Shown here: piece after piece, positions 1 through 64,000 of the stretch
Numbering within the stretch: position 1 is the first letter of the stretch
Layout of the letters: every line of letters begins with the position of its first letter
Source: Vitrella brassicaformis CCMP3155
Taxonomy: Eukaryota; Protista; Chromerida
Direction: 5' to 3'
Assembly: GCA_001179505.1 (NCBI GenBank)
Contig: CDMY01000254.1
Span: 1-64,000, forward strand
Length of the DNA: 64,000 bases
Position numbers and translations under genes: made by a program
Notes under the pieces: model-generated
Told to the model about the DNA's origin: nothing
The model's database searches: none
What the model saw: the letters and a program-made list of their open reading frames with translations, nothing else

Positions 1-994
1 TGCATTAGTGGCTACCTGCATGCATAGAGTTGCGCTGCACTGTTGCGGCGACAGATGGAGAGCTGAGACATAGACGTGGCAGCGAAAGTCGGTCGTGAGA
101 CGTCACGGTTCAAGGGTGTGTCAGTGTACAGACAATGCATGCCCGTCCATTGCCCTTCTTGTTCTGACTGGCACTGGTTTGCGCCGGCAAGCGCTAAATA
201 CAAAGTGACTGACTGAGGAGCCGTCTGAGACTTGTACGCGATGATTGGGGTTTGTAAGTGAAGCGAGAGAGATACTCAGATACTCTGCTTACTCGGTATG
301 CCGACCGACCGACCGAAACACATTCACCCTGTCCTATCCAGTCAGTTGATTGATCGGTTGAATGATTGATTGACTGGTTGATTAATTGATTGGTTCTTGT
401 ACGTACAAGCCCCGACTGTCTGTCTCTGTGAATGCTCGGCTGCATCTGCCGATACTGTCTGGCTGTTTGTCTGTATGAATTATGTATTCATGTCTCTATG
501 TGTTGTGTGTAAATCTTATGTCTGTCTTATGTGTGCGTGCGTGTATGTGTGTAAGTGTGAAGGCAAATGGACTGTGTGGACATTACAAACGAGTGTTATC
601 TAGTTCGATGTGTGAAGGACATTGGTTTGCAAGAGAGGAACATGGCAAGGAAGATGTGATTCAACGGGTTGCAACCCACAAGTTTAAATCATCCTTTCTT
701 TGCGGCGTTTAAAATGCGTTCCTTGTTTGTCTGATTTCTTCAAAATTTCTTCTTTAGTTTGTATTTGTTTGCGTTGTTTTAAAAGCTTTTCGGCGATTTG
801 CCGGTTTTTAAATATATTTTGGCACATTTGGGACGTTTTAAAGAATGTGCGATCAGGGGAGGAGGTTTGGATGGGGTGTCATCACTTCTTCGCGGATAAT
901 CACACAAGAGATCGTGCTCGCAACGGATGAAATAACCTAAACGGAGCAGAGAATGTAAAAAACGGGTATATGGATGCCGTAATTAGAGCCCGGA

Positions 995-3000
995 TTACTT
1001 CGATGCACCGGAAGGAGACATCTCGCTCCTCTTAAATTCGGGAACGGATTTCGAAGCTGGGGCAGTGTCAGGCGTGGGAAGGGCCCTCCGTGGTGGATCA
1101 TCAAGGTGTCGGCTTTCCGTCAAACCTCTACATTCTCTCCTTGTTGGGTCTTTGTTTAGCACGTAGGCCTTTACACAAGTGAGCAGAGCATCTTTTTCCC
1201 TCTCTGACAAACCCCAATCATCGCAAGAAGCCGTCTCTCAGAGTGTCTCAGACGACTCTTTAGTATTTTTTAGTTGGTCACACCATGTGGTCTACTGGCA
1301 GAACTGAAATCGTGGTTATTGCAGAAGAGACTTGACACTTGACAACGGCACACAAAGAACAGCTCTCAGGCACAGAACACTGTGCACCTTTCGGCTTTCA
1401 CACGGGCCTGGCCGGGGGTGGCGCTCAACGGAGGGCGAGCTGAAGCACATATGCATGAGTGGCTGCAAAAGAACAGAGCGGGGTGCGAAATCGTGCCTGA
1501 CGGGATCCACACGTTTGACAACCGACGATGCACACCGTTTGGTGGTTGGGGTGCGTAAACCTTTATTGGGCTGGTTCTCCTTTTGAGGCGAAGAGAGCGA
1601 CGGCCACATGCGTGAGGACCGAGCCGGGAGAGGTGTATCCAGATTACAGTTTGGGATTATTGACGGCTGTGTAGACTGGCGGCGGAGAGCGATGGCCGCT
1701 TGTAGTGTGAACACAGCACAGCGAGATGCATCATGCCTTGACACAATCGTGCTGGTTTAGGTCCACAGCTGTGCCCACGTTCGGTGCCTAGTTCTCTTTC
1801 TCAAGACGGCGCAGAGCAATGGCGGCTGGCGTGCAGACACAGCATGACGGGATGTATCTAGATGTATCAGACATACATGCTTTTGCGTCGAATGAATGAG
1901 AGTCTCGAGAGAAATCAGCAGAATCCTCAAATTCCGTGTATCCGACACCAGTGGTCGCCACCTTTTACCCGAACGACAGGGCGCAATTGCGACTAGAAGC
2001 AGACTCGTCTCTGGCAGCGTCCGTGCGCACGCATATATTTCATCTACCAGATCGACCTTGAAGCGTGTGCAAGGAGATTGCGGTTGAGTTAGCGGTGGCC
2101 TACAGACACTCACAGAGGTACTGTGTGAGGCGAGAGCCACCTATCTAGAAGATGGGAAGATTGAGAGCAGCCACGTGTGCACGGACATCACGACTCGTGA
2201 GGACTGTACACCCTCACGTGGCCGTGAATATCCGCATGGCCTGCAGTCTCTCTTGTGATTCGAGAAACTGACACAGAGCAGTTCTCATGCAGGGCTGTTC
2301 TATCTGACTCAGCAAGCTGGCATGCATGTTTGCCACGTCATGTGCTTCTAATGCCTCGCTCACCTGTACGGTCAAGAGGGGGAGACAGAGAAGCCAACAC
2401 AGGCAAGCAAACCCACCATCAGTGACCGTATAGGCAAGAAAAAGAGCGAAAAAGGCACACACAAAAGGCGCCGAGAAAAGGTAAGCAATAGAAATGAAGG
2501 CGCTATCGACCTTCAGGTAAGTAGCTGATGTCTGTGACAGCAGAGCGACCCAAGAATGGTCAGCTCAAGCTCCAGACACGTCAGCACCATGGTCTTCAGG
2601 ATGCTTGCGTGGCGCTTCGTCACAAGCCCTGAAGCCAACAAAAGAAACAAACACAATTGACACATGCTTACGTGTGTGTGTGTGTGTATGTGTATCTTCT
2701 GCCGCAGCCGAGTCTGGACCTAGAGAAGGACAGACAGGCAGGGAAAGGCAGACAGATGAGGCAGACAGCCAGGAAAGGCACACTTACATGTTCATGATGT
2801 GCATGCGAGTGCCGTGCCAAGCCGCGTGGTGATGCGGAGGTGGTAGCAAGAGCACAAGATGCCTCCCATCTCTCCAAGCGTCATCCGCATCGCTTGACGA
2901 GCTGCTGTGAGCTGACAAACAGCCGAAAAAGCACCTCGTCTGTTTCTTTCTCGATGATCTCGCTGACCGCCAACACCTCATGCTGAGCGCTCGACAGCAA
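995..3000 (-). CDS. Probable multi-exon gene of unknown function; boundaries uncertain
   Basis: Several minus-strand ORF segments look like exons (995-1210, 1316-1744 with SPQKENQP, 1757-2140, 2214-2462) and strong GTAAGT/GTAAGC donors occur near 2788 and 2672. No family recognised and no consistent splice path established. Confidence 0.3.
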
Positions 3001-3149
3001 CGACAAGCAAAAGCTGACGAGCGAGAGGGGGAATTAGAGCGGAGACCGAGTTACACGGGCGAGATCTACGAGACATGATTTGTGATGCGCGTGGACTCAA
3101 GCTTGCGTGTCCATGAGACCTCCGTCGTCACTGAATGCTTCTTTCGGCT

Positions 3150-4100
3150 TCGTCACATTCCTACTCGCTACCCCGAGCTACTGCTGATACTCCAACTTTT
3201 CCCCTGACGAACGCGGAGTAACGCGGAGCGAGTCCCGACCCCCCGACGGAGGAGGGCAACTCATACGAAACAAAGTGTGTGTTTGTCCGTAATTGGGGCC
3301 AAGCTAGCACTTCCTTCAGTTCCGTGGGGGCTTCGCGCGAGCTTGGGGGCTTTGCAGGCACTTCGCAAAACGCACGGGCGAACGCGTAGCGAGTCCCGCC
3401 AGCCCGACGGAGGAGGGAAATTTCATGGTTTAGTGTGTACCCTTTCGATCCTGGCAGTTTTGTAAGGTGTCCCTTTCCGATCGCCTTCCGTTACGAGTGG
3501 GCCCCTACCCCCTCGTACCCGTTCGTCGACCCACGTTCGCGGGAGGTTCCATCGAAATGTCGTTATCCTCACGATGCCGATTTCAGGGTATGCAGTGGCC
3601 CATTCTTTCCGAAAGCGAGAGTAACGCGCCGGTTCTCCCTCAGCTTCAGGCAATGTCATAACGTACGCACGACGTCTACTGTATGGCATAGATTCATGAT
3701 CCTCGGAGAATCCACAGTCATTTTTGAAACCAGCCGGAGAGCGAATTATTTGCTTCACCTCTTCAAGGGCAAGCGGACGTAGAGAGAATCTAGTGGGTAA
3801 AGACGTCGTCGGGATTTCCCAAGTCTTTACGTACTGGCGCACCGGCACTTGCATTTGGGTGTTTCAAAACTACTTGCCACCGGCCGCCTTCGGCGGCCAT
3901 GCGCTCGCAAGAGTCTGCCGCAATCTGCCGCGGTCACGCTGAAATCTGTGAAAGCCTTGCGAAAGCGGTGGGTTGCGTTGCATCCGGTGCTTCCTTCTCC
4001 GGACTCGTGATTTTCTATGGACTCACACAGACCCTTTCTTGCGTACCCCTTCGGGGGGCCGGGGGGCAAGGTCCCCGTGAGGTTAACGAACGAACGAACG
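3150..4100. mobile_element. Unexplained intronless segment, possibly a mobile or foreign element: 143-aa ORF (3423-3854, -), 40-bp direct repeats and GC hairpins
   Basis: Imperfect 40-bp direct repeat at 3220-3259 and 3381-3420; hairpin GGCCGCC-TTC-GGCGGCC at 3882-3898; CCCC-TTC-GGGG at 4046-4056; no intron-like microsatellites, unlike neighbouring genes. Confidence 0.3.
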
Positions 4101-4361
4101 TGTTTGTGAATCTGTGTTTGTTCCACCGACCCGAACACAAAAAAAAACTTCCCGCTCATTCCGACACACGAAAAAGCTTCCTCCTGTTCATTCCGGGATC
4201 AGCGCTCCAAAATGCCAGCTCACCTCCTCACGCATCTGTCTGTATTCGTTTTGGGGTGAAGAACTGCGCGAAACGCTTTCAGTAGCTCGCACAGCTGTGC
4301 GCAGAAGATTGCGTGGTCCAAGCAGAAAAAAGAAAAGACCAGATCGTTGTGAGACCTGAAG

Positions 4362-4963
4362 ATGGGGCGAATGTACGGGAAGAGCAAGGGCATCAGCAAG
4401 TCGGCGCTTCCGTATCGCCGTCGTGCACCGAGCTGGCAGAAGATGAAGCCAGAGGAGCTCACCGACCAAGTGTGCAAGCTCGCCAAGAAGGGCCAGACGC
4501 CGTCGCAAATCGGTGTTTTCTTGAGGGACAGCAAGGGCATCCCGCAGGTTAAGGCCATCAGCGGCAACAAGATCCTCCGAATCCTCAAGATGAACGGTAG
4601 GGGGAGCAGGGGGGAAGAAGGGAGGACGGGAGGCAAGCAGGGAGGGAGCGAGGCACGCTCCACTGAGTCCTTGTGTGGTGCGTCAGGTCTGGCTCCCGAG
4701 CTGCCCGAGGATCTGTACCACATGATCAAGAAGGCTGTGGCGATGCGCAAGCACATTGAGCGCAACAGGAGCGACAACGACAGCAAATTCCGCCTCATCC
4801 TCGTCGAGTCCCGCATCCACCGCCTGGCGAGGTACTACAAGCGCGTCAAGCAACTCCCGCCCAACTGGAAATAGTAAGGCACCAAGTGCATACACAAGAC
4901 AGCGCCTGATGTGCACTGCTTCTGTGCAGCTCATCGTCAACTGCCTCTGCAATGGTGGCGTGA
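4362..4963 (+). CDS. RPS13: 40S ribosomal protein S13 (uS15), copy 1; exons 4362-4596, 4687-4873, 4930-4963
   Basis: [20 protein letters not shown]...[19 protein letters not shown]...[16 protein letters not shown]. Removing GT-AG introns 4597-4686 (90 nt) and 4874-4929 (56 nt) gives 456 nt = 151 aa + stop, the typical RPS13 length. Confidence 0.98.
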
Positions 4964-5081
4964 GCCATGGAGGGTGGATGCGTCGTGGCTCGGTGCGGCT
5001 GAAGCGGAGAATTTCCAAGCCTACAGGATGTGTGCGAGGACAGGGAATAATGAGGGGTATATGTGATGGACAGTGCATGAC

Positions 5082-5381
5082 NNNNNNNNNNNNNNNNNNN
5101 NNNNNNNNNNNNNNNNNNNNNNNNNNNNNNNNNNNNNNNNNNNNNNNNNNNNNNNNNNNNNNNNNNNNNNNNNNNNNNNNNNNNNNNNNNNNNNNNNNNN
5201 NNNNNNNNNNNNNNNNNNNNNNNNNNNNNNNNNNNNNNNNNNNNNNNNNNNNNNNNNNNNNNNNNNNNNNNNNNNNNNNNNNNNNNNNNNNNNNNNNNNN
5301 NNNNNNNNNNNNNNNNNNNNNNNNNNNNNNNNNNNNNNNNNNNNNNNNNNNNNNNNNNNNNNNNNNNNNNNNNNNNNNNNN
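5082..5381. other. Assembly gap (300 N)
   Basis: Run of N. Confidence 1.
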
Positions 5382-5546
5382 GATTACTCGAGACCGATCA
5401 CGACTCACCTCCTCACGCATCTGTCTGTATTCGTTTTGGGGTGAAGAACTGCGCGAAACGCTTTCAGTAGCTCGCACAGCTGTGCGCAGAAGATTGCGTG
5501 GTCCAAGCAGAAAAAAGAAAAGACCAGATCGTTGTGAGACCTGAAG

Positions 5547-6148
5547 ATGGGGCGAATGTACGGGAAGAGCAAGGGCATCAGCAAGTCGGCGCTTCCGTAT
5601 CGCCGTCGTGCACCGAGCTGGCAGAAGATGAAGCCAGAGGAGCTCACCGACCAAGTGTGCAAGCTCGCCAAGAAGGGCCAGACGCCGTCGCAAATCGGTG
5701 TTTTCTTGAGGGACAGCAAGGGCATCCCGCAGGTTAAGGCCATCAGCGGCAACAAGATCCTCCGAATCCTCAAGATGAACGGTAGGGGGAGCAGGGGGGA
5801 AGAAGGGAGGACGGGAGGCAAGCAGGGAGGGAGCGAGGCACGCTCCACTGAGTCCTTGTGTGGTGCGTCAGGTCTGGCTCCCGAGCTGCCCGAGGATCTG
5901 TACCACATGATCAAGAAGGCTGTGGCGATGCGCAAGCACATTGAGCGCAACAGGAGCGACAACGACAGCAAATTCCGCCTCATCCTCGTCGAGTCCCGCA
6001 TCCACCGCCTGGCGAGGTACTACAAGCGCGTCAAGCAACTCCCGCCCAACTGGAAATAGTAAGGCACCAAGTGCATACACAAGACAGCGCCTGATGTGCA
6101 CTGCTTCTGTGCAGCTCATCGTCAACTGCCTCTGCAATGGTGGCGTGA
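5547..6148 (+). CDS. RPS13: 40S ribosomal protein S13, copy 2 (apparently identical; probably an assembly duplicate)
   Basis: 5404-6266 repeats 4219-5081 at offset 1185, including introns and UTRs; I saw no differences. The two copies flank the gap. Confidence 0.85.
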
Positions 6149-6430
6149 GCCATGGAGGGTGGATGCGTCGTGGCTCGGTGCGGCTGAAGCGGAGAATTTC
6201 CAAGCCTACAGGATGTGTGCGAGGACAGGGAATAATGAGGGGTATATGTGATGGACAGTGCATGACGTGAATGCTGTTAAGTCGCACAGGACCATCACAT
6301 CGTCATTTGACAACCAAACATCGTCGTTCATCAACGAACGGACCACACGATATCCAAGCGAGAGGCAGAACGGAGATGTAGTGTGAGTCTGCGCATCCAT
6401 GCATCCCTCTGGCTGGCGATTCAGAACTAG

Positions 6431-8422
6431 TCATGCAGGCGCTCGGCGTTTGGCGCGTCGCTCACCCTCAGGCTCTCCCCCGGCTACCCGCTTGCCGTCC
6501 AGCCTTTGATCGATGATCGTGAAGGGGTTCCTCGCCACTGGTCTTGATGACCTGCTGTCTTCCTCGGCCGTGCTGTTCCCTGTCAGTCCATCCGTGAGAA
6601 GTCCGTCTGTGAGCAGGTTCCTCAGATCTCGAGGCTCGCCCGTTGCCATTTCAGCAGACGAACGATCATCATGGTGATGGGCCGCAAAAGCGGGTGCCGT
6701 TTCCTGAGCTGCTCGAGCTCTGTCGCCGAGGATGCGCTGGCGCTGTGTCGACGTGCTCCCTCTTGCCGCCAACGCATTTGCCTTGTCGAGGAGCTTCTGC
6801 ACAGCGGTGGTCCTCCCACTCAACGCTGTCGGTGGACGAGCCTTGTGGGGACGAGGAGAGTGGCCAGGCAGGAGAGGGGAGGGCTTGGACAGACGAGGGG
6901 AAGGGGACGGGGTGCCTCTCCTGAAGATGGACGAGGGCCCAGTCACGGCAGCTCGAATGCCGGCCGTCTGCAGCACCTTCGGGTTTTTGCTCTTGAGCTT
7001 CTCGGCCGCCGCATCCGCCAGTCGCTGCCCGGCGGCTTCTCTCTGAGATGGCTCTTGCATAGAGAAGCCCTGCATGCCCGACAGTCCGGGGGGTTCGTTG
7101 ACCGAGTCTCGGATGGCTTGGGCGGCGTCAAGCAGGAGAGGTGTAGATGCGATTTCGCCCCAGGTCATGAGCGGGGACTCGTCAGGTCCTTGGCCTGGAT
7201 GGAGGCGAGGGGTGGAGACCATCGCATACCCTCGATGAGATATCGGCGCGTCTGGAGCGGGGCTCTGGACTGGTGCTCCCTTCACACGTGACGATGGAAC
7301 CTGCCGAAGACACAAGCGAAGCCAGGTGGGCAGTGCACTTCCGGATGAGTCCGTCCGTCCGCTTCTTGTCCCACCTGTCCTGAGCGCACGATGTCGTTCA
7401 TGGCTTTCTCATGGTCCTTCGCACGAACCTGGGCGTGCATGCGAGCAGCCTGACGTGCCTCTGCATCATCCTTCTCCTGCATACAACGCGAATGAGAAGA
7501 CATGCATGGCACTGCTCATTTGGCCGCTCACCTGCAGGGCTGTCGGGAAGCGCGTGTTTCGATTCTTGATCTCACGATCAAGCGCAGCGACCTTGCTTGA
7601 TAGCTGGCCCTCATCCGTCCTCCCCACCAGGCCCCTCTCTTCCACCCCCCCCTCGCTAGAGTGTTCTTGAGGATAGAACATAAGAGCATTACGCGCCTGG
7701 TGCTTTGTGTACTGGAGGTCCTTGATGACCTTGCCGTCCCCCTCACCCCTGCCCGCTCGGTCGACGCTGTCCTGCAGCTGCAGGTGTCTCGTGTTGTGGT
7801 ACCTCATGCATTCCTCTATCCACCACTCCTTGTCCGTCAGCTGCTGTTTCTCCTGGGCTATGATTCGCTCGAACGATGCATTGTCTTCGCTCGTGTAGTG
7901 CCGCTGAAACTTGTCCAGGCGAACGTGGGGGGTGACCTCCACCGTGCGGCCATCCACAAGTGTCAGCTTCTTCACTCCCTCTTGTTGCCGGTGCTGCATC
8001 GTCGTGCTGCGTTCCGCAGCGATAGATGTCGGCTTCGCCCGTCCGGCAGCGACCGATTGCGCCTCGTCCATGTGCCTTCTCTCCTTCATTTCTTGATAAC
8101 TTGGTGTTCCGGCCACACTGGCAGGCGTCATCTGCTGAAGTCGCTGGTGAGCGGCCATCACATCCTGCTCGGAGGCAGCAGGGTCCCTCTGGAGGTCGAG
8201 AAGCGCCCGCATCGCTCGTAACTTGGGCAAGTCGGGAAAAAAGTCGCGCTCGATGATCTCAGAGATCATGGACGTGTAGTCGTCTTCGCTGAGCACACGG
8301 GAGGGAATCCGCGGAAGAGGGTGCGGGTTGGGCACAGCAACAGCAAGGTTCGATGCCAGAGAGTTCGCATCTCTTGCGACGATGCGCTCTTCAGCGCTGC
8401 TTATCATTGGATGTACAAACAA
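6431..8422 (-). CDS. ESS2: Splicing factor ESS2/DGCR14 (nuclear protein Es2)
   Basis: VLSEDDYTSMISEIIERDFFPDLPKL, LDKFQRHYTSEDNASFERII, RNALMFYP, IKNRNTRF and SPLMTWGEIASTPL motifs; ORFs 7466-8422 and 6431-7315 are linked through a small exon at ~7370-7470. Confidence 0.93.
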
Positions 8423-8564
8423 CTAACGCACTGGAAAGGCGCGATGTTTGATACACGGTGAAACGCTCAATTGGAAACGCTGAGCCAGAACTCAAAACTG
8501 GCGGATGATGTTTCGAGGCTATAGACACGGAAGCATGGGCGACCAGCACGTCTGATCTAGAGTG

Positions 8565-11096
8565 ATGTTGTTGATCTTTTGCTTCCTAGGCCTCGTGCTC
8601 ATCGACGCTGCTGCACTTCCGAAAGGCGTGCCTCACACGATTGGTAGGAGGGCTGATGGACGCTGTGATCTGTGTACGCTCGTTGTTCTCACTTCCTCAG
8701 ATAAGTATCGTCCCGTGCAGAGCAACCAGTATCGCTGCTACGTGTCCGATGAGCTGATTGACTTCAGCTTCGTTAACGATGATTTCTGTGACTGCCTTGA
8801 CGGCACTGACGAGCCTGGCACGGCGGCGTGTGCGGGCAGTCCAAGCGTGGCCGCCTTCTGGCACGCACACGGCGAGGAGGCTGCTTTTTCTTCTACATTC
8901 TACTGTCCACAAAAGGGTTCGAAGCCCAAGGTGGTCCCTGCATCAGAGGTCAACGATGGAGTCTGCGGTGAGTAATCAGTGATGAGACTGCACGAGGTGC
9001 AGTAGTGTTGGCTCGTTTCTATGCTGGTTGCAGATTGCTGTGACGGGTCTGACGAATGGCAGGGCCTGACCCCGTGCAAGAACACATGCTGGGACGAGGG
9101 AGCCCTTTTTCGTCAGCGCAAGCAACAGATCGAGCAAGGCATCGCCAGGCGTGAACGTTTCGTTAAAGAGGGCCATACGGTCCTTGCAAGCGTCAAGGCC
9201 GAGCTGGAAAAGGAGAAGGCAACCCTTCCACAACACGAGGCTACGCTCAAGGAACTCGAAAGTACGTGCATCGCACGTTCGTGTGGATGGAACACCAACT
9301 ACCGTGTCTGTATTCCTGTTGCCGCAGAGGAGGAGGATGAGTTGAAGCGGCTTGAGGCCGAAAAGAAGGCCAAAGAGCGAAAGAAGGAAGAGGAAGGGGA
9401 GAGCCAGGAACAACAGCAGCCACTGCAGTCAGAGGAAGAAGCCCTCCCACCCGTCAGCAATGTCGAACCCGCCACGCAAGCCGAGGAGCCCTCTCCCTCC
9501 CCTCCAACCCTTCCCCCTGCCCCTGCCTCTCCCCCCGTCCAGCAGGACGACGACCTGGATGCGCTTGACGACGATGAGGTTCCGACGGACTGCCACGAGT
9601 GGGGGGAGGACGGCAAGTGTCACGACAAGGACCACGAGCACGATGAAGACGAGGAGGGCTTAATCGGAGAGGAGGACGAGATGGACGAGGACGAGTACTA
9701 TGAAGAGGGGGAGGACAGAGAGTGGGAGGATTCGAGAAGGCGAGCTGAGGGCAGTCCCGAGAACGCTACAGGTGAGTGGCCAGGATAGTGCCGTTCGATG
9801 CGTGCATGGAAGTGTGCATGTATTGGGCGGGGAGAGAGGACGAGAGAGAGAAAGAGAGAGAGACAGAGAGAGAGTGAAGACGCGAAGACGCGGGTCAGTC
9901 GTTTTCAGAGCTGATCCTTTGTAGCTCCCGTACGTCTCTGTGCTGCCCTGTCAGATCTAGGCCGTCTACATAGGGGCTTTGTGTTTTATGTCTTTGTGTA
10001 GGTGCGCTGGGCTGGTTGAGGCAGTGGCGCGTCGTGCGGTGGCTGATGAGCATAGGCACAAAAGTCAAAGAACAAGTCAAGGACACGGCCACTCGACTCA
10101 CTGCCTCCAAGCCACGCACAGGCACGTCACTGACTAGCTTGTACTGTGTCGTGTTGTATTCTATGTACTGTACCACACTGCGTGGGCTGCCGTGAACATT
10201 CTCATGCTGTCACGACGTCATCGGTTTGTTTTGGGCATTGGGTATTCTGTGTCGTGTTCAGAGCTCGACAAGATTCGCACCAAGGTGTCGGACACCCGTC
10301 ACCACGTCACTGAAGCCAAGAAAAAGATCGACCACCTTGAGAAGAAAGCGAAAGACCTCGGTAAGGGAGCCTCTGCGTTATTTCGTCTTGTGCGCTCGCG
10401 TGTCTGTGCAGAGAGCAAGCCTGAGTATGCGCATCTGTATCACAAGTGTGTCGAGACAAATTCAGACGGGTAAGAACGTGACACACGTTACGTGCTTAAC
10501 GATGTTTCTTTGCCAGTTACGTTTACGAGGTCTGCTTCTTCAAGGATGCTCACCAGAAGAAAGACCATCATAGCACCAATCTTGGGTGAGTTTTGCATGC
10601 TGACCAACCAGGTGCACAGCGTGCTACTCATTTGCGTGCTATTATACCTTGTGCTCGCAGCCGCCGATGGAAGTGGGATATCAGTACCGGGAATCTTGAC
10701 GAGGACGTCATGCTCCTGGAGGGAGGGCAGAGCTGCTGGAACGGCCCTGCGCGGTCACTAAAGGTATGCATCGACGCCGTCATTTGAAATGTCTGCAGAG
10801 CTGCCAGCAATCTCCCACCTCAGGTTCGTTTCGTGTGTGGCATTGAAGAGAAGCTCCAAAACGTAAGCGAGAAGACACATTAACTGACGCGGATCACTCA
10901 GGCACGAACCATTAGGTATCGGAGCCGTCAAGGTGTGTATATGAGGTCAACATGATGTCACCGGCGGCATGCAGACCTCATCACGTAAGACACGTAAAGG
11001 CATGAGCACGTCACATATAGCACTTTCCATTTCGTGCAGTTGGACGAGTTCAAATTCCTTGGTGATTCATCGCAGCAGCAACATGATGAACTCTAG
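8565..11096 (+). CDS. PRKCSH: Glucosidase II beta subunit (PRKCSH-like), multi-exon
   Basis: Signal peptide MLLIFCFLGLVLIDAAA; NDDFCDCLDGTDEPGTAAC and VNDGVC|DCCDGSDE motifs; acidic coiled coil; MRH-like region (EGGQSCWNGPARS); C-terminal QQHDEL* at 11096 (ER retention). Confidence 0.93.
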
Positions 11097-11149
11097 CGAC
11101 TAGTGTGTGTCTGTGTATTCTTGAGTTTTGGTGCGGTTTCTTCGGTTTT

Positions 11150-13094
11150 CGACTAATTCGCGATTCGTGGATGGCACAGTGTTGTCTTTATTGTGTATCG
11201 TGGCCCCGGGCCGTGCATGAGACAGCAGAACAGAGTTGTCCCAGCATTCACTGCTGAAAAATGTTGCCTGAGATTTCGCACACTATTCTGTGCACCCACG
11301 ACTGAAAAGCAGAAAAGGCGCGAGAGTGTTAAGCACAGATGCACTTGTGCTTCGATCCCCTTGCCGTAGATCTCCTTACATCACGTCCATCCAGGTCGAC
11401 TGTTACTTGCAGCATGAGGATCAGCAGACCAGGTTTACTTGGGGTACGGTGGCTTGAATGCACCCAAGAGCCGTACCAGCTGCTTTTAGCCAAGGTGACC
11501 AACAGAGAGCCACGCTTCATTTGATGCTCATGTCTCCCTGTCGGTGGTGTATCCGTAAGCGGCTGGGAGACAGAGAAACACAGCCTGGCGATGCAGTGCG
11601 GGAAGGGGGAGATGTTTCGATGGCTTGAGAGAGACGTTGTAATCAGTATGGTCGTCCATCCTAAATCAGATCCAGCCAGCCAACTCATCAGCATGCAGAC
11701 AGAGATCGGTAACCGATCAGTGTCGATCAGTCAGACGCTGCCATGCTAAATGAAATGCAGCATGCAGTCCGTTTCAACACAGGCATCCAGACAGGGACGA
11801 CTTGAAAAACTACAAAACCACCCGCGATGCAATGTTCGGCTGGCCTTTTCGCCGATACCGGCACTCACTGAGTGAGTGTGAGAACGGTCAGTGCCAGAAG
11901 CAGCAGATGGAGGGGACCGCCGCTGCATAGACGCAGTCAACACGGCAGCACACGAAGACACAAGGAGACACCTGTGTATCTGTCTGCAACGGTAGCTGGT
12001 GTTCGCACCTGAATGCACTGCTGTCGGTGCCGTCGTCTCCGGCAGGGGGCTCCTCTGTGTGTGACAGGGACATGTCATTACTGGTAAGGTCTCATGCACG
12101 GTTGGCTATACCTACCAGTGCTGGTGGCGGGCTCCGGACTGATGGTGCTGAGTCCGTCAATGGTAGTGGGCTCCTCGCTGGTGCTGCCGACATCGTCAGT
12201 GGAGCTGCCCACCTGCTGAGGAGGGATGCTGGGTGTCTCAGCGGACGTGGGTGCCTCAGAGGAGGAGCTGACTTCGTCGACGGGTCCCTCACTGGTGCTG
12301 ATGTCAGGCTCCTCACTGGTGCTAGGCTCTTCCGTGCTGCTGGTGCTGCATTCAAGCACCACAGCCCGACAGACGGACAGACAAATGGACGGCTCAATGT
12401 GTGGAGACGGTATCGGACCTGTCTCCTACGCCACGAAGCGCGCTGCCAGTGAAAGAGAAGAACAGACCAACAGGATATGTGGTCAATGGGTGTATTGCTG
12501 AGAGACGTGTAGTATCGTGCGTACACAGCTTCAGCGACGGCGAGTGTTCCAGCGGCAGTGCTGAAGTTCTCCGGTTGGGTCAATCGATTGCATCCTGACC
12601 CGGCCGCACACCTGCATGCGAAGCCCCCACGGTAGACGGCATATATGTATCATTCCTAAGTGCCTCTTACCAGCAGAGGTCGTACAACCCTGGCGTCAGC
12701 GGCGTGTTGAATGAGTACACTGAAAAGCTGCCGTCTGCCGCAGTGCCGGTCGCAATCGCCCATGCAACTGAAACACGACATACAGTCTCACGAAGATATT
12801 CATCCACTAAGCCCCAGCCCTCTGGCTGGTTGCTCACCGGAGGAGCCTGCCTCGAGAGTGGCACAGTCCTCCTGCTTGGTGATGGCGATGAGCATGTCCC
12901 CATTGGCGAGGCCAGTGCCTGTGACGGTGTGCTCACAGACGTCAGGGGCGCACACCAGCGTCTCTGCATCAGGCTGAGCGCCTGCAGGGGAGAAATCGGA
13001 AAATGATCACTATGCACTGCAGAACATCACTGCCTCCTTGCTGCTTGCCCGTGAGGGTTGCCAAGAGGAGGAAGACTGCCCCGACAACCAGCAT
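11150..13094 (-). CDS. Secreted or surface protein with a Cys-containing N-terminal domain and a mucin-like Ser/Thr/Glu/Pro tract; 3' end uncertain
   Basis: ATG at 13094, MLVVGAVFLLLATLT signal; exons AQPDAETLVCAPDVCEHTVTGTGL..., AWAIATGTAADGSFSVYSFNTPLTPGLYDLCW, CNRLTQPENFSTAAGTLAVAE; STEEPSTSEEPDISTSEGP repeats at 12078-12362. Confidence 0.6.
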
Positions 13095-13143
13095 CGTCTC
13101 AAACTAGTGGAAAACTCGCGCGAGCCTGGGGGCCGGATGGACT

Positions 13144-13190
13144 CTGGCCGTTTTTCCCTGGCCGTTTTTCCCTGGCCGTTTTCCCTGGCG
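13144..13190. repeat. Tandem 14-bp repeat CTGGCCGTTTTTCC, ~3.4 copies
   Basis: Units at 13144, 13158, 13172 (13 bp) and a partial unit at 13185, about 50-95 bp upstream of the ATG at 13094. Confidence 0.9.
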
Positions 13191-13325
13191 GTCAAAGCAC
13201 TTTCATTTGTGGTTGGACCGAGGCAATGCAAGTGTGAACCGAGGTAATGCAGGTTTCCCGTTTTTTGCCATGGGTTTTGGCCATCGGTAAAAACCCCTGG
13301 ACACCCTGTGTGGGCGTGTGGCTGT

Positions 13326-15096
13326 TCAGGGAAGTGCTGACACTGCGTCGATATCCCACAGCCGCTGTTTCATCAGAGCCTTTCTTTTCATTGAAGCTCC
13401 ACTCACCCAATTGACATGGGCTGTCACAATTTCCTCTCGCTCCTGTTTCGTTAAGAAGTCAGAGGTAGGTGCACTTCGCATCTTCAAAAATACCCGACCT
13501 GATGAATGAGAGAAAAACACACACACACACACGAGGAAACTGCGCTGACACGATTTTGCGAAGGACACCAACCCGAGGGGAAGAGCGGTGACATGTACTT
13601 CGAAAGAACTTCTAACCTGATGGGAAGAGCAGTTGTCACGGTTTTGCCCTTGACCACCAGTGGAGGCCTCTCCACCAGATCGACACCAATGGCGTGGCGC
13701 ACGCCGGCTTGCTACAATGCCCGCACCCTTTCCCCTGTTGACGCGCCAATGCTGAGGGCACGCGAGTCGCGCGTGAGGTACCCGGCGAACCAATAGCGAT
13801 CAAACAATCGCACATGCATGTACCTGCATATCAACTACAGAAGTCAACACGAGACAACCAATTCATGTGGATCCCTTATCCATTCGAGCATATCGACGGA
13901 GAGCTGTCCTGAAGCGTCTTGCCCACCTGAAGCGCCACTTCTGATGTAGGCGCCGTTTCCCTGTGTGGCGACGGATTCATTGTACGCCCTCCCATTCACG
14001 AACGAGCTGGCGTGGCTGCTGAGGGCAGACTGGCACATTTCCGCTGTCTTTCGTCCTGCCTCCTGGCCGATGTTCTGCCTTTGGTTCAATGGGAGGGAAT
14101 CCATGATAAAGCAGCTATCATTGGCGACACTGGGGCGCAGGAGACGCTGAGCATCAAAAGAGGGCGTCTCCTGCGGACTCGTCTTTCGCTTGTCCGCCGT
14201 CCAGACGTTTAAGCACTCGTCGGCCACACCGTCGAGGTCGTGCAAACCTGACATATTCCTGAGGATAGGCAGCCATTGGTCCGATGCTCGAATCTGCCTA
14301 GATCCCCAGCTCACCTTGGCGTATGGCAGTATGGAGAATATCGAGGAGGTCCAGCACGGGCCACTCTGAGACGAACAAGGCATGCCAGCCGGTCAGCCAA
14401 ATGCAGTACAGCTAGCTCACCTGTGCTCAGCAAGGTCCGAAGAGGAATCTGCCTGATGATGTCTCTCACGAGAGTGTCTTTTCTGTCGACATTTTGAATC
14501 ATGGCTGCCGAGATGAGGGCCAGCGGGCACTTGTTAAAATAGCGAGAGGCCTCTACGGGGAGAGAGACATACTGTGCCTTTCGGCAATCAGATCCTCTGT
14601 GGGCCTTTGTGTACCTTTGGCGACCTCTTGGCCGAGTCGAGCCGCCTCATTTGCGTTCTCTTGCAGAACGGTTGCTGGCGGCTGGCCCCCACTGATTTGG
14701 TCTTGCCATGTGCTTACCAGCCCCATGAGAGAGCTGTAAAACGTCCGCAGCGCTGAGGACTTGTGCAAGAGAGGACAGTCATACGAGTCAAGGTCAGGGA
14801 GGCCCTCTTTCAACAGAGCAAGCATCCTAAACAAAAGACAGATCAGGGAAGACATCTGGTCCTGAACGCTGACCTCAGGATTGGCCATGTTGTGTCGAGT
14901 ATGTGGGAAGCGAGACCAAACTGGTCATAAGTCGTCGAGCTCAGCCAGGGTGTGTGACATGTACTGCTCGAGGGACGCGATGACAGCGTCACTCTGGGGC
15001 GGATGGACGGCAAAGAAAATCATGGAGGAGTGAAGCATTGAGAGACGCGTTGGCGCATGACGCCAGGGCTGCGATGACGAGGACGACCTTCACCAT
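13326..15096 (-). CDS. Unknown multi-exon protein, possibly secreted
   Basis: MVKVVLVIAALASCANA signal-like start at 15096; long minus-strand ORF blocks 14553-14888, 14311-14502, 13844-14383, 13484-13702 and 13326-13500, several separated by GT-AG intron-like segments. No family recognised. Confidence 0.4.
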
Positions 15097-15350
15097 GTGG
15101 CGGCCCGATTCGTCGTGAAACGCTTCTAAAATCGGCTCTCCTCTTGAGTGTGAATCTCCGCTGGTGAGCAACAGCACTGGTGTGGGGTGACCCTTTGTTT
15201 TTTCAGTTCGACCGTGATCGACCGTTTTGTCTGACCGCACGCCTTCCGTCTGAGAGAGACGACGACCGTGCTGAAGTGTCAGCCCGATTCGCGGACAACA
15301 CGCGAGTTAAACACAACAACCAACCAACCAACCAAGCAGCGAGAGATCCA

Positions 15351-17060
15351 ATGTCGTTGAGCGAGTATGAGGTGGTGGCCACGAGTCCCGAGGCCGTACG
15401 ACTTCGTGTCATTCGTCCTGACGACATCCCCGAGCACAGCGAGCCGCTAGATCCGCAGGCAGTCGAGAGCGCGCGACAGATCCTCGATGAAGTCAAGAAG
15501 GCGGGGAGAGCGGCGGTAGTCAAGTATGCGCTCAAGTTCGGGGACATCGGCAGCGACAGCGAGAGGCTCATCTACACGCGGGAGGATCTGAAGGACGCCT
15601 ATGAGGGCCTTCCTGGTACGCAGCAAGGGCTGCTCATGCGGGTGGCGTCGCGGATCCGACGGTTCGCTGAAGCGCAAAGGGCTTCGGTCAATGCAATGCA
15701 GGTGAGATGTTGATAGACAAGACAAACTCAAATGGACGCACGTTCGTTTGATCTGCAGATATCCGTTCCGGGGGGCTTTGCGGGTCAGTCTGTGGTGCCC
15801 GTCGAAGCAGCAGGGTGCTATGCGCCCGGAGGCAGATACCCACTCCCCTCTTCTGTCCTGATGACGGCCATCACTGCTCGAGTGGCAGGAGTCAGCCACG
15901 TTGTGGTCGCTTCCCCTAAGCCGTCTGCCGTGACGAAAGCCACAGCATACATCGCTGGCGCAGATGCATTGCTGGGCATTGGCGGTCCCGCAGCAATTGG
16001 TGCGCTGACGTATGGCGTGACCGATCTTGGTGTCCCTCCTTGCAACGTCATCGTGGGACCCGGCAACAAGTACGTAGCTGCGGCCAAGGGGCTGGTCAAC
16101 GGCACGGTCGGCATCGACATGATCGCTGGACCGTCTGAGCTGCTAGTCATCTCTGACGAGAAGGCCGACCCGAGGTGAGGAGAAGCGAGGGCTGAGATAT
16201 CTCCACATGTCGTGCTCTTTGTTCCAGAGTGGTTGCGAGTGACTTGTTGGCTCAAGCAGAGCACGACACGGTTGCCCGTGTGGTGCTCGTGACGACCTGC
16301 GCCTCCCTCATCCCGGCTGTGGAACAACAACTCACGCAACAACTGGCGGTGAGAAACAGGAAAACGCCAAGGGTGTTTCTCACCCGTGGTAGTGTCTTTC
16401 AGGTATTGCCAACTCGCGACGTGGCCTCGGAGGCGTTGAAAAACTCCTTCTGTCTGTTGGCCGGCTCGACTGAGGAGGCCATTGACATCGCCGACAAGAT
16501 CGCACCGGAACACCTCGAGGTCAGGAGACGCTATAAAGGGACACTTAGCTCATACGTGCCTTTAATACAGCGAGCGACTCGGTTGCGTTGTGCAGGTGGT
16601 GACAGAGGACGCCGAGGGTGTGTCTCGTCGCCTGAAGAACTACGGTGGCCTGTTCATTGGCAACAGTGCAGCGGAGGTGCTGGGCGACTACGGCATCGGA
16701 CCCAACCACACCCTTCCCACATCAGGGACGGCCAAGTACACAGGTGAGTGAAGTGTTCGGTGGTACACAATTTGATGTGGCTCTGTGTGGCTGCCTGCCT
16801 CTGCAGGTGGCCTGTCTGTCTTCAACTTTTTGCGGATACGGACGTGGCTGAACATTCATGACTTGCACGACCCAACCTGCCAGCAGGCAGTCAGGTGATG
16901 TGTATACGGTGCAGGCGGCGCATACCGAACATCGATGCGTTTCCGCTTTGCAGGGACTCAGTTGACTTGGCCGAGCTGGAGGGCCTGGTCGGCCACTCAC
17001 GATCAGCCCGATGCCGCCTGACGAACCAGTCGTCCCTCACCCCCCCTGCACCTTCTATCC
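15351..17060 (+). CDS. hisD: Histidinol dehydrogenase domain of the fusion
   Basis: GCYAPGGRYPLPSSVLM, GPGNKYV, IDMIAGPSE, DLLAQAEHD, APEHLE, LGDYGIGPNHTLPTSG, AELEGLVGHSRSA. Confidence 0.96.
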
Positions 17061-20000
17061 GGGTGCAGCAGAGCGAGTCGCCTACCCCAGACACACAGGT
17101 TACTAGCGCATCTCTCTCACAACTAGATCACCTAGCAGACACAAACGCTGGAAAACTACAGGTAAAGCGGCAGGCAGATTGACGCACATCCGCACATGAA
17201 ATGCATGCGCAAAGAAGGGAGTCTGTGCATCCATGTGTGGTTGTGTCTGGTGTCAGCGCTTGATCCGTCCGGACGTGGGCAGCTTGATGGCCTACACCCC
17301 CGTCAAGCCCCTCGATGTGGTGGCTGAGGAGATAGGCGTGCCCATCGACGACCTCTGCAAGCTAGACGCCAATGAGAACATATACGGCATACAGTCAGAC
17401 GTCGTGCACCAAATTATGGTAAGACAGATGCAGTTGCGTACGATGGCTGTTGTTCCTCTGCGTTTGTCTCTCTGTTCAGGCCAGCAGTCGTGCAATGCAC
17501 ATTTATCCCGACCCCGACCAAAATGCACTCAGGGACATGCTCAGCAAGTTCACAAAAAGGTATCAGCAGATGCAGTTCCGAGTACTCTTGCCTTCAAATT
17601 GATATGTATTGTGCACATGCAGGCCTCGTGAGGAGATCGTGTGTGGTGCCGGCGCTGATGACATGATCGACCTGATCATCAGGATAGTGCATCCACGGAA
17701 GATTGTCATCCCGACACCGACATTCCCCATGTTCAAGTTCTTCGCACTCATTCTTCGGTGACTTCTGATCAATCACGTACAACAGGCACAACCACATCTC
17801 ACTGCCAATGCCTGTGTGCTGCAGCTGCGAGGTTGTGGAGGTCCCCCTTTCCCCCCCTCCCTCGTTCTCTCTGCCCCTGCAGCAGATGCTCGAAGAGATC
17901 CGGAGAGGAGCATCGCTGGTCTTTGTCGCGTCCCCAAACAATCCCACTGGCAAATCTGTGGCGCGAGCGCAACTGGAGACACTACTGAAGGAGGAGTGCA
18001 TTGTCGTTGTCGACGAGGCATACATCGAGTTTTCCGACAAGGGTGATGTCACTGATATGATGGACAAGTGGGTCACGAGACAATGGATCGGTCTGAGGAA
18101 TAGAAGACCTTTCTTCGATGCGTCCCTTGTTGTGTGCAGGTACCCGAACTTGGTGATACTGCGCACTTTCTCAAAGTGGGGTGCAATGGCCGGCCTGCGA
18201 TGCGGATACGGTCTCTTCCACCCACTACTCGCGGACAGAATCAGACAGGTCAGTGGCGAGCTCGGCAATATGGATATGAATCGCGACAGTTGCTCTGTTG
18301 TTATCAGATCAAGATCCCCTACAACGTGAGCGTCGCAGCCGAGTCAGCTGCACGGGCATCGCTGCAGCACTTCGAGGTGCTCGCGCAGCAGATCGACCGC
18401 ATCAAGGCCGAGCGTTACCGACTGCTGTCCATCATCAAGTCCTCCCCGCAGCTGCACTTCCTCCATCCGTATGACAGCGACACCAACTTCATCCTCTGCA
18501 AGGTGGATCCAGGCAGCGCAGAAGGCCTAAGGGATCAACTGAGGAAGAGAGGCGTGCTCGTCAGGTGAGGCCGCAGATACAGTGTCAACGGGTCGACGTT
18601 TTGTTGGTGTCCTCAGGTACTACGCGACAGGCATGCTCAAGAACTTCATTCGTATCAGCTGCGGTCGACCTGAGGACACGGATCGCCTCATTCGTGAGCT
18701 GTGTACGCTGCCTCTATTCGCGTCGGAAGGGGGACTGCCCCTGCCTCCACAGATTCCCCCAAAACCACTCAAAACGACGCCCACGGGTCAGCAGAAAATA
18801 AAGAAAGGGCATGGGAGACGGTCACTTTCATCTTTGTTTTTCCAGCTTTGTTGTTTGACATGGATGGGGTCCTTGCTGACGTGTCCCAGTCGTACAGAAA
18901 GGTTAGCAAGATGCACTTCCTCCGCAAGTGACAGTCTCCACTCACGTGCCAATGCTTGTCCGCTCCAGGCCACTCTCTTGGCAGCCGAGAAGTACGGGGC
19001 CAAGTGCAGCAGTGAGGACATAGTGGCCATGAAACGACAGGGCAACGCAAACAACGATTGGATACTCACGCAAAGGCTCATCAAGTCGAAGACGGAGCGA
19101 GAGGTCAGATCTATTGGTGGGACGGGTAGACGTGCGATGTCAGATTTCCATCGCCTGGTGCAGGTTCCTTACGATGACGTGGTGGCATCGTTCCAAGAGT
19201 ACTACAACGTCGCCAAGGCGAGCGAGAAGTGCATCATCCCCTTACCTGTATTGGAAAGCCTGAGGGCGCAAGGCACGCTGCTGGCCGTCGTCACGGGCAG
19301 ACCAAGGTACACGAGGGAGGGTAGTACATTGATAGACGTATGGATGCACGGTCGGTCATGATGCATCAATCCTTATCCTATACCGACTCGACAGAATGAG
19401 GTCCATACATTCGACACTTTGCCTGAACGAATGACTATGTTACACATCATGAATGCCGCCACAGCCAAGATGCATACAGTCAAAGTTTTTTTGTGTGTTC
19501 TTTAGGACCGAGGCTGAGTATTTTCTGAGCGAGCATGGGCTGCGTGGGGTATTCTCCGTCATTGTGACAATGGAGGACGGACCCCCCAAGCCCGACCCTG
19601 GACCCGTGCTTTTGGTGAGTCTTCGGAGGGCAGGATGCGTTGGCGTCTGACCACGTGATTGCATGTAATCTCCTTTCTCTGTAGGCCCTGGACCACCTGG
19701 GCTTGGTGTCGTCGGGCATCGAGGGTTGGGTTGGGATGATCGGCGACACACCTGACGACATCCGCAGTGCAGTGGCGGCACACAAGCACCTCCAGCAGCA
19801 GTCCTCTTGTGCGATCGATGTCATGGGCATGGGGGTGCTGACTCCTGAGGAAGCACAGAAGGACAGGTAGCCTCCGGGCGCGAGGAGGGTGACAGCACAC
19901 ATGCATGCACGTGTTTTCCATGCTTCAGGTCGCATCGCATAGCTGCAACTGACTGTCTGGTTGAGGCCGGGGCAGTGCGCGTAGCCAGGACATACGAGTA

Positions 20001-20952
20001 AGCACAGGAAGAAGAGGATAGCGACTAGCTGAGATGGTGCCAAACTGATCCACACGTATATGATATTGCGTTGCAGTGACTTGTTGCCCTACATTTTGCC
20101 CACCACCAGCTCCCCGCCGCTGGTTCACAGTCACGACGTCTCTGGTGCCGCCGGCTTCACTGACCGTCAGAGCATGCGTATCGGGGAGGTGTCGCGGACG
20201 ACCAAAGAGACCAAGATATCCTGCCGTGTGTGCCTTGGTGGGTCGGGCAAGGCGGACGTCAACACTGGTGTGGGCTTCTTCGATCACATGCTGCAGCAGC
20301 TCGCCAAGCACGGACGCTTTGACATCAGGTGAATGATAAAGAAGACAGCGAGACAGTGTGTGAGCACGAAGGAAATCCTGTGTGCAGCCTCAATTGCGCG
20401 GGTGATCTGCACATTGACGACCATCACACTGTGGAGGACTGTTCGATCGCACTCGGCACCTGCTTTGACAAGGCACTGGGTAGTCGCGGTGGCATCAACC
20501 GGTTCGGCACGGCTTACGCGCCTCTTGACGAGAGCCTGGCACGAGCAGTGGTGGACCTGTCGGGCAGGGGACACTCGGAAGTGCACATACCTTTCGAGCG
20601 GGAAAAGGTGCGGGAAGGAATCGTATCTACCCTCGCCCCACATATCTGCTGTTCTCCTTCGAAGGTCGGCACGTTGTCGACGGAGATGGTGAGCCACATT
20701 TTCTATTCTCTGGCCAGCGCCATGAAGGCCACCATCCACATCGATCTGATTCGGGGTGTCAACACGCACCACAAGGTAGACGGCATGAAATGCAACAGCC
20801 GCACCAGACGACCATTGCCTTTGTCATCCCAACCTTCACTATTCCTTGCGCAGGTCGAGTGCAGCTTCAAGGCATTCGCTCAAGCATTGCGGACAGCCTG
20901 CTCCATAACGAGAGCGGCAACAGACATCCCGTCAACAAAGGGAATGCTGTGA
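15351..20952 (+). CDS. Multifunctional histidine-biosynthesis protein: HisD - HisC - HAD phosphatase - imidazoleglycerol-phosphate dehydratase, one multi-exon gene
   Basis: All three inter-domain junctions splice in frame via GT-AG introns: 17162-17256 (phase 0, ...GKLQ|RLIRPDV), 18787-18845 (phase 1, ...TPT|ALLFDMDG), and ~19999-20077 (...RTYD|DLLPYILP...TKETKI). Stop GML* at 20952. Confidence 0.9.
17257..18720 (+). CDS. hisC: Histidinol-phosphate aminotransferase domain of the fusion
   Basis: KLDANEN, GAGADDMID, SPNNPTG, VVVDEAYIEF, PLP-lysine motif LRTFSKWGAMAGLRCGY, PYNVS, SDTNFIL, IRISCG. Confidence 0.96.
18846..20060 (+). CDS. HAD-superfamily (capped, subfamily IA-like) hydrolase domain of the fusion
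   Basis: Motif I LLFDMDGVLADVSQSYR, cap with GNANNDW, motif II VVTGRP, motif III MEDGPPKPDP, motif IV MIGDTPDD. Confidence 0.9.
20170..20952 (+). CDS. hisB: Imidazoleglycerol-phosphate dehydratase domain of the fusion
   Basis: SRTTKETKI, TGVGFFDHML, HIDDHHTVED, RFGTAYAPLDESLA, STEMVSHIF, NTHHK|VECSFKAF, PSTKGML*. Confidence 0.97.
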
Positions 20953-21671
20953 CTTTCTATGAATCGTGATGGAGTATTGCATGTGGATTTGAGTATGGGA
21001 CACGATCTATAGCTGCAAATGGTGTGCCTCTCGTCGTATCGAGTCGTATCGTTGATGGGGGTCCCCGACTCCATCGTGTCAGTATCCTCTGTAGTGCCAT
21101 CAAGTAGGTTGCTCCCGGATTGAGAGACGTTGCCGACAAAACAGGGGGAGGGGGGGACAAGGCCATGCTGTGAACACTTTTCTGCCGCATGTTACCAGAT
21201 TTCCTGAGTGTCTTTTACCCTCTCTCTGTCTCTGGAGGCTCCATCGGCATGAAGTCCTCTGCAGACTGACCGACTCACCCAATACTCCTGAAACGGCACA
21301 GGGCGCAACTCTGATCGATCCTTTCGGGTAGGATTGAAGAAGACACGGCTCCGGTGAATAGTCGCTGTGCCGTGCACTCGAGAAGACACGGCTCCATGTT
21401 AGTTCTGTCGCCGCTATGATAACACGCCTGGAACGTGGACCAATCACTCAAATCACTCATTCATCATTGCAAAGAGGTCCAGCAGTGAATCATTCATTCA
21501 CTCATTCACTGATCATTCTCGAGTCTTGTTTCAATGAGAAGGAGTCTGTTTCGGTGAGAACGTGTTTGCTGTTGCCCCTTTGGTGTTTAGGGGGTTGACG
21601 AGGACTTGAAAACAGATGAAACAGAAGGGCCAAAATATAACAAAAACATAGCACCGAGACACTCGGAAGAT

Positions 21672-21860
21672 AGGAAGAAAACCATTGATGAACGGATTCA
21701 TTGATGTACCTGCCTGCCCTTTCTGTCTGTCTCTCTGTACGTACGTCTCCGATGGATAGATGCCAAATGATGGATGGATGGTGTGTTTAATGTGCCTGCC
21801 TGCCTATATGTGTCTGTATTTGTGTGCTGTGTCTCATGTCTGCATGTGCGTGTATGTGTA
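21672..21860 (+). repeat. Copy of a dispersed (CTGT/TGTA-rich) repeat
   Basis: GGAAGAAAACC...ACGGATTCATTGATGTACCTGCCTGCC...GTCTCTCTGTA...TGTGTCTCATGT resembles the reverse complement of 38760-38880. Confidence 0.55.
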
Positions 21861-21907
21861 TGTTTTAACATGTTGTTAAACCCCCTTTACCCCTTTTTTT
21901 ACCGACG

Positions 21908-21980
21908 TACAGTCCGGACCGCGTAAGTGGGTCACCGCATAAGCGGGTCAGACGCGTAAGTGGGTCAGCCATGTACTGTA
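21908..21980. repeat. Three 15-bp repeats (CGCGTAAGTGGGTCA) bounded by TACAGT...ACTGTA; possible Tc1/mariner-type mini-element
   Basis: Repeats at 21920-21934, 21936-21950 (2 mismatches) and 21953-21967; TA-CAGT at 21908 and ACTG-TA ending at 21980. Confidence 0.6.
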
Positions 21981-22249
21981 GTAGTTTCTGGTGTTTTAAT
22001 TTCTCCGCTGCGGCGCCTACTCATGCGCCTACTCCGGGTCGTCATCGAAGTTCAGTCCCCGAAAGAGACAAGTGGGTGCAGATTTTGTGAAAGGTGACCT
22101 GCGGTCCTCTCTTGGGGGTCAATTACGACCTTCTATGACAGAAAGAACTAGTAGTTTTTTCTTACTTATAGCTGACCTGCATGATTCTAGCCTTGATGCG
22201 CGAAACGGAATTGACTCATCACAAAGAGGAAAGAGAGGCGCCCTCCCTT

Positions 22250-25200
22250 ATGCTCGAGCAGCACTTGAGCGGCGTTGTCGTGAGTCGACTCACAGATGCG
22301 CTCAATCCCATTCTTTCTCGACCTCTACATGACACCAACTGCACATTCAACGTAAGAAAGATGGAAAGATCTGCAAGACGACGAACGTGTTGTGTTTCAG
22401 AATGGGCAGCTGGAGGTGAAGAACCTTTCTCTGCGGCCGTCTCTGCTGGAGGAAGATTACAGCCTCCCGTTCAGGATCAGACAAAGTAAGGCTCGCAATG
22501 TGACAGCTGCCAGCGCTTCCTTTCGTGTGCACGCATTTGCTCCAGGTCATGTGGGGCAGCTGCGGCTCAAGATCCCGTGGAATCTGTTTTCACCCATCGA
22601 GCTGGAAGTGCAAGATGTGTTGGCTATCATCGGTATCCCAAACACCAACACACCATGAACATCGCGGCTTACTGGAGAGCCTTGTTCGTTTCCTTCAGAG
22701 TGTGTGCCTGAGGATCAGTGGGATTCATCTACCGCCTCGTCGCGCGAGCAAGCAAGGCGCGACAAGCACCTCAAGAAACTTATCGACAGGAGAAGGGGAA
22801 AGGGCGGCGGCGACTCGACGGCTGCTGGAGTAGGTGGGGGGATACTCGGTGCGTTCGTGAAGCATCAGCTCGGATCCTGGCTGTTCAATCGCATACACAT
22901 CACTGTCACGTTAGACCACACCCAAATAGAAGGGAAAACAAGAAAAAAGACGCTCGCATCGCGTCTTGTTCTTGTGTGGGGGATCAGGAATGTTCACATT
23001 CGCTACGAAGATGCCCATTCAGGTGTGTTTGCTTTCGCTGCTGGCGTTGTGCTGCCGGAGCTCACGCTGCACAGGCTCTCGCTCTCTGAGTCACTGAGTC
23101 GTCCGCCAAATACGACGGACGCCACCCCAGACAAGCAAAAGGTGTGGAAGAGCACATCAGGCAATCTGCGAAGTACCCTCTGGACCGGCGGGCGTTGGGC
23201 TTCCTGCGTTGGGTGTGTGTCAGTCGCTTCGTGTTGTGACGGCCGTCTACTGGACGTCATGCGAGCGGATGTTCCTCGCAGACCATCCTCAATGGGAACA
23301 AGGTATATTATTACGCCTTATAGTCAATGCATGTATCTCTTTCTGCCCTGCAGAGTTGCATCAGAGCACCCGCCACGTCCAACATGCAGCGTCATCCCTC
23401 TCGTCGAGCAGACCCCACGTGTCAGATCTCTCCAGCCCAGTGCCCCCTCCGCCTTTCCCCTCTACCCATCACCCCCCTCCCAGGACACTCTATCCGCCCA
23501 GCTTTTCATCGGGCCGCGAGGGGCAGCGCTACTTGACGGGACCGCCAATAGCTCACCGCGATGGTCAGCGCAGGGTATATGGTGGGTTGCGGCTTCCCTG
23601 GCATGGGAAGGCAGCTCGCGAGAATGTCTATGGATATCAGTATGGCGGGGAGGGACACTTGCGGATGGCTTACGTCTTGCCGCCAAGTAAGTCACCGAGT
23701 TTTTTCCTGTTCAGTCCGTGACAATGCCCGTTTCAGCTTCGCTGTCGATGGAGTTTGCAAGCCCCTGCCCAAAGACAGGTGAAGAAAAGACAGAACTGCA
23801 CTTGCACTTGATCCTTGCCTCTCTATTATCTTTCGTCTACATCCTTTAGGCGCCATGTTGTCCATCGTCGGCCACATCCCACCAGTCAGCGTCACGGTAG
23901 ACCAGCTTATACTGCAGGACATTCACAGCCTGCAGGACCACACGAACGCATGGCAAGCCTTCCAACGACACTGGTATGCCTGCAGGCGCGGTCGCATGAA
24001 CTCATGATACGGATGTCTTGTCTTTGTCCTCGTGAATATGCAGTTTTGAGTCTCCGTGGCGCTTCGGTGTTCTCCGGCCGTCTGTGCCTGCACACACGGA
24101 CCCGAGAGCCTGGTGGCGGTATGCATTCAGGTGTCTGCGGCTGTGCCGCTGGGAGGCCAACCCGATGGCCTACTGGTACACTCCGCCAATTGTGACACTC
24201 CTCAAGTGGCACAGGACCTATCTCATGCTCCTCAGAAGGAAAATCTATCAGGGCAGCAGCATGAGCGAGGTGGGCGGGAACAGATCGACAGGTGATTACT
24301 TCTTCGCTCTCTTGCTGCCAGGCTGACGAATACAGGTTGACTTGCTGGGAGTCGTCGCTGTGTGTTCCCTTCAAGCTGTTGGACATATGGAGGTAAGCAT
24401 GTGTAAGCATGACACTTGTGGGTGTTGAATGTGTTACCGTATGCCAGGCGTCAGGTATTGGGCGACCCCTCAGTACCCCCAGAGGTAGCAAAGACAGCAA
24501 CCAGAAGTCTCCACACCATATATAATATTGTACATTGCTCGGCGTCCTCTTCTTCACGTTCAGGACCTTGCACTGCTTGAAGGGAAGCGTCCATTTTCGT
24601 CGTCCACGCCTTTTGCGCCCGCGCATCCCTCGCAGGATCAGCACGAGCCATTCGACCACGACCTAACATCGGAGCTGATCGAAGGGGTGCATTTTACCAG
24701 CACCAGGGTGTCAAGGCACAGCCATAAGATGCAGCAGGGAAGGGAGAATCGAGCGCTGGAGAAGGGCTGGGGAGTTAAGAAAGAGGACGTGAAGAATTTC
24801 CTCAGGCAAGGGCATCACCGTGATGTAGCACAGGGCATGCCGCTTGGACGAATCGCCGGGCATTCCGTCTGCAGTGGGCTATTTGGGTCGCAAGCTGCTG
24901 CCTTGGGAGAGGAAGAGCTCGAAAAGACGACTGCAGAACTACAGGTGAGAATGACGGTCAACCGAATGACCATCGAACGTTCATCGCCTTGACGACAACT
25001 TGGACAGACTGTCGTGGGCAACGCGTCCGGCCAGCCAGCTGTTTTGTCATCCTTCGAGGCCCTCGATGTATGCTTCACCCTCTCGTGCCCGTCGATACAG
25101 ATCGTGCTGGTGGAAGTGGCGTCCCGTGCAGCCTTTGCGACTCCACCCGAAGGGTACTTAGCATTCCCCTTTGCCAGGGCACACCCGGACTGTCTCACAC

Positions 25201-28200
25201 CAAGTGTACAGCGGCAGCAGACATCCACGTACGGAAAGAAGCTCTGTCAGGCTAATTGTGAAAAGCCGTGTATTGTGCTCGTTTTTCTTGTTCTCATTAG
25301 TTCGTTGCCCCACCGCACGTGGCGCCACCCCGACTCCCGACCTCTGGGACGCCATGCTTTCGAGATGCACCTCAAGGCCATCCAAATCTCGGGCACAAAG
25401 CGAGCCATCGAAGGGTCAACAGGCGGTTTGAGGGCACAGGGCTCGATTGGTGACGCCTATGTGGGTGCTGTGGGTTTGCCGGATGACTGTCCGACTGATC
25501 AGTTCTCTTTTGTGCCTGTGGTGGGCGCAAAGGGCGAGGAGGGGGGAAGGAGGATTTGTATGGTGAAGGACGGCATGGGTGGAGGCGATGCAGTGTGTGA
25601 AGATGGTGAGGCACGAATGGTGTGCACACCGTCATGTTGACATCCCCACCTGCCCTCCGCCCACGTTTGCCTGCAGATTTGTATCGACACTGGAGCGATG
25701 CTCTTCTCTGGGCTTCCCTTCCCCTCACAAACAAGCGGCTCACCGAGGTGCCTCTCCCTGCCGATCCCCACACAGGGAGAAGGAAGGACAGCGGTGTGAG
25801 TTGCTTCGTGTCTGTTGATGTGGACGAGAGCGTCTTGGTCAAAGTCAGGGGACCTGTTGTACAGATGGCAAGGTGAACTGACTATTGATGGGAGTCTCAA
25901 TAGGACAACTGTTGTCCGTTCTGTGTCCTTAGATCTTCTGTCATGGCTCTTAAGTTCTTTGCCGATCATGCATCGCTCCCCTCCGAGGCCCTCATGATGG
26001 ACAAGAGCTACCGTCAAGTCATTCCGGCTCTCCCAGTCACCTCTCCATCGCGGCCGCAGGCCTCATCTCGTGTGGTGCACCAGGATGTCCGGCTGGAGGT
26101 GCATCATGGATGTGCCGTCTTGCAGGGCAGTGGAGATGTCGTGCCAAGAGGCGGCAGTGAAAGAGCTGGTGTGAGTGTGATGGACGTACCTGCGGCTGTC
26201 GTCGAAGCGGATGTCATCATCGTCACAGTAGAAAGGGATGCCACCAGCCTTCGAGGTGCGGTGGAACAAATGCGATACACAGACCGGTACCTATCTTGCT
26301 GTGCTTATCGTACGACGCGTTTCAGGCAAGATTGGTTCACAAAGCCCCGGCAGTGTGGCGCGTCACATCCACACGCTCGTCCGCTTGGCGGCTATCGAAA
26401 TGGGCATCTACACGTGGCACGCCCTCGCCGACTGGTATAACTTCGGGCGTCCCTGGAGCAAGAACGAAAGCACGGCCCACACATTCTCCAAGTACCGACA
26501 GCGTGTCGACCATGTGTTGGCCATGCCAACAACAAGCGGCAAGAGCACCCCGCCCCCCAGCGACTCATCTCTGCCCGAGTCGCCACCTCTTTCCGCTGTT
26601 GCCGCACTCTCGCTATCGCCAGGCAGCTCTCCCTCGCTCCCCCCTTCATCTATCCCGCCATCAGAGGGCGACAGTCCGGTCTTGTTCTTCCCCCTCTTCC
26701 GCGGCTCTGCGGAGATTACGATGGCGCTTCTGGCCGAGAAGGATCCGTACGCCCACCTGACACTTATCGATCAGAGCGTTCGGGTTGCTGTCAGGGGCGG
26801 CCAGCTGGCGATCGGTGACGTGCCTCTGGGACTTGTGGGCAGCATACTGGATGGCTTCGATGTCATTCTGCCATCAAGAGGGCCACTGATGAAGTCCGGC
26901 TGGCTCGCCGTGGACAGTGGCGATGACACAAGACGGCAAGACGACAGACAAGGGGGCATGATGGCAGGCTTGAGGCTGCCCGCTTTGTCACTCCGGCATA
27001 CTTCCTCCCCTGCCACGCGTGAGCTGTATTGGGCAGAGGTGTGTGCATTGTCACGCGGTGGGAACCAGAAGGGCGCTCCGTGCATCTACCTCTATGCCTT
27101 TCCGTCGTCTTCTCTTCCCGCGAGGGTCCTGCAACCCACGTCGGTCAGCATTGTGGGGCCCGCTGCTCGTGTTGATCCAGAGGGACCGCCGCGCGAGCTG
27201 CGGTTCGAATGTCTTGAGCAGGATGGACAGGTGACAAGACACAGGAATGAGACGACCCTCAGACATGTGTCGATGTGCTTGTGATGTGCAGCGCGACAGG
27301 TTCCGCACTGTCGAGCCAGTTGGTGCATCATCGTGGGTCCGCACTTGGCAGCTGGCGCCCCCGTGTCTGTTGCCGACTGTGCTGCGCCGCCAAGATGCCC
27401 CTCACTGGCACAGGAGCATCCACGCCAGGGTGTTGTGTGACAAGCTGATACTGCAGCTCGTCAAGGACCTCCAGCCGTCCATCGAAATCAGGTACAAAGG
27501 ACTAGAAATGAGCTGTTCCAGACTCGGAGCATGATCGGTCTCGATTTGCGTGCATGTATTGCAGGTTGTTTGGGTTGGGGCTGGATCTGGCCTCGAGTGC
27601 TACTCAGGGAACGAGCGTCCGTGCACTCATGCGGGATTTCCTCATCGAGGATGTCGGCTTCCCCCAACACGACAGGCGGCGGTTCATGGGCGGCAGGCGG
27701 TCGTTCCACGACGGCAAAAAGGGCCAGCTTCCTCTTCTCGCCCCGTCCCTCCTGCCTTTTGCACTGCCGTCGAGCCCCTCACCTGTCCCGTCGCATTCGC
27801 GAGGGAAGGGAGTAAGAGTGGGCGGCTTCGTCCTCGACATGGACATGAACGTCGACACTATGCAGGGCGCCGTCACCCTGCAGCCCATCGCACTAAGTCT
27901 GACGCCACTGACGGTGCGCCACGTTTGCGTGTGCGTGACGGCAATGGCAGAGAGGCCCTTGCAGAGCGCCTTTGTGAGAGACGTGCAGCTGTACCTGCCC
28001 CCAAAGCAGATCGTGCCCCGAGAGCCATTGCCACACGTGTTGGTGGGGATGAGGCGGCACTCGATGGTCACAGTGAGGGTGGAGCGGGTGCACTTTATCT
28101 GCCTACAGACACTGGGGTTCACCCAACAAGGTACAGTATCCACACAGAGGAGAACCCTTTCATAGTAGCAACACGCATCCCCGTCTTCCTTGCTTCTCCT

Positions 28201-31200
28201 GTCGGCCAGGACTCGAGATAGCTGGTGTGGATGTAGGTGACCTGATGCTTCGCAAGGGGTCCAAAGGGTGGCTGGTGCAGATCGGCACTCTCCGCGTCAA
28301 CGGGCCAGAGATCCTCCCATTCTTTCTATCCCACACGTCACCCCACGCCCCATCCAGTCCACAGACCCCCCCCAGCACAACCAAGAGTCTCATTTTTGCC
28401 GCCCCATCCCACTTTGCTGTGGACGAGGAGCCGCAATCTGGCAAGTGGGTGGGCCACTCCTCGCTTGTCAGCTCTTCTGCGGCCCCCATCGGCAAGCGGA
28501 GCACGGCCGTCAGCGGGCCCTGGATCGATGTGCGCTGCGGCACCGACACTGCGGCCCTGTCGTCGCTTGCGGAGCTGGTGTCGCGAGAGAGGGATGGAGA
28601 GCTGGGTCAGCAGACTCTAGCTACGAATAAGGAGGAGGGTGGCAGCGATGCTAGTTACTACCATAGTGAGCCGAGGGGTCACGAGCTCTCTGTGCGGGTG
28701 GCTCCTTCCAACCTGGTGGTGCAGATGCGGCTCTTGGCGCCCTTGATGGACTATATCAGCGACATCAAGAACGGTCTCACCTTCCTGGAACTCCCCGACG
28801 CACCTCCCCCGACGGCTCGCGTCCATGTGCCGCCGCCCCCGTCCCCTTCGCCCCTCCCCACCCCAGGGCGAGGCCATGCACTCGATGAGGACATGGAGAG
28901 CAAGATAGCGGCAGGGGTGCTGCGATTCGTGGCCGAGCGGGGCAGGAACGAGAAGGGAGACGAGACCACCGATGGGGATGAAGAACAAGCAGATGGAGCG
29001 AAGGGCGGGGCCGAGGGCGACAAGGGCATCCATGAGTCCCAACCTCGGTCGCATGAGAGCAGTCACGGTGATGAGCCAGTGTGGCTCGTGAGCCTAGATG
29101 TGCACCTCCCGGTGGTCCATGTGCCGTCAGCTGACCATCCCGTGGTCGCTCGCGGGGATGACGGCACGAGCGGTGCCCAGCAAGCCACCTTTGCTTATTG
29201 CTATAATCCATATGGGAGGCGGATCGTCCTCCGCACCGGTGAGCAAAGGGCAATTCAAACGAGATACACAAGTGCCAGGCAGGATATGTCTGTGTCTGCA
29301 GGTGTGGTCAGTGTGTCCTACTCGATCAAGGAGTCCCTCACGTTCCCCCCGTTCCCTCTCCCGCCCCCACCTCTTCATTCGTCCACCGGCCCCATCCCCG
29401 ACCCCTCTCCCTTCACGTTGCTTGGGTGCATCCACCGTGCCACATGGACGGGGTGCTCTATCGACCTGGTGCATCCACTCACCCTCCTGCAATCAGACAC
29501 GGCCGATCAGCCCAATGTGCAGAATGTGCGTCAGAACATCTCATCTGAGATTCGGGTCGAGCTGGGGCTGTGGGAAGGATACGGGAGCGGGATCGATGGC
29601 TTGGATCTTGTGCGCTACGCGTCGTGTGACGTCGGTACTGTGAGGTTTTGCGTGTCCCCTCACGTTTTGGGAGTGCTGAGGAGCGCCCTGCGAGGTGCAT
29701 CTCGGCTGCCTCTGCTGCCCCCACACATGCCGCTGCAGCCGAGGACGGCCGCTATGAAGGTAAGCAAAAAAGCATGGGTTGTTCCTGTAGAGCACCTCTG
29801 ACCTGCTGTTCGGTGTTTGATCAGTCGGGAGCTGTGCGTGGGCCCTCCCCGTCCACGGCTCGGTCCTCTGCGTCTCTAGTGCGCTGGTCGCTAATCAGGG
29901 GGGCGGCTGGGCAAGCAGGGAAGAGGCTACCAGGGCCTCGCTTTCTTGCGCATGTCACGCTTGAAGGCATAAAGGCACAGGTAAGTAAAGAACGAAAGCA
30001 GACCACGACAGGGGCATAGCTTTCATAGAGAAAAGTCTCTGAAATCCCTGTTGCAGGTGTGTGACAGTGGGCGGTCTGGCGTGCTCGAGGGCCAGTTGAC
30101 CGATGTCGATATTTTGGTTGTCACTCCCCAGCCATCACTGTGGTCAGAAGATCCTGTCGATAACGGCTCAGGCCGGGTGCCGCTCCTTCCTCTGCTATCC
30201 AACACCGAGTAGGGTGGCTCGATGGTACCGATCCATCCAGATGTATGGGTGACTACTGCATGTGCAGGTCTACTTACTGCCGTGCTTCTGTTGGTCATTT
30301 TGGTGTGGACGAGGCGGTCATTGGAGTATCTCAAAGCCAATCGCAGCTGCCGGTCCTTCGGTTTAAATCCGACGGCAATCAAGAAAATGGGCATGTTCTC
30401 ACGATCGAAGCAGGTACGCAGAGCGCAACTGCAAGAGTCATTCCACTCACCGTTGCTGTTTGTGCTCTGCAGGTCTTCGGCACGACGCCCCGATTCGCTG
30501 TATCGCATGGGACGCTTCCCGCCAGGATAGACTCGAAATGTCTGACGAGTCCACCGTCACTCGTGTCACGGCCGTCAATGTTGGGGCACCTGACATCCAC
30601 ATTCGCCCCACTATGCTGCAGTCGGTGCTCAGGGTGCAGCGTGAGGCTGCCAGCATGATGCAAGACCAACCAGATGCGACAGGACAGAGCGGTGACCGGC
30701 ATGCGTCCCTCGTCGATGAAATCAGCAAGGGCATGTATTATGCAGGGCAGCAGATCGGCCCGCGGGCGCAATGGTTGGCGCAAAGGTATCGGCAGTACTT
30801 CGATGTCATCAAGAACCAACCCACTCAGCACGAGCCGCGAAGCAGCCCCCCATCTCCCTCCAACAGCCGGCACAAAGCAGCACCACCCCTTCCCACACCT
30901 TTCCAGGATGACGACCTGTTGTCCTTGATTGGCGTTTCCGCTGGTGCCGTGTTGATGTGTCTCATTGTGGACCGACTTGAGGTCTGTTGTCCTTCAGTGG
31001 GCCTGACGTGCCACTTGATCAACGGAGCGACCATGACGGCGACGGTAGAAGGGCTAAACATGGAGTCATCCGGCCAGACGGTGATCGTGCAACGAAGCCC
31101 TCAGGGTACCAGCGCGAAAGAAAAGGTACGGAAAGGGAAGCATGTATCTGATTTTGTTTGGATTCAATATTGGCCTCCCTTTGTCAGGCTGACATCGAGG

Positions 31201-34200
31201 TCTGCAGTGCCATGAGTGCCTCCCTGTCATCCATTCACATCCATCGGGCTACCCCCGAGACGTCCGACTGTCCGTTTCCCCTCCTGAGGCCCTTTCCAGC
31301 CTCCATCCACCTGAGTGTCTCACTCCCACTCCCTCGGCCCTTCCCCCTGCCCACCCACGCTGGAGCAGCCCCCCCTCCACTCCTCCCCCCATCCGCCCCC
31401 GAACCCGCTGCACAGTGGGACGGGTCTATGCCCACCGAAACGCAACAGGGTCGCCAGAAGTGGGACGCCGGAGATGTCTGTGAAGGTCATCTGCGGCCCA
31501 TGATCAAGGGTGATGTGAGAGCTGGGCCAGTGGTGCTGAGGGTGGGCTATCGTGATGCAAAGCGGCTGGCGGATATGCTGGAGGCCATCAAAAACGCGGG
31601 CGACACTGGCCAGGATGACTTTGGGACGGGAGAGCAAGACGGAAAGAGGCACCTCTTTTGCTACGGCACACATGACGATGGCATACGTCAAGAGGAGATG
31701 GGCAGGTGGGAGCACGTGTGGCCGCTACGTGACATCTCCACAACAGGCGACCGTCGCCAAGGTAGCAGCACTGGGACGTCCCCCACACTGATGCCCCGCC
31801 ACTCGGTCGAAGCGTCCGCCTATCGCCAAGCCATGAGCCACTCGCCGTTCTTCCACCCGCTGTGGAAGTACCGCAATAGCGTGCGACTTGACGACACCAT
31901 GGAGGCGTACTGGACTCAGCAAGTCAGCAAGGCCGCCAGCATGCAAGACACGAGGAAGGCGGCTCTCGAGAGAGCCAGGAAGCGGGAGTGCGTTGCCCCG
32001 CTACCCCCTCTGTCGCTTGCATCCCTGGCGTCCGTCGTGAAGCACAGCTGCACGTTTGCTGCTCTCGCATCAACCGCTATTCGGCACCCTTCGGACTTGA
32101 GAGTGGAGTTCCCATCGGTGGACGTGGGCATGCATTTCGGTGAGGTTGATGTGGTGCTTTGGAATGACATCAAGCCGCTCGTCAGGCCCAAGCCACTGCT
32201 GAAACTCGTGATGGGTAAGGAGTCAAGGTACTGGGGGCCTCCGTTCCTATCGACCGTCGTGCCGCCTGCTTTGTGAGGTGTAGGTCCTTCATCTGTAACC
32301 ATCGCATCTCAGTTGACGTCCCATCCCCCAGAGGCCGCTGTGACTATCGAAACGGCCACCAATGTTTCTGCCAGGTGAGTAATCGAACAGTGCCCGAGGA
32401 GTAAGGAAAAACCCACCAACTGCGTCGTGCCTGTTGGTGTTGATTTCAGTATTTGCGCGAGTCCGCTGCGTGTGTGGGAGCCCCTCGCCGAGCCGGTCGC
32501 AGTTGGACTGTCTGCTCAGCACAAGATGGGACTGCCAGCGTCCCAGGGGGACAGCGGTGGTGCGTCTGCACAGACTGATGTGCGGGTCGATGTCAAGGGG
32601 CCAGTGCTGGTAAGTGACAATGCGGACAGGGCATGCACTCAGGAGTGAGTGTCGTGTACCTGTGTTCGTGCAGCTTTGCGTAAGTACCGCACAGTTGATG
32701 GCCCTCAGATCCATCGTCGCCGATCTGTCGCAAGACTGGCGAAGCAAGACACTGCCAAGCCCTCACTCGCCGCCCTCGTCTCTGTCCAGCACGGACGGTC
32801 GCATCATCCTGGCGTCCCAGGCGGCCAAATGGGGAAATCGTGGAACAAGGGTGGTGACACAGTGGGAGCCCAGGTGGATCGCTAATGTTCTGCAGCAACA
32901 ACACCTCCAGCTGGCCGCCTTCATGTCAGCCGTGAAGCAGGAGACGGGAGCGAAGAGAGGAGCCAGACTGTGGAAGGTCGTGAGGAGGCGGCTGCCCGAG
33001 ATCATCGGCAAGGGGCACCGGGACGCGATGATGCGATTCCGCGGTGTTGGACAGATAACGCAGGCCATCCTGCGTGACTATCCTGTCATCATCCTCAATC
33101 GTACGGGCCTGCCCGTCCGCATCCGGCTCATCTGGCGCCCAGGACAGCGCACTTGGGTTGAGGGGCACTTCGACGACGAGCCGGGTGACTCGATATACGA
33201 GCTGCCCCGACTGGATGGGCAAGAGGGGCGCGAGAGGCAGAGGGGCTCCTACCATATCGCTGCCGGGACGGACTGCGGCATTCCTCCGTCTGTTTATGAT
33301 GACGATACGCTGGTGGACGTTCACTTCAAGCACCCTCACTCATCAGTTGCTGATGAGACGTATCTCGCCTCGATCAGAGGGGTCGACCTCGCCCCTCTCC
33401 TCTTGCCCTCCCCACGAGCGACCATCCTTCCTACCTCACCCCCCTCGACTGTTATGCTCACTGTCAACCTATCGGAGACCGGCAGGCGAATCGTGCGCCT
33501 TGCCTCGCCCCTCCAAGTGGTCAATGTCACTCCATTACCGCTCACAGTGAGGGCTCTCAAGCCGACGAGTCACGTCGGGGCGAGCGAGGTGGCGTTTGAG
33601 TTCCCATTGGTGCCCGAGGGGGGCGGAGGAGGGGTCTTGCCTGCATACGAGACGTCAGTCACCTCCATCCAGCTGAGAGCGGGTGCGTTGTGGAGCGCCG
33701 CCTTCGGACTCACTGCCGTGGCGGAACTCATCAGGGCCAGCAGTATGCCGGGGGCAGCTGCCCACGACCAGGGCTACCAAGAAGCAGACAAGACATATCG
33801 GGGGTTCGTGGTGATCACTGATGACAACGGGACGGCACACACGGTTCTGGTGACGGCTGCTGTCGAGAGTGCCATGGTGCGACTTGCAAGCGGGTCTGTT
33901 CATCCCCCTTCATTCGCCCCCGTGCCTCTCTTCCGCACGGTGCTCTCGCTGAAGCCCCCAGTGCGCGTCAACAACTCGCTGCCCGTCCCTGTGCGCTTCC
34001 GTCTCGGCGGCTCTCCGTCCGACACCTACATGTCATCAGCAGCGTTCCTCCGGCCCTTCCACAGTGTTCCCGTGTTCTCGCACAGCACTGGTCGGGACAT
34101 CTGCGTGTCGGTGGCTGTCTATGATCTGCCCTGGAGTGAGCCAAGGTGTGTGTGGACCGGCACACATGACACGCCTTTCAATGCATTGAGGGAAGTGGAT

Positions 34201-37200
34201 TCGTCGCCGCATGTCCAGGAGGATGAAATCCCGCTGCAGGGCACCTGCGGGCGTCTGTGCAGTGTCGCCATAGAGACGACCAGCGGCCAGATCGAAGCGG
34301 CGGAGGACGTCACCCTGACCATCCGAGCGCCGTTCTGGCTTGTGAGCCGACTTTACGAGCCCCTGGCGTTTGCAGTGCCCTCATCCTCTCCACCCACGTC
34401 AGCTTGTGACGGCGGGCGGGGGAAAGCGTCTCGTGGGCTGCTTGATGCGAGTGCCCTGACGGCTAGTCAGGGGAGCAGGGCGGGTACAGCCACGTTTGAT
34501 CTCGAGCTGGACAGCACGAGAGACTGGCCTCATATAGTGGATACGCCCGGGTAAGAGGAGCAACCGAAGCAGGAACTAAGTCGCGGAATCATTGTCTGCT
34601 TGTCTGATGTAGGCTGCGATGGCTTGGCGGGAGGGCGCCATTTCTCACCCACAGCCCCAAGCTATCAGTGGCGGTGTGGGACGTGCCCCTTCACATGTGG
34701 TGCCCCCCACCCACCTACGCACATCTCAACCTGGCGGACCTCCAGACCAACATGACCACAGCCAATGCCACATTCAAATCTGGATCGTCTTCGCGGCGAA
34801 TGGTGCCCATTCGCGTGGGCCGCTTCGACGTCATCGCTTCCACGCGTAGAGTGGATCTTGGGGTCGGTGGGCAGCAGCGGTCTGCTTCGTCCACGTTGGT
34901 GGAGTTTCGCCCTCGATTCCTGCTCTACAACTACACCGGATGGGAGCTGGAGGTCAAGCAGGATCTCGCTTACATCCCTCCGCCGCTCACGACCACCCAC
35001 CTACGACCAGGGGAGTGTCAGCCTTTTCACTTCATCAATGCGGACGTGGACTACGCGCTGGCCATCCGGGTGGCATCCATCCCCCCGTTCCTCCGCAATC
35101 GTGCATGTACCGGAGCGTGCAGAAGGGCCGCTAGCCAGTCCACCACCGAGCAAGGGCACGAGCCATTCATGGGCCTGCGGAATGCCGCCGGCAGTGAAGC
35201 GGAAAAAGGACCTGTCAAGAAGGACCGCAAAGTGGGTCGATGGTTCACGCGCAGGCAAGGAGAAGAGGGGTCGACCAAGGCAGCATCGGGTGCCGCGTCG
35301 CCAGCCGTCCGCGCCTCGGCTGGCCCGCCACCGATGCTCAACAAGGACGTGCTCGGCTTCCTCTGCTGTGTGGAGAGACGGGCAGGCGATGGTAGAGAGG
35401 GTGATGGAGCACAGCGCCATGGGGGCACGGGTGACTGTCGGTGTGTCTACGAGTGCGTGTGGACCGAGGGACTGTCCATACTCACACCAACGGAGCGCAC
35501 CATGCCTCTGTGGGGGCCGAGACCGCCACCAAAGACGGATGCGAGGCAGCGATCAGGCGGTCAGCCAGCTGATGAGGCAGCCACGGCGTCCCCCTTCGCA
35601 TGGCTTGACGCCATGCTCAGCCATCTGTACAGTTGTACCGCTGCTCGTGTCCGGGGGGGGGCGCAGGAGGGTGAAGGGCAAGCGGGAAATCACAGTGGAA
35701 TCCCGGCTCTCCTGAGCGCAGTGCGGGCGGAGATCGTGACGAGCGGCTCAGATGGCGTGTCACATGTGTTCTTCATGCCCGCTGACCGGCCTGACATCCA
35801 AATTGAAAACCATCTCAGTCAAGAGGCGGTCCTGATAAGACAAGTACCTGTGCACAACGCAGCATCAAAATACTCTCACAGCTGAAGTCTCTTTTCTCTT
35901 CTATTGTGTTCTGGTTTGGTGCTACAGTACGGTCAGACGTTGAGTGAGGAGTATTCGATGCTGCCGTCGTTGGAAGCCATGCCCTTCTGGTGGCCGCACC
36001 CCCGCACCATCCCCACATACGGTGAATATCTGGAGGTCCGCGTGCCCACGTGCGAGGACGACTGGCTCATTCTCGACCCGAAACAGCTCCTGGCCGACAC
36101 CACCGCCAACGACGACATGACCGCCACCGAGAGCCATCCGCATATGAAGACCTACGAGTGAGTCAGTGAGTGGGCTAGTGAATGACGCCCTGCTGCTATG
36201 TCCGTTTTTGCGTTCGTCAGTGGCCGTTCTATCTACATCCGATGTCGTTCTGAGGGCTCGACGATCGTCATCTCGCTGACAGACTTCGACCCTCGCAATC
36301 CAACGGGGATGAAGGCACATAGTGGCCACCTCAACCACGCACCGGCGACGCTGCCCACTGGCAGGCATGACTTCATCCCAGTGGCAGTCAAACGATCAAG
36401 GCGGGGTAAGAAAAGAGGAAGGCCGAGTGACAGCACATGCATACAGCGGTCTGCTACTTGGCTTTCCATTTTCAGTGAACGTGTTCCTTCCTTCCGTCTC
36501 ATTCTCCGCCGTTGGGCTGACGTGTGAGCTCTTCCACCTGCGCGTCAGTGGCATTTCTCTCGCTACTTTCATGGCCAACCACCCGCAGAAGAGCATGGTG
36601 TTTAGGGGTACCATCGTCCGCTGTCAGCTGGACCATCAGTGGACGGCACCATCCCCCGACCTGGAGCCGCTGCAGCCAGGCAGCCCTCTCGATGACAGTG
36701 GTGCGCACGGGGCTGTGTTTCCCGTCCTGCTGGCGCCTGCACGTGCAACTGATCCGGATCGGCCGCTGGTGGAATTCTCACTGGGAAAAAGCTACTGGTG
36801 AGCAGTTGCAGGAAAGAAACATGTATGGGTCGGCTTATGTTGTCCTTTTATGTTCTCCCACTTAGCACTCATGACGAAGCTCTGGAGTTGTCTCTGGCAC
36901 AGCACTTTCGCCGCAGCACTCAGGTCTTGGGAAGTGCATTGGGTTCGTCAACCAACATCATGCCGTCACCCAGGCGCAAGCCAATGGCCACGGTCGAGGG
37001 GGCTGGCGACAGCCGACATGGCGGCGCCTTGTCGGTCACGCCATGTGTCGATTATCGCAGCGAGCGGCTGTTTGAGTGGGATATTGTCGGGTTCGCCGAC
37101 CGGGAAGTGGGTCGCGGGGGAGTGGGCGACGGAGGGGTGACTTTCTTCGGCAATCCGGCGGTCAATCACTTCGATTTCATCAAAGTGGCTGTTGGGGACC

Positions 37201-38540
37201 TGGCAATCAAGGTACGCAGCGGCCATGACGTGCGTCGTAAGCCGATTGCCCAATCTTACATTGTTTTGAGTGTAGCTTCATGGTGTTTCTCTGATTCGCT
37301 CGGTCAAGCCCTCCTACGTGGCTCTCACATCCAGTAAGGGTCTGCACGTGAAAGAGGCAGAGGGAGGGCAAGCATGAATTTGTACTGTACGTGTTACGGG
37401 TGTTTCTGCTTGGTAGTTGGATCTCCCAAGCCTTATGGAGGATCCTCATTCGACAGCATTTCGGAGTCTTTCCCGCTTTCCCCTCCCACCTCCACACGGA
37501 CTCCCCTCTACTTCCAGACGCTCCATTTCGGCGACTCACGCATACGGCTGACAACGTGCCTGAAAGAGGTCACTCAGGTGCTGTCGGATGCGTCTTCCTC
37601 GTGGTGGTCTGAGGGGGTGGCAGGGCGGCTTGTGAGCTGGGCAATGGGTCTTGCCGATCTGTCTGATTTCGAGCTGAGCCTCCAGGGACTGCGGCTGAGG
37701 CATCTCTTCATCTTGAATCAGTCGCTGGCGTCGCGATGCATGGAGCATTACGTGCAGCAGCTCATCACCCACGCACCCATTCACTTGGCCAAGTCAACCA
37801 CGACCTTTCTGGGCGACACGGTGACAAGGGGGAGCCGATATTGGTCTTGACAAAGTGCTTACTTTTGTGTGTGTGTATGTTGGACTCGGCGATTGTGCGA
37901 GTAGGTGGGCAGGGTCTCTACCAGTATTTCCCGGCTGTGGAACCCCAACGCAGGTGTGCAGCACCTGGAGTCGAGGATGCGGTACCCACGATTGGTGCTT
38001 GGTCCTGCACGATGCGTGACGGGTCTCAATGATGAAGCATCACTCATCTGCGAGAAGCTAAGCGGAGCACGAGCAGCTGAGGCATGCTGTCTTGCGTATC
38101 TCGTTGCTGGACCGAAGTTGTTGATACTTCTGACCACCGAGGTGAGCATGATGTGCACACACTGAACAAGCTTGCGATACCCATGCGTGTTACGTCAGCT
38201 TCTCGTGATCGATGGATTCCGGTCATCAACCCCAACGCTCGTGGCGCGCATCCCATGGTTCCCTCACCTCTATTCACTAAGTGTGCGGCATTTGGAGCGA
38301 CAGGCGGGCCCGCAACACTCGATTCTTTCCCTTCTGTCCAGTGAGGTTTTGTGGGACATGGGGTGGATCAGGAGAGCGTCCTCCAGCCAAGTGGAGGTCC
38401 TTTTGGGGCCGCCACTGCCAGTGGCCATGGACCAAGCAGAGACTTTCAGTGCGTTGACGCATTGTAGAGTCAGCTGGCAATGTGCTCGTCCCTTCTGCTC
38501 TGCACTTATATGGTACCTGTACAGACATATCAATGTATAG
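22250..38540 (+). CDS. VPS13: VPS13-family bridge-like lipid transfer protein, multi-exon, ~16 kb
   Basis: Chorein-N-like start (MLEQHLSGVVVSRL...GQLEVKNLSLRPSLLE...HVGQLRLKIPWNLFSPIELEVQDV; IRNVHIRYED); WWRYAFRC; VAB/SHR-BD-like repeats (LASPLQVVNVTPLPL, LKPPVRVNNSLPVPV, TIRAPFWLVSRL, VEFRPRFLLYNYT, PDIQIENHL); C-terminal APT/ATG2_C/PH-like region (FDFIKVAVGDLAIK, YPRLVLGPARCVT). Confidence 0.88.
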
Positions 38541-38759
38541 CCCATCACGCAGACTGATCGATTCAATGCGAGTACGCATCGATTGAATCAGTCGCATACA
38601 AGACAGAGCGGCATGCAGGAGCAACCACTAAGGCGGTAGTAGACGATAGAGTAACTAGGCTTCTCCTTTGAAAAGCCCGGAAGCCGCCGAGAAATACCCG
38701 GAAGCCGCCAATGAATGAATAATATGGCGAGGTGTTCTAAACACCGTAAAAGCATACAG

Positions 38760-38880
38760 TGCGGGCAGAGAGACCACATACATACATGAGACACAACACA
38801 TACACACATATACAGAGAGACCATACAGACAGGCAAACAGGCACATCAATCAATCCGTGAGTTTCTTTCCTGTACCCGAG
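38760..38880 (-). repeat. Second copy of the dispersed repeat, inverted relative to 21672-21860
   Basis: Reverse complement reads GGAAAGAAACTCACGGATTGATTGATGTGCCTGTTTGCCTGTCTGTATGGTCTCTCTGTA...TGTGTCTCATGT. Confidence 0.55.
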
Positions 38881-38932
38881 CTGTTTTTTTCGCATGGGAA
38901 GTTGCCCTTTTTGCGGACCTCTGCCCCCCCCC

Positions 38933-39232
38933 NNNNNNNNNNNNNNNNNNNNNNNNNNNNNNNNNNNNNNNNNNNNNNNNNNNNNNNNNNNNNNNNNNNN
39001 NNNNNNNNNNNNNNNNNNNNNNNNNNNNNNNNNNNNNNNNNNNNNNNNNNNNNNNNNNNNNNNNNNNNNNNNNNNNNNNNNNNNNNNNNNNNNNNNNNNN
39101 NNNNNNNNNNNNNNNNNNNNNNNNNNNNNNNNNNNNNNNNNNNNNNNNNNNNNNNNNNNNNNNNNNNNNNNNNNNNNNNNNNNNNNNNNNNNNNNNNNNN
39201 NNNNNNNNNNNNNNNNNNNNNNNNNNNNNNNN
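38933..39232. other. Assembly gap (300 N) flanked by poly-C on both sides
   Basis: N run with C9 before and C12 after. Confidence 1.
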
Positions 39233-40399
39233 CCCCCCCCCCCCCAAAACCCACACACAGAGTGATTGTTGGTTGTATACTTTTCTTCTTTTTCGCGAGC
39301 GCACGGAATCCTTAGCTGTGTCTCATTTACTCATGTGCCTCACGGCACATATCCCCAGAACTGACTGACACTCCTTGGTGAAATGGAGCCACCAGCAAGA
39401 ATTGCTATAATTTGTCCTCTCCTGTGTGATTGTGTGTCCAACTCGATGGTTCAGTGATGCAGAGACACGACATCTTGAAAAACTCGAATGGTTTTGGCGT
39501 CATACGAGAGGGCCAAGGAATCAGGGCCTACCTCAGCAAAAGACAGGAGTGCGACGTGGATGTGAGGTTCCCGACTCGATATGACTGCAGGATCTTCGCA
39601 CTCCCTAGCAGCGGATCCAAGTGTCAGCTCTTTGTCAAAGCATCCACCTCCGATCCGGCCTTTTTTTTTTTTTTAGGCCGGCCTTTTTTTTGTTGGCAGA
39701 TGAAGCCCCGGGAAAATGATGCATTTCTTGTGTTTCAATCAACGGATCCACGATGTACGTAGGATTATTCCTTTGTGTTTTAAGCACTGCTTTCACGCTG
39801 GACAGCCATGTCCGTCTGCGAGACGAGCTTAATCAGTTGTACCCGCCTTTTTACCTGTCCCCATCGAAAAACGGACGACATGCCTCGCCGGAACTGCTCG
39901 CATCAGCCCTGGGCAAGGCCGCGCGAGGCACTGGAGAGGCGATCAGATGGCTGACATTGTCAGCAGTGTCAGCCGGCAACGCATCTACCTCACTGGCGAT
40001 GGGCACCTTTGCGTCGTTCGTCCTGCACTCTCTGCACGCCTGTCGAGTGCTGCGGGCCATCGATCTGATGCGCTCCGGTCTGCCTTTGGAAGCACTGCTG
40101 ACTTCCGAGTGGCCAGCATGCTCATGGACTTCCGAGAGATTGATGCCGCTGGCCCTGTAAGCGATTCGGTGTGTGTGGCGGGCCACTGGGACAATCAATC
40201 GACGCAATTGCGCGACATGAGGACATTTCTGTGTCTCTGGCGAATCATCTCATGGAGATGGCGTCCAACGTATCATCAGTTGTGTCCCAGGGACTTACCA
40301 TAGGTGACAAGAGCGTGCTGAACACCGCTCACCGCAGAGAAAATAAGCCGTATTCATCTCTTCGTTGTAGGTAAGATCAACGAGTGTCCTTCAGGCTCT

Positions 40400-41385
40400 C
40401 TGGCTGCCTTGACCCTGTGGCTCTTAGTGACCGCCGCACTGGGGAGCGGTGTTCCCGACTTGGCCCGCATTCTGCAAACCTATGTTTCCATTGCCGACGC
40501 CCTGTGGCAATTCATGCCAATCGAACAGCTCATAAGCACGCGGTCGAAAGCCGACTGGCATCATATGATGTGCACACACCAAGCCGACCGCCAAAAAAAC
40601 TAGCTGCGTACCAGCCAACAAGTACTCTCTTCTGTTTCTTGTTATGTGCATGTGTTTCAGGTTGACGGATCTTGGAATTGCTTCAGCTTTTGGCTGCGCA
40701 GGAACTGAAGAGACAACAACAAGGCAAGCCATAAGCAAAGAGTCATAAGTGTTCTCACTTCCGTACTCTGCCGCAGCCATGTCTGACAGTGCATTCCGGG
40801 ACAAATACAAGAAGTGGGATGCTCAATTCACCGTTCTGATCACGACGATTTCCATAACACGAACCGTCAATGTCAATCGTGTGATCCAGCTGTTTGAGAC
40901 TGAACCAGCTGTCCGTGAGATCATCGTCTTATGGAACAACGGGGAACAGGTATTTTACCCGACATGCAGTCGTTTGGTCCATTTTTCCAATGCCTCTAGG
41001 ACCCTCCATCGTTCGCAAATTCGTCACTTGTGCCCGTGCGAGTCATTATGCAGCCTAACAAGAACATCTCCAATCGGTGGGAAGGTCGCTGCTCGTGAAT
41101 GCAAGACACCGCTTGTCTTCAATGTCGATGACGACATCGTATTCGATGTGGCTGATATTCTGCGGATGTTCCTTGTTGCCCAGGCCTATCCCAACGCGCT
41201 GATCGGAGCGATGGGGCATTTCTTTGACCTGCAATCGCGTCAGTATTCTTTCAGCGGCTGCAATTGAGTGGCTGGCCTTTCTTCAACATTGTGCTGCCCG
41301 GCTTTGCCTTTATCGGTGTCGAGACGCTTCGAGAATTTGTTCACGAGCGTGAATTACTGGAGTATTTTGACGCTGACGAGTAGAG
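40400..41385 (+). pseudogene. Glycosyltransferase family 64 (EXTL2-like) gene with frameshifts; probable pseudogene or assembly errors
   Basis: FTVLI...EIIVLWNN|DPP...VPVRVIMQPNKNISNRW...VFNVDDD...AYPNALIG...FFNIVLPGFAF match the GT64 pattern, but need a frameshift at ~41081 and another at ~41250; in-frame TAA at ~40746. Confidence 0.65.
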
Positions 41386-41399
41386 TAGTCGCCGAGACA

Positions 41400-43298
41400 G
41401 TCGATGACAAATTTTCAATCTGAAAGTCTCTAACCGCGTGGTGTGGATGGGTGGGTGTTTTTTTTTTATCGCACCACGGGCCGCACCAAAAAGCTATGCG
41501 ACACAACCGTCTGGCATGTTGAGTCTGAAACAGGCCAGTATTATGGCTCAATCCACGGCACGTCTGTGGGACGCGAAGGAGTTCAGTAGAACTGGGTGTA
41601 CATCTAAGGCCGGCGACACAGCACAGGGAGAAGAGAAAATGCGCAAAGCTTTCGTACTCAGTCATCGTACCTGATACATTTGCTCTCTCGTCACGTAGTG
41701 GAATGTAATGACCGGGCTCTCTCGCTGCTTGAGCCATCTGCACCAGCAGACATGGTCATGCATATTTGTCATGTATACCGTCAATGTGCTTACATACTCG
41801 AACTCTGAATATTGAGGATGCCTATATGAGGCCGACATTCCCTGAAAGCCGCTGATCGACTGCATCTTGTGGCCTGTGCAAAAGACGTGCAAAAGACTCC
41901 AGTGCACCATACATGCGTCAGGAATGAGGTGCCGGTGTCGATGCACGTACCGATGTGCTTGTCGATGCATGTCGCCATGTAGACGTCCTCTGGCTTGCCG
42001 CTGTAAGCATGTGTGTGAGTTAGTGTGTGTCTTGCCTTCTCGTGTGAGTCTTGCCGCCTTACTAGCGCTCCGCCCCCTTCCAAAACTTGTCGTCTTTCGG
42101 ATCAACTGACAGACAGTTCTCCCATCGTGTGTTGCCCGGCTGCTGAGCTATTGGTCTGAGACACTGCCAGCGGAACCAGCAAAAAATGCTGACGTAGGTT
42201 GCGTGCGCTTACCATGGCTTTCATCAACCCCCGTGAGAAGACGTATCCTGCCAGCCAGTAACACGAGGGCAATGTCCACAGATAAAGTCATCCCTCGGTA
42301 CCTACCTGCACCGCCGCTTGCGTATTCCTGCTCCTTGTAGCTCATGCGCTGACCAAGATAGTGGACCTGCAACACGTTCACGCAAACCACGCATTTACAG
42401 TGAGTCACGAGTATATGTCTCTGAGTGCGTGTCCCTCTGTAGATCTGCCTGTTCAGGGTCGAATTCTCTGAGTGCGTTTGCGAGGTTGTATGTGACGAGG
42501 AACAGGTCATCGTCAGCCCTCATAAACCACTCATACGTGTCGATCAGGTGCTCACAAAGAAACATATACGATTTCAGCACCTTCTTCCATAACACCTGAA
42601 GCATACATGCTTCCAGATGCATTTGAGGTACATCCAGATTGCGCTCCTAAACCTGTACCGTGTATCCATCAATGTTGGCGCCGAGCTCCACCGTCTGCGC
42701 ACACGGGCGCATACGTTTTGACCCGCTCAACAGACATTTGTTCCCCCATCCCGACCTGGTCGAGGTTCGTGATTTCATTCTTCTGCCCTTTTTTCTCTAT
42801 CTCTTTAGCCGGCGGCAAGGACCCGACAAACGTCAGCAGATGTGGCACGTGACGCCCCCATGTCCTGCGTCTTCACATGCATATGCGCATAGAGGAACAT
42901 CTGTCTGTTTTTTACCTTAATATGCGTTCTCTCTTGTCCAGGAAAGCCCTTTGGTGTGTGTGCAGTGAGATAAGTGTCTTGTCAAGATCATGATCAACCC
43001 ACACGGACCTGCAGTGTAGCCACTAGTACGCGCAAACGTGGCTGTATGCATCATGCATCACGCCTCCGTGCATTTTTCATCGCCTCTCTGTGTATGAATA
43101 CCCATTTTTCCGCAAGTCCCTAAAATGGCGATTATTGTCGGTCCTCTTGACGATTCCCGAACTGCCGAAAAGAAGCATGGATCTAAGCCGAAAGCGGTCC
43201 TGCGTTAACGTCGTGAAAATAGAAAGCCAGGTGAGGAGCAGCATGCAGAATACAGCGTTCGCATAGATGATCCCCTTTGTGGACCAGCTCGCTTTCAT
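41400..43298 (-). CDS. GT31 core-1 beta-1,3-galactosyltransferase / Fringe-like glycosyltransferase, multi-exon
   Basis: Type II TM anchor (IIYANAVFCMLLLTWLSIF); LWKKVLKSYMFL...YEWFMRADDDLFLVTYNLANALREFDPEQ; HYLGQRM...YASGGAG; VITFHYV. 3' end approximate. Confidence 0.8.
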
Positions 43299-44649
43299 GA
43301 TCTTTCATGAGCACGCTATTTATATCAATTCACTGAGAGGGGAAGAAGGAAAAGAGAATACACGTCTGCGGTGCGACCGCTGGATGGCTGCGTGAAACGT
43401 TTCTTGTGCGGCTGTTGTGTGTTCGGCATTTGTCACGCTCACCCATTCAAATCATTGAATCGTTCACTCATCAGTCATCCATTCATTCATCCGTTCTCCG
43501 ACTGACACGGACACTGGGCTGCGAGGAGGCGAAGGGACAGACAGTCGAGATAGACAGGCAGGGCCTGTGTGCACACATATGTCATCCATGCGCCCATCCA
43601 TATTTGGCCTTCCTGCGCACCTGGCGGACGGATAGACGTGATCCTGTCTGCCAGACAGCATCACGATGCGAGGGGTACGCTTCGCATCAGCGAGTGGTGC
43701 TGATATCACGTGACTTGCACCAGCTGCGCCGTACGCGTTTTTACGTCCTCATCGTGCACAGAATCGACAGCAAACTGAGGAAATCCCGAACGGACGCCCC
43801 CCAAGGTAAGGTAAGAGCGTCGCACAACCTACTCATGTCTCGCTGAAGAGAAATTATGAAGCGATAACGCCGATAATAACGCCGAAGACGGGCAACGGGA
43901 ATTGAGTATTTGCCCCGGGCCACCGATTCTCTTGTCAATATTGCTGCCATACGAATCGCCCCAGCATGATTGGACCTCTTTCGTTGAGTACCACATTTTT
44001 ACTTCATACATCGTCCCGCCTCGCCCCTCAGGGCGTTTGACGCCTATCGACGTCACAAACTTTGTGACTGTTCGCGCTAGCTGGATGAAGGGCCGTACTG
44101 TTTTCCACTGAGGAGAGCCTCCCTCCCTTTTCTAGCGAAGTATTATACTCTTTCTTCGGCTTCTTTCCGTCTTCCTCAGGCCGAGGCCACAAAATCCTCC
44201 GAGCATGTGTACAGACGGCATTCTCGGGTTCGCTGTTGGGCCCAGGCCGCTCATCAATTGGCATCAAAAGGGTGACTTCAGTCGATGACGTGCCCAGTGT
44301 TCTGTGTTTGGAGGGAATTCTGTGTTTGGAGACACATGCACACTGTGCGATCCATATGACAAATAGGTGCATGCAACGGGTCAAATGGCCAAGCAACGGG
44401 TCAAAACCTCCGCAAAGGGCGGCAGCAGATCATCTTTTCACCGGTTGTCGACTGTGGTACTTGGCCACCAAACTCACCTGCAATGATCACATCAACATAC
44501 ACACTCACGCGAGACCAGGCATTGATTGATTTTGGTGTGTGGTACAGGCAAGTTGTCGAAATTCTAGAAAGTGCCGTCCCCAAGAGCAGACATACAACAG
44601 CAGACCGACAACACACCACGGCAACCACTAGCGCATTTTTCTGGTTTTT

Positions 44650-47600
44650 GGCAGTGCACATTTGTTTGTCGCTTACGAGTACCTGCGAGACACAGAGATC
44701 CATGAATCTTCTGCAATGTGCATCTGTCTGTTTGTTTTGTCTTACATAATCTTCGTTCAAGCGGGACTGTACACGAGCGATGATTTGACGTGCGTCTGAA
44801 CAGAGCCCACACACACAAGATGGTGCATAGCGCATCGTCTGAGTGTGCTATTCTGCTTGTTCACCAGCAACACTGTGTAGTTCCGATGCAATTTTCGGGA
44901 ATGCTTGCAGGATGCGATCTAGGTGCTGCTTTTTGAGGACGAGCACGAGACAAAACGAATCAGCCTGAGACATCGAAGGGAAGGCACGTGGAAGGGCAGA
45001 GGACACCAGCAGGACGGCTTTGGACCTGTACGCTGCAGCTCCTCATCTGTCCCCTCATCAATGACAGCTCGCCGAAGAAATCGCCAGGACCCAGCGACTG
45101 AATGGAGGTTTCGTGTATCTCTCAAGTATGAATGTGCCGGCGTCTGCTTTGTGTGCCGTGCTGGATGCGTACGTGGAGGATGCTACTTTCATCTGTCGAG
45201 TAGATCAGTACTTTCCCCTCCTGCAAATATACAAAAGTGACGGAAGCTGAAGAATATACAGACGAAGCATGTTCACCTCGATGAAGTACATCTCGTCACC
45301 ATAATCGCCCTGGAAAGGGACAGACAGAGACATGTGCACGCACTCGTGTTTCTGTATGTGTTCACCTTGACACAAATGTAGTCTGCTGGCATATATACGC
45401 GACACACGAGATGGCTCACAACCAAAGACAGGAAATGGTCCGGCTGATCCCTGCAATAACCACACATGTGACCGTATGAACCAACTTACAGAGAAATCAA
45501 GTGTCACGTGTTTTCTTCAATTGGGACCTGAACATGGGCACTCGGTCAAAGAATCGCCTATGGTACTGCACAAAGATACAGTTGTCAACACGAGCACGCT
45601 AGTAAGATCTCTGGCACAAGAACTTCCTGCGATACCTGCAACAGGAACTTCCTGTACAGCAGAGGCGGAACACTCGCGGCCAAATTGGACTGTGTCAAGC
45701 CTATCACCCCGTATTTCTGCATCATCATAGTGTGTGGAAAGAGGCAGACATCAGGGAGTGTCAGTCTATCGACATTGGTTTTTTGTGAGTGTCTTCCGCA
45801 CATGGTCCAGCACTTGCTGCCAGTAATATGAGAAGAAAAACTCCGTGCGCGTCAGGATGGACGAGGGAATGCCGTCGAAACGCATCTGATAAACGGTTCG
45901 AAGGACATGTGCATCACATTTGGCAGACGGTACGTACCTTATTCCGGATGGTGTTGAATCGGTCGCTGAGTTGGCTTTGCTCAATGTTGCTATTCTGGAC
46001 GGCAGCTGACACGGAACTGTACCGAGGCGCACGCATCGACAAGCGAATACATGCATCCACTGCACACACATGATATGCCGTGCGTAACGCACCCGAAGGC
46101 CACAGCAAAGAGCGCATCCCCCACGACGATGAGGGTGGTGGCGACAATGCGTTCTCTGTCAGTCTGGGGAATGATGTCGCCTGGCATGCACATATGAACG
46201 CGTGATGTATGCGAGAGCTGTATGTCGACGTACCGTATCCCACGGACGTGACGATCACCATGGTGTAGTAGAAGGACGCCACGACCTGCAATCATATGAG
46301 TTGCATGAGCACAATGTGTTCGTGGCAAATGCCTCCCGACCTGCTGGAACAAATCTGACCACTCGCGATCATCTGTGCACATCAGTGCATTAGACGAATG
46401 AGCGAATGCGAGAACGTGCATACAAGCGCACCTGAATGGGCGAGGCCGTATGCATCCAGCCAGCTGCCATTCGTCTCGCGACCGACCGAATACCTGCCCA
46501 CATGTATGTGTGCGCACCAAGACGTGTGCGTGCAGACAATCGGAGAGGTAGATGTGTGGGATCAGACCGTGTCGCTCATCTACCAGATGCATGACGAGAA
46601 GTGCCAGAGCAGTGTGAGCGACAAGACAGCCGACAGAAGTTGCCCGTGGTAGGCGAAGAAATGCACACGCCTGCACATGTGGTGTGCACACAGCAGTGCA
46701 GACAAGCCAGATGACGGAGTCACAATTGCGGGTGCTTAAGGTTACGAGCGCAGTGTGTGTCTCACCTTTCCAGCTCAATAAAGATTGCCGGCAGCCTTGC
46801 CACGGACACGTACGTGCAGTCGTGCGAACAGCCATGGTAGTGTCTCTTGTCATCTGTACCTGAAGACGACGACGAGCCTGAGCAGTCGGAGGAAAACGAA
46901 ATACCACTTGGCGTCACCCATCATCCAAAGCAGAGGGACTGCAACGCACAATACACCGTATGGCGTAAACGCACACATTGGCTTTGGTAGGTGGACACTC
47001 ACTTGCCGCAAGCGCATCGAATTTGCCTCCCCCGTGTTCCCAATAGTGAGACAGCATCGCGGAGGGACGCAAAGTGAACTCGCCACCCTGAGAAATACAT
47101 GCATCCCGTCTGTGAGCCCTCTCCCATTCCGCACACACGCAGGCTGGACTCACCTCAGCGCCGTGTTTGTAAAAGGCGGTTCGGCAGTTGAGCAGGAAGA
47201 ACACCAGGCACTCAATGTCAAGAAGGGCGAACACGATGATCGAGAATACCTCACTGCACACACACACACACACACACACCAGAATGGATGAAAGAAAATG
47301 CACAGATCCCAGCTCGAGACATCCGGACACGTGTGTGTATATGCTGCAGGCTCACAGTTGCGAGACTTTGAATGCCGTCACGAAAGGGTAAACGAAGAGC
47401 ATGCAAAAGATCGCAATGAAGTGCACGCTGTAAATGGCCAGGCGAGTTTTGCTCTCCGGCATGAATATGAGTCCTGTCTTCGTGAAAGCCTGGGCAAATG
47501 TCCCTGATCGTGCGACGTCATTGAATCAATCATGCAGGTGCCTGCAGGGGTATGACTGGTAGTTGACTCATTCACGTACCGGAGAAGTGCATGAGTGATC

Positions 47601-50600
47601 CCTGGTAGAGCATGGATGCAGCGCCTCTGCCAGTCGGGCTCGAAGAGCCGTGCTGGGACCGCGTGTTCCACCGACGAAGTGGCGACGCGCTTTCCTTCTT
47701 CAGCGGGCCTGCAGCCTGCGGAGACCTGTCGGCTTTCATGCTAGAAGCGTCCTCGTGCTTGTCGTCTTGCGGCTCGCTCGGCAGCATGAAGGGGTTATCC
47801 TTGCTGTCTGGGAGGTCGGGGGCGAGAGACACTCTTCTCTTGGGAGGTGAAGGCTTCCTTTGCTCCGGAGTCTTGTCAACTGGAGTGACGGGCGTGGCGT
47901 CATCGCTGGCCAGTTGGTCGTTGAGTGCCTCTGCCTCTGCTTTGGTCTCCTTGACCAGCCGCCCCAGGTACTCGTCCAGGTGCGGGTAGGCCCTTGTCAG
48001 CGCCCTGAAGTGCGAGCGGTGCAGCACTCCCACCCGGCAGATCGACGTCGCCATGACGTCAGCCGTCCGCTCAGTGTTGGAGAACAGGCCCACAGCACCA
48101 AAGTGCTGCCCAGGGCGGATGGTGTTTTTCCTTCCCAGCAGAGTGGTGGCTGCGCCCGAGGCCTTCCTCATGTAACTGGGGCGGGTGTTGAAGTTGGACT
48201 GCGGCACGAGGGGCGGCCTCGTATCGTTGTAGTCGTAGGTGTAGCCAACGGTTGTGCCCATCCTATCCACGCCAGGCGAGCAAACAAGGCACAGGTGGGT
48301 TGCGGGATGGATAGCATGCATACCGTGCAGTTCTCGCTTTGACGTCCTCGATCTGTATCCTGTATGGGCTGAGGTCTTCATCGACATTGGCCTGCACGTT
48401 GGACATGTCGTTGTCCTCACACAACCCATCCAGCAGAAAGAACATCTCATCCTGCAAGCAGCACAACACAATAATGGCCTAGTTGACTGCCCCATCCTGG
48501 CGCAGCCGTGTATATGTGCTCACCGAGACGTCTCCCTTTCTGATGATGAAGTCGCCCTCCATGCAGACGCGGAACTGCAGACATCTCAGGGTCGAGTTGA
48601 CCAGCGCCCAGTCAGTGCGACCATCTGATGCAGCGACATTTACCCGTTTCGAGTGGACAGCTTCCGGCAATCAATGCATCTGACGTACCTGGCCCTCTGA
48701 AGAAGCCTGTAGTGCATACGGACAGGTACACGTGGGTGTCTGTTTGATGGTGATCGTGCTGCATGCCCACCTGACGCGTAGATGATCCTTCTGTACAAGA
48801 ACTGCAGGATGTCGGTCCCTGAACATCGATCAAGTGAGTGAGGGAGAGGGCACATGTGGCTTATTACTGAGTGCGTCAGGTATCTCCCTCAGCAGCAGCG
48901 CCTCGTCCAGGCCTCTCGACGCCTGCCAGCTGTAATGGAAGTAAGATTGCAGCTCCTGCACACAAACACACGATCAGCGCGGTGCTGGGACGTGCTTTCG
49001 TCCATCCATGTGATGTCCCTCCCTCCCTCCCTCCCTCCCTGTCTCTTACGTCGATGAATGTTTGTGCAATGCCGCCCACACCCGCCACCTCCTTGGCCTG
49101 GCGCAGAGCCTTGGCGATCGGCTGCCTCAGCTTCGGACCCAAATCGCTGACCAGACTCACGATGTTGCCAAAGAAGGCCGCGTAGCTGAGGGATGACATG
49201 ATGTCCATACACCCATCCAAATGAGTGTCTATGTCTGTCTGTTTGCTTACAGGAAGGTCATGATGGCGATCATAATGACCTGCAGCCAATCACAAATGGA
49301 CACACAGGGATGGGGGCCGGTGGGTATCGCTCACCGTGAAGACCTTCTCCTGGGTCGTAACGGGTGTGACATCACCAGTCCCTACACACGTGCAGTCGAA
49401 CAGAGGTACACAAATATGACAAGCAGCAGGCAGCGTAGCGGGACTGCATCACACAGTGTACCGATGTGGCTGCCTGTGTTGAAGGACCAATAAATGGCGT
49501 GCACATAAATGCTCCGTTCGCTCAACGGGGGCGGGCTCGGGAAGCCTGACACAGAGAATCCCCATGCAGAGACATTAGTCGATCGATCGAGCCAGCCATC
49601 CAGCTAGCATGTGTGTTTGTGTGGTGGTTGACCTGGTCTGCCGATGCCATAGCAACATGGGTCATCTGGTGATGGGCTGGCGGGTTTGGCGATAACGGGC
49701 AGGCGGATATACCACGAGGCCAGCTCGTCGTTCCTGTCCTCTGCAAGCCGGATGAACAGGCAGGCGAAGACATGCAGTGTCGACAGGTAGAAGAAGAGGA
49801 TTTCGACGATACGGAACAGCGACACGTCAAACTTGGCTGTCACCAACAGATGATACACCAACTCAGGCAGACGAAACACCTGCACCAAGGACATACACGA
49901 AAGGATTGATGGCGTCGCGGGTCTCTCTCTCCAATCTCTCGTAGCGCTGGCCGACCATGAATAGTCTGCAGAGCGGCAGTATAATGCTGAGGGTGTTCTC
50001 GAAGCTCTCGTTGTCCCACCGGCCGCCCTCTCCCCTGCTCGCCAGATCAAAGACAAGCGCGAAGGGCACGATAGTCAGCAGGTCCCGCACGAAGCGGCGG
50101 TAGTACATCCGCCGGAATACACTGGATCGCTTGCTCGCCGCGCAGAAAGACGGCGTCTTGGTGGTTCCGCTGGCGGTGAAGAAGCGCTGGACGAATGACG
50201 GCTTATGCTGATCCTCTTCGGACTCTGATAGCGACGAGTCCTGCCGGACCGCCTTGTCCGCTTCGGGAGGGGCGCCGTGGCCCCAACCCCTGTCGAGCAA
50301 CCTCTCCATGTGCTCCGCCGCCCACCTGAGTGACACACATACACGCACACGATGAGCAGCCAGGCTGAAACACATATGCATGAGTGTATTTGCCTCTGGA
50401 AGAAGCCGATGGCAAGGGGCGTCTCGTGGGCCGTGTCCTTTTGCAGGTTGGCCAGCGAGAGCTTCGCCAGGATGATTGATAAAGCCCTAGAGACAGGTGA
50501 GAACAGAACAGATGGAGACATTTTTACTGCAGGGGACGAAGAGTACCTGAATGAGTGTGCGTTTAGGTTGAGGGCTTCCTGCTTCCTCAAAAGTCGGAAT

Positions 50601-53600
50601 CTCGTGTAGAATGCGCGGAACTCGACGTACATGCCACACGACCTGCACATCCATACACACTGGCCTCAGCGCGCCTGCGAAGTGCACATGGGGAATCCGT
50701 CTGCATGTATGAGCCGTACCATAGGAATATAGTTCCAATCTCCATGGCGAGCAGCCAGCCTAAAACACATGACAAGGACACCCGCCGGCCCGTTGCGCCG
50801 CGCCTGTGCTGTGCCCAGCGCCCGCGCACCTGAGTAGGGCCAGGAGAAGGCGAGCTGGAGAGGCTGGATGAGCATCTGAAAAACGAGTGCCGCACCGTAG
50901 AGCAGCAGCAGCATCCACTCAGCCCACACACGCATCGCGCGGATCACATCGGCGTGCCTCTCCCGCCAGCAATCTGCCAGCCAGGCCAAGGGGGACAGCA
51001 CTGAGGTCCTGAATGTGGTGTCTGTCTCCTGGTCGTCATGGTTGCTTGACATGTCCTCGTCGCATGAGCTGGTCGGCGGCACGGGTGTTTTGTACCCGGA
51101 GGGCTCCCTGGGTACGCTCTTGTCCGAAGGCGGCCGCACGGACAGCTCCGGAATGGAGCACGCCACGGCTGCAGGAGGGGGCGACTTCTCCTCGCATGTG
51201 CCGGGCAGCGACATGTCCGTGTTGTCGTTGTTATTGTTGCTGTAATCGGCGGTCGCCTTCGGTGCGGGAGACGGCAAGGGCTCATGGCGTTGTTTGAGGA
51301 AAGGGCGAAGTCCAATCCCACTGTCCTTCGGCTGCACCGTGGCGCCTACATTGGGCTCCGACGACCTCCTGACCTTTTCCGGCTGCTCGCTTCTGGATCT
51401 CTGCGTATGCACTTTGGCAGTCCTTGTGGTGTTGACGCGCTGAATGGTGAGGACTCCGCGAAGCAAGCTCAGTCGCCGCCGGAAAGCACTCAGTGTGAGG
51501 CGCCTGCTCTTTCTGCTCATTGAGGGCGAGAGGAGCCAGGCAAGCAGGGACACCAGGCATAAGTCGCAAGCTCTGTCTGCATGAAAGCGCTGGCTGAAGT
51601 GCCTACTTACTTGGTCATGATCTCTTCGAAATCGTCAGGTGCTGGCCCTGCAAGTGGGAGGGGAGATAATGTGCGATATAGCATCGTTTGACAAAGTGTT
51701 TCCTAGCCTATCACCGCACGTAATACGTTTGTTTCCTCACCCTGCCAGGCAGGCTCCACGGCCCCTCCGAGCGATGACTGTTTCCTGGGCATCGCGTCCT
51801 TGTCCGTGTCTGTACCGGGGACGGGCCACGCCGTTTGGACTTTTGGTTTGCCGTCAGTTTGTGGCGGGACCAGTGGGGCGGGTGGCCCACCCTCGCCGTC
51901 GGTGTCCTCGCGGTCGCTGTGCAAGGGCAGCGACTGCACTCAACAAAATCATGTAGACACCGGGCATATGTTGTCCATACTGATGTGCGCGTATTGCACC
52001 TGTGAGACCAGTGACGGGACGGGGGTAATGGGTGTGTGGGGGTCCTCGGGGTCGGGGGGAGCCAGCAGCCACGGGGGGGACGCGTTGGTGGCTGCGGGCG
52101 CCGTCGGGACAGACGGCTGATGCACAGGGGAATGAGCGTCGCTCTTAGCTTCCTCGGCGCTGGCGCTGCTCTCCCCACTCTCGTCTTGCTGTGACTGCTC
52201 CTTCTTGTCGCCTTGTTGCGTGGGCATTTGCTGCTCCTTCACGGATGCAGAGGATCGAGACTGGTGCTTGACGCGAGCCTGCGTGCCATCCACACTCACA
52301 TCTTCATTTGACCAGAATGGCAGAGTGACGTGTCTGTTTACATACCTTCCTGAAAGCGGCCTTTGCCTCCTTGAGCCTGGTGATGGCGACGTCCTGCATC
52401 TTCTTCTTGATCTCGGGATACATCTCTAGTACCTGACCAGCTTACTCATAATGACAAGCTCCTCCGACCTGTCTCGCCAGCGGCGCGCACCTGTGCGAAG
52501 TCCCTCTTTTGCAGCACACATGCCGTCACGTTAGATCGTGACCTCACACTCGCCGTTCTCGTTAGAGACAAAGACTCCCCCTGACATGGTATCAGAGAAG
52601 GAGAGGAAACAAAGAGTCAGTGACCGTTGGGGGCACTGATCGATGTGTCTGTGTGTTTACTTCAGCGTCCTCCAGTAGTGACAGCTCGCCCACAAATGAC
52701 CCTGCAAGTGCAGCGCTGCGCTGTTTTGCACATCGTCACGACGTGTGTGCCATGGCTTGCCTGGCCCCAAAATGGCGACCCGTTGTGTGGCCGATCCGAA
52801 GCCGACAAGCACCTCTACCTCACCCTGGACCACAACACGCCACTCGACACCATCGTATCCATGCAGTCTGGGTCCTCACTTGGTAAGGTTACCTGGAGAA
52901 TGATAAACATCTCGTTGGCCAGCTCACGTTGCCGCATCAGAAACTCACCCTGTGCCCGTGCACCCATCCATGAAAGAGACGCAAACAAAGCACACACAAA
53001 CTCTCATTTCACAAAATGTGCGCTCGTCGCCTCGCGAGCACCTTGGCTACGAGCACAGGTTTGAGCGACACCACCAGGCCAGCTATCAGGTCGGGATTAT
53101 CCTGAAACACGCACAGCCACACACAGAGTATACCCTTGCCTCGTCGTGTCTGGTGTTGACATATGCTTTCCTGGAAGATTGGCACGTCCTTGAGCGCCCG
53201 ACTGTACAGGAACTCACAGACTTCTTTGCGAATGGGGGCTGGGAACTCACGCAGCACTACCGACTCGTCAACTCCCCTTCAACACACACAGACACAACAT
53301 CTCCTCCTCTCCTCCGCACAGAGACACCCGGGCATACCTATACGATTTCCAGAGCATCTCCATGTGTGCCCGCACCCGTATGCACAGCCGCTCGGGAATC
53401 TGCACATGCGCTAACCAATGCTGCACCAACACACACACACACACACGTGCGTGTGAGGTGGATGAGCATCTCGTTTCTTTCTTCGGGTGTCACCCTCAGG
53501 TCCCTCAGCTTCTGCAGGTGAGCGGTTGACGCGGCATTGAGAGATGACACCAATGTGGTCACCTCAGCGTACACAAACGCAAGGAACACCTGAGCACCCA

Positions 53601-56600
53601 CACACCCACACACAGCATCAATCGTCCGTCCGTGTGATGTGTGGTTGGTTGCCTTGGACACGAGCACGATCACAATCGCATAGAGCCTCTCGTCAAACGC
53701 CACGAATACCCAATCGCCAAACGCAACTGTGCCGGCAACCTGCACAGCACAACCAATGCACAGTGACGTTACGTAAGATCTCATCGTGTGTGCGGTGTGC
53801 GTGTGTGCGTGTACTTCGCACCAGTGATGCCAGGTACACGCAGTTGACATACTCTTCATACGCCGACATGTGCATCCCAAACGAAGGAGGCCTGCACGCA
53901 CACATGTTCAGGGGAGACTGAGTGACTTAGCGACTGACTGACTGACTGACTGAGTGACGGACAGACCTCACCTGTTTATATTTGGGTTGACAATGCCTTC
54001 GCTTTCGATCTTTTGCGGGAACAGAAAGGGGGCCCGCGAGTAAAAGGAGCTGACACACACACAGGTCATACCATCAACGTGTGAACATTCTCCTTTGTGT
54101 GCCGTCTCGGCTAACGTGAATAGGCTGCTTTGTTGGTGGTGGTCGTTGGGCGGCGTGTTGGTTCGCCCCACCAAAAAGATTCCACACGCAAACCAATGCC
54201 TGTAGAAAACGACAGGGTATATCCATGTGGGTGTACAGCTGCGTGTATGTGCCCTTTACGAACGTGAGGAGTATGAAGATTGCGAACAGGAAAAGTACCG
54301 ATCGCCAGGTATCATCATAGCCCAGAAGCAGCATCACGGCACCCAAACCCTCACGGCCTGCACACAGTGACTCATCCATCTCAATCAATGGTCAGTTGAT
54401 GATGTCTTACCGAGAAATTTCCACAGTCTGACAACAGAACACCAAGCTTGAACAATTAGGCTCGTACCAGTGTGCTGTGGTATAAATATCGTACCTGTAT
54501 GTGCGGGCCAGACGGAAAAAGCGCAGTAGAGAAATCGTCTCGTGACTCTGACAAACGACCATAGACGGATGAATGAATGGTGGGAAACCGGCGTGTTGGG
54601 CGGATGTGCGTGTCGCTTCATCACTCACTCACTCACTCACTTGTGACTCCGACCAGCCAAACAGGGCAGTGAGGGGCAGCGACGAGGCCAAGTCCACCAG
54701 GAACCTGACGGAATGCATGCAAAGCACATTGCCACGTGTGTGTCGCGTGTGGCCGCCAGACCATGTGTTGAGGTAGTGGTATGACACACGCGAGGGATTG
54801 GACAGCTCCACACCACTCTAGGCACCAAGCAAGCAAATAACATCGAGCTCAGATTGATTGCCGTCAATGTGTCGTTCCTTCATCACTCACCTTGCCCCCC
54901 GGTATGGCAATACGAAAGCGCACAATGATGTCCAGTATGTAGATCACCTTGTGCAGCCATAGACAAGCACAAACACACAGTTGCTTGCTTCTTGTTTGTC
55001 CCCTGTTGCATCCCTGCGGCTCCCACCTGAGCAACAGCATCGATCTTTGCAATTGGCCCTCGGGCGGGACGCTCGAAGCAGTAACTGTACGGCACAAATA
55101 CTGCACACACCACACACGCCACGCACAGCCAGACATGTCTCTCTCTCTCTCTCTCTCTCCCTCGCTCTCTCCTTGCCATTTGTCGCCCGTCTGCCTGCAG
55201 GTGAGTGTGTGTTAGTGTGTCTGTGCGGGCCGTTCATTGGTTACTTAGGTTCCAGAGAACAGCAAAGCATATGAGGAAGTTCCACAGCACATACGCCTGG
55301 CTCCCCGGCTGAATCATAAACGATGAAGAGACGTCCCGAAACGCAAAACTACAGACGCACGCACAGCACTTGCCGCCACGCAATCAACAGACGAATCCAT
55401 ATTTAATTTGCTTTGGCCTACCGTGCGAATGGGGTGACGTTGAATCGTTCGACAGTGTTTTGCCTCTGTTGGAGGAGGGGGACTTGCTGCGGGAGTGGGT
55501 GCTCCGCTCTCTCCCTGCTGCGGCTCTTGCTCTTGGCGCCAGAGCCCCAACGGTACCATCTGCGTACATACCAACCAATACACATCCATGTGCAGTCAGG
55601 TGATCGTTTGCCGGTCCGTCACAGAGGTGATTACTTCTTGGCAGGCTGTTCGGGCTCTTTGCCTCCCTCATCGACGGCTACAACAGTATAGTCGTCTCGC
55701 GGCTCCTTCCGCCTGTCCCGCTTGTCGCCTCGCGAGATGATGCGGTGCGGCGGGACGGATATGACGTTCTCGCCAAACCTCTCGTTCATGTGCTGCACCA
55801 GGTGCTGCGCCAGCCGCAGCTGCTGAGAAGACGGCACTGCATTCACGGGCGAATCTGATGAACTGCATCCAGGACAAAACACATGCAGACAGATGACACG
55901 GTGAGGCGTCCCTGTCTCTCCATGTTGTTTGTGTCTCTTCCTCTGTGGCAGCTCAGCTCACCCGACGCCTCCACTCGTGGCTTGGTCGCTGCTGCCCTGT
56001 TGGTTAGTCTGTGTGGTGCTCTCATCAGGTGCACTCTCCACTTCGCTCCACTCGTCCCTCTCCCGTCCCCACTCGTCCTTGTCGAAAGGCACCGAGTGAG
56101 ACGGAGATGACACCGACATCGGAAGCTCCAGCAGAGGCGACATCAACACTGACTGGCGGCCCTTCATGTGCTTCATGTACTCTGCCAGCCCCTCGGCGTC
56201 CTCCATACATGACATCGACGACGCCCGCCGGGCCCGCAGGTTGAGAAACAGCTGGGAGGCCCGCCGCTGGGCGTCTGTCTTGCCGACCGATGTCTGCATG
56301 GCCCCCTTAATGCGCTTTCTGATGCTGTAGCGCCTCCTGGACCTGAGGGGCATGTATGCGGCCATCCTCTCAGCGCTCTCCGGGCTGATCCGCCGCCCGG
56401 TGTCGCCCAGCTCGGGTTGGACGGGGAGGAAGAACGGGCCCGACACCACCGACTGGCCAGGCCGCCCCTCAGTGGAGGACTTCCTCAGGCCACCCGGGGG
56501 ATCCGCGACACTACCGTCCTTTGGCGGAGTCTTGTCGGCGGCAGGGAAGGAGGAACTGCGCCTCTTGAAGGACCTGAAGGCTTCCTGTCCCTCGGACTGT

Positions 56601-59600
56601 GCGTTGACGTCCACCATGTTGGTCTTGGTCCGGGTGAGTATGCGGCGGAGGACACGTGTGCTGTCGTCTCTCTCCTCTTTCTCGGTCATCTCCGTCAGCA
56701 TGGTCTCGGTGCGCCTGATGGTGCGCCTGGAGATCCTGCATGACAGGCACTCACACAAGCGACATATCCAACCAAACACATACATGGGGACGCATGAGTG
56801 GATGTATCGGTACATGGGTGCGATGGTCGGCAGGGGGGCGTTGGTGCGGAGCAGGCGGGCCACGGCGAGGGGGCTGGCGCATGTGAGCGCCGAGTCGCGC
56901 CTGTCAATGCGCTGATCGTCGTCGTCTTCACCCGCGGCCTCATCGACGAACTGGATGGTGCGCTTCCTCTTGAAGACCACGTTCTCGCCGGGCGACACCT
57001 CGGTGTCCGAGTAGGGCTGTGTGGCCTCCTGGCGAGCACCCTTCTCGAGAGCGGCCAGGGCGACGCTCTTGCGCCTCTCTGTCTGCATCTGCAGCATCTG
57101 CCTCGCCTCCTCCGTGTCTCTCTCGGCGAGCATCTGGCTGAGTGACAATGTCGACTGGCGCAGGTCGGACGTCCTGTGTTTGCCATACTGCTTCTTCTTG
57201 GTGGACGCACTCGTGGTGGACGTGTCCTTCTGAGGCGATAACGGCGACAGAGTGGTGCTGATACGGCGAAAGGGGGAAATCGGAGACATGTCAGTGATGT
57301 TGGTCACTGTCGGGCTGCCCTCCAAACTGCACCAACACACCACACACGCCATCAGTCGACACAAAGACTCACGACGATGTAAGGGAGATACGGATGACCT
57401 GACCTGGTTCTGTCGTCCGATTCTGTGGCGGCAGAGGTGATGCTGACTCGTGAGGCCTTCGGGGGCAGCCGCATCATCGGGCGGCTCACCGGCCCGACCC
57501 TCTTGCTGGATCGAAGAGGCATTGTGTGCCCTTGGGAGAGGAAGGACTCCCGGCCCAGCGACCTGCGCTTCATGATGGACTTCCGCCGGGCCTTGGGCTG
57601 CTGCTCGTGGTGCTTGGCCGCATCCCGCGCATTGGGAAAGAGCAGCTCGCCGTCGGAGTAGGTCACACGCCGCTCGCCAGACACCGACTTGGTGGTGGTG
57701 TCATCGTCATCCGACGACTCCTGCCGCTTGTCGGGGTCCTGCATCTCGCTGTCCGGCAGGAGGGCCCAGGCACGCTGCGCTAAGAGCCGCTGCGTTCCCA
57801 GCACACGAGTCGCGGGATTCCCACCCGACACGAGCGATATTCTGCGCAGTGCCTCGAGGGTGTTCTGCCTGGTCTGCTTGTTCTCAGAGAGGACCTTCTT
57901 CTCCTCCTTGTCTGTCAGCTCGTCGCTGTCTACCTGCAGCCCATGCTTGTCTGCACACACACACACACACACACACACAGACAATAGACGTATGCGCGAC
58001 TCCAAGGTGCGGGAATAAGCGCCTTGCCTGTGTTGGTCTGTTTGCGTACCTTGTGTGAGATGTCTGGGGCTGGGTGTGGGTGACGGTGGGGTGTGATGGC
58101 CCTGCTCCTCCCCCCTCTGCTTCATCTCCTTGATGCGGGACAAAGACACCTTCTTGAGCACACGACGAAAAAACCGACGGTCGTCCGGGAAATGACTCGA
58201 CGCCTCTTGCCAGTCCTGCGTGACGCACATATGACGTAGGGAATGGATGCACCGCACAGGAGACCGTGGATGTGCACGCACACACGTGCCACCGTGCCGC
58301 GGTAAGCTCACCCTTTGCAGCAGCACGTGGCACTTGCATGTGGTAGTGGCCTGTACACTGCTGGCCGCCTTGTGGGGCACAATGAGTGACGCCTCACCGA
58401 TCCAGTCACCGCTCTTCAAAATTCCCGCTGACGAACCTGATATGTTGACGGAGGCAGGCAGGCAGGCAGGCAGGGAGGGAGGGAGGGAGGGGGGAGGCAT
58501 GTGACGCAGATGGACAGACAGAGGAGATATATATCGGCTGTGTGAGCTGACTGACCGCTGACGACCAGTTTGGCCTCCCCGTCAGCAATGTAGAAGAGGT
58601 GCTGAGCCAACTCACCCTCCCTACGCATTCACACATACACGGACACACAGGCCGTTCACACCGGGGTCAGGGAAGAAGAGGGTGTATGTGTGTGTGGTAC
58701 ATACCTGACGATGTACTGTGACGGCAGAAATATCTGCTGCACAATGCGGATGGAGGCCTCACGTAGCAAATTCGGATTGCAGTAGCGAAACAATGGCAAA
58801 CGGTTGAACCTGCGTGTGCAACACATACAGCAAAGGTGCATGGAGTCATGCATACGTGTCTCAGCTCACATGTCAGCGTAGTGCAGGCTGGCGATCTCCA
58901 TGCGGATGCTGATGGGTAGCCCACGCAGCGTCTGGTGGATCTCAGAGCCATACAGCGGCTCAAACTGGCTGTAATACACCTGCAGACAGACAGACAGACA
59001 GACAGCGCCACATATACAGACAGACATTGCAGCCAGCCATGGTGAGGTCTTGACGCACCCGTATTTGTTCCCTGAGTGCTCCCGGCAACTGTCTGGTGCG
59101 GACGTATTGCTGTATGGAGTCGAGCTTCCTCTTGAGCCGGTAGCTGGCGCCGTGGATATTCTGGATCTGGGCGCTGAACAGCGCAAAGAGCGACGAGTAC
59201 ACCGACGCACCAATGAGCATCACGCACAAGGCCACAAGCCTCTCCCACACATTAGTGGGCGCTATGTCGCCGAATCCCGCGCTCGTGAGTGTGCATGTGG
59301 CCCAGAAGATGCCACATATGAGCTGGTATATGGTGGCTGTGTCCCGGATGCCGTCTTCGAAGGTGGACATCCATCCGTCTCTCATCTGGCCCACCCGCAG
59401 CCATGCCACGGCCGTCCACAGGCCGATGTACCACAGCACCAGCCCCAGGTGCACCAGCTGCATCGCCCGCTCCACAACCACATTCTTGTGTCTCTTGGAA
59501 AGGAAGAACCGCAGCTCCTCCAGCCGCAGCAGCTTCAGATACCGCAGCAAAATGACTGCCCACGAGGACCGATTGGCGCGTATGAGCGTCGTGAATGAGA

Positions 59601-61290
59601 TGATGGGCAGCGAGGCCAGCAGCACGGTGATGATCTTGCGCCGCTCGCGGATGTGGAACGGGTTGGTGAGCATCTCACGCCGTGTTTGGGGCTGCAGGGG
59701 CGCCAGGTGTCGGAACCGGAATATCGTGTCGGACGCCTTGAGTTTGGCGTCGCGGTACACATACAGCCGGAGGGCACCGTCCAGCAGATACACCAACTCG
59801 GCAAACATCTCCAAACCCAACCACACACCCTGAGTGTACCACACAGTCAATGAGTGAGCGAGCCACACACACACCATGCCATAAAGTCATGATGTGAGTG
59901 ATGTCCCTGACCGTGCATTTGTTTTTGAATGCCGAGTGGAAGGGTACGGCGGTGTAGTAGAAGAGGATGCACACCACCATGAGGTTGTACCACACGCGAG
60001 GGAACAGAGGGGCGTACAGCGGGTCCGCCAGACGCTCGCGCTCCTCCTCGCTCCCTGAACAACGACAGACGAGCAAAACAAGAGACACATACATGTCTAT
60101 AGCGGCTCTGTGTGAGTGCACGGCTTCGGAATACACACTCGGGATGTCCAGAAACGTCTGTTCGGTGGGGACAAGACGAAAGGAGAAAGCACGTCCGCCG
60201 CTGGCATGTGGGCATCATTCCTTCAGTGTCGTGTGCGTCCCTCACCTTGAGATGCCATGGAATGTACCTCTGCTTGTCGCTGACGAACTTTTTGGAGGCG
60301 GCTCGCCCAGGAGGAGGCGGGCCGCACGTCGTACACGTGATCATCTCGAGTGCCTCCCGCTGTGTGTGCTGAACCACCCGGTAATGTTTGACGAGGGTCC
60401 GGCGGTGAATCTGGTGACGCGCGAAATATCGCCCCCAATGCCCCCACATCGAGTTTACGCGTCCTTGTGATTTCGGGTCTCCCGGATCACACAGATGTCC
60501 AGTCCCATCTCCTCATTGACGAAAAAGACACGTACTGATGTATCCCATCTATTTACCAGGCCCGTCTGTCTGATTGTCACATGCAGCACCCCCTTGCTCG
60601 TTGTGCTCTGCTGCTTCATCCGAGCCGCCCTGCTCCTGGTGTTGCTCTTCCCTGGCCTGCTGCTCGAGCTGACTGATGACCGGCTGCAGGATGTCGACAA
60701 CACTGGTGCATGCAGACATGAGCATCCCCTCTGTGTAGGGGGGGAGGGGGGGCGACGGCTCCCCGTCAGGCTGCACTGGTGCGTCCATCTCTATTGGCCC
60801 GTGCTCCCTTATGTGGTCGCGAAGACACGACCACACCACCTGAACCAATCACCCACATCACACCCACACATGCACATCACATGCACTCAGATGTGAAACG
60901 GACAGTGATCCTCACTCTCCGCGTCATCTGACCTTGGCGGCCATTTGTGGCTCCCACTGCATTGGGAAAGAGGGCTGGGTCGGGGGGTCGGGGCACACGA
61001 TGACGTCTCGCTGGCGGACAAGGCCATCGAGTGAACCCCACACGTCACTCGTGGGGCCTTCAGCTGGTGGCTCCGACGCTGACTGCGCATCGGTGGCAGG
61101 GTCAGGTAGACAATCGAGAGAATCGCGGCGCACATACTGACAGAACGACACCATGTTTGTGGAAGGGTTGTGTCTGTTGATCCGTCAACCTACCTGTCGA
61201 TAGCCCACGACGACCCGGCAGCTCTGCGCTCCGCCACGACTGCATCAATGACGACACGCACAGCAAACAAGTCTGCCACGTCCATGCAGC
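44650..61290 (-). CDS. Four-repeat (4 x [S1-S6 + C-linker + CNBD]) cyclic-nucleotide-regulated K-type channel, CNGK-like; termini approximate
   Basis: Repeat I ~60060-58100, II ~55300-52350, III ~50950-47950, IV ~47500-44850. Each has an S1, an S4-like R-rich segment, a pore loop, S6 and a CNBD. I traced in-frame GT-AG splice paths across all three linkers with no obligatory stop. Confidence 0.82.
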
Positions 61291-61308
61291 ACCCAGAATG
61301 GTGTCTGC

Positions 61309-63503
61309 CTACGCTTCCAGAAGCCGCTGCAGGACACGAACGAGCTCGTCAAATGCAGGCGACGCACCATCTACCCTGGTGCACTCGGCTGCAGAAGCGG
61401 CTGCAGCGTCGGGGAGGGTTGTGGGGGCCCTTTGGCAGAGATGGGTGAGGAAGAGGCCTCGAGGACAGCAGCCGGTCGTGTGGTCCACCTGCACTCAAGT
61501 GGGTGGAACCTTTGCTGAAGAGCCAGACCACACCTGTATTGTGGGCATTGGTTCACCTGCAACAACTGCACGGGGTTCGTCATGCCGTCCTCGAGCACCG
61601 CGCCGGCTCCCACGCCCACTTTGCCCCCTCCATTCGTCTCACTGGCTGTCGTCTCGGTGTCGCTGGGCACGGGCGATGGACGCGTCCGTGCCTCAGAGGG
61701 CCGCTCACGAGGGGAGGGGTCGGCCAACAGGGCACGGTCAGTCAGGGCAATCAGATGCAGCACGGAGGGGATTGGGGAGGGGGCGGGCGTTGTCTGAGGG
61801 GGAGGGATGTAGTCGGGGGAAGAGATGAGCCGACTCGCCTGGATGGTCTGCACAGGGTGAGGGATTCGCTTCTGATCGTACCTACCTCTCTGTGCTGAGG
61901 TGACTGACACGTACCTGTCCGTTGTCGAGCCGCAGGCCGACAAGTCGATTTTTTTCGTTGTCGCCTTGTCGTGCGATAATGTGCGTGGGTCTGCACCTGA
62001 GCATGTAGAGACCTGGAGGGCACAACACGCAGTACGCAACTGCATCAGACAAACCAATGCACTGTCCTCCTACATGTGTGGACGAGTGCATGCTCACCTC
62101 TGTGGAGGGCGCAGACCCGCGTGAAGGCCTGAGGGAGCTCCGCCGTGCCGTACATCGGGTACAGAAACGGACTGCCTGTAAGACATCAAACATAGTGCCA
62201 GAATACCGGCGTGTTCAGACATCCAAGTCCGTCGTATGGCGTACTGTATGCTTTTTTTTACCCGCGGCGTATATGCCCAGGGACCTGATGATCCGCTCCA
62301 CACGATCCACACCTGCATGAATAAGCATCCCCTTTCACTGGGTGGCGCGACGCTTTTCGTGTCTCTCTCTCTCTCTCTCTGTCACCTTGTCGTGCGGTCC
62401 ACTGTGGGTGTCTCTCCTCCCCCATGCAGACGCCGTACGTCATCAGGGACTGCAGCCGGTCTGTCAACTGATGCGACCCCATGTACTCGAACCACGTCCC
62501 GTCCAACACACCCGACTCATCGCCACCATCTCCACTATCCTCAGCCTCGTTGTCGGTGTCGCTGGCAGCAGCGGCGGCAGCGGTGGAAGCCGTGGGCAGG
62601 TCTCTGCCTTGTAGCGCCTTGGGGGTGTGGAATGCGGCAGAGCTTTGGGCAGCGGTGAGTGAGGTGAGGAACTTCATGAGCAGCCGCTTCTCGATGAGCG
62701 AGAGGGCCGACGACTGGAAGATGTCACTCCGGCTGAACGGCAGCCGGAACCAGTCGCCATCAGACCACGTAAACAGCCCTTCCATTCCTGCAGACAGACA
62801 GACAGTCAGACGCACAACAACACGAGGACATGTTGTATACGCCTGATGTTGGTGTGATGGCACGTGTACTGGCCTTTGAATTCCAGGTATCTGGACACCC
62901 CCGATCGCAGAAGAATGTCAACTAGGTCGCTGCGGCAGTACAGCAGCCGGGGACAAACGTCCACACAGAACTGATTCGATTGCCGCACAAGCCGCTCTTC
63001 AGTCGTCTCACATCCACCGCCACCACCACCACCACCACCAGAAGCCGAGGCAGAAGCAGCAGAAGCTGGCTCACTTTCGTCGAGCAGGAACGGTTCAGTG
63101 GCCATAAAGCGGTCCACAAAACACGATGACGTCACGCCGCTATCGCTGCCGACATCGTCCAGCGGCACCCACTCTTCGCCTGGTGGTGGTGCTGTTTGGC
63201 CATCTGCCTGGAGCTGTTGATCTGTGGGTGGCTCGGGTTGTTCGCGTCCCTGTGACCACAGCTTGAGCTGTTTGTAGTTGAGGCTGCTCCAGTTGCCGCC
63301 ATAGTAGTCTCGGCCGTCCAGATGAAGCACCTTCAAACCACAGCGAGACAACGATCTGAACAAACAGAGGTAAAGACGAGGGCGAATGAACACGCGTGTT
63401 GCAGTCGTCTGTTTGACTGTCCTAACGCGGCGATGAGGCATTCGATGAGTCCCGTGCCGACGACGCACACGTCGAACTCCCGCTCGCCCTCGTCGAGGAG
63501 CAT
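61309..63503 (-). CDS. Rab escort protein (REP/CHM, GDI family); alternative in-frame start at 63620
   Basis: EFDVCVVGTGLIECLIAA; GLKVLHLDGRDYYGGNWSSLN; QFCVDVCPRLLYCRSDLVDILLRSGVSRYLEFK; PFSRSDIFQSSALSLIEKRLLMKFL; GSPFLYPMYGTAELPQAFTRVCALH. Confidence 0.9.
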
Positions 63504-64000
63504 GCGGCTGAGGTTGCGACGACGGACGAGGGCCAGAAAGCGAGGGCTCTGATCTCCTTCGCAAGCAAAGTGCCACGACTCCAATGTGCTTAGGGTGTCT
63601 ATGAAACCTTCGCTAGCCATCAGCTCGCAAGTATGAAAGCTCTCTCACCCTTGTTACCTTCCATACTCCCCAGTAACAAACAGCAACAAAAGGGAAACAA
63701 CCACAATTCAATTGCCAAGCCTTTCTGAGTTTGGTGGTGTACGCCTTCAGACTACCAACGGTGCGCTGAGTGCATGCTTGGTGCATGCGGAAGAATGACT
63801 TACAGCACATTCAATCATTGAAGCGAACGATGCAAGTGCGAAGGCGAGACCCGAAGGGCCGAGCCGAGCCACGACTAGCCACAGATTTGACGCATACTGA
63901 TTCATGGGTGGGACGGCAGGTCAGTCAATCCTATGGTCCCTTTCCATGCAATCGGACCATTCATACTACTGGGTTGGCAGGAGGATTGAATCAATGCCTG

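What the first reader, a model, noticed from the sequence alone, without database searches (positions are those of the whole stretch)
15351..20952. One polypeptide for the last four enzymes of histidine biosynthesis (HisD-HisC-HAD-IGPD)
Seen: four motif-complete domains joined by in-frame GT-AG splices (17162-17256, 18787-18845, ~19999-20077), with Pro/Ser-rich linkers and a single ATG and stop. Established: IGPD, HisC, histidinol-phosphate phosphatase and HisD catalyse consecutive steps 6-10. The classic fusions are fungal HIS4 (HisIE-D), HIS7 (HisHF) and enterobacterial HisNB. Inference: this is a metabolon-like multifunctional enzyme that may channel intermediates. I recall a HAD-IGPD fusion in Phytophthora, so part of the architecture may be shared with other SAR lineages.
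Basis: partly seen in the sequence, partly recalled or inferred. Interest (0 to 1): 0.85.

Follow-up and report, generated by a model that had tools for sequence, protein, structure and literature searches.

The report
Four histidine enzymes in one protein
This alga makes the enzymes for the last five reactions of histidine synthesis as one 1326-residue protein from a single 24-exon gene; the fusion is real and transcribed, but Chromera and a dozen or more other protists have it too, so it is a conserved, little-described design rather than a one-off.

Summary
On the + strand, ATG 15351 to TGA 20952, 24 exons and 23 GT-AG introns (52-199 nt) give one 3981-nt ORF of 1326 aa (143 kDa). The domain order is HisD, HisC, HAD phosphatase, IGPD.

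One intron-free 4305-nt contig in a public run matches this model exactly. Two further runs show the same junctions, including all three inter-domain splices.

All four domains keep their catalytic motifs. The HAD is the capped TIGR01548 type, not the E. coli HisB-N type. In 74 of 80 bacterial loci examined it is fused to HisC, directly upstream of hisB, in his operons that show no other phosphatase. It is therefore very probably the histidinol-phosphate phosphatase.

The fusion is not unique. Chromera velia has a colinear orthologue (51% identity), filed in UniRef as "IGPD". At least 12 proteins from unnamed sources have the same architecture, and the three whose contigs I inspected look eukaryotic, two with uninterrupted ORFs. 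Stramenopiles, Rhizaria and Amoebozoa carry partial versions (C-N-B, N-B, D-N-B, IE-D-C-N).

I found no paper describing the D-C-N-B protein. Channelling and a giant assembly remain untested.

Verdict: a new variant of a known kind, of moderate interest.

The parts
15351..20952 (+). Whole coding region of the four-domain gene: 24 exons, 1326 codons plus stop. Introns: 15702-15758, 16175-16227, 16349-16402, 16520-16595, 16744-16806, 16895-16953, 17162-17256, 17419-17479, 17560-17622, 17758-17824, 18068-18139, 18249-18307, 18565-18616, 18787-18845, 18902-18968, 19104-19163, 19307-19505, 19615-19684, 19867-19928, 19998-20076, 20329-20387, 20608-20664, 20776-20853.
   Evidence: Model built. All joints are seen in spliced contigs of runs X7, X1 and X2. 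P0190 is identical over residues 263-1326.
15266..15350 (+). Transcribed leader (minimum 5' UTR). It contains no ATG.
   Evidence: The contigs of X7 and X1 start at 15266. ATG scan. The start coincides with a repeat and contig break, so it is not a mapped transcription start.
15351..17020 (+). Histidinol dehydrogenase (HisD) domain, residues 1-436, exons 1-7. Key motifs: QAEHD 16253-16267, PEHLE 16505-16519, GDY..NHTLPT 16683-16721, EGLVGH 16979-17005.
   Evidence: Pfam PF00815 tiles profile positions 10-362 over exons 1-5. Alignment to 4g07 HisD keeps all the motifs. Coordinates.
17021..17256 (+). Linker 1 (residues 437-483, 53% P/S/T/Q), followed by the junction intron 17162-17256 (95 nt).
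   Evidence: The joint 17161|17257 is seen in X1, X2 and X7. If the intron were retained, a stop would follow at 17180.
17257..18707 (+). Histidinol-phosphate aminotransferase (HisC) domain, residues 484-842. Key motifs: SPNNPTG 17931-17951, DEAY 18012-18032, PLP lysine in TFSK 18162-18209.
   Evidence: Pfam PF00155. Full-length alignment to 8bj4 HisC, E 3e-73.
18708..18850 (+). Proline-rich linker 2 (residues 843-870), containing junction intron 18787-18845 (59 nt).
   Evidence: The joint 18786|18846 is seen in X1, X2 and X7.
18851..19989 (+). Capped HAD-IA phosphatase domain of the TIGR01548 type, residues 871-1097; candidate histidinol-phosphate phosphatase. Key motifs: DMDG 18854-18871, SYR 18884-18901, K..GNANNDW 19029-19061, TGRPR 19287-19506, KP 19582-19599, GDTPDD 19742-19759.
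   Evidence: Single exons hit TIGR01548. Relatives pass that family's cut-off. The family invariants are kept. AF2 model pLDDT 95.2 with a helical cap. Fused to HisC inside bacterial his operons.
19990..20176 (+). Linker 3 (residues 1098-1133), containing junction intron 19998-20076 (79 nt).
   Evidence: The joint 19997|20077 has no positional ambiguity in X1, X2 and X7. If the intron were retained, TAA at 19999 would end the protein after the HAD domain.
20177..20952 (+). Imidazoleglycerol-phosphate dehydratase (IGPD) domain, residues 1134-1326, plus stop. Key motifs: RTTKET 20192-20215, DHML 20276-20293, DDHHTVED 20413-20439, NTHHKVE 20755-20859.
   Evidence: Pfam PF00475. NCBIfam HisB profiles are tiled 2-197 across exons 21-24. 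Alignment to 6fwh and 1rhy, E 1e-63.
20608..20664 (+). In-frame 57-nt intron inside the IGPD domain. It is removed in X1, X2 and X7 but retained in database protein P0190, where it adds 19 residues that solved IGPDs lack.
20953..21150 (+). 3' UTR (minimum length; the contigs run past the stretch that was laid).
   Evidence: table 8.

Best explanation
This is one nuclear gene of a chromerid alga. Earlier notes of the scan name the species as Vitrella brassicaformis. Its fully spliced mRNA encodes a single 143-kDa polypeptide with four enzymes in the order HisD, HisC, HAD phosphatase, IGPD.

Together the four domains perform the last five reactions of histidine synthesis:
- IGPD dehydrates imidazoleglycerol phosphate.
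- HisC transaminates the product to histidinol phosphate.
- The HAD domain removes the phosphate.
- HisD oxidises histidinol twice to give histidine.

Shown here: the gene structure, the spliced transcript, intact catalytic motifs in all four domains, and conservation of the whole architecture in Chromera and in other database proteins, some on eukaryote-type contigs.

Inferred:
- The HAD domain is the histidinol-phosphate phosphatase.
- The protein stays in one piece in the cell.
- It is cytosolic, because the N-terminus has no signal or transit peptide.
- The fusion grew stepwise. A HisC-HAD fusion shared with bacteria came first; IGPD, its operon neighbour, was then joined at the C-terminus; HisD was joined at the N-terminus in one eukaryotic lineage.
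For: Gene and transcript:
- Hand-built model with 23 GT-AG introns and one ORF.
- One 4305-nt intron-free contig spans the whole CDS in X7. Matching spliced contigs occur in X1 and X2, from a second study.
- P0190 is identical over residues 263-1326.

Domains:
- Pfam and NCBIfam matches.
- Motif-level alignments to solved HisD, IGPD and HisC structures.

HAD as the phosphatase:
- Relatives score 144-171 bits against TIGR01548, whose cut-off is 140.2.
- Vitrella keeps the family invariants D-x-D-G, S-Y-R, K, G-N-A-N-N-D-W, G-R-P-R, K-P and G-D-T-x-D-D.
- In locus L001 the operon reads HisG | HisC-HAD | IGPD | HisH | HisA | HisF-IE | HisD and shows no other phosphatase.
- In 74 of the 80 best bacterial loci the HAD sits in one ORF with HisC, and in all but one of these a separate IGPD gene follows immediately.
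- The family profile hits PDB 6iah at E 4e-20. That chain carries Y-D...R...D at the positions that PMC10804674 defines as the fingerprint of the archaeal histidinol-phosphate phosphatases nmHisN and toHisN.

Conservation:
- Chromera velia P0184, 1386 aa, is 51% identical and colinear over residues 12-1326.
- Uninterrupted four-domain ORFs lie on eukaryote-type contigs L007, L008 and L090.
- L003 carries the same gene with about two introns.

Tree of the HisC-HAD region:
- Bacteria separate from the eukaryote-type rows with support 100.
- All D-C-N-B rows fall in one clade with support 98.
Against: - There is no protein-level evidence. The long low-complexity linkers could be cut after translation.
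- No enzyme activity was measured. The HAD assignment rests on fusion and operon context and on a fingerprint. I could not align the domain directly to nmHisN because I had no copy of that sequence.
- The Vitrella HAD domain could not be scored whole against TIGR01548, because the tools do not accept a spliced sequence. Only its exons (E about 1e-5) and its relatives were scored.
- The fold search returns generic capped HAD-IA phosphatases and does not single out a histidinol-phosphate phosphatase.
- Contigs drop rare isoforms, so minor transcripts that end between domains cannot be excluded.
- A relative inside the chromerid clade (P0004) is a stand-alone HisC-HAD, so the fusion can come apart.
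- The tree used the quick method, many rows have deviant composition, and most rows are unnamed.
Confidence: 0.8

Rival explanations
1. The gene is transcribed as one mRNA, but the product is a polyprotein. The linkers are cleaved, or internal initiation or alternative isoforms are used, so the cell actually contains separate HisD, HisC, HAD and IGPD enzymes.
For: - The linkers are 28-47 residues long and of low complexity.
- Retaining intron 7 or intron 20 would place stops at 17180 or 19999, giving HisD alone or HisD-HisC-HAD (read directly).
- One isoform with a retained intron exists in a database (P0190).
- A close relative, P0004, is a separate HisC-HAD.
Against: - All three junction introns are removed in every contig of three runs.
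- The single ORF is kept, without introns, in distant relatives, which argues for selection on the fused reading frame.
- Other multifunctional His proteins, such as HIS4 and E. coli HisB, work as intact fusions (general knowledge; PMC1963479).
Confidence: 0.1
2. The HAD domain is not the histidinol-phosphate phosphatase. It has another substrate or a regulatory or scaffolding role, and step 8 is done by an unlinked inositol-monophosphatase-like or PHP-type enzyme elsewhere in the genome.
For: - NCBIfam lists TIGR01548 only as a hypothetical equivalog.
- The closest folds are phosphoglycolate, sugar-phosphate and pyrophosphate phosphatases.
- HAD specificity is hard to read from sequence (PMC10804674).
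- I could not survey the rest of the genome for other phosphatases.
Against: - The same HAD is fused to His enzymes in at least seven different architectures in eukaryotes and bacteria.
- It lies inside his operons that otherwise lack step 8.
- The catalytic aspartates and the cap residues matching the nmHisN/toHisN fingerprint are invariant or nearly so.
Confidence: 0.08
3. The fusion is an artefact: a chimeric assembly, or a mis-joined gene model of neighbouring genes.
For: - Prokaryote-style gene callers did split or truncate such genes elsewhere. The L003 gene appears as a 758-aa and a 526-aa protein.
Against: - Genomic contig X3 is colinear with the window.
- cDNA-type contigs from two studies join all the exons in frame.
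- Independent orthologues have the same order of domains.
Confidence: 0.01

Closest known systems
Chromera velia four-domain protein (P0184, UniRef entry named 'Imidazoleglycerol-phosphate dehydratase')
   Same: It has the same four domains in the same order. It is 1386 aa long, 51% identical and colinear over residues 12-1326, and it is the sister of the window's protein in the HisC-HAD tree.
   Different: It is only automatically annotated, under the name of its last domain. I found no paper that describes it.
Enterobacterial HisB (hisNB): bifunctional histidinol-phosphatase / IGPD
   Same: A HAD phosphatase lies N-terminal to IGPD in one chain. The order D-C-(N)B equals the hisD-hisC-hisB order of the hisGDC[NB]HAF[IE] operon (PMC1963479).
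   Different: The HAD is of another subfamily. The domains of this family score best on TIGR01548 (capped, subfamily IA). TIGR01656, the HisB-N model, stays below its cut-off (60 bits or less against 84). The AF2 model has a helical cap. HisD and HisC are also joined here.
Bacterial HisC-HAD fusion in his operons (Planctomycetota, Myxococcota, Gemmatimonadota, Acidobacteriota)
   Same: It has the same HAD family and the same HisC-to-HAD junction. The IGPD gene follows directly, so the order C-N-B is already present in the operon.
   Different: IGPD and HisD are separate cistrons, with hisD about 3.3 kb downstream. The bacterial rows form a separate clade from all the eukaryote-type rows.
Archaeal HAD histidinol-phosphate phosphatases nmHisN (Nmar_1556) and toHisN (PMC10804674)
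   Same: These are capped HADs found between hisC and hisB. Their cap fingerprint is Y, D or R, K or R, E or D. The Vitrella domain has Y885, R886, K909 and D917 with the same K-to-D spacing of 8. The paper predicts that deltaproteobacterial homologues carrying R at the second position are phosphatases too.
   Different: I made no direct alignment to nmHisN. The link runs through the motif positions and the PDB 6iah match of the family profile. The Y-to-K spacing is 8 residues shorter here.
Acanthamoeba heptafunctional His protein (PMC6029752) and fungal HIS4 / HIS7
   Same: They are large eukaryotic polypeptides that join several histidine-pathway enzymes, including HisD.
   Different: Their composition is different. 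The Acanthamoeba protein has HisH/F, A, I, E, D and G, with IGPD separate. HIS4 is IE-D. None of them contains HisC, a phosphatase or IGPD.

Membership tests
Histidinol dehydrogenase (PF00815 / TIGR00069) | Profile match over the whole domain | tested here: met
   Exons 1-5 tile Pfam profile positions 10-362. The C-terminal part aligns to 4g07 residues 257-428.
Histidinol dehydrogenase (PF00815 / TIGR00069) | Zinc-binding and catalytic residues: Q and H in QAEHD, E-H in PEHLE, D in GDY, and the C-terminal H | tested here: met
   All are conserved in the alignment to Brucella HisD 4g07. The roles of the residues come from my knowledge of the E. coli enzyme.
Histidinol-phosphate aminotransferase (HisC, PF00155 class II) | Full-length similarity to solved HisC, with the PLP lysine (TFSK), DEAY and SPNNPxG motifs | tested here: met
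   8bj4 at E 3e-73 over residues 9-362 of the query, with all the motifs aligned.
TIGR01548 family HAD-IA hydrolase | HAD motifs I-IV plus the family invariants (SYR, K, GNANNDW, GRPR) | tested here: met
   Alignments A1 and A2 and the positions.
TIGR01548 family HAD-IA hydrolase | Score above the curated cut-off of 140.2 bits | tested here: inconclusive
   The spliced Vitrella domain could not be submitted whole. Its single exons give 25.6 and 23.5 bits. Relatives that are 44-47% identical score 144-171 bits.
nmHisN/toHisN-type histidinol-phosphate phosphatase | Cap fingerprint Y24, D25 (or R), K56 (or R), E64 (or D) | tested here: inconclusive
   Y, R, K and D are present at matching relative positions and are invariant or nearly so in the family. 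6iah aligns with Y-D...R...D. There is no direct alignment to nmHisN.
nmHisN/toHisN-type histidinol-phosphate phosphatase | Hydrolysis of histidinol phosphate | not testable with these tools
   This needs an enzyme assay or a complementation test.
HisB-N type histidinol-phosphatase (TIGR01656, HAD-IIIA) | Match above the cut-off to the HisB-N domain model; no large cap | tested here: not met
   TIGR01656 gives 26-60 bits against a cut-off of 84.15, always below TIGR01548. The AF2 model shows a four-to-five-helix cap.
Imidazoleglycerol-phosphate dehydratase (PF00475) | Both D/N-x-H-H-x-x-E motifs, the DHML histidine and full profile coverage | tested here: met
   NCBIfam profiles are tiled 2-197. 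6fwh and 1rhy match at E about 1e-63 with the motifs aligned.
Imidazoleglycerol-phosphate dehydratase (PF00475) | Mn-dependent 24-mer assembly | not testable with these tools
   Known for the plant, yeast and bacterial enzymes (general knowledge). No oligomer prediction was run.
HIS4-type fusion (HisIE-HisD) | PRA-CH and PRA-PH domains N-terminal to HisD | tested here: not met
   HisD starts at residue ~20-36, with no PF01502 or PF01503 match. Amoebozoan relatives do have IE-D-C-N.

The most novel reading that the evidence does not exclude
The polypeptide assembles through its C-terminal IGPD into the usual 24-mer core. The HisD and HisC parts then pair as dimers around that core. The result would be a particle of about 3.4 MDa (24 x 143 kDa) that carries 96 active sites and passes imidazoleglycerol phosphate through to histidine without releasing intermediates. 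The same design would be shared by chromerids and a set of uncultured protists.
Probability: 0.15. Interest if true: 0.75.

Novelty: new variant of a known kind. Interest (0 to 1): 0.5.

Why it matters
- It is the largest fusion I met that covers the end of the histidine pathway: five consecutive reactions on one chain. It complements the published Acanthamoeba fusion, which covers the start of the pathway. Protists have therefore repeatedly packed this pathway into giant proteins.
- Its junctions act as a natural "Rosetta stone". They tie a HAD family that NCBI still labels hypothetical (TIGR01548) to the histidinol-phosphate phosphatase step. This is the step of the pathway that is hardest to annotate. 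The assignment would apply to chromerids, stramenopiles, Rhizaria, Amoebozoa and several bacterial phyla.
- The range of architectures (C-N, C-N-B, N-B, D-N-B, D-C-N-B, IE-D-C-N, C-N-D) gives a clean system for studying how operon neighbours become fusion proteins.
- Animals lack the pathway, and IGPD is an established herbicide and drug target.

Tried and rejected
- **Separate adjacent genes.** Rejected. Stops appear only if the junction introns are kept, and every contig removes them.
- **Representative-library search with a HAD exon piece.** It gave only 20 weak hits and no four-domain protein. It served only as a way in to the HisC-HAD and HAD-IGPD proteins.
- **Finding the window's own full-length protein in the protein databases.** Only the partial P0190 turned up. 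The length limits and the ban on stop-containing references kept me from querying with the whole spliced sequence.
- **Fetching nmHisN for a direct alignment.** The single genome scan returned only bacteria, so the link to nmHisN stays indirect.
- **Identifying PDB 6iah.** The library holds no informative paper. My memory that it is the Thermococcus thioreducens HAD phosphatase is unverified.
- **Foldseek on the HAD model.** It returned only generic capped HAD-IA folds and gave no functional discrimination.
- **Introns in all three linkers as fusion scars.** Rejected as evidence. With 23 introns in 3981 nt, about 1.9 are expected in the 333 nt of linker, and orthologues without introns carry the same fusion.
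- **Literature searches for this architecture.** Nothing was found. The library lacks most subscription journals, so this is not proof that no description exists.
Full report
**Observation**

ORF listing and three-frame translation of 15100-21300 showed that the HisD, HisC, HAD and IGPD similarity is broken into many short pieces, not four blocks. Reading the sequence, I placed 23 GT-AG introns and assembled the exons. The introns are 52-199 nt long, median 62. The result is a single frame of 3981 nt (1326 codons) from ATG 15351 to TGA 20952, with no internal stop. The other 20 introns lie inside the domains.

**Transcript evidence**

The look-up of sequencing runs listed eight runs that hold the stretch. 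I laid four of them.
- Run X3 gives one colinear genomic contig.
- Run X7 gives one 4305-nt contig that starts at 15266, runs past 21150 and lacks every intron.
- 15 joints are printed and 8 more are not shown, which makes 23.
- For the stretches whose pieces were not printed, the record coordinates match my exon lengths to the base: 473, 79, 106 and 1449 nt.
- Runs X1 and X2, from a different study, give spliced contigs of 2764 and 2462 nt covering the end of HisD through the 3' UTR. A 335-nt contig crosses the HisD/HisC junction.
- All three inter-domain joints are therefore seen in three runs from two studies.

Contigs cannot show rare isoforms or transcript ends. All the contigs, genomic ones included, break at about 15266 beside a high-depth repeat, so the 5' end is not mapped.

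ATG 15351 is nevertheless the only ATG in the leader. Orthologue N-termini align within the first dozen residues.

A database protein, P0190 (1083 aa), is identical to residues 263-1326 of the model. The one difference is that it keeps the in-frame intron 20608-20664 as 19 extra residues inside IGPD, which solved IGPDs lack.

**The four domains**

- Pfam finds PF00815, PF00155 and PF00475 on the exon pieces.
- NCBIfam HisB profiles are tiled from position 2 to 197 across the last four exons.
- Using P0190 as a stand-in for the spliced protein, the HisD part aligns to Brucella HisD 4g07 with QAEHD, PEHLE, GDY..NH.LPT and the C-terminal histidine intact.
- The HisC part aligns end to end with 8bj4 (E 3e-73), including the PLP lysine in TFSK, DEAY and SPNNP.G.
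- The IGPD part aligns to 6fwh and 1rhy (E about 1e-63) with both HH..E motifs.
- The linkers are 47, 28 and 36 residues long and rich in P/S/T/Q.
- The N-terminus is acidic, with no signal or transit peptide, so I read the protein as cytosolic. This is an inference.

**The HAD domain**

Its exons hit only TIGR01548, a "hypothetical equivalog". Whole HAD domains of relatives that are 44-47% identical pass that model's cut-off, at 144-171 bits against 140.2. The enterobacterial HisB-N model TIGR01656 stays below its own cut-off.

Alignments of 11 and 28 family members show invariant D-x-D-G, Y (in S-Y-R), K, G and D (in G-N-A-N-N-D-W), R (in G-R-P-R) and the motif III/IV residues. Vitrella has all of them. 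An AlphaFold model built on that alignment is confident (pLDDT 95.2) and shows a Rossmann-like core with a helical cap. Foldseek returns only generic capped HAD-IA phosphatases.

The functional evidence is contextual but strong.
- On an 82-kb bacterial contig the order is HisG | HisC-HAD | IGPD | HisH | HisA | HisF-HisIE | HisD, with overlapping stops and starts and no other phosphatase.
- A scan of reference prokaryote genomes found 572 loci with the family motifs, mainly in Planctomycetota, Myxococcota ("Deltaproteobacteria"), Gemmatimonadota and Acidobacteriota.
- In 74 of the best 80 loci the HAD is in one ORF with HisC, and in all but one of these a separate IGPD gene follows directly.

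Kinateder et al. (PMC10804674) showed that Nmar_1556, a capped HAD lying between hisC and hisB in Nitrosopumilus, is a specific histidinol-phosphate phosphatase. They defined a cap fingerprint of Y24, D25, K56 and E64. toHisN has R and D at the last two positions. Euryarchaeal and deltaproteobacterial homologues have R at the second position.

The Vitrella domain has Y885, R886, K909 and D917, with the same K-to-D spacing. The family profile's best PDB hit, 6iah (E 4e-20), carries Y-D...R...D at the aligned positions. I could not obtain nmHisN for a direct alignment, so membership in that enzyme family is likely but not proven.

**Relatives and architectures**

The weak first search led to HisC-HAD and HAD-IGPD proteins. 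Through their contigs it led to L003, where a prokaryote-style gene caller had split a four-domain gene with about two introns into 758- and 526-aa pieces.

Using those pieces as queries I found colinear four-domain proteins.
- Chromera velia CCMP2878 has P0184: 1386 aa, UniRef name "Imidazoleglycerol-phosphate dehydratase", 51% identical over residues 12-1326.
- At least 12 proteins from metagenomes or Logan assemblies are 41-48% identical to the window's protein.
- Three of their contigs carry eukaryotic neighbours such as PP2C/PUB, MAGE, PKD channel, RPL28e and RGS. On two of them the gene is an uninterrupted ORF.

Other architectures that contain the same HAD:

| Architecture | Where found |
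|---|---|
| C-N-B | Hondaea, Aplanochytrium, Cafeteria; one deltaproteobacterial MAG |
| N-B | Phytophthora and other oomycetes, Nannochloropsis, brown algae. One Aphanomyces entry is even named "TIGR01548 family HAD hydrolase". |
| D-N-B | Lotharella, Bigelowiella, Amorphochlora |
| IE-D-C-N | Vermamoeba, Difflugia |
| C-N-D | A cluster of about 1070-aa proteins, mostly from ENA assemblies |

Phalansterium has a HisA-HisIE-HisD-HisC protein of 1415 aa.

**Tree**

A quick maximum-likelihood tree of the HisC-HAD region used 83 rows and 580 columns.
- It separates the 24 named bacterial loci, plus three unnamed or MAG rows, from all the eukaryote-type rows with support 100.
- It puts all 16 D-C-N-B rows in one clade with support 98. 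That clade also holds three D-C-N rows, two C-N-B rows and one C-N row, some of which may be truncated gene calls.
- It joins Vitrella with Chromera, P0050 and the stand-alone HisC-HAD P0004 with support 98.

I read this as one origin of the HisC-HAD junction, one crossing between bacteria and eukaryotes (direction not shown), and one addition of HisD at the N-terminus. Caveats: the quick search, heterogeneous composition, unnamed rows and no root.

**Comparison with what is known**

- The domain order D-C-N-B equals the gene order hisD-hisC-hisB(NB) of the classic enterobacterial operon (PMC1963479). However, the phosphatase comes from a different HAD subfamily.
- In the bacteria that share this HAD, hisD lies at the far end of the operon. 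The resemblance to E. coli is therefore partly convergent.
- Large His fusions are established: HIS4, HIS7, and the Acanthamoeba heptafunctional protein, whose IGPD is separate (PMC6029752).
- None of the papers I could search describes a HisD-HisC-phosphatase-IGPD protein. The 2007 survey of his fusions does not mention hisC at all. Searches pairing Vitrella or Chromera with histidine terms found nothing relevant.
- The library omits most subscription journals, so I rate this as a new variant of a known kind. It is not categorically new.

**Mechanism and its limits**

Shown: one gene, one spliced mRNA, one ORF, four catalytically complete domains, and conservation.

Inferred: the HAD domain performs step 8, and the chain stays intact.

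Speculative: IGPDs form 24-mers, and HisD and HisC are dimers (general knowledge). The fusion could therefore build a particle of about 3.4 MDa and favour hand-over of intermediates. Nothing here tests that.

Organism: earlier notes of the scan name Vitrella brassicaformis. My own data show only that the nearest named relative is Chromera velia.

Noticed in passing
window 15200-15350: A repeat with very high depth lies just upstream of the start codon: 200 or more against about 25 (DNA run X3) or 40-70 (run X7) along the gene. It has many loose ends, and every contig, DNA and RNA, breaks at about 15266-15268. It is followed by a (CAAC)n-like low-complexity run at 15308-15347. Because of this the mRNA 5' end is unmapped.
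   Followed up: partly
window 20608-20664 (protein P0190): The in-frame 57-nt intron inside IGPD is spliced out in three runs. A JGI-derived protein retains it, adding 19 residues in a place where solved IGPDs have none. This may be an unspliced minor isoform.
   Followed up: partly
L005 61-2007 and L006 53-1999 (protein P0004): Transcript-like contigs of 2.4-2.5 kb encode a stand-alone HisC-HAD of 648 aa with its own stop and 3' UTR. In the tree it groups with Vitrella and Chromera, which suggests a secondary fission of the four-domain gene in a relative.
   Followed up: partly
L003 2175-6146: A four-domain gene with about two short introns was split by the gene caller into a 'HisD-HisC' protein (758 aa) and a 'HAD-IGPD' protein (526 aa). 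Database counts of D-C, D-C-N and N-B architectures from metagenomes may therefore be inflated by such cuts.
   Followed up: yes
L010-L089 (bacterial loci): The TIGR01548 HAD is widespread, with 572 matching loci. It is almost always fused to HisC in the his operons of Planctomycetota, Myxococcota, Gemmatimonadota and Acidobacteriota. NCBIfam still lists the family as a hypothetical equivalog.
   Followed up: partly
proteins P0157, P0186, P0188, P0191, P0052: Further giant His fusions turned up. Phalansterium has HisA-HisIE-HisD-HisC (1415 aa). Proteins of about 1470-1500 aa (P0186, P0188, P0191; two from EukProt, species not looked up) carry HisIE, HisD, HisC, the HAD and a His_biosynth barrel. 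A 46-member cluster, mostly from ENA assemblies, has the order HisC-HAD-HisD.
   Followed up: no

Follow-up and report, generated by a model that had tools for sequence, protein, structure and literature searches.

The window analysed here comprises positions 1-64,000 of the forward strand of contig CDMY01000254.1 from Vitrella brassicaformis CCMP3155 (GCA_001179505.1). Spliced transcript contigs and their translation reveal one gene in it with the domain order HisD-HisC-HAD-IGPD (Table 1). After splicing, its HAD domain comprises 235 amino acids encoded by six exons and lies in frame between the HisC and IGPD parts. The preliminary description had drawn this domain from 18846 to 20060. The first HAD exon indeed starts exactly at 18846, whereas position 20060 falls inside the intron that precedes the IGPD part, and the domain ends at 19997.

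Table 1. Domains, exons, linkers and introns of the four-domain gene, in window coordinates
Feature	Position	Strand	Evidence
HisD (histidinol dehydrogenase) domain, N-terminal part of the fusion; several exons, given as a whole block and not exon by exon	15351..17029	+	ORF translations; tblastn queries: a bacterial HisD and a HisD-HisC protein of eukaryotic origin
Linker with open frame behind HisD; next comes intron 17162-17256	17030..17161	+	Frame open to 17161
HisC (histidinol-phosphate aminotransferase) domain	17257..18700	+	Spliced translation; junctions; tblastn
HisC introns, confirmed	17758-17824, 18068-18139, 18249-18307, 18565-18616	+	Contig junctions
Pro-rich linker joining HisC to HAD; next comes intron 18787-18845	18701..18786	+	Contigs; spliced translation
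HAD exon 1: motif I DMDGV at 18857-18871 (nucleophile D5; D7), S-Y-R signature (Y17, R18)	18846..18901	+	
HAD exon 2: cap helices with I37, K41 and GNANNDW (D49)	18969..19103	+	
60-nt in-frame intron, stop-free, removed in transcripts	19104..19163	+	Contigs
HAD exon 3: cap end (Y78, E85), shortened family G..GLW loop, motif II VVTGRPR	19164..19306	+	
HAD exon 4: motif III Lys (KPDP)	19506..19614	+	
HAD exon 5: motif IV GDTPDD and a short lineage-specific insert	19685..19866	+	
HAD exon 6: C-terminal helix and strand of the Rossmann core	19929..19997	+	
Last intron between the HAD and IGPD parts	19998-20076	+	Contigs
Linker and IGPD (imidazoleglycerol-phosphate dehydratase) domain; stop codon 20950-20952	20077..20952	+	Contigs; translation
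Introns in the linker/IGPD part	20329-20387, 20608-20664, 20776-20853	+	Contig junctions

The HAD domain is real, expressed and intact. Contigs without introns, from two RNA-like runs, contain all of its GT..AG junctions, and an unspliced form of the region is present in two DNA runs. Each RNA-like run contains one intron-less contig (2764 and 2462 nt, respectively) that reads from HisC through HAD into IGPD with no stop, which agrees with the earlier placement of the HAD between these two enzymes. The HisD-to-HisC junction (17161|17257) is likewise in frame, and contigs from both run X1 and run X2 cross it. One could still argue that faulty assembly or annotation has created the four-domain reading and that HisD-HisC and HAD-IGPD are separate genes, since no single transcript contig covers the gene from end to end (short, low-depth pieces are all that represents its HisD part) and a gene caller made two genes on a related metagenome contig, L082. 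That split, however, sits at an intron within HisC and is thus a calling error. With HisC, HAD and IGPD spanned by one contig in each of two runs, and with separate contigs crossing the HisD-HisC junction, we consider two separate genes very improbable; the phosphatase assignment is unaffected either way.

When we compared the spliced protein with the invariant columns of its family, we found all motifs of the HAD superfamily, namely DxD (DMDGV), S/T (VVTGRP), K (KPDP) and (G)DxxxD (GDTPDD). These motifs, as well as the cap sequence GNANNDW, are present just as the preliminary description had listed them. About 100 residues separate D7 of motif I from T108 of motif II, in line with a C1 helical cap insertion. 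For the closest relative, P0011 (46% identical), the AlphaFold model (pLDDT 93.8) displays six helices in residues 22-107, and its best structural matches (Foldseek, VIA-align) are C1-capped HAD-IA enzymes with Z of 21-23, all of this being evidence from a model of the relative and not of the window protein. The matches include phosphoglycolate phosphatases, the BT2127 pyrophosphatase, beta-phosphoglucomutase and AlnB. Because all of them are generic C1-capped HADs, they do not indicate the function.

Among the NCBIfam models, TIGR01548 is the best for every HAD exon. Separate exons score 26.3, 33.9 and 22.0 bits, to be read against a cut-off (140.2 bits) that applies to whole proteins, the window domain having been scored exon by exon (22-34 bits each). 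The nearest relatives pass this cut-off with 141-170 bits, and the likeness to TIGR01548 that had been proposed earlier is thus borne out. In blastp, the spliced domain aligns with TIGR01548-family proteins over residues 1-235 with 40-46% identity and E values as low as 2e-57; by these statistics the whole-length match is not due to chance. The domain keeps 23 of 23 family-invariant columns, is identical in 47 of the 52 columns with a conservation of 90% or more, and carries the family signature DxDGVxxDVSxSYR, K..GxANNDW, VTGRPR, KPxP and GDTxDD. On the evidence of these columns, it is a member of the TIGR01548 family (HAD-SF-IA-hyp1, a 'hypothetical equivalog' with no function in its name), namely a divergent eukaryotic one.

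This divergence is visible at five conserved columns, where the window copy lacks the G..GLW cap loop and has changed L to C and A to S. The copy scores 234 bits against the family profile built here, compared with a median of 312 for typical members. Both the low score and the loss of part of the conserved cap loop would suit a domain that has no catalytic activity or plays a mainly structural part, as a spacer or scaffold between HisC and IGPD. Yet every catalytic motif and every invariant family residue is intact, splicing of the exons is precise and keeps the frame, and the TIGR01548 family also has stand-alone members, for which a spacer role is impossible. We therefore regard a dead or merely structural domain as highly unlikely.

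TIGR01656, the model for the E. coli HisB-N type (DDDD, GmhB-like; cut-off 84 bits), gave weak, second-rank matches, with 18.8 bits for exon 1 and 39-58 bits for the relatives, always below TIGR01548. The HisB-N type is expected to have a capless core and a Zn loop, whereas the window domain has a large cap. Using the longest HAD exon as query, we obtained no phmmer match among PDB sequences and weak matches only in a word-index search. An exhaustive representative search returned 20 matches, the window's own protein not among them. The best PDB sequence match of the family profile is 6iah_A ('Hydrolase', 240 aa, E 1.4e-20), which we take to be Tt82 of Thermococcus thioreducens. It carries S-Y-D...R...D, as in the toHisN fingerprint, and 6IAH is absent from the top structural matches of the P0011 model.

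The genomic surroundings of the relatives point to histidine biosynthesis. Among the 80 best-matching bacterial genome loci, hisB lies no more than 400 bp downstream of the HAD relative in 76, and HisC and the HAD share one ORF in 67; his neighbours are absent at four. Prokaryotic homologues thus do lie beside his genes, a point on which the preliminary description had left a question. In the Myxococcota locus L004, the order is hisG, hisC::HAD, hisB, hisH, hisA, hisF-hisIE, hisD, so that all histidine steps are encoded and the HAD is the sole phosphatase. Most of the closest TIGR01548 relatives are HisC fusions, the representative search contained both HisC-HAD and HAD-IGPD types, and this HAD occurs together with PF00155 in at least 1644 long proteins. 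We also observed HisC-HAD-HisD (in pathway order), HisC-HAD-IGPD, HisIE-HisC-HAD and oomycete HAD-IGPD fusions, and an uncultured eukaryote displays the identical four-domain order HisD-HisC-HAD-IGPD. In a eukaryotic subgroup of the P0022 type, the HAD is fused instead to an unassigned region of ~500 amino acids. In the literature on TIGR01548, HisC-HAD fusions and the eukaryotic versions, we found this arrangement nowhere described.

The toHisN protein of Thermococcus onnurineus is said to have been described by Lee et al. in 2008 as an archaeal C1-capped HAD histidinol-phosphate phosphatase. Its counterpart nmHisN (Nitrosopumilus maritimus Nmar_1556) is a capped HAD whose gene lies between hisC and hisB; it is specific for histidinol phosphate and rejected nine other phosphoesters, and mutation of its fingerprint residues to alanine lowered kcat/KM 200- to 4000-fold (Kinateder et al. 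2024, PMC10804674). We retrieved 120 metagenome loci with the pattern D.DGV..DV...YD. At 54 of these, HisC and IGPD closely flank the match, upstream and downstream respectively, and at 42 more one flank was seen, the contig being too short for the other. The dominant protein of these loci has 308 amino acids with Y24, D25 and I28 in nmHisN numbering, and it is by gene context and these numbered residues, not by the published nmHisN sequence, that we define the nmHisN-like set. The best NCBIfam model for its proteins is TIGR01548 (64-79 bits, versus 38 for the next), and hhalign matches the group to the TIGR01548 family over 222 columns, cap included, with a probability of 99.6% and an E of 5e-24. 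By this comparison of profiles, the TIGR01548 family turns out to be a sister of the nmHisN-type archaeal histidinol-phosphate phosphatase.

The same alignment pairs Y with Y, D with R, I with I, K with K and E with D. The nmHisN fingerprint Y24-D25-K56-E64 (Y-D-R-D in toHisN) corresponds to Y17, R18, K41 and D49 in the window domain, that is, three of the four positions are identical or conservative and position 25 is an arginine. Of the accessory positions, nmHisN I52 is kept as I37, and the I28 position is occupied by a threonine. The window domain has in common with nmHisN and toHisN a HAD core into which one helical cap is inserted behind motif I, the N-terminal DxDGVxxDVxxSY, the K...G....D/E cap motif, the fingerprint tyrosine, isoleucine, lysine and acidic residue, and the place between hisC and hisB (here HisC-HAD-IGPD in one polypeptide). 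By contrast, it has Arg for Asp at fingerprint position 25, a cap that is ~80 residues shorter (six helices in the model of the relative, versus nine reported), and a location inside a four-enzyme eukaryotic polypeptide, whereas nmHisN and toHisN stand alone. Kinateder et al. noted that Arg at position 25, also found in their cluster II and in delta-proteobacterial groups, makes the assignment of such clusters questionable, and predicted the same function for delta-proteobacterial homologues with a Y-R-K-D fingerprint (Kinateder et al. 2024, PMC10804674). With nmHisN and toHisN known and this prediction made, the family is not wholly uncharacterised any more, which corrects the earlier expectation that a function would be assigned to a poorly characterised family.

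We conclude that the domain at 18846-19997 is most probably (roughly 85%) a Mg-dependent, C1-capped HAD of the TIGR01548 family that serves as the L-histidinol-phosphate phosphatase (EC 3.1.3.15) of the organism, as suggested when it was first singled out as a candidate for the only late step missing from the fusion. This role is strongly supported by comparative genomics rather than enzymology, because fusions with histidine enzymes recur, the operon position between hisC and hisB is conserved, and the domain is homologous to the verified nmHisN type. Since the TIGR01548 family is a sister of that type, the domain is very probably the pathway's missing phosphatase and not a new kind of enzyme. 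It is a new eukaryotic, fused member of the nmHisN-type phosphatases, an idea partly anticipated in 2024. For substrate and catalysis we infer the following arrangement. Asp5 of DMDGV would attack the phosphate and Asp7 would act as general acid/base, and Thr108, Lys140 and the acids of GDTPDD would keep phosphate and Mg2+ in place. The cap residues Tyr17, Arg18, Ile37, Lys41 and Asp49, the putative counterparts of nmHisN Y24, D25, L/I52, K56 and E64, may close over the imidazole-amino-alcohol moiety.

Alternatively, the HAD could be a working phosphatase that acts on some other substrate or on a broad range of them (for instance phosphoglycolate, phosphoserine or sugar phosphates, or imidazole-glycerol or imidazole-acetol phosphate in a clean-up reaction), with histidinol phosphate hydrolysed by an enzyme encoded elsewhere in the genome. 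The generic C1-capped fold of the relative's model would permit this, phosphoglycolate phosphatase models are among the secondary NCBIfam matches of the relatives, and the D25-to-R replacement, the shortened cap loop and the threonine at the I28 position could change specificity. However, at hundreds of independent loci the only phosphatase that lies between hisC and hisB, or is fused to histidine enzymes, is a TIGR01548 HAD; the L004 operon would have no step 8 without it; and the cap signature is common to the specific nmHisN. A different substrate therefore appears unlikely, and histidinol phosphate is the one we favour.

Other solutions to the same reaction help to place this phosphatase. 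The bifunctional E. coli HisB (HisN-IGPD) likewise has a HAD-type histidinol-phosphate phosphatase fused directly upstream of IGPD, a logic repeated in the oomycete HAD-IGPD proteins. Its HAD, however, is capless, DDDD-type (TIGR01656) and GmhB-like with a Zn-binding loop, and the fusion is of independent origin. Pseudomonas paHisN (PA0335), a phosphoserine-phosphatase-like HAD (Price et al. 2018, PMC5764234; Kinateder 2023/2024), is another HAD taken up for this reaction, but it has a different cap architecture and the fingerprint D16-D18-Y47, and is not the family nearest to the window domain. PHP-type (yeast HIS2, Bacillus HisK) and IMPase-type (plant HISN7, actinobacterial HisN) enzymes perform the reaction with unrelated folds, and we found neither type in the fusion or, as far as examined, in the window. 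The enzymes named in the preliminary description (HisN, HIS2 and HISN7) are all known ones, in a list that omits paHisN, toHisN and nmHisN. Yeast HIS4 (HisIE-HisD) and the heptafunctional protein of Acanthamoeba (PMC6029752) likewise unite several histidine enzymes in one eukaryotic polypeptide, but from other domain sets, without HisC, phosphatase or IGPD; in Acanthamoeba, seven activities are fused and IGPD is separate, unlike in the window fusion.

With its order HisD-HisC-HAD-IGPD, the polypeptide would therefore carry histidine steps 6 (IGPD), 7 (HisC), 8 (HAD) and 9-10 (HisD). We think it probable, with somewhat less confidence than for the window domain itself, that the Arg-variant TIGR01548 clade as a whole is the long-missing histidinol-phosphate phosphatase across a large part of the tree (Myxococcota, Planctomycetota, Gemmatimonadota, Acidobacteriota, others, and many protists and algae, comprising chromerids, oomycetes, cryptophytes and amoebozoans), that it here completes a single polypeptide for the five final reactions, steps 6-10, and that the HisC-HAD order would allow histidinol phosphate to be handed over, should there be any channelling between the domains.

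Histidinol-phosphate phosphatase is the one enzyme of histidine synthesis that has arisen anew many times, and even now no unexplained gap is as common. According to GapMind 2026, which leaves the 2024 nmHisN work uncited, it is not accounted for in 20% of prototrophic prokaryotes (PMC13759103). In the NCBI 2026 model library, TIGR01548 is still a hypothetical equivalog, and because it bears no function label, thousands of HisC-HAD fusions are named only 'aminotransferase' or 'TIGR01548 family hydrolase'. To a specialist, our result will be expected after 2024 rather than startling. Its value lies in the tie between TIGR01548 and nmHisN, drawn from profile comparison and gene context, which is a concrete and cheaply testable hypothesis. 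If true, it would make re-annotation possible in several phyla as well as in many algae and protists among the eukaryotes, and the four-domain protein would offer a natural construct for coupling studies of the last histidine enzymes.

The window is eukaryotic DNA (G+C ~55%) with numerous short GT..AG introns, in which open frames for HisD, HisC, a HAD domain and IGPD follow one another in that order on the + strand at ~15.35-20.95 kb. We predicted the HAD exons from sequence first and then compared them with public sequencing runs. Intron-less contigs of 2764 and 2462 nt in two RNA-like runs, which span HisC and the HAD domain and reach into IGPD, omit precisely the predicted introns, and the unspliced form is present as a 6664-nt contig in two DNA runs. 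The junctions listed for the fusion gene are GT..AG throughout (15/15), and the spliced frame is free of stops from HisC up to the stop codon at 20950-20952. The HisD-HisC junction (17161|17257) is likewise in frame, crossed by contigs separate from those that join HisC, HAD and IGPD. The transcript contigs and the open spliced frame confirm the preliminary description in placing the HAD domain between HisC and IGPD; of the limits it gave, 18846-20060, the start is a true exon start, and the end falls inside the last intron. The domain comprises 235 residues in six exons. One intron inside its cap (19104-19163) is 60 nt long, in frame and stop-free, and is absent from the transcripts; gene models based on open reading frames or protein homology would read through it and acquire 20 spurious residues.

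Exons of the HAD domain in the fusion gene
Feature	Position	Strand	Evidence
HAD exon 1	18846-18901	+	sequence prediction + transcript contigs
HAD exon 2	18969-19103	+	sequence prediction + transcript contigs
HAD exon 3	19164-19306	+	sequence prediction + transcript contigs
HAD exon 4	19506-19614	+	sequence prediction + transcript contigs
HAD exon 5	19685-19866	+	sequence prediction + transcript contigs
HAD exon 6	19929-19997	+	sequence prediction + transcript contigs

Just 5' of the HisD exon and at its start, the DNA runs yielded several short contigs with many loose ends and 3- to 6-fold higher depth over 15171-15347, and a repeat at 15308-15347 was skipped in the read search. Together, these features suggest that the 5' end of the fusion gene holds a short, dispersed repeat.

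TIGR01548 is the top NCBIfam model for each HAD exon, with single exons scoring far under its 140.2-bit cut-off, and Pfam returned generic HAD families only. Queried with the exon that encodes the cap, an exhaustive representative search retrieved 20 proteins, most of ~570-660 aa and aligning near residue 400, the exception being a 412-aa protein that aligns at its N-terminus. Family scans identified these as HisC joined to a TIGR01548 HAD (141-170 bits, above the cut-off), along with one HAD-IGPD protein. The spliced window domain is 40-46% identical to family members over its full length (best E 2e-57) and keeps 23/23 invariant columns and 47/52 columns conserved at ≥90%, its departures being the lost G..GL in one loop of the cap plus two changes, both conservative. 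By sequence it is a somewhat divergent family member, and the resemblance to TIGR01548 in the preliminary description was well founded. So was its assignment as a capped IA-type HAD: the structure predicted with high confidence for its closest relative (pLDDT 93.8) has a Rossmann core and a six-helix C1 cap. Structure searches with this model returned generic C1-capped HAD-IA enzymes only, and the fold alone is uninformative on substrate.

A link to function comes from Nmar_1556 of Nitrosopumilus maritimus (nmHisN), a capped HAD encoded between hisC and hisB that acts on histidinol phosphate with a kcat/KM of ~1.1e4 M-1 s-1 and hydrolyses none of nine other phosphoesters (Kinateder et al., Protein Sci 2024, PMC10804674). 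Its fingerprint is Y24-D25-K56-E64, with accessory residues I28 and I/L52; D25A lowers kcat/KM ~220-fold, and euryarchaeal and delta-proteobacterial homologues with Arg at position 25 were called 'likely' HolPases (PMC10804674). We gathered nmHisN-like proteins from metagenomes by a DNA pattern for D.DGV..DV...YD, and recognised them as such by gene context and residue numbering. HisC lies just upstream and IGPD just downstream at 54/120 loci, and another 42/120 show one flank with no room for the other. In the dominant protein (308 aa), Y24, D25 and I28 fall on the very positions published for nmHisN. TIGR01548 is the best NCBIfam model for this group (64-79 bits versus 38 for the next), and hhalign aligns it with the TIGR01548 family over 222 columns (probability 99.6%, E 5e-24), pairing Y-Y, D25-R, I28-I, K-K and the acidic residue with D. 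The window carries Y17, R18, T21, I37, K41 and D49 at the fingerprint and accessory positions, differing from nmHisN in Arg for D25, Thr for I28 and Asp for E64. Against PDB sequences, the family profile matched 6iah_A best, whose S-Y-D...R...D resembles the fingerprint of toHisN from Thermococcus onnurineus. A third, shorter S-Y-D HAD type (~242-267 aa) adjoins hisC at three metagenome loci (L113, L139, L201); its one NCBIfam match was TIGR01548 (64 bits), and it may be the Thermococcales/toHisN-like group.

The preliminary description had proposed looking for his genes beside prokaryotic homologues, and at most of the best loci they are there. Scanning one genome per species confirmed at least 562 relatives; at the best 80 of these (Myxococcota, Planctomycetota, Gemmatimonadota, Acidobacteriota, Sumerlaeota and others) we searched for neighbours, using HisC, IGPD and HisD from the window as queries. 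At these loci HisC and HAD share a single ORF in 67/80, hisB lies ≤400 bp downstream of HAD in 76/80, HisC-HAD-IGPD forms one ORF in 1/80, and four have no his neighbour by these queries. A Myxococcota locus reads hisG, hisC::HAD, hisB, hisH, hisA, hisF-hisIE, hisD, which makes a complete set of histidine enzymes with the HAD counted as the phosphatase and is one step short otherwise. Stand-alone bacterial TIGR01548 genes at L066, L069, L078 and L059 have neither hisC nor hisB within 6 kb, except for hisB 1.4 kb away in L059; their products may have a differing role, or else the genomes concerned may have scattered his genes.

Profile and domain-restricted searches listed 2475 shorter family members and at least 1644 longer ones, the latter nearly all HisC-HAD. 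Further fusions are HisIE-HisC-HAD, HisC-HAD-IGPD and HisC-HAD-HisD, the last covering steps 7 to 10 in the order of the pathway. One HisC-HAD-HisD protein (1036 aa; L081:3904-8043, GCA_014466255.1, contig JACLAC010024970.1) is followed directly by hisG on the opposite strand; the assembly is low in GC (38%) and, with a protein kinase nearby, looks eukaryotic. Named eukaryotes with family members include Phytophthora, Stygamoeba, Hemiselmis and Incisomonas, and the oomycete Thraustotheca has a HAD-IGPD fusion. In an ENA metagenome contig with eukaryotic neighbours (k141_415334, L082:1610-5581), the gene caller gave 'HisD-HisC' beside 'HAD-IGPD'; read directly, the DNA places this split at an intron within HisC, and therefore the four domains form one gene in that organism too, as they do in the window. 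What had looked like a 110-aa 'N-terminal extension' in its product P0030 is in fact the C-terminal part of HisC. Neighbouring genes there encode a hydroxyproline arabinosyltransferase-like protein and a Na/H exchanger. In a quick, unrooted FastTree of 164 HAD domains, from which we drew no inference on origin, the window domain clusters with its closest relative (P0011) and the L082 HAD-IGPD pair (local support 90), nested in a clade (support 97) with all named eukaryotes and zero bacterial genome loci. The P0022 cluster of eukaryotic plankton proteins (P0156-P0160; ~775-925 aa) breaks with the his-gene association: its TIGR01548-type HAD occupies residues 120-320, and the ~500 residues that follow have no Pfam or NCBIfam match.

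Gene context, fusions and the profile link to nmHisN support well the earlier proposal of a histidinol-phosphate phosphatase, and we predict this activity for the window domain, a member with Arg at the position where D25A is costly to nmHisN. The known phosphatases named with that proposal omitted paHisN, toHisN and nmHisN. Owing to the 2024 work, which makes no mention of eukaryotes (PMC10804674), the window HAD is not a new kind of enzyme; it would add a eukaryotic, fused case to an established type. The assignment has practical value nonetheless: TIGR01548 was left unnamed in NCBIfam 2026, and hisN is still the most frequent gap in GapMind 2026 (PMC13759103).
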